5,068 nucleotides of DNA. Source: a virus (lineage: Duplodnaviria; Heunggongvirae; Uroviricota; Caudoviricetes). The translations under genes were made by a program, and so were the position numbers. How positions within the stretch are numbered: position 1 is the first letter of the stretch; each line of letters opens with the position of its first letter. Shown here in pieces: positions 1-5,068 of this stretch. The stretch lies in IMG/VR virus record IMGVR_UViG_2671180254_000011. The stretch is one strand, 5' to 3'. A model generated the notes under the pieces. It saw only the letters and a program-made list of their open reading frames with translations. It had not been told where the DNA came from and ran no database searches.

Positions 1-71
1 AGGAAACAACATGTTGGGTGGAGCGGACAATCCAAATGGCGAATTACCGTCTTATATCACTGGCGCTGACA

Positions 72-300
72 ATATCAATGATTTTCTGGTGCGTACCGGG
101 TTGAGAAGCGGTGTAAGTGAACTGCAGTTGCCATGTTTTACGGCAGTGAGAGCAGAGATAGCGCTGATGTCCGGCAGTGCCTTTTGCCGTTACGTACCAC
201 CCCGTCAGTAGCTGAACAGGAGGGACAGCTGATAGAAACAGAAGCCACTGGAGCACCTCAAAAACACCATCATACACTAAATCAGTAAGTTGGCAGCATC
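72..300 (-). mobile_element. insA: IS1 left-end fragment, truncated (about the first 229 bp of IS1: terminal inverted repeat plus 5' part of insA), oriented on the minus strand
   Basis: Reverse complement of 278-300 is ggtgatgctgccaacttactgat, the IS1 left inverted repeat as I recall it. Reverse complement of 72-300 follows the IS1 left end through the insA region; the ORF-track fragment [37 protein letters not shown] matches InsA. Similarity to IS1 stops abruptly below position 72. There appears to be a 1-nt insertion relative to the IS1 I recall near 165-190, shifting the insA N-terminus out of frame. Confidence 0.85.
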
Positions 301-410
301 ACCGAAGTGGTAAAGAAGATAATAAAGAATAATATTTAGGGTTATAGGTCTTAGCCCATTTTAAATGGAAGGCAGACATGCAGCCATGCATACTTCGCAT
401 GGCAACATAA

Positions 411-752
411 TTATTTAGACAAACTATCTAATTTTTGCGTCGCTTTTTGTGTTAGGTCGCTGTAACTGATAAACCCTACGTTAGCACCTACAATTAACAC
501 TAAGAACACTAAGCTGCATATGGATAGAGTGGCAGATTTATGCTTATGGAAAACAAAATATGCTACTATTGCACTTAATATGAAGGAAATGAATAGAAAT
601 ATAGATGTTGATGTTTTTAGATATTTTTCAGGAAATAATGGGTGAGCAATAATGTATACAAGATTAAGTAGTATATAAATTGCTACCGGAATGAAAATCA
701 TGCTCCAGTGTGTATCTTTTTTGGGAGGGATTGGCTGCAAATAATCAGACAC
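411..752 (-). CDS. hypothetical small integral membrane protein (113 aa, three predicted transmembrane segments); function unknown
   Basis: 114-codon open frame in very AT-rich DNA, where stop codons are frequent by chance. Three hydrophobic stretches: WSMIFIPVAIYILLNLVYIIAHPLF, SIFLFISFILSAIVAYFVF, LSICSLVFLVLIVGANVGFI. Same strand as, and 82 bp downstream of, the 835-1212 ORF. Start is ambiguous: GTG at 752 or in-frame ATG at 701, neither with a strong Shine-Dalgarno. Confidence 0.55.
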   Translation of the reverse strand: MSDYLQPIPPKKDTHWSMIFIPVAIYILLNLVYIIAHPLFPEKYLKTSTSIFLFISFILSAIVAYFVFHKHKSATLSICSLVFLVLIVGANVGFISYSDLTQKATQKLDSLSK

Positions 753-834
753 CGTTTTTCCATCAGTTTCAAGAAGAATTACTAGATCTCTTACTTCACC
801 ACTGACTTGAGTGCATCCTTAGTAGTAATGTTAA

Positions 835-1212
835 TCATTTTTTCCCTCCAAATACGATGCCCTCTACGTCTTTGGAAGCTTTTTGTGATGACCACTCCTC
901 TGAATCAGGTGATTTAATTAAAAATATTGTATCTCCATCAAAAATCGTATTTGTTCCGTAAAAATTCACATTTGATAGATCACCACCAAAAACCCTCTGC
1001 CCACTCGAGGTAATTGCCTCACCTAATTTAGTAAAATTACCAGCAATAGATGATTTTCTTTTTCCACTTCTATTCAAAGTGGCTTTAATTACACCACCAC
1101 CATCCTTAGAGTTAAATAATTGAATGTCCACTCCAGCAGTTGGTTGTATATATTTTGAAAGCTCTTTCTTGAACTTGTTAATATATTTATCTTTGTTTTC
1201 TTTGTTGGTCAT
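835..1212 (-). CDS. hypothetical soluble protein (125 aa), lysine-rich N-terminus, glycine-rich core; function unknown
   Basis: 126-codon open frame in AT-rich DNA. No hydrophobic signal peptide or transmembrane segment. First gene of an apparent two-gene minus-strand unit. I do not recognise the sequence (MTNKENKDKYINKFKKELSKY...GIVFGGKK). Confidence 0.55.
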   Translation of the reverse strand: MTNKENKDKYINKFKKELSKYIQPTAGVDIQLFNSKDGGGVIKATLNRSGKRKSSIAGNFTKLGEAITSSGQRVFGGDLSNVNFYGTNTIFDGDTIFLIKSPDSEEWSSQKASKDVEGIVFGGKK

Positions 1213-1299
1213 TGGTTAGATCCATAGTTCTGGCTGTGATTAGGTGAAAGTATACAAGGTTTTTAAAGCGAAGATCACTGTTTTGGCTTCAAGATAGTT

Positions 1300-1328
1300 T
1301 TGATTTATCGTAATCAATCCGCCATAAT
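1300..1328 (+). promoter_or_regulatory. candidate sigma70 promoter for the plus-strand nin-region chain
   Basis: TTGATT (1300-1305), 17-nt spacer, CATAAT (1323-1328). Sits at the AT-rich/backbone composition boundary, about 55 nt upstream of the small ORF and about 150 nt upstream of ybcN. Confidence 0.4.
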
Positions 1329-1365
1329 CCTCTCATCGGAGCCTGAACAACTCCGGTGACTTCTG

Positions 1366-1389
1366 CGCATTTAAGGGGACTTAAATGCG
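1366..1389 (+). promoter_or_regulatory. perfect 10-bp inverted repeat with 4-nt loop (cgcatttaag-ggga-cttaaatgcg) overlapping the ribosome-binding site and ATG of the small ORF
   Basis: Arms 1366-1375 and 1380-1389 are exact reverse complements. The loop GGGA is part of the AAGGGGA Shine-Dalgarno-like element, and the ATG at 1385-1387 lies in the 3' arm. No U-tract follows on either strand, so it is not a typical intrinsic terminator. Confidence 0.35.
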
Positions 1390-1480
1390 ACCACAATCTG
1401 AACTCATCACCTTGTCACAGATGCAGAAATGCACCTGCGATTTTCTGCATTCTGCGGTTTCCGTTAGGGAGGCCGTATGA
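1385..1480 (+). CDS. small ORF (31 aa, MRPQSELITLSQMQKCTCDFLHSAVSVREAV), positionally equivalent to the small ylcH-type gene preceding ybcN in DLP12-like prophages
   Basis: ATG at 1385 preceded by AAGGGGA with 5-nt spacing. Its stop TGA (1478-1480) overlaps the ybcN ATG (1477-1479) as ATGA, suggesting translational coupling. Below the ORF-track length cutoff; identity not verified. Confidence 0.3.
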   Translation: MRPQSELITLSQMQKCTCDFLHSAVSVREAV

Positions 1481-1932
1481 CTCTGCCAGTAGACGGCATC
1501 AAACTCCATCGCGGTAACTTCGCGGCCATCGGCCAGCAGATTCAGCCATTGCTGGATGCCGGGCAATGCTTACGCCTGCAGGTTAAGCCGTGGCGCGAGA
1601 AGCGCAGCCTGTCGCAGAACGCGCTCAGCCACATGTGGTACACGGAGATCAGCGAATATCTCATCGCCCGCGGCAAGACCTTCGCTACGCCTGAGTGGGT
1701 CAAAGACGCGATGAAGCACACCTATCTCGGCTACGAAAGCAAAGACCGTGTAGATGTCGTGTCCGGCGAGGTCACCACCGTCCAATCCCTCCGCCATACG
1801 TCAGAGCTGGAAACCGGCGAGATGTACATCTTCCTGTGCAAAGTCGAAGCCTGGGCGATGAATATCGGCTGCCACCTGACAATTCCGCAGAGCTGTGAAT
1901 ACCAGCAGCTGCGCGATAAGCAGGAGGCGTAA
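1477..1932 (+). CDS. ybcN: NinB/Orf-family recombination mediator (DLP12 YbcN-like, 151 aa)
   Basis: 151-aa ORF with AGGGAGG Shine-Dalgarno 4 nt upstream. The segment RSLSQNALSHMWYTEI resembles the conserved RSL-QN region of lambda NinB/Orf. Length and gene order (before ninE, ybcO, rusA) match the DLP12 nin region as I recall it. Confidence 0.8.
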   Translation: MTLPVDGIKLHRGNFAAIGQQIQPLLDAGQCLRLQVKPWREKRSLSQNALSHMWYTEISEYLIARGKTFATPEWVKDAMKHTYLGYESKDRVDVVSGEVTTVQSLRHTSELETGEMYIFLCKVEAWAMNIGCHLTIPQSCEYQQLRDKQEA

Positions 1933-2102
1933 TGGCTACACCGCTTATTCGTGTCATGAACGGGCACATCTACAGAGTATCAAATCGTCGTAAGCGTAAG
2001 CCTGAGCTGAAGCCATCCGAAATACCAACACTGCTCGGATATACCGCTAGCCTGGTTGATAAAAAATGGTTGCGACTGGCAGCAAGGAGGAATCATGGCT
2101 GA
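1932..2102 (+). CDS. ninE: NinE-family protein (56 aa)
   Basis: Manual translation from ATG 1932: MATPLIRVMNGHIYRVSNRRKRKPELKPSEIPTLLGYTASLVDKKWLRLAARRNHG, stop TGA 2100-2102. AGGAGG 4 nt upstream. Start overlaps the ybcN stop (TAATG). Matches DLP12 NinE in length and basic character. Absent from the ORF track only because of size. Confidence 0.75.
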   Translation: MATPLIRVMNGHIYRVSNRRKRKPELKPSEIPTLLGYTASLVDKKWLRLAARRNHG

Positions 2103-2158
2103 TTTGAGAAAAGCAGCGCGTGGTCGGGAATGCCAGGTAAGAATCCCTGGCGTATGTA
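2095..2158 (+). CDS. ybcO: YbcO (DUF1364-type putative nuclease), 5' portion only; remainder lies in the N gap
   Basis: ATG at 2095 with AGGAGG 4 nt upstream. Translation MADLRKAARGRECQVRIPGVC matches the N-terminus of DLP12 YbcO as I recall it. Overlaps the ninE 3' end by 8 nt. If the gap length were exact the frame would end at 2379 (TLASEQ stop), but this is unverifiable. Confidence 0.7.
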
Positions 2159-2356
2159 NNNNNNNNNNNNNNNNNNNNNNNNNNNNNNNNNNNNNNNNNN
2201 NNNNNNNNNNNNNNNNNNNNNNNNNNNNNNNNNNNNNNNNNNNNNNNNNNNNNNNNNNNNNNNNNNNNNNNNNNNNNNNNNNNNNNNNNNNNNNNNNNNN
2301 NNNNNNNNNNNNNNNNNNNNNNNNNNNNNNNNNNNNNNNNNNNNNNNNNNNNNNNN
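2159..2356. other. run of 198 N (assembly gap or masked sequence)
   Basis: Uninterrupted N characters, seen directly. The run falls inside ybcO and removes the first 7 codons or so of rusA. Confidence 0.99.
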
Positions 2357-2698
2357 TTACCCTGGCCTCCGAGCAATAACCGCTATTACCGCCATAATCG
2401 CGGGCGCACACACATCAGCGCAGAAGGGCAGGCATACCGCGATAACGTCACCCGAATCATTAAAAACGCAATGCTGGATATCGGCCTGGCTATGCCAGTG
2501 AAAATCCGTATTGAGTGCCACATGCCGGATCGCCGTCGCCGTGACCTGGATAATCTGCAAAAAGCCGCTTTTGACGCACTCACCAAAGCAGGTTTCTGGC
2601 TGGATGATGCTCAGGTCGTTGATTACCGCGTTGTGAAGATGCCTGTTACCAAAGGTGGGAGGCTGGAACTGACCATCACCGAAATGGGGAATGAATGA
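2357..2698 (+). CDS. rusA: RusA Holliday-junction resolvase, 5'-truncated by the gap (113 of about 120 codons visible)
   Basis: Frame beginning at 2357 translates [30 protein letters not shown]...[14 protein letters not shown] then stop at 2696-2698. This matches my recollection of E. coli RusA from residue 8 onward almost exactly. Confidence 0.88.
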
Positions 2699-2835
2699 TG
2701 TTTGAGTTTTATATGGCAGAACTTCTTCGCCACCGCTGGGGGCATCTGCGCTTATATCGTTTCCCCGGTTCTGTTTTGACCGATTACCGAATACTGAAGA
2801 ATTACGCCAAAACCCTGACAGGAGCAGGAGTATGA
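2698..2835 (+). CDS. ylcG: YlcG-like small protein (45 aa)
   Basis: Manual translation from ATG 2698: [45 protein letters not shown], stop 2833-2835. Start overlaps the rusA stop (TGATG). Matches DLP12 YlcG as recalled. Confidence 0.7.
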   Translation: MFEFYMAELLRHRWGHLRLYRFPGSVLTDYRILKNYAKTLTGAGV

Positions 2836-2920
2836 AGTCAGAGATAACAATCAACTAATACTGTTTTGTTGATTTTTGCTTGTAATTGGCGTTCTGGTCT
2901 GATTTTTGTGGAGTAAGTTG

Positions 2921-3304
2921 ATGCGTGATATTCAGATGGTTCTTGAGCGTTGGGGAGCGTGGGCGGCTAATAATCATGAAGATGTGACCTGGTCGTCCAT
3001 TGCCGCCGGTTTTAAGGGATTAATTACTTCAAAAGTAAAATCTCGCCCGCAATGTTGTGACGATGACGCGATGATTATTTGCGGGTGCATGGCCCGTCTG
3101 AAAAAGAACAACAGCGATTTGCACGATTTATTAGTAGATTATTATGTAGTCGGTATGACATTCATGTCACTGGCAGGTAAGCATTGCTGCTCTGATGGTT
3201 ATATCGGGAAAAGGTTACAGAAGGCTGAGGGCATAATTGAAGGGATGTTAATGGCATTAGATATCCGGTTAGAGATGGATATCGTTGTTAATAACTCTAA
3301 TTAA
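2921..3304 (+). CDS. quuD: Q-family late-gene antiterminator (phage 82 / DLP12 QuuD type, 127 aa)
   Basis: ATG at 2921 with GGAG 7 nt upstream. [33 protein letters not shown]...DIVVNNSN matches QuuD as I recall it. The ORF-track start at 2906 is a TTG-initiated upstream extension that I do not favour. Confidence 0.85.
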
Positions 3305-3319
3305 TATGCCAATTGTTTA

Positions 3320-3355
3320 CTAAAAATTATTAAAAATGGGGCGTTGCAACGCCCC
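3320..3355 (-). terminator. candidate rho-independent terminator for minus-strand (porin) transcripts
   Basis: GC-rich perfect palindrome ggggcgttgcaacgcccc (3338-3355). On the minus strand it is followed by the T-rich tract atttttaataattttta; on the plus strand it is followed by A-rich sequence, so it looks unidirectional. Confidence 0.5.
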
Positions 3356-3443
3356 CAAAAATAAAGGGTAATATATAACAGAAGGTTTATATAGTTAGAA
3401 GCAAGGTTGTGCTCCTAAAGGAAGTGGCTTGAGGGAGCCACTT

Positions 3444-3482
3444 ATATGTTGGGGAGGCAAAGCCTCCCGCAACATATCTTTT
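3444..3482 (+). terminator. candidate rho-independent terminator for plus-strand transcripts leaving the quuD region (tR'-like position)
   Basis: Arms atatgttggggaggc (3444-3458) and gcctcccgcaacatat (3462-3477) pair with one bulged C around an aaa loop, followed by cttttagt. Lies 11 bp from the porin stop codon. Confidence 0.45.
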
Positions 3483-3492
3483 AGTAATCAAA

Positions 3493-4575
3493 TTAGAACT
3501 GGTAAACCATACCTACAGCAACGATATCATCGGTAGCAACGCCAGATGCTTTCGTGAAATCGCTCTTATCAATCAGGTTGATTTTGTAATCAACAAAAGT
3601 GGACATATTTTTGTTGAAGTAATAGGTTGCACCTACATCAATATATTCAACCAGGTCCTGATCACCCCACGCACCCAAGTCTTTTCCTTTAGATTGCAGG
3701 TAAGCAACGGACGGACGCAGACCGAAGTCGAACTGATATTGTGCAACTACTTCGAAGTTTTGTGCTTTGTTGGCAATATGGTTATTACCAAAAACAGTCA
3801 TGTTCTGGGTTTCAGAATAGGTGGTAGCCAGATAGATGTTGTTCGCATCATATTTCAGACCAGCTGCCCATACTTCAGCATTTTGACCAGATGCATTCAG
3901 GCTGTTGTTACCGTAGATAACCTGATTATTAGTGCGGTCAGATTTAGCATAGGTTGCACCTACACCGAATCCTTCATACTCATAAGTAGTGGAGAAACCG
4001 AAACCATCACCATTAGCTTCAGTTACGTCAGTGCGGTCATTTTTACCCTGATACTGAGCAGCAAAGTTCAGACCATCAACCAGACCAAAGAAGTCGTTGT
4101 TACGATAAGTTGCAACACCAGTGGTGCGACCAGTCATGAACACATCTGTTTGAGTCCAAGTGTCACCACCGAATTCTGGCAGGACGTCAGTCCACGCACC
4201 GATGTCGTATGCTACACCGTAGTTACGGCCGTAATCGATGGAGCCGTAGTCACCGAATTTCAGGCCAGCGAAGGCAAGACGGGTTTTATCTTTGGAGGAA
4301 CCTTGAGATTCAGCGCGGTTGCCTTTGAATTCATATTCCCACTGACCGAAACCAGTCAGTTGATCGTTGATTTGGGTTTCACCTTTGAAGCCAAGACGGG
4401 CATAAGTAGTATCACCATCATCTGCATCATTAGAGGAGAAGTAGTGCTTAGCATTAACTTTCCCGTACAGATCCAGCTTGTTACTGTCTTTATTATAAAT
4501 TTCAGCTGCCTGAGCAGACATCGCCATCAGTACTGATGCAGCTACAGCAGAAATTGCCACTGTTAATTTTTTCAT
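3493..4575 (-). CDS. nmpC: outer-membrane general porin of the OmpC/OmpF/PhoE family, prophage-encoded NmpC/Lc type (360 aa precursor with signal peptide)
   Basis: Start assigned to ATG 4575 ([23 protein letters not shown] then [17 protein letters not shown]...), a typical signal peptide with AQA-A cleavage motif. Porin hallmarks are present: [58 protein letters not shown]-terminal VYQF. The 20-codon N-terminal extension in the ORF track (to 4635) is rejected. Confidence 0.9.
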
Positions 4576-4854
4576 CGTGAGCCCTTTTTTTGAACTATTA
4601 TTAAAAAATGATGTCATTGCGCGATAAATATTCATCTAATCAATGTGATTATTTCAAGATGTAAGTTTTGGTTTCTCGTTTGATTTGTGAAGTAGATCTC
4701 TATTTTTATCTGAACTTTTTTCTATCGAATCCTATTCATGGCTCTTGACTGAATAAAAATAAATCTATTAGCCAATTTATATTAACGGCTGTTATTTATA
4801 AGTGCTCTATAATTTGAAGGTTCAATTTAAACCGGCTAAAAATAACACTGGAAA

Positions 4855-4876
4855 TTATTTGTTGGTTATTTGTTGG
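4855..4876. repeat. 11-bp tandem direct repeat (ttatttgttgg x2)
   Basis: Exact adjacent copies at 4855-4865 and 4866-4876, in the AT-rich region about 280 bp upstream of the porin start. Confidence 0.5.
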
Positions 4877-4965
4877 GATTTGCTTATGTATTTGTAGTGG
4901 TGTTTTCAATACTCGGTAGCATTCTCGCAAATATCATTTAGTGGTTTACGTACGTAAAAAATTGG

Positions 4966-5068
4966 GGTAATGACTCCAACTTATTGATAGTGTTTTATGT
5001 TCAGATAATGCCCGATGACTTTGTCATGCAGCTCCACCGATTTTGAGAACGACAGCGACTTCCGTCCC
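4966..5068 (-). mobile_element. IS1 right end (right inverted repeat and adjacent 3' region), element continuing beyond the window end
   Basis: 4966-4988 reads ggtaatgactccaacttattgat, the IS1 right inverted repeat as recalled. The following about 80 nt (gtgttttatgttcagataatgcccgatgactttgtcatgcagctccaccgattttgagaacgacagcgacttccgtccc) match the complement of the IS1 3' region, so the IS1 body including insAB lies to the right on the minus strand. Confidence 0.9.

Follow-up and report, generated by a model that had tools for sequence, protein, structure and literature searches.

An IS1 copy in a Shigella sonnei defective prophage very probably interrupted by a nested IS21

We analysed a 5,068-nt stretch of DNA from an IMG/VR virus record (IMGVR_UViG_2671180254_000011; Caudoviricetes), hereafter the window, whose left edge carries what looks like a truncated copy of IS1. 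We are highly confident that this IS1, situated in a defective prophage of Shigella sonnei, is interrupted by IS21, and that the structure is a nested transposon rather than an IS1 truncated by deletion. In the course of events that we propose, IS21 would have entered the IS1 of a DLP12-like defective lambdoid prophage at IS1 positions 228–231, in the same orientation as its target, duplicating the sequence ATAT. The remaining part of IS1 (the 3’ end of insA, insB and the right inverted repeat) would then lie past IS21, some 2.1 kb leftward of the window. The apparent truncated IS1 is in this way resolved as a standard IS21-in-IS1 nesting, fixed in several S. sonnei genomes. IS1 and IS21 are each a textbook insertion sequence, and published, gene-called S. 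sonnei genomes already contain them in this nested form. The use of the result lies in correcting pseudogene and IS annotation and in adding another case of IS-driven genome decay in Shigella, with little beyond annotation.

As the IS1 reference we used IS1A of E. coli K-12 (NC_000913, 19796–20563). Window positions 72–303 correspond on the minus strand to IS1A positions 231–1 (98.7% identity, 2 mismatches, 1 gap, E = 1.8e-114; BLAST), so that the likeness to IS1 (IS1A/IS1B, E. coli K-12, Shigella) takes in the left inverted repeat, the start of insA and the first 231 bp. The original prediction, made from the letters of the window, had placed the minus-strand left end of IS1 at positions 72–300, which agrees with the alignment except that the element ends at 303. 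The left terminal inverted repeat, GGTGATGCTGCCAACTTACTGAT, lies at about 281–303 (−), and the reverse complement of window 303–281 is identical to the start of IS1A. The GTG start codon of insA is at 246–248 (−), and 72–303 includes the insA promoter and insA codons 1–59. An ORF at 44–277 (−) matches the Pfam families PF03811 and PF12759 (Zn_ribbon_InsA, HTH_Tnp_IS1); a look-up of its 77-aa product returned no record. The insB/DDE domain and the right inverted repeat are outside the window and are present after IS21, as part of IS1 228–768, in two other S. sonnei assemblies described below.

Similarity to IS1 had been predicted to stop abruptly at 71/72, and a multiple alignment (A1) shows an exact break at this point: IS1 switches to IS21, and the window and IS1A are unrelated beyond it. 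The last IS1 base is position 231; the earlier estimate of about 229 was close, and its placement inside insA was right. The leftmost 71 bp, which had been judged not to be IS1, are a terminus of IS21. Here the reference was the complete IS21 in tssC of E. coli FDAARGOS_943 (L002), which is bounded by its own target duplication; window 1–71 (−) equals positions 71–1 of this element at 100% identity (71/71, E = 1.7e-32; BLAST). IS21 carries istA (transposase) and istB (helper ATPase), and the 71 bp in the window comprise the left terminus, which begins TGTCAG, and the untranslated leader in front of istA, with the element extending leftward beyond the window. In the IS1 sense the junction reads ...CATTGATAT|TGTCAGCGCC..., and the ATAT at window 72–75 (IS1 228–231) represents one copy of a 4-bp IS21 target duplication whose second copy lies beyond IS21, outside the window.

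The original prediction had itself allowed that positions 1–71 might be a continuous piece of a divergent IS1 variant, with no break at all. Some E. coli records (H16, H17) do match window 1–307 unbroken and are annotated ‘IS1 family transposase’. However, the sole record of these that was examined, H17 (L001), itself has IS21 nested in IS1, at a site 1 bp from the present one, and positions 1–71, wholly identical to IS21, have no similarity to IS1A 232–302. We consider the chance that these positions are divergent IS1 to be vanishingly small.

The interruption of IS1 by IS21 can be followed beyond the window in sister assemblies. The IS1/prophage junction string retrieved one IMG/VR contig (L006), which is identical to the window over 1–2158 and 2357–5068, bar positions 180 and 195, and which runs 1134 bp further left into istA of IS21 before the contig ends. 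In the complete S. sonnei chromosome CP022457.1 (L009), BLAST gave the order IS1 1–231, IS21 1–2130, IS1 228–768, and the order is the same in S. sonnei AGRD01000055.1 (L010). These assemblies contain the full 2130-bp IS21 at the locus, with TGTCAG/TGTCAA termini and a 4-bp target duplication. The two junctions in CP022457.1 read ...CATTGATAT|TGTCAG (GATAT|TGTCAG) and GTTGACA|ATATGGCC (TTGACA|ATATGG), with ATAT (IS1 228–231) on both sides of IS21. In that chromosome istA (390 aa; rve, Mu-transpos_C) and istB (IstB_IS21) are intact; in AGRD01000055.1 istA is split into two ORFs. Among the 12 IS types reported from S. sonnei 53G is IS21 (PMC7373316).

These arrangements bear directly on how the IS1 homology came to end at 231. 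The original prediction had called the IS1 truncated and had offered two causes, an IS1-associated deletion or an insertion into IS1. Taken by itself, the window shows just the abrupt end of IS1 homology, and IS-mediated deletions are abundant in S. sonnei genomes (PMC7373316), both of which would be in keeping with an IS1 cut at 231 by a deletion, whether or not IS1-mediated, positions 1–71 being DNA brought alongside. We nevertheless regard such a deletion as very unlikely, because the adjoining DNA starts exactly at the terminal base of IS21, and because IS1 228–768 and the 4-bp duplication are found at the other IS21 terminus in two sister assemblies. Foreign DNA that begins at the IS21 terminal base, IS1 that resumes at the other terminus, and a target duplication together argue for transposition and not deletion. 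The insertion half of the prediction was therefore borne out, with IS21 as the inserted element, while the deletion half and the notion of a truncated IS1 were not, since the rest of IS1 follows the full 2130-bp IS21 in CP022457.1 and AGRD01000055.1. We infer that the far side of IS21 in the window’s own genome is probably the same as in the sister assemblies.

Contigs tend to break or to be mis-joined at IS copies, and among the assemblies of this locus L006 and L012 end within IS21 and a draft contig (L011) looks collapsed, which raised the question of whether the IS21/IS1 junction is an assembly chimera of two repeated elements. We hold this to be extremely improbable. The InsA’–IS21 read-through protein of L006 (67 aa; InsA codons 1–59 plus nine IS21-encoded residues) is on record in 6 NCBI Shigella sonnei contigs, so that the junction is present in six independent contigs (3/6 >1 Mb), and the full-length IS21 is flanked by a proper 4-bp target duplication. 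In the draft contig just mentioned, CWUL01000003.1 (L011), positions 4794–5561 contain only 60 bp of IS21, then IS1 sequence, then mutS, and we read this arrangement as a repeat-collapse assembly artefact rather than a real variant of the locus.

Outside these S. sonnei assemblies, the genome contigs of GTDB species representatives gave no exact match to the IS1/prophage or IS21/IS1 junction patterns. The junction was likewise absent from a plasmid search, which gave two-piece matches only, with IS21 at other IS1 positions. Some E. coli matches seemed to run past the IS1 end into the flank of the window (H22); these are unrelated IS1 copies.

As a type of arrangement, IS21-in-IS1 nesting is recurrent and ordinary. 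The E. coli plasmid pVTB432v-2 (L001 942–3303) carries IS21 in IS1 at positions 229–232, with the target duplication TATG, and the chromosome of E. coli CFS3313 (L003 620–3521) carries it at 447–450, with the duplication CCGG. In both the two elements have the same relative orientation as here, and the two nestings are independent events that differ in IS1 isoform and in genomic context. Further insertions of IS21 in IS1 at other spacings were seen in E. coli plasmids and chromosomes as two-piece matches (H1–H21). All IS21-in-IS1 nestings examined were co-oriented with IS1, although the search joins same-strand pieces only.

The duplications accompanying IS21 were 4 bp long in three cases (ATAT, TATG, CCGG) and 5 bp in one (GATAT). 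The 5-bp case is the IS21 in tssC of E. coli FDAARGOS_943 (L002 1430–3580), and 5-bp repeats have been described for an IS21 family member (PMC10122671). GATAT also precedes the left end of IS21 in the IS1 target. A target specificity of IS21 for ATAT(C) was considered and set aside: of the matches to the IS21 end, about 19% continue beyond the terminus, roughly the chance level. Two independent IS21 insertions 1 bp apart, in the same orientation and in different IS1 isoforms and replicons, together with the GATAT that the unrelated tssC insertion shares, could hint at a local hot spot for IS21 in IS1 around 228–232, an idea that we rate as unlikely. Were it true, IS1 would be a preferred landing pad for IS21, perhaps as read-through from the insA promoter drives istA.

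The nesting leaves this IS1 inactive on its own. Its insA is split at codon 59, and 2.13 kb of IS21 would lie between the left inverted repeat on one side and insB with the right inverted repeat on the other; the split copy can make neither InsA nor InsAB’ and is dead as an autonomous element. In the sister genomes neither IS1 inverted repeat has been lost, so that InsAB’ supplied by other IS1 copies might in principle still move the 2.9-kb composite in trans. Transcripts from the insA promoter would be expected to continue into istA, because IS21 is co-oriented with insA.

The insA reading frame is in fact broken twice, first by a +1 insertion and then by IS21. The copy here thus differs from IS1 not only in being split by IS21 at 228–231 but also in a +1 frameshift at insA codon 23, and the extra base would be a redundant second lesion. 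The original prediction had suggested a 1-nt insertion shifting the insA frame, and comparison with IS1A and with the same locus in related assemblies upheld it: window 179–180 (−) reads CC, against a single C in IS1A and the sister assemblies, equivalent to an extra G after IS1 position 123/124. The InsA sequence ...NGK-STAGHQ... is altered after K22, leaving a 36-aa ORF at 138–248 (−) whose product bears the name “IS1 family transposase [Shigella sonnei]”. A synonymous substitution in codon V18 (GTG>GTA; T at window 195, minus strand) is linked with this +1 allele.

The two changes are likewise paired in IS1 copies of other assemblies, at loci unrelated to this one (L007, GCA_900485195.1; L008, GCA_900158505.1), and the +1 allele is a genuine IS1 haplotype. 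It may have come to this copy by gene conversion or through an assembly consensus effect. The possibility that the insertion at 179/180 and the change at 195 are a consensus or assembly artefact, created by reads from other IS1 copies, carries only slightly less than an even chance. In its favour, five other assemblies of the locus (L006, L009, L010, L011, L012) lack both changes, the same pair is known at the other S. sonnei IS1 loci just named, and the window’s version, with the +1 allele beside the IS21 junction, found no match in viral, metagenome or genome contig collections. Gene conversion between IS1 copies within one strain would, however, explain the linked pair equally well.

The outer ends of the IS1::IS21 composite tell of a further rearrangement. 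One end adjoins the final 29 nt of gene P, the lambdoid replication gene (window 304–332, plus strand), which is cut by the IS1 left end; the other, in CP022457.1, adjoins cscK/cscB, where the cscK 3’ end comes first, then cscB and then a torI-containing prophage remnant. The outer flanks in that chromosome, GAAGTGGTA and CGCTTGCAG, contain no matching 8–9 bp IS1 target duplication, a point on which this copy departs from IS1. In the same chromosome cscK is split by IS1, and the cscK 9-mer CGCTTGCAG, a 9-bp duplication, is present a second time as its reverse complement, at the left inverted repeat of a further IS1 that is inverted and lies 3.57 kb away. Joined to that copy, in opposite orientation, is the cscK 5’ part (L009 12848–17475, left of the window).

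Flanks of this kind are the footprint left when an IS1 has inserted in cscK and inverted IS1 copies then recombine. One simple inversion between the two oppositely oriented copies in CP022457.1 was considered and rejected: it should have given two reciprocal 9-mer pairs, of which a single one is seen, and the missing pair implies at least one more IS1-mediated event. The window sits in a DLP12-like prophage that IS1 recombination reshuffled against the csc sucrose locus. The original prediction of a rearrangement breakpoint was thus misplaced at 71/72, where the junction is that of a clean transposition, and fits instead at the IS1 outer ends, where the 3’ end of P meets one side and cscK the other.

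On the phage side (window position 304 and beyond), the DNA and a lambdoid prophage of E. coli A7 are collinear, and it is this collinearity that identifies the P fragment: window 304 is position 4002 of the E. coli A7 sequence (L005), in which the P coding sequence occupies 3317–4030. The AT-rich two-gene cassette of the window is found at the same place in E. coli A7, where no IS1 is present. This shared position without IS1 shows the cassette to be native prophage cargo, not brought by IS1. One of its genes encodes a predicted 142-aa membrane protein (window 411–842, minus strand) that is intact in E. coli A7 (L005 4109–4537); in the window copy the start region is lost and in-frame stops occur near 822–833, and what is left is a 113-aa ORF that starts with GTG. 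No Pfam family matched the adjacent 125-aa ORF (835–1212).

A second IS1 enters the window at its right edge, where positions 4966–5068 (−) are the right end of the element (IS1 768–666), with 100% identity to IS1A and in the same orientation as the first copy. In sister assemblies (L006, L009) this IS1 is a complete 768 bp flanked by the 8-bp duplication CCAATTTT (window 4958–4965), and it is a simple insertion. It sits between an nmpC-like porin gene and essD. The two IS1 copies form direct repeats bracketing a 4.66-kb ninB-rusA-Q-porin segment. Within this segment, the run of 198 N at window 2159–2356 stands for 244 bases in L006 and L009, covering the 3’ part of ybcO and the 5’ part of rusA, so that length is not preserved in the window.

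Follow-up and report, generated by a model that had tools for sequence, protein, structure and literature searches.

A frameshifted two-gene cargo cassette in a DLP12-like prophage remnant and the multi-phylum family of soluble and membrane protein pairs to which it belongs, a possible phage-exclusion module

What is the gene pair that occupies an AT-rich stretch at the edge of a lambdoid prophage nin region, and is the copy found there still a working one? The question is raised by a 5,068-nt stretch of viral DNA (the whole of which is referred to as the window here), for which a preliminary description, made from the sequence without database searches, had proposed a separately acquired cargo of two minus-strand genes lying 82 bp apart and encoding a 125-aa soluble protein and a 113-aa membrane protein, neither of which was recognizable. 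These genes are called A and B hereafter, and their coordinates, together with those of the surrounding features, are collected in Table 1.

The sharp compositional shift reported for this region is indeed there, as the GC content amounts to 0.343 over window positions 304–1300 versus 0.499 over the ninB to quuD stretch (1477–3304), and GC3 is 0.26 for gene A versus 0.76 for ninB, while the right-hand neighbors (ybcN/ninB, ninE, ybcO, rusA, ylcG and quuD) are those of the nin region that had been suggested. Of the edges initially placed at 301 and 1300, the right one is accurate to within 2–3 nt, since the 2,778 cassette-less E. coli genomes, among them that of K-12, align with the window only from position ~1298 (1298/1299) rightward, whereas the left one has to be moved to 333, because 304–332 are the last 29 nt of replication gene P, whose CDS ends at locus position 9030 of the intact prophage L001 (window position 332), the homology to L001 beginning at window position 303. 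The alignment reaches to the left of ~1298 in only 46 of the 5,426 E. coli genomes, and the cassette is present at an identity of at least 99% in 46/5,426, with the identity dropping to 93% in the flanks. The same slot holds emrE-ylcJ-ybcK-ybcL-ybcM in the DLP12 of K-12 and ren-emrE-ybcK in another strain, and such unrelated cargo in other prophages agrees with the proposed separate acquisition at a variable locus. Klebsiella and Enterobacter prophages, whose replication and nin modules are different, carry A–B at this very position and likewise in antisense, and the position and antisense orientation of A–B are kept across prophages with O/P, DnaB or DnaC replication modules. The cassette shows the deviant composition, sharp homology edges and variable presence among related prophages by which prophage morons are known, and it is one: a self-contained moron, acquired horizontally, that fills the slot between the replication and nin genes in a lambdoid prophage of the DLP12-like kind. 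It shares the slot and those very properties with the ren, emrE and ybcK/L/M morons, which differ from it in gene content and are co-oriented with the surrounding operon, whereas A–B is antisense to the early-right operon.

The slot itself brings up a role in the life cycle of the prophage, be it Ren-like anti-exclusion, regulation of lysogeny or lysis timing, or a holin/antiholin-like pair: ren occupies the replication–nin slot in lambda, “protein ren” is annotated in the slot of a related prophage, and B is small and has three transmembrane (TM) helices, like class I holins. The antisense orientation with respect to the lytic operon, however, does not fit such a role, with the lysis genes essD/rrrD on the opposite strand at a distance of ~4 kb and A–B located outside of any lysis cassette downstream of Q; nor does the lack of matches to holin, Ren or other phage functional families in Pfam and PHROGs, the failure of tblastn with A and B to find the pair in any of 50,697 deposited phage genomes, or the fact that most members of the family are found outside of recognizable phages, some of them inside restriction-modification (R-M) or BREX operons. 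The holin/lysis variant was rejected because neither the position nor the orientation fits and no homology was found, and a life-cycle role as a whole seems highly improbable.

As for the prophage around the cassette, it is a decayed, IS-bracketed remnant that has been gutted by IS1. An IS1 copy with DDE_Tnp_IS1 in loci L016 and L023 matches window positions 72–306 at 98.7% identity, which substantiates the IS1 remnant noted at the left, and the remainder of gene P has been removed by IS1 insertion or deletion. Further leftward, the complete chromosomes of the window's lineage run into an IS21-family element (L016 7211–5055 is contiguous with window 1–2158, and rve/IstB genes begin at L016 7242), and the right end of the window (4966–5068), which we take to be an IS1 left end, continues into an IS1 copy in those chromosomes. 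The lineage is probably Shigella sonnei, to judge from its IS load, the adjacent lacY and a 98-member entry labelled “partial [Shigella sonnei]”.

Table 1. Features of the cassette and its flanks (window coordinates).
Feature	Position	Strand	Basis or remark
Insertion-sequence flank	1..303		Terminal part of an IS1 copy = 72–303
Replication gene P (lambdoid), last 29 nt	304..332	+	
AT-rich cargo cassette, 965 bp	333..1297	-	GC content and homology edges; comprises hairpin, gene B, gene A and upstream control region
GC-rich hairpin, possible bidirectional terminator	339..357		Consensus scan match only
Gene B, frameshifted pseudogene	411..838	-	Alignment to L001
“113-aa ORF”, GTG start, out-of-frame remainder of B	411..752	-	Corresponds to residues 30–142 of intact B
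Remnant of the authentic B frame, 15 codons MINITTKDALKSVVK and TAA stop	791..838	-	Translation
1-nt deletion, GCC -> GC on the + strand, codon 9 of B	813..814		Comparison with the intact allele
Gene A, intact, 125 aa, WP_000182282.1	835..1212	-	ORF list and PGAP annotation
Shine-Dalgarno GGAGGG of gene B	844..849	-	Within the 3'-terminal part of gene A; 5 nt separate it from the B ATG
-10-like hexamer TATACT	1249..1254	-	~35 nt 5' of the gene A ATG
DLP12-type backbone start, ylcH-like region 5' of ybcN/ninB	1298..1476	+	K-12 annotation and genome alignments

Whereas the 125-aa ORF stands as gene A, the 113-aa protein of the preliminary description is an artefact of the 1-nt deletion. Intact B is 142 aa long (annotated by PGAP as WP_000608370.1), and the 113-aa ORF lacks its N-terminal 29 residues, so that the annotation of the locus has to be corrected to one pseudogene instead of a 113-aa gene. 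An example of an intact allele is found in E. coli A7 (NZ_CP028767.1, ~1,326,080–1,327,250). The same deletion is found in L016, L023, L025 and L030, and is missing from L022, though the latter has the same IS1 junction. The spacing of 82 bp is an artefact as well: in intact alleles, the ATG of B (838–836) overlaps the TGA of A (837–835) as ATGA, an overlap present in most loci of the family, and the two genes form a translationally coupled operon. Through the deletion, the most conserved segment of B has been lost in the window, and the A–B locus found there, its B copy being a frameshifted pseudogene, is in all likelihood no longer functional.

The cassette might also have its own control signals. 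The hairpin sits within the 78-nt convergent gap between the stop codons of P (332) and B (411), and the TATACT hexamer could be a candidate promoter, judging by its sequence and by the positional conservation of TATACT/TATGAT/TATAAT among cassettes that have otherwise diverged around it; no good -35 partner was found for it, and the consensus scan did not report a sigma-70 promoter 5' of gene A.

Gene A encodes a cytoplasmic alpha/beta protein with a predicted fold of a helix, two strands, a helix, two strands and two helices (AF2: pLDDT 58, pTM 0.61), in which G86, K100 and D115 are invariant and Y10, F84, T87, N88 and W107 nearly so, a set of residues that does not point to a catalytic site. 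B is probably an inner-membrane protein with an N-in, C-out topology, predicted to consist of a conserved cytoplasmic N-terminal segment of ~36 aa, three TM helices, in keeping with the three hydrophobic segments seen initially, and a short polar tail; the net charge of its loops is +1.3 for TM2–TM3 and +0.1 for TM1–TM2, and its AF2 model (pLDDT 74) shows a strand-strand-helix arrangement followed by three long helices. B also contains an EG-x-x-x-E-[IL]-[KR]-D segment. Both genes have been under purifying selection, with dN/dS values of 0.07–0.11 for A and 0.07–0.19 for B, codons 1–36 of the latter being the most constrained (pN 0–0.095 at pS 0.5–0.87). It is these values, obtained at dS up to or beyond saturation, together with the conservation of full-length homologs and operon structure in at least five phyla, that led to the rejection of AT-rich junk DNA with fortuitous open frames as an explanation. 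The AT-richness of the region, the lack of a called promoter 5' of A and the disruption of one ORF in the window would all be expected of such frames, but the strong Shine-Dalgarno sequence of B, the ATGA overlap, the PGAP annotation of both genes and their membership in PHROGs are not, and the chance of this explanation being correct is vanishingly small.

The pairing of a soluble protein with a small multi-pass membrane protein turned out to be conserved well beyond the enterobacteria. An exhaustive profile (HMM) search among 1.84 billion representatives returned ~111 A clusters at E<=1e-3, with a patchy range that includes Enterobacteriaceae, Bacteroidota, Myxococcota and Acidobacteriota. 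When co-occurrence was checked among these relatives, a B homolog directly followed A in 78/78 of the non-enterobacterial loci examined (6/6, 16/16 and 56/56), which represent 69 distinct complete A–B pairs; across the latter, the identities of A, compared pair by pair, correlate with those of B (r = 0.85), and when the B profile of the enterobacteria is compared with that of the distant loci, hhalign gives a probability of 98% (E = 2e-13).

Neither protein could be related to anything characterized. Pfam and NCBIfam gave no match for A or B apart from sub-threshold TM noise, Pfam-A gave none for 60 A and 20 B homologs (Rex families included), and PADLOC-DB v2.0.0 (2023; 5,027 models) had no model matching either A or B (best E = 0.17) or 60 distant A homologs. 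Profile searches of the PDB with A and B yielded nothing below E = 0.09, the B structure had no PDB match below E = 0.7, and the best BFVD match of the A structure (E 4.7e-3) was to uncharacterized proteins. The PHROG families of A (18061) and B (16940) are both listed as being of “unknown function”. Besides the phage genomes mentioned above, tblastn of A found nothing in 72,556 plasmids, and the enterobacterial A profile found nothing in the species-representative genomes of Escherichia, Klebsiella or Enterobacter. Searchable full texts contain neither the RefSeq accessions nor the protein strings or PHROG ids of A/B, which the DefensePredictor and Vassallo 2022 supplements do not list either, and a keyword literature search returned no described system at the P–ninB slot. 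The pair can therefore be called undescribed with respect to the libraries searched, as neither protein matches any described family.

Contextual hints at function come from the distant copies. In a Bacteroides (L055), the pair lies between the mod/methyltransferase (2e-205) and res/restriction endonuclease (2e-290) genes of a Type III R-M system, all on one strand, with an HKD and Snf2 helicase gene upstream; in a deltaproteobacterium (L045), brxA and brxB follow it after 112 nt; and a fusion of one A domain with a McrA-like HNH nuclease occurs on contigs that are only 1.6 kb long. A phage-like contig (L010) has the pair antisense between portal and sigma/terminase genes, BstA, NYN, RelA_SpoT and DndB-like genes occur near some copies, IS66 transposases near others, and there are PADLOC candidate-system (PDC/HEC) matches among 134 neighboring ORFs. 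Known defence genes could be placed beside the pair in only 2/21 non-enterobacterial genomic loci, so that the association is suggestive rather than statistically established. The Type III R-M and BREX settings, the HNH fusion and the moron position lend contextual support to a putative defence, exclusion or toxin function.

Many distant copies, at the same time, reside amid housekeeping genes (carbamoyl-phosphate synthase, RuvX, peptide deformylase, tRNA synthetase) with no obvious mobile or defence neighbors, as might be expected if the pair were cargo benefiting the host, with B as a transporter, channel or envelope-stress factor and A as its cytoplasmic accessory. The filling of the same slot by emrE and ybcL/ybcM in other DLP12-type prophages would agree with this, as would the lack of any hint of nuclease, NTPase or other classical immune activity in A and B. 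Such cargo, however, would leave the HNH fusion and the placement inside a Type III R-M system unexplained; the best-conserved part of B is its 36-residue cytoplasmic segment and not the TM helices, which is unusual for a transporter, and a patchy distribution of only ~111 clusters, with the pair missing from the species-representative genomes of Escherichia, Klebsiella and Enterobacter, is typical of selfish or defence cargo rather than of physiology. A host-fitness role thus appears rather unlikely.

The explanation we favor, tentatively and at somewhat less than even confidence, is that A–B is a hitherto undescribed module of two components that serves phage exclusion or abortive infection and resembles Rex in architecture alone. 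B would be the membrane effector, perturbing the membrane or blocking entry, and A its cytoplasmic partner, a sensor or gatekeeper acting on the N-terminal segment of B; we infer that the two proteins are in physical contact and that they act against phages. Counting against this reading are the missing PADLOC matches, the invariant residues of A that give no hint of catalysis, the many distant copies amid housekeeping genes, and the negative searches of deposited phage genomes and plasmids. The module of the window is dead, the deletion at codon 9 of B removing precisely that N-terminal segment. A wider version of this proposal, which is possible although doubtful, is that of an unrecognized multi-phylum anti-phage family, in which an A sensor gates the 3-TM B via the 36-residue segment and A is portable to an HNH nuclease and to R-M/BREX operons.

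The likeness to lambda RexA/RexB, which excludes superinfecting T4 rII by membrane depolarization, lies in the prophage two-gene operon with the soluble protein first and a polytopic inner-membrane protein of ~140 aa second, and in the logic proposed here for A–B, i.e., lysogen-expressed cargo in which a cytoplasmic partner controls a membrane effector. There is, however, no sequence or profile similarity between them (Pfam, PADLOC); RexA is 279 aa long versus 125 aa for A, RexB has four TM helices versus the three predicted for B and differs from B with its conserved cytoplasmic N-terminal segment, RexAB is found in the immunity region and not in the P–ninB slot, and the A–B family, in contrast to lambda RexAB, reaches Bacteroidota, Myxococcota and Acidobacteriota. 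Small membrane-effector modules of defence or abortive infection, such as Kiwa (KwaA/KwaB) and the CBASS/Pycsar TM effectors, resemble A–B in combining a membrane protein with a soluble partner, in being sporadic or mobile and in being found at times near R-M/BREX, but none of the PADLOC models matches A–B, which has no nucleotide-signal synthase or recognizable sensor domain; A and B are also much smaller than the proteins of most described defence systems.

Type II-like toxin-antitoxin operons come close in a different respect, as they too consist of two small, overlapping, co-inherited genes with patchy transfer and frequent decay in cryptic elements. A–B could accordingly be imagined as an addiction pair that stabilizes mobile DNA without a dedicated anti-phage role, B being a membrane toxin and A its coupled antidote. 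The regulator-first order with a 4-nt overlap is typical of such modules, and the strict co-divergence of A and B, as well as their sporadic occurrence across phyla, in prophages, beside IS66 transposases and at otherwise housekeeping loci, would be in line with addiction; so would the loss of B with A kept in the window's lineage, the order expected if B is harmful. Against this, no HTH, RHH or other DNA-binding domain of an antitoxin can be recognized in A, which lacks Pfam matches altogether, no known toxin family was recognized in Pfam or NCBIfam, and we know of no counterpart of the conserved soluble N-terminal segment of B in small hydrophobic toxins. Strain CV839-06, with A disrupted by IS1 and B intact, would be a lethal configuration for a classical toxin-antitoxin pair, barring a polar effect of the insertion on B, and the HNH fusion and R-M/BREX embedding fit defence modularity better. 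Addiction is therefore considered unlikely as the sole function, toxin-antitoxin and abortive-infection functions not being mutually exclusive. The recurrent inactivation itself fits a costly defence or toxin gene and, equally, the neutral decay of cryptic prophages.

The message of the window alone is modest: the cassette is real, yet broken, inside an IS-bracketed prophage remnant. Its lineage offers a natural loss-of-function allele from which only the conserved N-terminal segment of B has been removed, and, whatever their function, A and B with their relatives make up two paired protein families, so far without annotation, that would be suitable for submission to Pfam. If the pair is indeed anti-phage, it would represent a compact system of ~800 bp without homology to catalogued ones, with an unusually broad range of hosts and a very simple architecture that would be well suited to mechanistic dissection.

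The AT-rich cassette of the window holds a mobile two-gene operon, here called A-B, that is securely a new conserved family pair, and it is just as secure that the copy in the window is defective, with gene B being a pseudogene. The window is a piece of a DLP12-like lambdoid prophage, and the sharp shift in composition put forward in the preliminary description is borne out both by GC content (0.343 for 304-1300 versus 0.499 from ninB to quuD) and by GC3 (0.26 in gene A versus 0.76 in ninB), as is the presence of two minus-strand ORFs within the AT-rich stretch. On the right, alignment to the window begins only at ~1298 in 2,778 of the 5,426 complete E. coli genomes (K-12 among them), this being the ylcH/ybcN-proximal backbone, and only 46 of the 5,426 continue leftward past that point; on the left, the prophage of E. 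coli A7 (L001), which is intact, has a "replication protein P" that stops at the window-equivalent of 332, which makes the 3'-most remainder of P in the window a stump, with IS1 replacing everything further left, and the two edges together delimit the cassette. In 46/46 carrier genomes the cassette is at least 99% identical, with flanks down to ~93%.

Three ~4.8-Mb chromosomes (L016, L023 and L025), rich in IS1 and IS21 and with lacY adjoining, match the entire window, its IS flanks included, at 99.9-100% identity; an IS1 sits at the position of the window's right end in the lineage's chromosomes, and an IS21-family element is inserted just outside the left IS1 in the complete ones, with lacY close by. 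In the assembly collection, 12,488 blocks list the exact gene-A protein, mostly on 2-5 kb contigs (one 98-member partial entry carries the name Shigella sonnei), and the window itself looks like an IS-bounded short-read contig, probably from a Shigella sonnei-like lineage.

Features of the window and of other A-B loci, with their positions
Sequence	Position	Strand	Feature
Window	72-306		IS1 sequence, 98.7% identical to an IS1 copy
Window	304-332		stump of gene P
Window	304-4965		prophage remnant, read from the sequence as flanked on both sides by IS1 in the same orientation
Window	333-1297	-	A-B cassette
Window	411-838	-	gene B
Window	813/814		single base missing
Window	838-836	-	ATG of gene B
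Window	849-844	-	GGAGGG Shine-Dalgarno, 5 nt before the gene B ATG
Window	835-1212	-	gene A
Window		+	ybcN/ninB, ninE, ybcO, rusA, ylcG, quuD
Window	2159-2356		198 N hiding the 3' part of ybcO and the 5' part of rusA (ORF calls here are meaningless)
Window	3493-4575	-	ompC/nmpC-type porin gene, intact, versus split by IS5 in K-12
Window	4576-4965		very AT-rich stretch upstream of the porin gene (GC 0.30)
Window	4966-5068		last ~100 nt, read as a putative opposite IS1 end
L002 (CV839-06)	6831-7528		IS1 within gene A, independent lesion
L024	6375-6802		independent frameshift at gene B codon ~41, within an A-run
L038	from 5375		gene B cut to 73 aa, independent lesion
L094 (metagenomic)	872-1276		gene A with an in-frame stop, independent lesion
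L008	5665-7348, 9118-10971		ORFs neighboring the pair
L005	15073-15513		BstA/NYN group near the pair
L006	13685-14446		BstA/NYN group near the pair
L013	4773-5381		BstA/NYN group near the pair
L014	1838-2905		RelA_SpoT-domain protein, the pair's immediate upstream neighbor
L055	3969-9919		restriction-modification locus with the pair
L045	2008-4147		BREX-associated pair
L061/L062	246-1589		P0104, A-HNH fusion
L114	3165-4520		long B-like frame

In every intact genome among the matches listed, the match is one base longer than the window query, and direct alignment to the intact allele places the missing base within the 5' part of gene B. Intact gene B encodes 142 aa (PGAP WP_000608370.1), its ATG overlapping the TGA of the 125-aa gene A (WP_000182282.1) as ATGA, and because of the deletion the authentic B frame of the window amounts to MINITTKDALKSVVK before it stops. 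The separate 113-aa frame of the preliminary description, which opens with GTG, is the out-of-frame remainder of gene B, and the "82-bp gap" between the genes is its frameshifted 5' part. The loss falls within residues 1-36, the best conserved part of B, which are nearly invariant in enterobacterial homologs (pN 0-0.095 at pS 0.5-0.87). This lesion is lineage-specific, being common to L016, L023, L025 and L030, and is younger than the IS1 event, since L022 has the same IS1 junction and an intact gene B; L025 has added a further frameshift to it.

Both genes are under strong purifying selection across cassettes with saturated synonymous sites (dN/dS: A, 0.07-0.11; B, 0.07-0.19). Neither matched Pfam-A, NCBIfam or PADLOC, and their full-length membership in phrog_18061 (A) and phrog_16940 (B) leads only to PHROGs annotated as "unknown function". 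Both are undescribed in Pfam 2025, NCBIfam June 2026, PADLOC 2023 and PDB 2026, as well as in a literature set of 8 million full texts and the supplements of DefensePredictor and Vassallo 2022. Close homologs (63-100% identity) are confined to Enterobacteriaceae (E. coli/Shigella, Enterobacter and Klebsiella), with none in 50,697 deposited phage genomes or 72,556 plasmids, and the enterobacterial profile found no homolog in 185,579 species-representative genomes. With the A profile, an exhaustive HMMER run over 1.84 billion representatives returned 111 clusters at E<=1e-3, of which 30 reached <=1e-10. The proteins of the 111 clusters are, with few exceptions, full-length (120-135 aa) and share the motifs Y-x-N-N-F-R, F-x-G-T-N and L-I-K-D...E-W...D-V. 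A tighter A profile then gave 67 metagenomic loci and 16 loci in species-representative genomes, the latter from Bacteroidota (Cellulophaga, Algibacter, Robertkochia, Mariniflexile, Flavobacterium, Bacteroides, Lentimicrobium and Cryomorphaceae), Myxococcales, a deltaproteobacterium, Acidiferrales and a betaproteobacterium.

The co-occurrence of the two genes, raised as a question in the preliminary description, holds throughout: in each enterobacterial prophage inspected, B comes next after A and overlaps it by 4 nt or 1 nt, and at distant loci A is followed by an ORF of 122-154 aa, mostly with the same ATGA overlap, this ORF being a B homolog in 6/6, 16/16 and 56/56 loci with enough downstream sequence. 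Two distant loci duplicate others; the non-identical complete pairs number 69. Distant B proteins begin with ~35-40 soluble residues (M-K-I-G-x-I-E-G-T-P-E-E-I-K-D...G-L-D...Y), continue with three TM helices (all three called in 61 of the 69 by a simple hydropathy threshold), and have a basic Q-L-R-F-K loop and a T-P-x-E tail; their profile aligns with the enterobacterial one over 113 columns (hhalign probability 98%, E = 2e-13). Pairwise identities of A and B correlate across the 69 pairs (r = 0.85), which, together with the obligate adjacency, indicates inheritance as a unit with no partner swapping. As a separate observation, the B-like frame of L114 stays open for 452 codons versus a stop at 140 in the near-identical L116, either through fusion to the gene downstream or through an error in sequencing.

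The AF2 model of A is of low confidence (pLDDT 58, pTM 0.61) and alpha+beta (helix, two strands, helix, two strands, two helices), and that of B (pLDDT 74) has two short strands and a helix ahead of three long TM helices; fold searches with both, a route to function suggested at the outset, gave no usable match. In the B family, the loop joining TM2 to TM3 carries a basic net charge (+1.3), and the one joining TM1 to TM2 is neutral. Basic loops lie on the cytoplasmic side under the positive-inside rule, by which the N-terminal segment of B and its TM2-TM3 loop are predicted to be cytoplasmic, which would place the best conserved part of B in the compartment of A. In our proposal, B would serve as the membrane effector, and A, as a sensor or gatekeeper in the cytoplasm, would act on this segment of B.

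The likeliest reading, which we hold tentatively, is that A-B is a phage-exclusion or abortive-infection module, as argued for by its moron position and orientation, sporadic mobile spread, embedding among restriction-modification and BREX genes, an HNH fusion and the RexAB analogy. Among the rival readings, a pure addiction/TA module and a non-immune membrane fitness factor both seem to us unlikely, and a phage life-cycle function very improbable. The pair keeps the same place in all the enterobacterial prophages, with the replication module on one side and the nin region on the other, and it runs antisense to the early-right operon; this is so whether replication is of the O/P, DnaB or DnaC type and whether NinB or DUF1367 begins the nin side. 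The slot is a variable one, as surmised earlier, its cargo being emrE-ylcJ-ybcK-ybcL-ybcM in K-12 and ren-emrE-ybcK in another strain. A -10-like hexamer ~35 nt upstream of A, kept in position in diverged cassettes, and a hairpin in the convergent P/B gap are consensus-level candidates. Nearby ORFs include, in the same P-to-ninB slot of L008, a colicin-like ORF (377 aa) and a convergent colicin-immunity-like one (174 aa), with HNH and DndB-like ORFs on the pair's other side (all with weak Pfam matches), and, in L005, L006 and L013, further genes linked to defence or toxins, namely BstA (KilA-N + BstA_C) and NYN-domain proteins.

Outside the enterics, the 134 neighboring ORFs scanned are a mixed set: housekeeping enzymes are common, IS66 transposases occur three times and defence genes make up a minority. 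Two placements stand out. In L055 (uncultured Bacteroides), the pair has the Type III methyltransferase gene mod (E = 2e-205) on one side and the gene of its restriction subunit, res (E = 2e-290), on the other; two small ORFs and an HKD+Snf2 helicase lie upstream, all co-oriented on one strand. In L045, a deltaproteobacterial MAG, 112 nt separate it from brxA and brxB, which follow on the same strand as the head of a BREX system; the contig stops before brxC. This defence-island evidence is suggestive, not statistical, and many copies have housekeeping genes as neighbors. On the phage-like contig L010, the pair is antisense between portal and sigma/terminase genes.

Immune modules are known for effector swapping, which may be seen here in a single cluster, P0104 (447 aa), in which an A domain (residues 1-120) is fused to an HNH nuclease with its motif at residues 191-231 (Pfam HNH 1.3e-12, McrA-like 3.5e-5). 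Its C-terminal ~210 aa are uncharacterised, as are the N-terminal extensions of P0083, P0116, P0132 and P0136, and it is known from 1.6-kb contigs only. P0013 (127 aa, from a 1,145-nt ENA contig), whose last 50 residues are identical to gene A and whose N-terminal part matches pentapeptide-repeat Pfam families, is probably chimeric, through rearrangement or misassembly.

Homology-based membership tests of A and B all came out negative, and the likeness to RexAB is a functional analogy without homology. We rate the exclusion or abortive-infection candidate as a putative Rex/Abi-type combination of a small soluble protein and a membrane protein carried as prophage cargo. Candidate defence gene pairs are now numerous; the A-B family, of which the window happens to carry a pseudogenized copy, is broad, compact, unannotated and directly testable.

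Follow-up and report, generated by a model that had tools for sequence, protein, structure and literature searches.

A conserved pair of genes for a soluble and a membrane protein, decayed in an IS1-bounded lambdoid prophage remnant, and its possible role as a phage-defence or toxin-like module

The stretch of DNA analysed here (hereafter the window: 5,068 nucleotides of IMG/VR record IMGVR_UViG_2671180254_000011, numbered from its first letter) comes from a lambdoid prophage that resembles DLP12 and is of the E. coli/Shigella type. Between the end of replication gene P and the nin region a composition profile revealed a block of low GC content, which is transcribed opposite to both P and ybcN. 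This block holds an intact gene, here called gene A, and a broken copy of a second gene, gene B. The features of the window are listed below.

1–308: IS1 sequence at the left end
about 303–332: replication gene P, cut off
333–1350: low-GC cassette (32–36% GC against 51–59% in the flanks)
383–403, minus strand: 7-bp inverted repeat GCCATGC N7 GCATGGC, 8 nt past the stop of gene B, with no T run
411–813, minus strand: rest of gene B, read in its native frame and covering the last part of the cytoplasmic N-terminal segment, three transmembrane (TM) helices and the C-terminal tail
791–838, minus strand: 5' stub of gene B (ATG at 838–836, eight native codons, an out-of-frame tail, TAA at 793–791)
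814–815, minus strand: 1-nt deletion in gene B (GATGGC to GATGC, by alignment to E. coli A7)
838–835, minus strand: ATGA overlap of the gene A stop and the gene B start
844–849, minus strand: Shine-Dalgarno sequence GGAGGG of gene B, inside the last codons of gene A (Gly-Gly-Lys-Lys) and followed by AAAAA and the ATG of B
835–1212, minus strand: gene A, 125 intact codons from ATG to TGA in the list of open reading frames, coding for a soluble basic protein
1213–1476: divergent intergenic region between gene A (minus strand) and ybcN/ninB (plus strand)
1254–1249, minus strand: −10-like TATACT, 37 nt before the ATG of gene A
1422–1457, plus strand: two terminator-like hairpins with T-rich tails, just upstream of ybcN/ninB
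1477–1932, plus strand: ybcN/ninB
1932–2102, plus strand: ninE
ybcO and rusA, plus strand: partly hidden by a run of N at 2159–2356
ylcG, then antiterminator gene quuD (to 3304), plus strand
3493–4575, minus strand: ompC/nmpC-like porin gene, following quuD and opposed to it, as in DLP12
4966–5068: IS1 sequence at the right end

Since IS1 sequence lies at both ends of the window, the prophage segment is an IS1-bounded remnant. The left IS1 piece yields an InsA-like peptide on translation and matches IS1A in two pieces, and it appears from this sequence to carry an internal deletion. The 3' end of P at about 332 was placed by mapping from E. coli A7. The run of 198 N hides where ybcO ends and rusA starts, and these two genes cannot be judged in the window. 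The porin gene is annotated as 'porin OmpC' in E. coli A7; its open reading frame as listed runs to an upstream ATG (380 aa), and the signal peptide begins with MKKLTV. A search against Rfam gave no match anywhere in the window.

The gene A protein is rich in lysine (13.6%), glycine (12.0%) and serine (10.4%), with a pI of 9.5 and a GRAVY value of −0.62. The highest Kyte-Doolittle mean over 19 residues was 0.43, and the protein is therefore without a TM segment or a signal-peptide-like stretch. A first-pass annotation, made from the letters of the DNA, had described a basic, lysine- and glycine-rich soluble protein of 125 aa at 835–1212 with no TM segment or signal peptide. We located this frame on the minus strand with all of the quoted peptides in it, and the composition, charge and hydropathy values agree with that description. 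The Shine-Dalgarno sequence of gene A is likewise as weak as had been claimed, with only TGGA readable in the sequence about 10 nt before the ATG. At the protein level gene A equals WP_000182282.1 of E. coli A7, from which it differs by two nucleotides, both synonymous, and this protein is an annotated CDS ('hypothetical protein') in complete E. coli genomes. At about 34% GC, where about 7% of random codons are stops, the chance of an open frame of 125 codons is about 1e-4, and a comparison with enterobacterial alleles 76% identical at the protein level gave a dN/dS of 0.08. Given this low chance, the low dN/dS and the full-length homologues across many phyla described below, gene A is, on sequence evidence, a real and selected gene.

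Gene A belongs to PHROG 18061 (E 9.3e-85 over residues 1–125 of 125) which, like PHROG 16940 (the match of gene B, see below), is annotated as 'unknown function'. While a word-indexed search returned close enterobacterial relatives only, an exhaustive search with an HMM built from the alignment of these relatives, run against 1.84 billion representatives of 50% identity clusters at E <= 1e-3, showed a family of 111 clusters, mostly of 120–135 aa and matching end to end. In an alignment of 74 of these sequences K100 was invariant and Y10, G39, F84, G86, T87, W107 and D115 were nearly so. Pfam-A gave no match for A and no significant match for any of the 74 family members. Among the 5027 models of PADLOC-DB v2.0 there were no families matching A and only isolated weak matches to the 74 members. 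A sequence profile search of the PDB reached chance level only, with Spc97 (E 0.02) and FtsA (E 0.7), and tblastn against 50,697 GenBank phage records found no match to A. The accessions WP_000182282 and WP_000608370 (the latter for gene B) were not found in the literature searched, and they were absent from those DefensePredictor supplements that are available as text. The earlier verdict of a protein with no recognisable family thus stands for Pfam, PADLOC and the PDB and falls with the membership in PHROG 18061 and in the 111-cluster family.

Profile searches and structure prediction had both been proposed as checks in the first-pass annotation; run on A, they gave no named family and a confident AlphaFold2 model. 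The model computed from the 74-sequence alignment has a pLDDT of 92.6 and a pTM of 0.87 and superseded a poor one (pLDDT 58.5) made from nine close sequences. It comprises a helix (residues 4–19), three strands (27–35, 40–47 and 52–60), a second helix (63–70), an ordered and conserved loop (71–86), a hairpin (87–100) and C-terminal helices (104–121). The Gly/Ser/Thr/Asn-rich core noted earlier is not a low-complexity linker in this model, being a well-folded and highly conserved part of a compact domain. A comparison of the model with solved structures in the PDB gave no significant match, and the fold as modelled is without detectable relatives.

Some members or apparent members of the family deserve separate mention. 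One 447-aa protein (P0087), whose open reading frame is present in two samples, carries an HNH nuclease (Pfam E 1e-12) behind its A domain; this is the one instance of such a fusion, and its contig measures 1.7 kb. A 127-aa protein (P0013) on a 1145-nt ENA contig has an unrelated pentapeptide-repeat N-terminus with Pfam matches, which gives way exactly at DLSNVNF to the 50 C-terminal residues of A. It is most likely a chimera created in assembly, where the two sequences have a short word in common. A pentapeptide-repeat reading of A, prompted by this protein and by DLSNVNF/GTNTIF, was rejected because the AlphaFold2 model shows a beta-hairpin there and not a solenoid. The six weak matches between a 1251-aa repeat protein (P0113) and the A family were taken as a false positive.

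In E. coli A7, where the pair spans 1326158–1326960, gene B is intact and encodes 142 aa (WP_000608370.1), and its ATG overlaps the TGA of gene A in an ATGA. The strong Shine-Dalgarno sequence of B occupies the last codons of A, which accounts for the invariant C-terminal GGKK in the enterobacterial clade of A (G122, G123 and K124 are invariant there). Judging from this Shine-Dalgarno sequence and the ATGA overlap, A and B are translationally coupled. Proteins of the B family are 125–145 aa long and begin with an acidic segment of about 35–45 aa (consensus MKxGxxEGTPEEvrdLFxNhGLnLxDYxExP), followed by three hydrophobic helices, of which the last two are linked by a basic Q-x-R-F-K loop, and by a short polar tail. 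In intact B the TM windows fall at about residues 45–66, 78–98 and 105–127, and an N-in/C-out topology is predicted by the positive-inside rule. Gene B showed a dN/dS of 0.08–0.13 and is, like A, a real gene under purifying selection. Together with 18 relatives it reached only Pfam matches below the gathering score, to generic multi-TM families, its best E-value in PADLOC-DB v2.0 was 0.17 with no match for 19 members of the family, and source records of the B family held no informative names. The inverted repeat past the stop of B may mark where the A–B transcript ends or may stabilise it.

In the window the 1-nt deletion at about 814 shifts the frame of gene B and cuts its product to 15 aa, which by translation and alignment to E. 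coli A7 reads MINITTKDALKSVVK up to the stop. The rest of the gene matches PHROG 16940 with an E-value of 2.2e-74, over profile positions 30–142 of 142 only. A downstream membrane protein of 113 aa had been proposed as the partner of gene A in the first-pass annotation; that open reading frame (411–752, with a GTG at 752) is part of the frameshifted 142-aa gene, here a pseudogene. The tie between gene A and a downstream membrane protein is itself borne out, as A and B occur together in groups as far apart as Enterobacteriaceae, Bacteroidota, Nitrospira and cyanobacteria. The extra G is present in every one of the 46 complete E. coli genomes with this locus, and the deletion allele was seen elsewhere only in an IMG/VR record nearly identical to the whole window (L047). 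With B truncated to 15 aa and the prophage an IS1-bounded remnant, the copy of the module in the window is, as read from its frames, decayed and non-functional, and gene A is an orphan here.

Gene A and a gene B of 142 aa were adjacent in all seven enterobacterial prophage loci examined, which represent six distinct prophage backgrounds differing in their replication modules (O/P, DnaB-type and DnaC-type) and in their nin genes. In each of the seven the pair occupies the interval that separates the replication genes from ninB/ybcN/DUF1367 and is antisense to the early-right operon, and the junction is an ATGA overlap in six and an abutting stop and start in the seventh (L002). Distant relatives of A (30–40% identity, more than 10 phyla) were collected with a degenerate-pattern scan derived from a 14-sequence sub-alignment, taking one genome per species. 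Among the resulting 22 loci, a homologous B was encoded directly downstream of A in 19, usually with a 4-nt overlap, and the three exceptions comprised two degraded loci and one at a contig edge. Their hosts belonged to Deltaproteobacteria, Nitrospira, Synechococcus, Acidobacteria, Alpha-, Beta- and Gammaproteobacteria, Myxococcales, Saganbacteria, Gemmatimonadota and Bacteroidota. Within E. coli the locus is rare, with 46 of 5426 complete genomes (0.85%) carrying it.

Decay of the module was found in both directions. In a 92%-identical allele (L055, 6372–6810) an independent 1-nt insertion shifts the frame of B at about codon 55 and leaves A intact; the 73-aa protein that results has also been recorded from E. 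coli, as a 'hypothetical protein' (P0211). B has thus been inactivated twice independently beside an intact A, by the deletion shared by the window and its near-identical record and by this insertion. The reverse is seen in E. coli CV839-06 (L042) and in a further locus (L060), where a copy of IS1A interrupts gene A behind about codon 49 and B is intact; this allele leaves an annotated stub of 49 aa.

Among 101 neighbouring open reading frames at 19 loci we found no recurrent neighbour of A–B, and many of the neighbours were housekeeping genes; the pair is therefore self-contained. Outside the enterobacteria, most loci have housekeeping genes around them and show no obvious mobile element. Other copies have settings related to mobility or restriction. 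In an uncultured Bacteroides sp. (L031, 2969–8919) the pair sits between type III mod and res on the same strand, and in a proteobacterial MAG (L028, 1884–5740) it directly follows type I hsdM-hsdS on the same strand, and no hsdR can be seen in the 10 kb of that locus. The closest relative from outside the enterobacteria (42% identity, L039) is encoded on a small mobilisable plasmid with Rep, MobC and relaxase genes. An integrative and conjugative element (ICE) carries a version of the pair in which A is extended at its N-terminus and the three-TM B is likewise extended; its neighbours there code for a caspase-like peptidase and for a protein with DUF4238 (L040). Further copies occur in siphovirus-like prophages (L011/L012 and L061). 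Phage lambda has ren in the slot that A–B occupies, and in one enterobacterial prophage (L002, 5665–11261) the slot between P and ninB also holds colicin-like and immunity-like genes as well as DndB-like and HNH genes, which suggests that it is a hotspot for accessory or conflict genes. PADLOC matches among the pooled neighbours were PDC-S05, PDC-S22 and SoFic. The overall signal of defence genes near A–B is a raw one from a handful of loci.

The divergent intergenic region at 1213–1476 would have to hold the cassette's own promoter. A consensus scan upstream of A found no convincing sigma-70 promoter on the minus strand, and the only candidate is the −10-like TATACT, which matches the position of TGATATAGT in relatives and might be a promoter element of A. 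On the other strand, the two hairpins at 1422–1457 sit at the position of lambda tR2, and antiterminated rightward transcription would pass through the A–B cassette in the antisense direction.

Genes A and B form an uncharacterised two-gene cassette, which probably acts as a phage-defence or toxin-like module. As a more specific reading we tentatively favour a mobile conflict module of the abortive-infection or exclusion type, to which we give somewhat less than an even chance. In this module A would be the sensor or regulator and would act via the N-terminal cytoplasmic segment of B, and B would be a membrane-damaging effector. Both proteins would be expressed in the lysogen from the prophage's own divergent promoter; A would bind B physically and would either sense a phage cue or restrain B through its cytoplasmic segment, and B, once active, would be toxic by damaging or permeabilising the membrane and might thereby protect against phage. 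A number of observations point towards a conflict module, namely the patchy distribution, the foreign GC content and the accessory slot antisense in prophages, as well as the residence on a plasmid, on an ICE and in restriction-modification operons, the translational coupling and the polytopic membrane protein. The repeated inactivation of B beside an intact A and the published prophage defence pairs of a soluble and a small membrane protein point the same way. The A–HNH fusion, which looks like an effector swap, adds to this and is compatible with a sensor or regulator role of A. Against a conflict module speak the absence of a PADLOC match, the many housekeeping contexts, the lack of a clear promoter, the IS1-disrupted copies of A beside an intact B in CV839-06 and L060, and the finding that no phage record encodes A.

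Much of this evidence could also be read as a toxin–antitoxin (TA) or addiction module with no dedicated phage sensor, in which B is a membrane toxin and A an antitoxin made first and in excess, and which through post-segregational killing would secure the maintenance of prophages, plasmids and islands. In its gene order and 4-nt overlap the pair follows the usual pattern of type II TA operons, its carriers include a small mobilisable plasmid and an ICE, stand-alone pairs are scattered among housekeeping genes, and the two independent losses of B with A intact follow the direction of decay expected for a toxin. We nevertheless consider such a module unlikely. In CV839-06 and L060 it is A that is disrupted by IS1 while B is intact, which argues against a constitutively toxic B restrained only by A unless the insertion is polar on B. 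In addition, the weak Shine-Dalgarno sequence of A and the strong one of B are the opposite of the usual antitoxin excess, and A lacks a DNA-binding domain for autoregulation. A TA module would overlap heavily with the conflict module that we favour, as many TA modules act in defence.

Two further explanations do without killing of the carrier or without conflict altogether, and to both we would assign only a slim chance. Small membrane proteins are typical of exclusion functions, such as T4 Imm and P22 SieA, and B in the inner membrane with A on its cytoplasmic face might accordingly block DNA entry or an early membrane step in a non-lethal superinfection exclusion, a role that would fit a small inner-membrane protein encoded in a prophage-borne, antisense and moron-like pair. 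To our knowledge, the described entry blockers are usually single membrane proteins with no conserved cytoplasmic partner, unlike A–B. The pair is moreover found far from prophages, inside restriction-modification operons and beside housekeeping genes, and the A–HNH fusion points to an intracellular effector logic. The remaining explanation places A–B in the physiology or life cycle of its carrier, either as an accessory pair for membrane stress or transport or as a regulator of prophage lysis or replication timing. The many loci among housekeeping genes (fabH/plsX, thiC, tRNA synthetase, EPSP synthase), the lack of a match in the defence database and the purely sub-threshold similarity of B to generic multi-TM families are in line with such a role. 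It is hard to reconcile with the patchy, accessory distribution (0.85% of complete E. coli genomes; 111 clusters among the 1.84 billion representatives), with the foreign GC content and the missing conserved neighbour, with a position outside the lysis cassette, which sits elsewhere in the same prophages, and with the repeated loss of the module by mutation.

Taking the conflict module with A as sensor or regulator and B as effector one step further, A–B might represent an unrecognised pan-bacterial anti-phage system. A would then be a small cytoplasmic sensor of a new class, with its own fold, gating interchangeable effectors (usually a membrane-disrupting protein with three TM helices and occasionally a fused HNH nuclease), and the system would move among prophage slots, plasmids, ICEs and restriction-modification operons. 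This broader proposal is speculative, and we regard it as possible rather than probable. If A–B is a defence or toxin module, two families with no relatives in Pfam, PADLOC or the PDB would join the few systems known to combine a soluble sensor with a small membrane effector, and the minimal design of about 125 aa plus about 140 aa would lend itself to dissection in E. coli. In lambdoid prophages, the slot that separates the replication genes from ninB would likewise be marked as an exchange site for accessory conflict genes. In the window itself gene A is by these analyses a real gene, but the A–B module is dead.

Several known systems pair a small soluble with a small membrane protein, and A–B resembles them to different degrees. 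A–B shares with SpoIISA/SpoIISB of B. subtilis and GhoT/GhoS of E. coli the form of a compact, self-contained operon for two such proteins. In membrane-toxin TA pairs the small membrane protein damages the membrane when uncontrolled, and SpoIISA has three TM helices and a cytoplasmic part to which its antitoxin binds. The compact, bicistronic and coupled arrangement of type II-like TA operons was found in A–B as well, with ATGA overlaps in enterobacterial and most distant loci. We also considered B as a class I (three-TM) holin and rejected this on the position of the gene, which is antisense between the replication and nin genes, on the presence of essD/rrrD-type holin/endolysin genes elsewhere in the same prophages and on the occurrence of B outside phages.

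Adjacent prophage genes with products of this kind have been described for the mycobacteriophages Butters and Sbash. Butters gp30/gp31 comprise a protein located in the cytoplasm and a small one in the membrane, which interact with each other (PMC7542560), and Sbash gp30/gp31 are expressed in the lysogen and provide a phage-specific defence that was proposed to act via loss of membrane potential (PMC6426596). The likeness to A–B is drawn from these descriptions, and whereas the hosts of Sbash and Butters are Actinobacteria, A–B is distributed across many Gram-negative phyla and beyond prophages.

The other close counterpart is lambda RexA/RexB, also an accessory two-gene operon of a prophage, which encodes a soluble cytoplasmic protein together with a small inner-membrane protein that is polytopic and about 140 aa long (RexB, 144 aa). 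RexA/RexB is expressed in the lysogen, as A–B would be. RexB has four TM helices, whereas B has three and a conserved cytoplasmic N-terminal segment. Alignment of the family profiles with hhalign led us to reject homology of B to RexB (probability 0.2%) and of A to RexA (0.03%) or to Ren (0.2%). RexA binds DNA (PMC11077077) and, with 279 aa against the 125 aa of A, has an unrelated fold. The locations differ as well, with rexAB in the immunity region of lambda and A–B in the slot that lambda uses for ren. By analogy, A–B would be most like the RexAB-type pairs in its working logic, rather than a member of their family.

Follow-up and report, generated by a model that had tools for sequence, protein, structure and literature searches.

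A conserved leader of promoter, hairpins and small ORF ahead of the nin block in DLP12/phage-82-type lambdoid prophages, with a probable role in translational gating

The window, by which we mean the whole 5,068-nucleotide stretch of a caudoviral genome record (IMGVR_UViG_2671180254_000011) analysed here, carries ybcN as the first gene of an interlinked nin chain that also comprises ninE, ybcO, rusA, ylcG and quuD. Upstream of ybcN lies a small ORF, which is known as orf33 in phage 82 and as ylcH, a hypothetical protein, in the annotations of K-12 and other genomes, with the K-12 gene in the same place as the leader ORF of the window. It is preceded by a promoter-like arrangement and accompanied by four predicted hairpins, here termed H1 to H4, whose positions are collected in Table 1. 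The composition of the window shifts at the upstream end of this arrangement, from a GC content of 0.29-0.37 before ~1300 to 0.46-0.63 after it, so that the composition boundary which the initial annotation had placed at the promoter is indeed present.

Table 1. Features of the leader and the adjoining gene (window coordinates)
Feature	Position	Strand	Description and basis
-35 hexamer TTGATT	1300-1305	+	Motif scan and positional profile; first conserved base of the module at 1299/1300
Dyad TTGATT-N6-AATCAA	1300-1317	.	Shared with the -35 hexamer and the spacer; may be bound by a dimeric DNA-binding regulator
-10 hexamer CATAAT	1323-1328	+	Across 90 unique leaders, little or no variation at A, T, A, A and T
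Hairpin H1	1332-1360	+	Inner 7 bp 1335-1341/1351-1357; loop CCTGAACAA at 1342-1350; in most homologues the stem reaches up to 10 bp
Predicted transcription start, A	1335	+	7 nt past the -10 hexamer; a primary TSS is mapped to the orthologous A of MG1655
Invariant linker GACTTCTGCGC	1358-1368	+	Positional profile
Hairpin H2	1366-1389	+	10-bp stem with GGGA (GNRA-type) loop; ylcH SD in 5' arm and loop, ATG in 3' arm
Leader ORF, ylcH/orf33 homologue	1385-1480	+	31 aa; TGA stop overlaps the ybcN ATG (ATGA, 1477-1480)
Hairpin H3	1420-1451	+	Within ylcH; holds the second inverted repeat of the initial annotation
Hairpin H4	1453-1477	+	Buries the ybcN SD (GGAGG, 1468-1472) together with the first base of the start codon
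ybcN	1477-1932	+	NinB/Orf-family recombination mediator; Pfam NinB, phrog_72, genome annotations

The boundary in composition coincides with a boundary in homology at 1299/1300. In a positional profile of 90 unique leaders from phages and prophages the information content rises from ~0.05 to 2.0 bits at 1300, and homology to 2,778 of 5,426 E. coli genomes starts at ~1298 whatever the cargo upstream, which varies between ybcM, ybcK, HEPN, hydrolase and lipoprotein genes. It had been suggested that the AT-rich insertion in the window created or replaced the promoter; since conservation begins this abruptly and independently of the cargo, with the -35 hexamer supplying the first conserved base of the module behind many different cargoes, the promoter was neither made nor replaced by the AT-rich cassette. 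On its downstream side the leader is joined either to ybcN or to a lambda-type ninB. Both edges are sharp mosaic junctions, which mark where lambdoid prophages swap cargo genes. The leader precedes recombination genes (ybcN/ninB, rusA) and the late antiterminator Q in about half of complete E. coli genomes, and the genomes with it include K-12 (in DLP12) and the O157:H7 prophages.

The TTGATT-17-CATAAT arrangement matches nine of 12 consensus positions with a spacer of 17 nucleotides. The motif alone is weak evidence, as the scan returned 3 promoter-like sites in 500 nucleotides against 0.7 expected. Across the 90 unique homologues both hexamers are nearly invariant between variable flanks, and the standard arrangement is retained in 95 of 99 unique leaders. 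In the remaining four the upstream DNA has been replaced and a promoter-like motif is found at an unchanged distance from H1: TTCGCA-18-TACAAT in locus ENT1, the sole exception called by the scan tool; TGTTATAAT in L017, which we read by eye as an extended -10 and where the scan found no promoter-like site; and, again by eye, TTGAAA-17-CAATAT in L035 and TTGAGA-17-CATAAT in L053. All the experimental data considered here, namely transcription starts and RNA 3' ends, come from the orthologous leader of K-12, a different strain from that of the window, which is ~79% identical to the window over the leader stretch. A genome-wide map obtained by TEX-enriched 5'-RACE-seq places a TSS of MG1655 at U00096.2 571542, with 247 reads and a 5' UTR of 49 nucleotides to ylcH (Kim et al. 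2012, PMC3415461 Table S1). This base is the A equivalent to 1335 of the window, in agreement with the start that had been predicted near this position from the letters alone. The coordinates of the near-consensus promoter in the initial annotation were likewise right, and the conservation of its hexamers and the mapped K-12 start support the conclusion that it is a genuine sigma-70 promoter. In the Cappable-seq data for K-12 the start mapped in 2012 is absent and only a weak start at +24 is listed; by eye we saw no convincing hexamers of a sigma-70 or alternative-sigma promoter for the latter.

The -35 hexamer is at the same time one half of the dyad TTGATT-N6-AATCAA. Its other half, within the spacer, equals the hexamers in conservation in the positional profile, and in phi80 and HK225 the symmetry is kept despite a change of sequence, as TTGATA-N6-TATCAA. 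Among familiar host factors, FNR, with its half-site spacing of N4, does not fit the dyad, which presumably departs from the consensus of IHF as well.

The 166-nucleotide leader as a whole is predicted to fold at -57.4 kcal/mol (z = -3.5). An alignment by MAFFT put the H2 alleles out of register, and pairs were counted instead in a covariance-model alignment of 98 copies. This alignment was fitted to the model and is to that extent biased in favour of its structure; in it 96.5% of cells are paired as against 88.5% in shuffles, with none of 500 shuffles reaching the observed value, and only 33-43% are paired when the 3' partners are slid by 1-3 columns. Double-sided changes are seen in 17 pairs across the leader, and the frequent U.G pairs show folding to take place on the + strand. 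A search of the whole window against Rfam returned no covariance-model match at E <= 1. We also scanned 596 Gb of genome contigs with the 16-mer GAACAACTCCGGTGAC; this pattern is too short for a collection of that size, so that nearly all of its hits were chance matches in unrelated phyla, and four enterobacterial loci were usable.

The mosaic junctions at both edges, the variety of partners on either side and the presence in some loci of two leader copies flanking a HEPN-type cargo are also what might be expected if the leader were conserved merely as a patch of homology for module recombination, or through recent spread, and had no regulatory role. We consider this extremely improbable, as it can offer no explanation for the compensatory changes that three of the hairpins show, and as the promoter-like replacements at a fixed distance from H1 and the start of K-12 transcription at the predicted base likewise speak against it.

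H1, at the 5' end of the transcript, had escaped the initial annotation. The segment that bears it folds at -8.0 kcal/mol; four independent stem versions share one conserved loop, and 4 of 10 pairs show double-sided changes in the covariance-model alignment. H1 begins at, or 2-3 nucleotides before, the +1 position, and so leaves no single-stranded 5' tail, which is true of all four stem versions. Stem-loops at the 5' terminus, such as that of the ompA 5' UTR, stabilise mRNA. H1 resembles this type in starting at or just before the mapped +1, and it is unlike simple stabilisers in having an invariant 9-nucleotide loop and RNA 3' ends at +31. An N-utilisation site was considered and rejected: a boxB has a 5-bp stem with a GNRA-like pentaloop and a boxA upstream, whereas H1 has a stem of 7-10 bp and a loop of 9 nucleotides, and a boxA-like CGCTCTT is not present.

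The 3' ends in question were detected by Term-seq in K-12 at MG1655 572349 and 572350 (Adams et al. 2021, PMC7815308, supplementary files 1 and 3). They correspond to 1365/1366 of the window, or +31/+32, just behind H1 and 5-6 nucleotides after its 10-bp stem; they were obtained in two conditions with low scores, and termination and exonuclease trimming are indistinguishable in them. This raises the possibility that control is mainly transcriptional, with H1 ending most transcripts at +31 as a promoter-proximal attenuator or terminator, a putative factor on the H1 loop or on the TTGATT-N6-AATCAA dyad permitting read-through, and H2 and H4 only fine-tuning the outcome. Several observations are in its favour, namely that the 3' ends recur in two conditions downstream of a well-used TSS, that the loop of H1 stays invariant above a covarying stem, that the dyad in the promoter spacer is conserved, that lambda and P22 have their tR2 terminator in the equivalent place, directly before ninB, and that rusA is poorly expressed in K-12. 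However, H1 is followed by no U-tract (UUCUGCGC) and was not flagged by the terminator scan; given this lack, and the low scores, the 3' ends could be decay products left where an exonuclease stops at a stable hairpin, not true termination. Moreover, no candidate antiterminator or repressor emerged. We regard predominantly transcriptional control as possible but tentative, and it is compatible with the translational gating that we favour below. H1 itself may be a promoter-proximal attenuator, a stable 5' cap left after decay, or both.

The perfect 10-bp inverted repeat over a ribosome-binding site and start codon, which the initial annotation had described, corresponds to H2. Its arms CGCATTTAAG (1366-1375) and CTTAAATGCG (1380-1389) are 100% complementary around a 4-nucleotide GGGA loop; the GGGGA element (1375-1379) consists of one stem base plus this loop, and the ylcH ATG (1385-1387) lies within the 3' arm. 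H2 folds at -13.3 kcal/mol (z = -4.7), as well as which none of 200 shuffles folds, and the predicted probability that the ylcH AUG is unpaired is 0.001, remaining at 0.001-0.003 across 30 to 50 C. An RNA thermometer was rejected because the stem is far too stable, the perfect stem still having -11.9 kcal/mol at 42 C and -4.3 at 70 C. H2 has no U-tract behind it (ACCACAAU) and gave no hit in the terminator scan. Among the homologues three sequence alleles adopt the same structure, with arms ATTTAAG/CTTAAAT, TAAACG/CGTTTA and TTTGAG/CTCAAA; in the third of these the start codon is GTG. The window carries allele A and phage 82 allele B. The GGGA loop is unchanged in all unique leaders but one, which has GGAA. 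In the covariance-model alignment 99.3% of H2 cells are paired and 6 of 10 pairs show double-sided changes, a covariation that comes from three alleles only and hence from few evolutionary events.

The same palindrome had alternatively been read as the DNA operator of a dimeric repressor, for which a roadblock of the P22 C2 type just downstream of the promoter offers a concrete form. The sequence ATTTAAG-GGGA-CTTAAAT fits the pattern ATTTAAGNNNNCTTAAAT with zero mismatches; so perfect a 14-base match is very unlikely to arise by chance, and the sole P22 sites found by the pattern, each at 1-2 mismatches, are OL and OR, which are annotated as C2 operators. Yet the two other alleles have different arms while keeping the same stem, loop and start-codon position, and one allele keeps its pairing only by means of a G.U pair. 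Cognate sites are absent from the immunity region: nothing similar occurs in the cI-cro region of a window-type prophage (L001, strain A7), nor elsewhere in 120 loci, and the loci with allele A show no upstream enrichment of the motif. Furthermore, allele A is common to phages of different immunity (phi80, HK639, CobraSix). The operator is accordingly disfavoured, and we hold it to be very improbable. Three sequence alleles with one structure argue for a structure in RNA and not for an operator; with the G.U pairs, they support the earlier proposal that the hairpin as RNA would occlude initiation, and H2 can be taken to behave as an RNA structure that buries the ylcH start codon.

Of 98 unique leaders, 93 keep the ORF that begins in H2 open, over 31-34 codons, and these open ORFs end on the downstream start through an ATGA or GTGA overlap. 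With an ORF open in ~95% of unique leaders, a well-spaced SD-like element, a start codon that all three alleles possess, and an invariant core MQKCTC, it is conceivable that ylcH encodes a functional small protein and that the hairpins are incidental to its coding sequence. This is distinctly improbable in the light of its pattern of variation. From one allele to another the first 12 residues bear no relation, and three or four unrelated versions exist of the C-terminal third; polymorphic sites are spread evenly over the codon positions (11/15/12 and 18/18/19), with no codon-position bias and in particular no excess at third positions. The MQKCTC core is invariant at synonymous sites too, a sign that the nucleotide sequence itself is constrained. 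The product matched no Pfam or PHROG family, and an entry for ylcH is absent from the one ribosome-profiling supplement searched (Stringer et al. 2021). The sequence of the peptide itself appears to be immaterial, as far as the variation among the homologues suggests.

Within ylcH, the second and weaker inverted repeat of the initial annotation is present and conserved in H3 and is one base longer than described, ATGCAGAAA (1421-1429) pairing with TTTCTGCAT (1442-1450). The H3 segment folds at -13.4 kcal/mol and 94.9% of its cells are paired, but the changes are one-sided only (G-C to G.U) and none is compensatory.

The hairpin over the ybcN ribosome-binding site, H4, had been missed. The 33-nucleotide segment that contains it (1450-1482) folds at -16.1 kcal/mol, and the predicted probability that the ybcN SD is unpaired is 0.004, a value that is stable from 30 to 50 C. 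The H4 arrangement recurs in every type of 3' end of the leader, each time built from different sequences and folding at -10 to -20 kcal/mol, and 7 of 10 pairs show double-sided changes.

The anatomy, conservation and covariation of the leader, together with the mapped start and 3' ends of the K-12 orthologue, are the observations from which we infer a function. We consider it probable that the segment from 1299 to ~1480 of the window is a conserved cis-regulatory leader, some 180 bases long, of the nin block (ybcN/ninB-ninE-ybcO-rusA-ylcG-Q) in lambdoid prophages of the DLP12/phage-82 type, translational gating included. Transcription would start at A1335 from the sigma-70 promoter, and the leader RNA would fold into the four hairpins in succession. 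H2 would lock the ylcH SD and AUG in a very stable GNRA-capped stem, and H4 would lock the SD and start codon of ybcN, which could be translated only once a ribosome had read ylcH and melted H4, an event that H2 would keep rare. The downstream nin genes would be gated too, by way of their overlapping stops and starts. Translation of the nin chain is, to judge from the sequence, most likely gated through the leader ORF in this manner.

There are precedents for the components of such a gate. The replicase operator hairpin of MS2 is the textbook case of an SD and AUG held in a stem, and the leader resembles such hairpin-sequestered ribosome-binding sites in having its SD and start codon in a stable stem. 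It is also like systems of translational coupling, in that the ybcN SD lies inside the upstream ORF and stop and start overlap. It differs from MS2-type systems in that it has no known protein ligand and its coupling is putative. Against gating it may be said that a perfect hairpin of -13 kcal/mol should almost abolish initiation at ylcH. In K-12, rusA needs promoter-supplying insertions for adequate expression (PMC4118853), and this low native expression is consistent with a gated nin chain. A gate on translation, if true, would go some way to account for the silence of rusA in K-12 before an insertion sequence activates it.

A more elaborate reading would combine both levels of control, making the leader a dedicated switch for the nin-Q block, with the promoter under a conserved dyad operator, an invariant H1 loop (CCUGAACAA) read by a factor and the GNRA-capped H2 gating the ORF, and at the same time a portable unit for the expression of cargo genes. 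The latter role is suggested by the loci in which two copies of the leader flank a HEPN-type cargo. We think this combined reading rather unlikely; if true, it would set the timing of the recombination functions and of the Q antiterminator.

The leader is ordinary in kind, though neat in build, and as a compact, well-delimited element of promoter, four hairpins and leader ORF it is easily tested by reporters. It is also partly known since 1996: the region upstream of phage 82 orf33, equivalent to the ylcH-ybcN leader of DLP12, is the same element, and its record marks, at homologous positions, a putative -35, a putative -10, a 29-nucleotide 'possible regulator-binding site', which is H1, an RBS and orf33 itself (GenBank X92588; Mahdi et al. 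1996, J Mol Biol 257:561). The sites there are only putative, and the record is without annotation of H2, H4, their covariation or the coupling logic. Besides its H2 allele, phage 82 differs from the window at the 3' end of ylcH.

The ninA/tR2 region of lambda and P22 occupies the same map position, immediately upstream of ninB. In P22 the annotated ninA (26 aa) has a hairpin inside the ORF and an ATGA overlap with the ninB start, and lambda carries the P22 ninA-region sequence, including the tR2 hairpin and the ATGA at the start of ninB. This region has no sequence similarity to the leader of the window, and our covariance model has no match in lambda. A U-tract is present in tR2, a canonical terminator; the leader instead consists of a promoter and hairpins without U-tracts. 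Another related leader is found in phi80 (GenBank JX871397), which differs from the window in its H1 stem and in a -35 of TTGATA. The phi80 record assigns no function to the repeat that it names IR4; the two 10-bp arms so annotated lie directly upstream of the ybcN homologue and are identical in sequence to H2 of the window.

The region ahead of the nin genes is a structured 5' leader that carries an upstream ORF, ylcH, apparently coupled to the gene that follows it. A 288-nt query around its promoter site recovered matches in 2,778 of the 5,426 complete E. coli genomes, and in nearly all of these the match starts at query position 86-88, which is equivalent to window 1298-1300. Across 90 unique copies the information per position is about 0.05 bits through 1298 and 2.0 bits at 1300. 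The DNA 5' of this point varies by genome: it contains ybcM in K-12, ybcK in O157:H7 and the AT-rich cassette in the window, while other neighbors include HEPN genes, an alpha/beta hydrolase gene, a YajG-like lipoprotein gene and genes resembling DNA polymerase III theta (phages HK639 and CobraSix). The sharp edge of conservation, together with the differing upstream DNA, implies that the promoter is part of the downstream module. The initial annotation had proposed that insertion of the AT-rich cassette created or replaced this promoter; this is contradicted by the fact that conservation starts at the same point whatever cargo stands upstream.

Features of the window and variants of the leader elements (window positions unless a locus is named)
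Feature	Position	Strand	Details
IS1 element end	1 to ~302 (also given as 1-303)		inserted 20 nt ahead of the replication gene P stop
AT-rich cassette	411-1212	minus	two genes
125-aa partner gene of cassette	835-1212		phrog_18061
-35 hexamer	1300-1305		TTGATT
Dyad over -35	1300-1317		TTGATT-N6-AATCAA; second half-site 1312-1317
-10 hexamer	1323-1328		CATAAT
H1	1332-1360		standard stem version in most homologues
H1, phi80 and HK225			CTGCCAG(C)GG/CCCTGGCAG
H1, ENT1 locus			GCCGCCGG/CCGGCGGT
H1, CobraSix			ATCGGAG/CTTCGAT
H2, allele A	1366-1389		GCGC-ATTTAAG-GGGA-CTTAAAT-GCG; ATG; -13.3 kcal/mol
H2, allele B			GCGC-TAAACG-GGGA-CGTTTA(T)-GCGC; ATG; -14.4 kcal/mol
H2, allele C			GCGC-TTTGAG-GGGA-CTCAAA-GTGC; GTG; -17.3 kcal/mol
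ylcH homologue	1385-1480		small ORF
H3	1420-1451
H4	1453-1477
ybcN	1477-1932		NinB/Orf family
Genes 3' of ybcN			ninE, ybcO (partly N-masked), rusA, ylcG, quuD, then porin gene on minus strand
N run	2159-2356		3' part of ybcO and 5' part of rusA
Palindromes	3335-3362 and 3420-3480		between quuD and the convergent porin gene
Leader copies, L035	10533-10669 and 12927-13073	minus	viral contig
Leader copies, L039	7825-7973 and 9758-9835		viral contig

The promoter motif lies where the initial annotation had placed it, with a 17-nt spacer and agreement with the consensus at 9 of 12 positions. By itself it is unremarkable, as the scan found 3 such sites in 500 nt against 0.7 expected, and the case for a promoter has to come from comparisons and experiments. 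Within the module both hexamers are nearly invariant, the variable positions being 1307-1311, 1318-1320 and 1329, and 95 of 99 unique leaders keep the standard arrangement. In the other four the upstream DNA is unrelated or altered, yet promoter-like at an unchanged distance from the next element. The ENT1 locus has TTCGCA-18-TACAAT (called by the scan tool), the second copy in L035 TTGAAA-17-CAATAT and locus L053 TTGAGA-17-CATAAT (both read by eye); in locus L017 TGTTATAAT can be read by eye as an extended -10, and the scan tool gave no promoter-like site in its upstream DNA. The spacer segment AATCAA is as conserved as the hexamers and completes a dyad with TTGATT, whose symmetry is retained in the phi80 and HK225 version (TTGATA-N6-TATCAA). 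This suggests a candidate site for a dimeric DNA-binding regulator.

A transcription start had been predicted near 1335. In mid-exponential MG1655, TEX-enriched 5'-RACE sequencing of primary 5' ends (Kim et al. 2012; PMC3415461, Table S1) gives a start at 571542 (+; 247 reads) that was attributed to ylcH, the 5' UTR being 49 nt long and the upstream sequence ending in ...TTGATTTTGGGAAATCAACACGGCATAATTATGTCA; its final A, the seventh base past CATAAT, is equal to window 1335, in agreement with the prediction. Cappable-seq (PMC4782308) does not list this strong start and reports only a weak + strand start at 571565 (U00096.2), i.e. +24. The latter, equivalent to window 1358 within the 3' arm of H1, has no recognizable promoter in K-12.

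H1, which was missing from the initial annotation, reads GTCA(C/T)CGGAG - CCTGAACAA - CTCCGGTGAC in most homologues and occurs in four stem versions around one common loop. Most copies contain a U.G pair (1336/1356), for which pairing is possible on the + strand only. The mapped +1 is the foot of its inner 7-bp stem, so that no free tail is left at the 5' end of the transcript. In the Term-seq data of Adams et al. 2021 (PMC7815308), + strand 3' ends at MG1655 positions 572349 and 572350 (+31/+32) are located 5-6 nt past the H1 stem in ...GGTGACTTCTG. For the K-12 orthologue, these data establish a promoter, its mapped start and RNA 3' ends behind H1. H1 itself lacks a U-tract, and could serve as an attenuator, as a stabilizing 5' cap that leaves a decay-resistant fragment, or in both roles. 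Lambda and P22 possess the canonical tR2 terminator at the map position of H1. Its hairpin is held within ninA, a small ORF annotated in P22 (L259 6674-6754) that overlaps the ninB start as ATGA, and the same ninA/tR2 sequence is found in lambda (L013 1066-1148). ninA is a positional analogue of ylcH, though their sequences are unrelated.

H2 is the perfect palindrome described in the initial annotation: its arms (1366-1375 and 1380-1389) are fully complementary around a GGGA loop, and the ATG (1385-1387) falls in the 3' arm. The GGGGA element assigned to the loop does occupy it, but also takes in the last stem base. None of 200 shuffles equals its fold of -13.3 kcal/mol. The 99 unique leaders contain three H2 alleles, which share the stem length, the loop and the place of the start codon in the 3' arm. 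Six copies with allele A, among them those of the window, phi80, ENT1 and CobraSix, served to build a covariance model, with which we aligned 98 copies. With the caveats that this alignment is fitted to the model and that three alleles represent few evolutionary events, 6 of 10 H2 pairs show double-sided changes and 99.3% of the H2 cells are paired, while the four-helix structure as a whole has 96.5% of cells paired versus 88.5% in shuffles (0/500 reach the observed value). Shifting the 3' partners by 1-3 columns lowers this to 33-43% paired. An RNA thermometer was considered and rejected, as H2 still folds at -11.9 kcal/mol at 42 C, with an AUG unpaired probability of 0.001-0.003 over 30-50 C.

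The same palindrome could be read as a DNA operator for a repressor. The inner sequence of allele A, ATTTAAG-GGGA-CTTAAAT (1369-1386), fits the P22 C2 operator consensus ATTTAAGNNNNCTTAAAT with zero mismatches, better than any natural P22 operator, a striking coincidence; within P22 this consensus matches only the annotated C2 operators (OL, OR), with 1-2 mismatches each. However, there is no C2-type site in the cI-cro region of the window-type prophage or elsewhere in the loci, the upstream motif is equally frequent in allele-A and allele-B loci, and allele A is common to phages of different immunity. Hence, we consider an operator function highly improbable. The C2 match of allele A may have arisen by chance or mark a cross-immunity site.

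Downstream of the start codon sequestered in the H2 RNA hairpin, ylcH (orf33 of phage 82) is open over 31-34 codons in 93 of 98 unique leaders, and its stop overlaps the start of the next gene as ATGA or GTGA. Its N-terminal dozen residues are unrelated across alleles, its C-terminal third exists in several versions, and the three codon positions have similar numbers of polymorphic sites (11/15/12 and 18/18/19). Such variation is the pattern expected if ylcH needs to be translated but its peptide is of no consequence. The central block TCACAGATGCAGAAATGCACCTGCG, near-invariant even at synonymous sites, constitutes the 5' arm of H3. This hairpin contains the second inverted repeat of the initial annotation, which is present but spans 9 bp (1421-1429 with 1442-1450) rather than 8. 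In H3 94.9% of cells are paired, but its support is weaker because the changes are one-sided only, from G-C to G.U. H4 pairs the ybcN Shine-Dalgarno GGAGG (predicted unpaired probability 0.004) and the first base of the ybcN ATG. Every 3'-end type, with either ybcN or a lambda-type ninB joined, has a different sequence but the same H4 hairpin (-10 to -20 kcal/mol), and in the 98-copy alignment 7 of the 10 pairs in H4 have changed on both sides. Of the four leader hairpins, three thus show compensatory variation, and the ORF overlapping the next start is maintained.

We propose that H2 would make ribosome initiation on ylcH rare, and that a ribosome which does start there would melt H3 and H4, permitting translation of ybcN; farther stop/start overlaps could relay this ylcH-dependent translation down the nin chain. 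Such coupling is compatible with the remark that adequate expression of K-12 rusA requires insertions supplying a promoter (PMC4118853).

Parts of this element were already on record. The phage 82 entry X92588 (Mahdi et al. 1996) marks it as putative, with the hexamers as putative signals and H1 as a 'possible regulator-binding site'; the H2 arms are IR4 of phi80, annotated with no function stated; and the start and 3' ends are present, uncommented, in the 2012 and 2021 genome-wide tables. We found no paper discussing ylcH or the leader in the literature searched. New here are a sharply defined module edge, covariation that supports H1, H2 and H4, an assignment of the folds to one strand, evidence of an unconstrained ylcH peptide and the coupling model, itself a proposal.

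In some viral contigs (L035, L039, L103 and L110) two leader copies lie 1.9-2.4 kb apart and flank same-strand cargo. Among the proteins encoded by this cargo are a BRO/P22AR-like one of 201 aa and a HEPN-like one of 138 aa, the latter with a partner of 133 aa. From these double leaders it appears that the leader also acts as a portable promoter/5' UTR and recombination patch.

The window as a whole is a segment of a DLP12/phage-82-type lambdoid prophage, with its closest match in E. coli CV839-06 (100% identity); strain A7 has the same arrangement without IS1. Because the IS1 end, adjoining the final 20 nt of gene P, disrupts that gene, this prophage copy is probably defective. Compared with strain A7, the window has one extra nucleotide at 814-815, which shifts the frame near codon 8 of the 142-aa membrane-protein gene (phrog_16940) of the AT-rich cassette. 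Neither cassette protein has a PADLOC match or a Pfam match over the curated threshold. The G+C-rich perfect palindromes beyond quuD, GGGGCGTTGCAACGCCCC between runs of A and T plus a second pair farther on, look like a bidirectional terminator. At their K-12 equivalent a minus-strand Term-seq 3' end is recorded.

Follow-up and report, generated by a model that had tools for sequence, protein, structure and literature searches.

An intact NmpC/Lc/OmpD-type porin gene lies reversed between Q and the late promoter pR' of a DLP12-like prophage

Does this prophage supply its host with a functional additional porin, and would the phage late programme run against the porin gene? Both questions are raised by a 5,068-nt stretch of DNA (IMG/VR record IMGVR_UViG_2671180254_000011), here called the window, in which a porin reading frame faces the gene for a Q-type antiterminator. 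The sequence-only reading had described a prophage-borne general porin of the NmpC/Lc type, uninterrupted from its signal peptide to the C-terminal VYQF motif and convergent with the Q gene, and had supposed that Q-antiterminated late transcripts pass antisense through it. The description of the gene stands on every point, and the matches behind it are real and far beyond chance, whereas the supposition about late transcripts fails on the position of the late promoter. Three features define the convergent pair:

2921–3304, plus strand: quuD, a Q-type antiterminator gene of 127 aa (Phage_antitermQ and Q alignments)
3493–4575, minus strand: nmpC/lc/ompD-type porin gene, 360 codons plus stop (open frame with translation)
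4507–4575, minus strand: signal peptide segment of the porin gene, 23 codons, leaving a mature chain of 337 aa

According to the list of open reading frames, the minus-strand frame spans 4635 to 3493, with an internal ATG at 4575. Read from this ATG, the product is a 360-aa porin that continues into AEIYNKD after its first 23 residues and ends in VGMVYQF. The stop codon occupies 3493–3495, and with the ATG at 4575 it fixes the gene exactly at 3493–4575. Translation of the whole frame, together with family and homologue alignments, showed no frameshift or premature stop: the Pfam Porin_1 model (PF00267) matched end to end (model positions 1–337 of 337, E 3.1e-153), and alignment gave 91.4% identity to K-12 NmpC and 81.7% to Salmonella OmpD. 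The A-X-A cleavage site (AQA) and the AE(I/V)YNKD start of the mature chain are both present as sequence motifs. Since solved porins align over query residues 24–360, the mature N terminus is placed at A24, with the cut after AQA. The alternative frame from the ATG at 4635 would give 380 aa and is very likely an annotation artefact, because the signal peptide would then be buried inside the protein. Among database entries of 380 or 385 aa, some use this longer start.

The surroundings are those of a DLP12-like prophage. The product of quuD covers Pfam Phage_antitermQ completely (1–118 of 118, E 3.5e-53), is identical to WP_001204791.1 and is 78–81% identical to Q of 933W and H-19B. It converges with nmpC, the two stop codons being separated by 188 bp. 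The gene order ybcN, ninE, ybcO, rusA, ylcG, quuD is that of K-12 DLP12 and of related prophages and phages, and a porin gene on the opposite strand between Q and the lysis genes is also found in K-12 DLP12, ETEC1747 and B1-56, with the same arrangement in phages PhiR34_1, ev099, Lambda_4C10 and Turner. Two small minus-strand genes at 411–1212 gave nothing with PADLOC, Pfam or NCBIfam except one sub-threshold Pfam match. The host lineage of this prophage remnant is probably Shigella sonnei.

Where the late promoter lies decides how the porin gene relates to the lytic programme. In lambda, 933W and H-19B, pR' follows directly after Q, and the 933W record annotates pR' (TTTACG-N16-TATCAT), a qut site and a terminator at the end of Q. 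The corresponding homologue, TTTACG-TACGTAAAAAATTGGT-TATGCT-GTTAAGAGTGGTTAC...ACCCGCCG..CGGGTTTTT, is present in K-12 and all related loci examined. It is flanked by the nmpC upstream region on one side and the holin gene on the other, has the orientation of the holin gene and points away from nmpC. The window retains its first half:

4945–4965, plus strand: remnant of the late promoter pR', comprising the -35 element TTTACG (4945–4950) and 15 nt of the 16-nt spacer

The -10 element TATGCT, the qut-like segment and the terminator are cut off from the -35 by an IS1 element and fall outside the window; this second half of the module was found after IS1 in four of the related loci (L011, L017, L018 and L020). 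Because the sole pR' homologue lies beyond nmpC, late transcripts would begin ~380 bp from the nmpC ATG, on its upstream side, and head away from the gene.

The same comparison delimits a cassette. Homology of quuD to Q of 933W and H-19B fades after ...RLEMD, at codon ~120 (window position about 3281), which marks the left edge. Between that codon and the -35 of pR' lie ~1.66 kb, while in 933W and H-19B Q overlaps pR' directly. With Q homology ending at codon ~120 and pR' lying beyond nmpC, the segment from about 3281 to 4944 is thus inserted relative to the 933W layout. Going by these alignments, the nmpC cassette is absent from the same junction of 933W and H-19B, as would be expected of a moron. 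A moron is also expected to bring its own promoter and its own terminator, and both are assigned here, the promoter by K-12 homology and the terminator by prediction.

Based on these findings, we propose that the locus carries an intact lambdoid-prophage allele of the nmpC/lc/ompD group in a self-contained 1.66-kb cassette that is host-controlled and outside the late transcript, a reading to which we give a probability of about 0.85. The Sec signal peptide would export the porin and be cleaved after AQA. The mature chain would then fold into a trimeric 16-stranded β-barrel of the OmpC/OmpF/PhoE type, and an NmpC-type porin of this kind would be expected to serve the outer membrane as a general diffusion channel. 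The cassette itself would consist of a sigma-70 promoter region and a structured 3'UTR with a terminator, reversed between Q and pR'; because it would be self-contained and reversed in this way, the porin could be expressed from the resident prophage independently of Q. With the late promoter placed beyond the cassette and directed away from it, nmpC expression should be uncoupled from Q-dependent late transcription. Porins of this kind are already known, with prophage NmpC/Lc/OmpD known since the 1980s; the locus adds a corrected transcriptional geometry, the mosaic structure of the allele and an IS1 insertion in the pR' of the lineage.

The 3' end of the cassette lies in the spacer between the two convergent genes, where three features were located:

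3305–3492, minus strand: nmpC 3'UTR, a series of hairpins ending in an intrinsic terminator (fold, terminator scan)
3338–3355, minus strand: terminator hairpin GGGGCGTTGCAACGCCCC followed by ATTTTTAATAATTTTT (terminator scan, 7 pairs of which 6 GC, and fold)
3444–3477, plus strand: long 34-nt hairpin followed by CTTTT (fold, z = -5.7), just before the nmpC stop codon

RNA of the nmpC strand from the stop codon to ~3325 folds with a minimum free energy of -63.2 kcal/mol, compared with -32.6 for shuffled sequences (z = -8.3). The folded chain of 3' hairpins closes with GGGGCGUUGCAACGCCCC and a U-rich tail, at the same site that the terminator scan called, and we take the hairpin at 3338–3355 as the predicted end of the nmpC transcript. 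The 3'UTR differs from that of K-12 at 7 of 189 aligned positions. In K-12 DLP12 this region reportedly gives rise to the small RNA IpeX, a position attributed to Castillo-Keller et al. 2006. Searching all 5,068 nt against Rfam (E ≤ 1) returned no RNA family, hence no match to an IpeX model, so the identity of this 3'UTR with IpeX is a lead and not a result. DLP12 encodes IpeX as a repressor of ompC and ompF (PMC5069750).

With pR' directed away, antisense RNA linked to induction would need early rightward read-through past Q. Antiterminated polymerase of the early rightward operon would then continue through quuD and the hairpin at 3444–3477 into nmpC, by analogy with N-modified transcription from pR in lambda. 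The convergent arrangement across only 188 bp would allow this, and the plus-strand hairpin, with its short CTTTT tail, was not called by the terminator scan; by its fold it is possibly a weak terminator for transcripts leaving quuD. N-like antitermination is, however, hypothetical in this type of prophage, and because IS elements cut the prophage at the P gene in this lineage, the early operon is probably disconnected. In addition, a terminator placed experimentally between quuD and nmpC in K-12 apparently had little or no effect on IS5 transposition (PMC11677980). We consider antisense transcription from this source a minority prospect, perhaps one chance among several.

The autonomy of the cassette depends on the region upstream of the gene:

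4576–4944, minus strand: control region upstream of nmpC, containing PnmpC and the 5'UTR; AT-rich with 27–32% GC (K-12 homology)

Over ~390 bp upstream of the ATG, 385 of 390 positions are identical to the K-12 nmpC upstream sequence. The differences lie at -352, -301, -286, -173 and -42, the last being a single-base difference from both K-12 and ETEC1747. A promoter scan, at its threshold, called no sigma-70-like site in this region or in 3305–3492. According to PMC11677980, K-12 PnmpC lies within -199 to -1 and is an experimentally active sigma-70 promoter, with its start site mapped by 5' RACE. The same study lists activation by CRP, repression by OmpR, IHF and MprA, and control by small RNAs. 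The right-hand IS1, 391 bp upstream of the ATG, could alter this regulation.

An intact general porin gene with its own K-12-like promoter region makes a functional extra porin, a lysogenic-conversion moron, a reasonable reading. It is also the best-supported one, with expression in the source strain suggested by analogy to homologues. In E. coli CFT073, nmpC mRNA and protein are increased at 37 °C (PMC12890032). In Shigella flexneri, nmpC is induced anaerobically in a partly FNR-dependent manner (PMC4229854), and patient sera acquire reactivity to NmpC (PMC7809897). Excision of IS1 from nmpC of E. coli B restored expression and raised cefotaxime permeability (bioRxiv 10.64898/2026.08.19.745717). 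An additional general porin would be expected to alter outer-membrane permeability, including β-lactam entry, and may give the host a further antigen at its surface and a possible receptor for phages or colicins, so that receptor display could change as well.

The porin may instead be intact and quiescent, held off by H-NS, OmpR, IHF or the nearby IS1 and without a role in permeability. This is consistent with the 27–32% GC of the upstream region, with the repression by OmpR, IHF and MprA described for K-12 (PMC11677980), and with the term 'quiescent' applied to nmpC of E. coli B in the title of Prilipov et al. 1998. However, silence in E. coli B is due to an IS1 within the gene (bioRxiv 10.64898/2026.08.19.745717), which is absent here; transcripts from K-12 PnmpC are detectable (PMC11677980); and the CFT073 (PMC12890032) and S. 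flexneri (PMC4229854) copies are expressed. Silence in this host appears unlikely to us, slightly more so than early read-through.

Far less credible is the model built on the original supposition, in which nmpC belongs to a Q-dependent late unit and, on induction, Q-modified polymerase from pR' runs antisense and shuts the gene down. In its favour, nmpC occupies the interval from Q to the lysis genes in the opposite orientation, and pR' directly follows Q in lambda, 933W and H-19B. Nevertheless, the only homologue of the pR'-qut-terminator module is on the far side of nmpC and directed away from it. A 43-nt core of this module is identical (43/43) in seven loci, with one copy in each: K-12, the two E. 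coli ETEC1747 and B1-56, and the four phages PhiR34_1, ev099, Lambda_4C10 and Turner. Alignment of the 188-bp spacer with the 933W module, and a promoter scan, showed no second pR'-like site between Q and nmpC. The 933W annotation is in turn consistent with mapped transcription in Sakai Sp5. There, 264 nt separate the end of the TATCAT -10 from the end of the tR' T-run, and the RNA from PR' to tR' measures 258 nt by dRNA-seq and Term-seq (PMC7547250), which places the PR' start 7 nt after TATCAT, as expected. The porin gene is thus upstream of pR', whose homologue runs from 4945 onward, and outside the late unit. These results leave the supposition with very little room.

Both ends of the window are formed by insertion sequences:

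72–303, minus strand: IS1 fragment with the IRL end, 98.7% identical to K-12 IS1 positions 538–768, at the 3' end of replication gene P
4966–5068, minus strand: IS1 with the IRR end, 100% identical to K-12 IS1 positions 1–103, transposase genes co-directional with nmpC

On the left, homology to uninterrupted prophages begins at 303/304, so that the IS1 fragment bounds the prophage segment; bases 1–71 belong to an IS21-family element nested in this IS1. On the right, IS1 interrupts the pR' spacer at a point 391 bp from the nmpC ATG, upstream of the gene. An 8-bp target duplication, AAAATTGG, at 4958–4965 flanks a 768-bp IS1 in genomes with the same junction, and in these genomes TTATGCT resumes past IS1, with the qut-like segment and the terminator after it; the genes essD, lysozyme and spanin that come next are intact. 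Four assemblies, including the three complete chromosomes CP104423.1, CP029794.1 and CP151334.1, share the window's left and right IS junctions, and none of the four belongs to the complete E. coli set. Neither IS1 junction was present in any genome of the complete E. coli set, and an exact-match scan of contigs gave no match to the left junction. E. coli MS20675 has its own IS1, independently inserted 19 bp beyond this point.

The outward end of the right-hand IS1 supplies TTGGCA in place of the native -35 TTTACG, 17 bp away from TATGCT, the original -10, so a hybrid IS1-pR' promoter is possible. IS1 ends can reportedly create promoters, a finding attributed to Prentki et al. in 1986. We tentatively raise the prospect, which we ourselves rate as improbable, that IS1 in the pR' spacer has rewired expression of the holin, endolysin and spanin genes away from Q, as an IS-driven domestication of the lysis module; transposase read-through, directed in the sense orientation toward nmpC, may form part of the same event. 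If this were true, a domesticated DLP12-like lysis module would stand beside an intact porin moron in a heavily sequenced lineage.

The kind of porin follows from its relatives. Besides the end-to-end Porin_1 match, the solved porins OmpK37, OmpC, OmpK36, PhoE and OmpF match residues 24–360 (E 2e-137 to ~1e-116). Alignment with K-12 OmpF, OmpC and PhoE shows conservation of PEFGGD in L3, whose acidic residues correspond to D113 and E117 of OmpF, of the basic residues corresponding to OmpF K16, R42, R82 and R132, and of the C-terminal Phe. These positions are the important pore residues of the OmpF structure. AlphaFold2, given an alignment of 27 sequences, produced a low-confidence model (mean pLDDT 54, pTM 0.57), and the 16-stranded β-barrel expected for the protein therefore rests on homology to the solved porins. 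By sequence identity to NmpC and OmpD and by its canonical prophage position, the porin belongs to the NmpC/Lc/OmpD subgroup.

That the window might hold the host's own ompC can be set aside by synteny and identity: the protein does pass NCBIfam NF007841 'porin OmpC' (518 bits against a cut-off of 484) and RefSeq names identical proteins OmpC, but it is 63.5% identical to K-12 OmpC against 91.4% to NmpC, and its neighbours are quuD, rusA, ninE and the holin gene rather than the ompC-micF-rcsD locus. NF007841 is a 'subfamily' model and not an equivalog, and the RefSeq label 'porin OmpC' is, judged by these alignments, a family-level name that does not denote orthology. Phage annotators name the PhiR34_1-type porin OmpD. 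One source lists the exact protein as 'porin OmpD [Shigella sonnei]', and partial copies occur on S. sonnei contigs.

Both E. coli and Shigella commonly carry this allele. The identical 360-aa protein is WP_000737275.1, annotated as a porin in three complete E. coli genomes. PhiR34_1 and PhiR68_2, two temperate phages that have been isolated, encode a porin that is 100% identical as well, and a homologue occurs in 42 phage records. Of 5426 complete E. coli genomes, 3736 had a match to segment 3305–4967, with coverage of at least 80% in 2476. Relative to K-12 nmpC, the coding sequence is mosaic at the level of nucleotide alignment: nucleotides 1–420 are 98–100% identical, and beyond 420 identity varies from 65 to 95% in 60-nt blocks. 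(For the protein identity values, K-12 NmpC was rebuilt by removing IS5.) Amino-acid changes relative to K-12 NmpC concentrate opposite the indel-rich external loops of OmpF, OmpC and PhoE, which we take to be L4–L8 of the OmpF structure. Such clustering would fit the usual picture of recombination and surface-loop diversification.

Among known systems, the closest is NmpC of the K-12 prophage DLP12 (qsr'). It lies between quuD and essD in the same orientation and with the same flanks, shares 91.4% protein identity and 385 of 390 upstream positions, and has a near-identical 3'UTR. K-12 nmpC is interrupted near its 3' end by IS5, whereas the copy studied here is intact, and the K-12 protein has 365 aa compared with 360 aa for the present allele. 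The E. coli B copy is likewise disrupted, in that case by IS1 (bioRxiv 10.64898/2026.08.19.745717), and again differs in this from the intact gene of the window.

The Lc porin (protein 2) of phage PA-2 is the classic lysogenic-conversion porin and is reportedly linked to OmpC down-regulation and superinfection exclusion; its likeness to the present protein is suggested by source names. The name 'outer membrane porin protein LC' is given by several sources to the present protein or to ones closely related to it. Lc was described together with nmpC by Blasband et al. 1986, as cited in PMC11677980. Salmonella enterica OmpD is 81.7% identical and shares with the present allele the L3-region sequence FMTGRTTG, which K-12 NmpC lacks; ompD of Salmonella is treated as a major, abundant host porin (PMC3333887).

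OmpC, OmpF, PhoE, OmpK36 and OmpK37 are homologous over their full length (E 1e-120 to 2e-137) and carry the same hallmark residues, from which an OmpC/OmpF-type pore architecture is expected. They differ in their loops and locus, and OmpC, OmpF and PhoE are 62–65% identical to the window porin (63.5%, 62.0% and 64.5%, respectively, for the K-12 sequences). Finally, stx and other morons of 933W/H-19B-type phages resemble the nmpC cassette as cargo carried between Q and the lysis genes, in phages whose Q is 78–81% identical and whose pR' module is homologous. However, stx follows pR' and requires Q antitermination, whereas the nmpC cassette precedes pR', occupies the other strand and has a promoter of its own.

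The late promoter pR' is interrupted within its 16-bp spacer by an IS1 (window 4945-5068), flanked by an 8-bp target duplication, AAAATTGG. The same interruption is present in L011 (CP104423.1), L017, L018 and L020, the loci of assemblies that share the right IS1 junction of the window, where the holin, lysozyme and spanin genes beyond the element are intact. A TTGGCA motif contributed by the IS1 end lies 17 bp from the native -10 element, TATGCT, and as judged from these motifs the two may constitute a hybrid promoter. The transposase genes of this IS1 are oriented toward the porin gene nmpC, in its sense direction.

E. coli MS20675 (NZ_CP082056.1; L021, at ~2600) carries a separate IS1 located 19 bp further downstream in the pR' region, after ...TTATGCTGTTAAGAGTGG; it is followed by an ISAs1 element in place of the lysis genes. 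This is an insertion independent of the one in the window. In strain JNEC-KY204, IS1 is also found inside the equivalent of window 3305-4967. IS1 thus seems to have targeted this AT-rich region repeatedly.

An IS1 end also forms the left boundary of the prophage segment, which it interrupts at the 3' terminus of P, a replication gene:

Window 72-303: IS1 end, 232 bp, left boundary

Bases 1-71 of the window are not IS1. The corresponding bases of L011 run on into an element of the IS21 family, with rve and IstB genes, so the insertion elements at this boundary are nested.

Between P and ybcN, two small genes of low GC content lie on the opposite strand:

Window 411-1212, minus strand: genes for a 125-aa protein and a 142-aa predicted membrane protein

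Neither protein gave a significant match in Pfam, NCBIfam or PADLOC, and the pair, which is present in thousands of assemblies, looks like another moron with no assigned function. Relative to related prophages, the membrane-protein gene (411-838, minus strand) has lost 1 nt from codon 9 (GATGGCACT to GAT-GCACT), leaving an ORF of only 113 aa that starts with GTG at 752. S. sonnei records contain an annotated version of 113 aa, and the frameshift therefore appears typical of the S. sonnei lineage. Further along, a run of 198 N at window 2159-2356 masks ybcO in its 3' part and rusA in its first codons.

The nmpC gene of the window (3493-4575, minus strand) is a mosaic allele by sequence comparison. 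Near-identity to K-12 nmpC extends over the 390 bp upstream, the first 420 nt of the CDS and the 3'UTR, whereas the remaining two-thirds of the CDS is only 65-95% identical. This pattern suggests that recombination replaced the segment coding for the external loops. A further in-frame ATG, upstream at 4635, would extend the ORF to 380 aa, placing 20 additional residues (window 4576-4635) ahead of the signal peptide; this type of start, used by 380- or 385-aa database entries named 'porin protein LC', is probably mis-called. The 3'UTR (window 3305-3492, minus strand) is unusually structured (z = -8.3) and presumably corresponds to the IpeX sRNA region of DLP12, for which there is no Rfam family.

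The first hairpin 3' of pR' (ACCCGCCG....CGGGTTTTT) is common to 933W/H-19B and DLP12-type elements:

K-12 DLP12 locus (L004), ~11240-11290: first hairpin after pR'
Phage 933W (L009), 1983-2005: first hairpin after pR'

In Sakai, the mapped pR' RNA ends not at this first hairpin but at a second terminator, 258 nt downstream.

Follow-up and report, generated by a model that had tools for sequence, protein, structure and literature searches.

Two IS1 sequences in the same orientation near the ends of a prophage fragment raise the question of whether the DNA between them moved as a unit or whether each element arrived on its own. The fragment that we analyzed (hereafter, the window) is a 5,068-nt stretch of tailed-phage DNA (IMG/VR record IMGVR_UViG_2671180254_000011) with a piece of IS1 near its left edge and the beginning of another IS1 at its right edge. 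From the letters of the window, an earlier note had proposed that the intervening cassette, nin genes, quuD, and porin gene formed a Tn9-like composite that could be deleted, amplified, or mobilized, and that the right-hand element might cut late transcription off from the lysis genes. The features discussed below are listed in Table 1.

Table 1. Features of the window and of comparison loci (window coordinates unless a locus is named)
Feature	Position	Strand	Remarks
IS21, terminal 71 bp	1..71	minus	End of the 2131-bp IS21 within the left IS1; L006 14550-16680
Left IS1, IRL-proximal 232 bp	72..303	minus	Part of a full IS1 split by IS21; IRL end at 303
Replication gene P (lambdoid), last ~29 bp	304..332	plus	Truncated by the left IS1; assigned from coordinates only
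quuD, Q-type antiterminator gene	2921..3304	plus	Pfam Phage_antitermQ, E = 3.5e-53; upstream of porin and lysis operon
NmpC/Lc-type porin gene, intact, 360 aa	3493..4575	minus	Exact protein on many contigs; Pfam Porin_1
Putative essD-rrrD-Rz promoter and start site	4592..4624	plus	From published primer numbering; predicted +1 near 4624
First ~342 nt of the predicted ~525-nt essD leader	4624..4965	plus	AT-rich, 27-32% GC; interrupted by IS1
Target-site duplication, left copy, AAAATTGG (8 bp)	4958..4965		Second copy directly after the IS1 IRL, beyond the window
Right IS1, IRR-proximal 103 bp	4966..5068	minus	IRR at 4966 (GGTAATGACTCCAAC...); element leaves the window
Independent E. coli IS1 insertions in the porin-essD module	L004 ~6001-6769; L003 ~6001-6769; L001 ~6427-7194		

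Source of the window

Four assemblies were retrieved by the exact sequences of the window's porin and of its 125-aa cassette protein: CP049179.1 (L006), CP104423.1 (L017), GCA_040188885.1 (L025), and GCA_002073875.2 (L022), the last being the published genome of Shigella sonnei 4303 (PMC6201595). All four have both IS1 junctions in common with the window and are 99.7-100% identical to it on either side of its run of Ns. Since four near-identical assemblies, S. sonnei 4303 among them, carry this locus, the window derives from S. sonnei or from something extremely close to it. As the host of the insertion, a defective DLP12-like prophage of the S. sonnei lineage is the best explanation, and jointly with the simple IS1 insertion described below we hold it to be very probable. 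Two places in the left IS1 piece set the window apart from all four relatives (an extra C at 180/181 and a T at 195), and the window thus represents a different isolate or a different assembly. Both the extra C and the T are also absent from other IS1 copies, and the extra base would frameshift insA; the differences at 180-195 may be real, or they may be an assembly artefact within a repeat. The run of 198 Ns (2159-2356) hides the end of ybcO and the start of rusA, and the relatives are continuous there.

Among complete RefSeq genomes of E. coli, the right junction was found in 0 of 5,426, the nearest case being strain MS20675, whose IS1 lies 19 bp further right. An exact scan of species-representative genomes for the 50-bp right junction likewise returned 0 matches. 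In L022, the right IS1 measures only 464 bp (3738-4201), the left element is 822 bp long (8912-9733) with a duplicated stretch, and the IS copies are oddly arranged. The 464-bp element is most likely the product of a collapsed assembly, a real internal deletion being the alternative. Since its IS repeats look collapsed, L022 is unfit for questions of IS structure.

The prophage DNA of the window includes an unannotated two-gene cassette between P and ybcN. Its first gene (835-1212) is intact and encodes the 125-aa protein (phrog_18061). The second (411-838, minus strand) encodes a 142-aa membrane-like protein (phrog_16940) in the relatives and is frameshifted in the window by a 1-bp deletion near 813/814. 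The cassette proteins gave no Pfam match above threshold and no PADLOC defence model.

The right-hand IS1 and its target site

The last 103 nt of the window, which begin GGTAATGACTCCAACTTATTGATAG as read from the window itself, are the end of an IS1 in minus orientation. The IS1 terminal inverted repeat GGTAATGACTCCAACTTATTGAT matches window positions 4966-4988 exactly, three further IS1 copies from related loci have the whole 103 bp at their IRR-proximal end with 100% identity, and elements that complete E. coli genomes list as IS1 family transposase match at 97-99%. Translation of the minus strand from 4981 to 5067 gives GRKSLSFSKSVELHDKVIGHYLNIKHYQ followed by a stop, i.e., the C-terminus of InsB (28 codons plus stop codon), and this is identical to the C-terminus of the InsB ORF of L006. 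An exact match of 103 bp to a known element is not due to chance, and since the alignment to IS1-free relatives breaks off exactly at 4965, the IRR starts at 4966. The position and orientation claimed for this element in the earlier note are thus confirmed by identity to IS1 copies and by the InsB translation.

The window ends 103 bp into the element, and the completeness of this IS1, the second copy of its duplication, and the lysis genes were read from the relatives. The element is 768 bp long in L006 and L025 and 769 bp in L017, with the IRL (GGTGATGCTGCC) at its far end. In L006, insA (91 aa) and insB (167 aa) are intact, as is the A6C -1 frameshift site (TTAAAAAACTC motif), and the IS1 proteins of this assembly matched the InsA and DDE_Tnp_IS1 domains of Pfam with E = 4.7e-31, 1.3e-21, and 5.9e-78. 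Between the right IS1 of L006 and a third IS1 of the same locus (sequence from L017) there is no difference, and the left IS1 of L006, with IS21 removed, deviates from the right one by 1 nt.

The DNA on either side of the element reads ttacgtacgtaaaaaattgg / IS1 / aaaattggttatgctg in L006, L017, L025, and L022; in the orientation of the window, L006 has ...gtacgtaaaaaattgg / IS1 (768 bp) / aaaattggttatgctgttaagagtgg..., and the immediate flanks are ...aaaaaattgg / aaaattggttatgc in all four. The corresponding empty site, GTAAAAAATTGGTTATGCTG, with a single AAAATTGG, occurs in E. coli 214-4, phage PA-2, and phage 434B. Since AAAATTGG stands on both sides of the element in S. sonnei and only once in the IS1-free relatives, it is an 8-bp target-site duplication, and IS1 is known to generate duplications of 8 or 9 bp (PMC12428005). 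Extending the sequence rightward and looking for a target-site duplication, as the earlier note had advised, therefore both gave clear answers: IS1 is complete in three near-identical assemblies and is followed by the essD leader and the lysis genes, and the duplication is found in four of four.

With a high degree of confidence, we interpret the right IS1 as an ordinary simple insertion that transposed alone into the AT-rich spacer between porin and essD. One IS1 copy would have landed by itself between the porin gene and the holin gene essD, duplicating 8 bp as it did so. On account of its own duplication and the match to an empty site, we rejected a recombination junction at this element. 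Compared with the 768-bp IS1 of E. coli and Shigella, it has the same inverted repeats, InsB C-terminus, insA/insB with A6C, 8-bp duplication, and AT-rich target, and there is no difference of substance, only 103 bp lying within the window.

The left-hand IS1, IS21, and a scar in cscK

At the other end of the window, the earlier note had described an IS1 fragment at 72-300 in minus orientation. The orientation stands; the true end is at 303, ggcagcatcacc being window 292-303. Removal of an IS21, which splits the left IS1 of L006 541 bp from its IRR end, leaves a whole 768-bp element. The piece in the window is the IRL part of that split element, and a truncated IS1 remnant is ruled out. The IS21 of L006 is 2131 bp long, encodes IstA (390 aa) and IstB (265 aa) with the Pfam domains rve/Mu-transpos_C_2 and IstB_IS21, and is flanked by a 4-bp duplication, ATAT. 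The junction of IS21 and IS1 was found in one piece in a single E. coli record, a plasmid of strain VTB97432v.

Alignment to IS1-free relatives that have the cassette begins at window position 303, and P ends at position 14290 of L010, which corresponds to window position ~332. By coordinate mapping, the inner flank of the left IS1 would thus be the 3' end of P, and the early region of the prophage is cut away at this point.

On its outer side, the left IS1 abuts cscK' beside cscB, ending ...gttaCTGCAAGCG. A third IS1, inverted, lies 3.6 kb beyond, with CTGCAAGCGctccgcaacgt after it. Where the cscK of E. coli is intact (L027), these flanking sequences are contiguous and contain one CTGCAAGCG, and in L017 this 9-bp sequence is divided between the two inverted IS1 copies (11805-11813 and 16150-16158). 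This divided duplication is a scar that records two events: an IS1 inserted in cscK (sucrose kinase), and recombination between IS1 copies then inverted a segment of ~3.6 kb that carries cscB and a fragment of an AlpA-like island. The arrangement of these flanks indicates that homologous recombination between IS1 copies has happened at this locus, and that it involved the left and third copies, not the right one.

The lysis genes and the porin gene beside the insertion

The DLP12-type lysis cassette of E. coli K-12 affects outer-membrane vesicle production and is reported to contribute to envelope maintenance. Behind the right IS1 this cassette is present: essD (71 aa), rrrD (165 aa), and Rz (152 aa) begin ~190 bp past the IRL, and in the three uncollapsed assemblies their called lengths are those of IS1-free prophages. 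In the empty-site relatives, 183 bp separate the insertion point from the start of essD on its right, so the insertion does lie, as had been supposed, where DLP12-type prophages continue into the lysis cassette.

For cloning of the regulatory region of the DLP12 lysis operon, the start site of Rueggeberg et al. (2015) was taken as reference and the segment numbered -121 to +650, with the primers listed in a supplement (PMC7918800). The forward primer of that study is window 4503-4522, and in the K-12-derived QSR region of phage 434B (L015) the primer pair spans 771 bp (121 + 650), the reverse primer falling within essD. From the position of the primer and the 771-bp amplicon, the +1 of the lysis operon, which is taken solely from the primer numbering of this secondary paper, would lie near window 4624 on the plus strand, 49 bp from the divergent porin ATG, and essD would begin at about +525. 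By our own reading of the sequence, a sigmaE-like GAACTA-N16-TCATT is present at 4592-4618. On this numbering, the essD leader would be interrupted by IS1 at about +342, with the predicted promoter on one side and a tR'-like terminator, ahead of essD, on the other. This terminator, a hairpin (AAACCCGCCGTCGAGCGGGTTT) followed by a T-run, begins 38 bp rightward of the insertion point in the relatives with an empty site and comes after IS1 in L006; a terminator-like hairpin ahead of essD is conserved across the compared loci. With regard to position, the earlier suggestion that IS1 separates the Q-dependent or lysis transcription start from the lysis genes would thus hold for a start near 4624.

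What the insertion does to transcription can be predicted only in outline. The leader of essD would be longer by 776 bp upstream of the terminator, and non-antiterminated transcription into the lysis genes would probably be reduced; a polar effect on these genes is plausible. Polymerase modified by QuuD might still read through. QuuD is a Q-family protein, as judged from its Phage_antitermQ domain and a distant match to solved structures of Q21 (E = 7.6e-7). No promoter-like site turned up when the porin-essD spacer was scanned for the sigma-70 consensus, and the sequence thus gives no position for a Q-dependent pR'. No Q-binding or pause element was recognized in the essD leader, a scan of the window and of an empty-site locus against Rfam returned no family, and the records of phages 434B and PA-2 annotate no late promoter in the spacer. 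Just beyond the window, an outward promoter-like site is formed by TTGGCA in the IRL and TATGCT in the target, 17 bp apart and directed toward essD (L006 8856-8828, minus strand). With the early region of the prophage gone, late induction of the classical kind probably no longer matters.

The porin ATG, as called in the relatives, is at 4575, and the boundary at 4965/4966 lies 391 bp upstream of it, in good agreement with the ~390 bp given in the earlier note. Upstream of the porin gene, 390 bp of its own DNA thus remain in place. Of the CRP sites annotated in PA-2, the proximal one lies within this stretch, and the distal one, 14 bp to the right of the insertion point, is separated from the gene. 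Weak transcription of IS1 itself would be directed toward the porin, the expression of which is probably little affected by the insertion. The 3' untranslated region of the porin gene (3305-3492) contains two hairpins and has no Rfam match; it may correspond to the stretch downstream of nmpC/lc that has been described as ipeX, an RNA inhibiting OmpC expression.

A simple insertion might nonetheless be of functional importance, by silencing or rewiring the lysis operon (through its separation from a sigmaE/QuuD-controlled promoter or through a hybrid promoter that IS1 supplies) or by altering porin expression. Its predicted place at about +342, between start site and terminator, would favor such an effect, as would the weak outward promoter aimed at essD, the direction in which IS1 itself is transcribed, and the parting of the porin gene from its distal CRP site. 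However, the hybrid promoter matches the consensus at only 9 of 12 positions and is no commoner than in shuffled sequence, and with the immunity and replication region already gone (P is truncated by the left IS1), control of late genes may be moot. Moreover, half of the pseudogenes of S. sonnei have been put down to IS insertion (PMC7373316), and neutral fixation is the default expectation. We therefore regard a functionally important insertion as unlikely. The more specific proposal, that IS1 uncouples the DLP12-type lysis cassette from an RpoE/QuuD-controlled promoter in S. sonnei and so represents a fixed regulatory change instead of neutral IS litter, appears to us quite unlikely.

Breakpoint or composite transposon

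If the window's own source resembled E. coli MS20675, the right IS1 could mark the breakpoint of a rearrangement or deletion, with the lysis cassette absent or moved. In MS20675, IS1 is inserted 19 bp further right than in S. sonnei, and the rest of the prophage is replaced by ISAs1 and unrelated genes of PAAR/WD40 type, with no essD; moreover, the left IS1 of the present locus bears an inversion scar, and the window is identical to none of the retrieved assemblies. Against this, all four assemblies that have the exact junction carry the duplication and the essD leader behind IS1, and their identity with the window is 99.7-100%. A breakpoint is thus very improbable, and the simple insertion remains our reading of the right-hand element.

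The proposed composite transposon was correct as to geometry. The left and right IS1 have the same orientation, as confirmed in L006, and are direct repeats 4.66 kb apart; in that assembly, neither outer end (IRR on the left, IRL on the right) is damaged, and the right copy encodes intact InsA and InsB. In these respects the pair resembles Tn9 (IS1-cat-IS1), in which direct IS1 copies with intact outer ends likewise enclose a few kilobases. The arrival, mobilization, or amplification of cassette, nin genes, quuD, and porin as one unit is nevertheless barely credible, because the outer flanks differ (tgcaagcg, from ...ctgcaagcg, versus aaaattgg...) and thus share no duplication, the right copy has its own AAAATTGG, which pairs with its inner flank and not with the outer flank of the left copy, the DNA between the copies is contiguous resident prophage, collinear with IS1-free prophages, the insA of the left copy is broken by IS21, and the unit was found nowhere else. 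With respect to the last point, no plasmid covered at least 80% of the window, only partial matches to prophage and IS1 being returned, and no complete E. coli genome joined window 1-300 to the cassette. In S. sonnei, where sampling of the bracketed unit comprised the four assemblies, it was single-copy and in the same context in each, and recombination between the left and right copies was seen in none. What lies to the right is what the earlier note had named as evidence against its own composite: an IS1 with its own duplication, in ordinary intergenic DNA, with an intact lysis cassette beyond. The 4.66-kb segment could in principle still be deleted by RecA-mediated recombination between the two direct copies; the four assemblies do not show the product.

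IS density and repeated insertions at the same module

Reference chromosomes of Shigella, including that of S. sonnei 53G, carry 229-348 IS elements, 46-73% of which are IS1 (PMC7373316). This corresponds to ~105-250 IS1 copies per ~4.9 Mb, and by our own arithmetic random placement would yield 5-27 pairs of neighboring, same-orientation IS1 copies no more than 4.7 kb apart per genome. In L006, three IS1 copies occur within 21 kb. Since 5-27 such pairs are expected in each genome, an IS1 bracket of this kind is expected background, and the direct-repeat arrangement is a by-product of IS1 crowding, not a unit that moved. The locus fits the IS expansion described for S. sonnei (Hawkey et al., 2020; PMC7373316) in that it holds one of many IS1 copies, an IS nested in another (IS21 in IS1), and an inversion between IS1 copies, the last two being typical of such genomes. 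The supplements of that study contain no entry under nmpC, essD, quuD, ybcQ, cscK, or cscB.

The module composed of quuD, porin, spacer, and essD in DLP12-type prophages has been struck by IS elements repeatedly and independently. In E. coli TA8571, an IS1 has duplicated 9 bp, GATTATTTC, which would be about +24 to +32 of the predicted leader; in E. coli JNEC-KY204, IS1 lies inside the signal-peptide codons of the porin; and IS5 is inserted in nmpC of K-12/434B. In 9 of the 5,426 genomes, IS1 was near enough to a 509-bp query for at least 80% coverage. The repeated hits are consistent with the AT-richness of the spacer. Whereas the IS5 of K-12 and the IS1 of JNEC-KY204 break the porin gene, the IS1 of S. 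sonnei leaves all flanking genes intact.

Biological significance

The IS1 insertion described here is already known in the sense that it is present in public complete genomes. The bracket formed by the two IS1 copies is a coincidental geometry in an IS1-saturated S. sonnei genome, and it matters mainly for correct annotation. For the biology of S. sonnei, a damping or rewiring of the expression of the lysis genes or of the porin by the insertion would be of some interest. The locus also provides a worked example of layered IS events, with an IS21 nested in an IS1 and an inversion between IS1 copies that runs through cscK.
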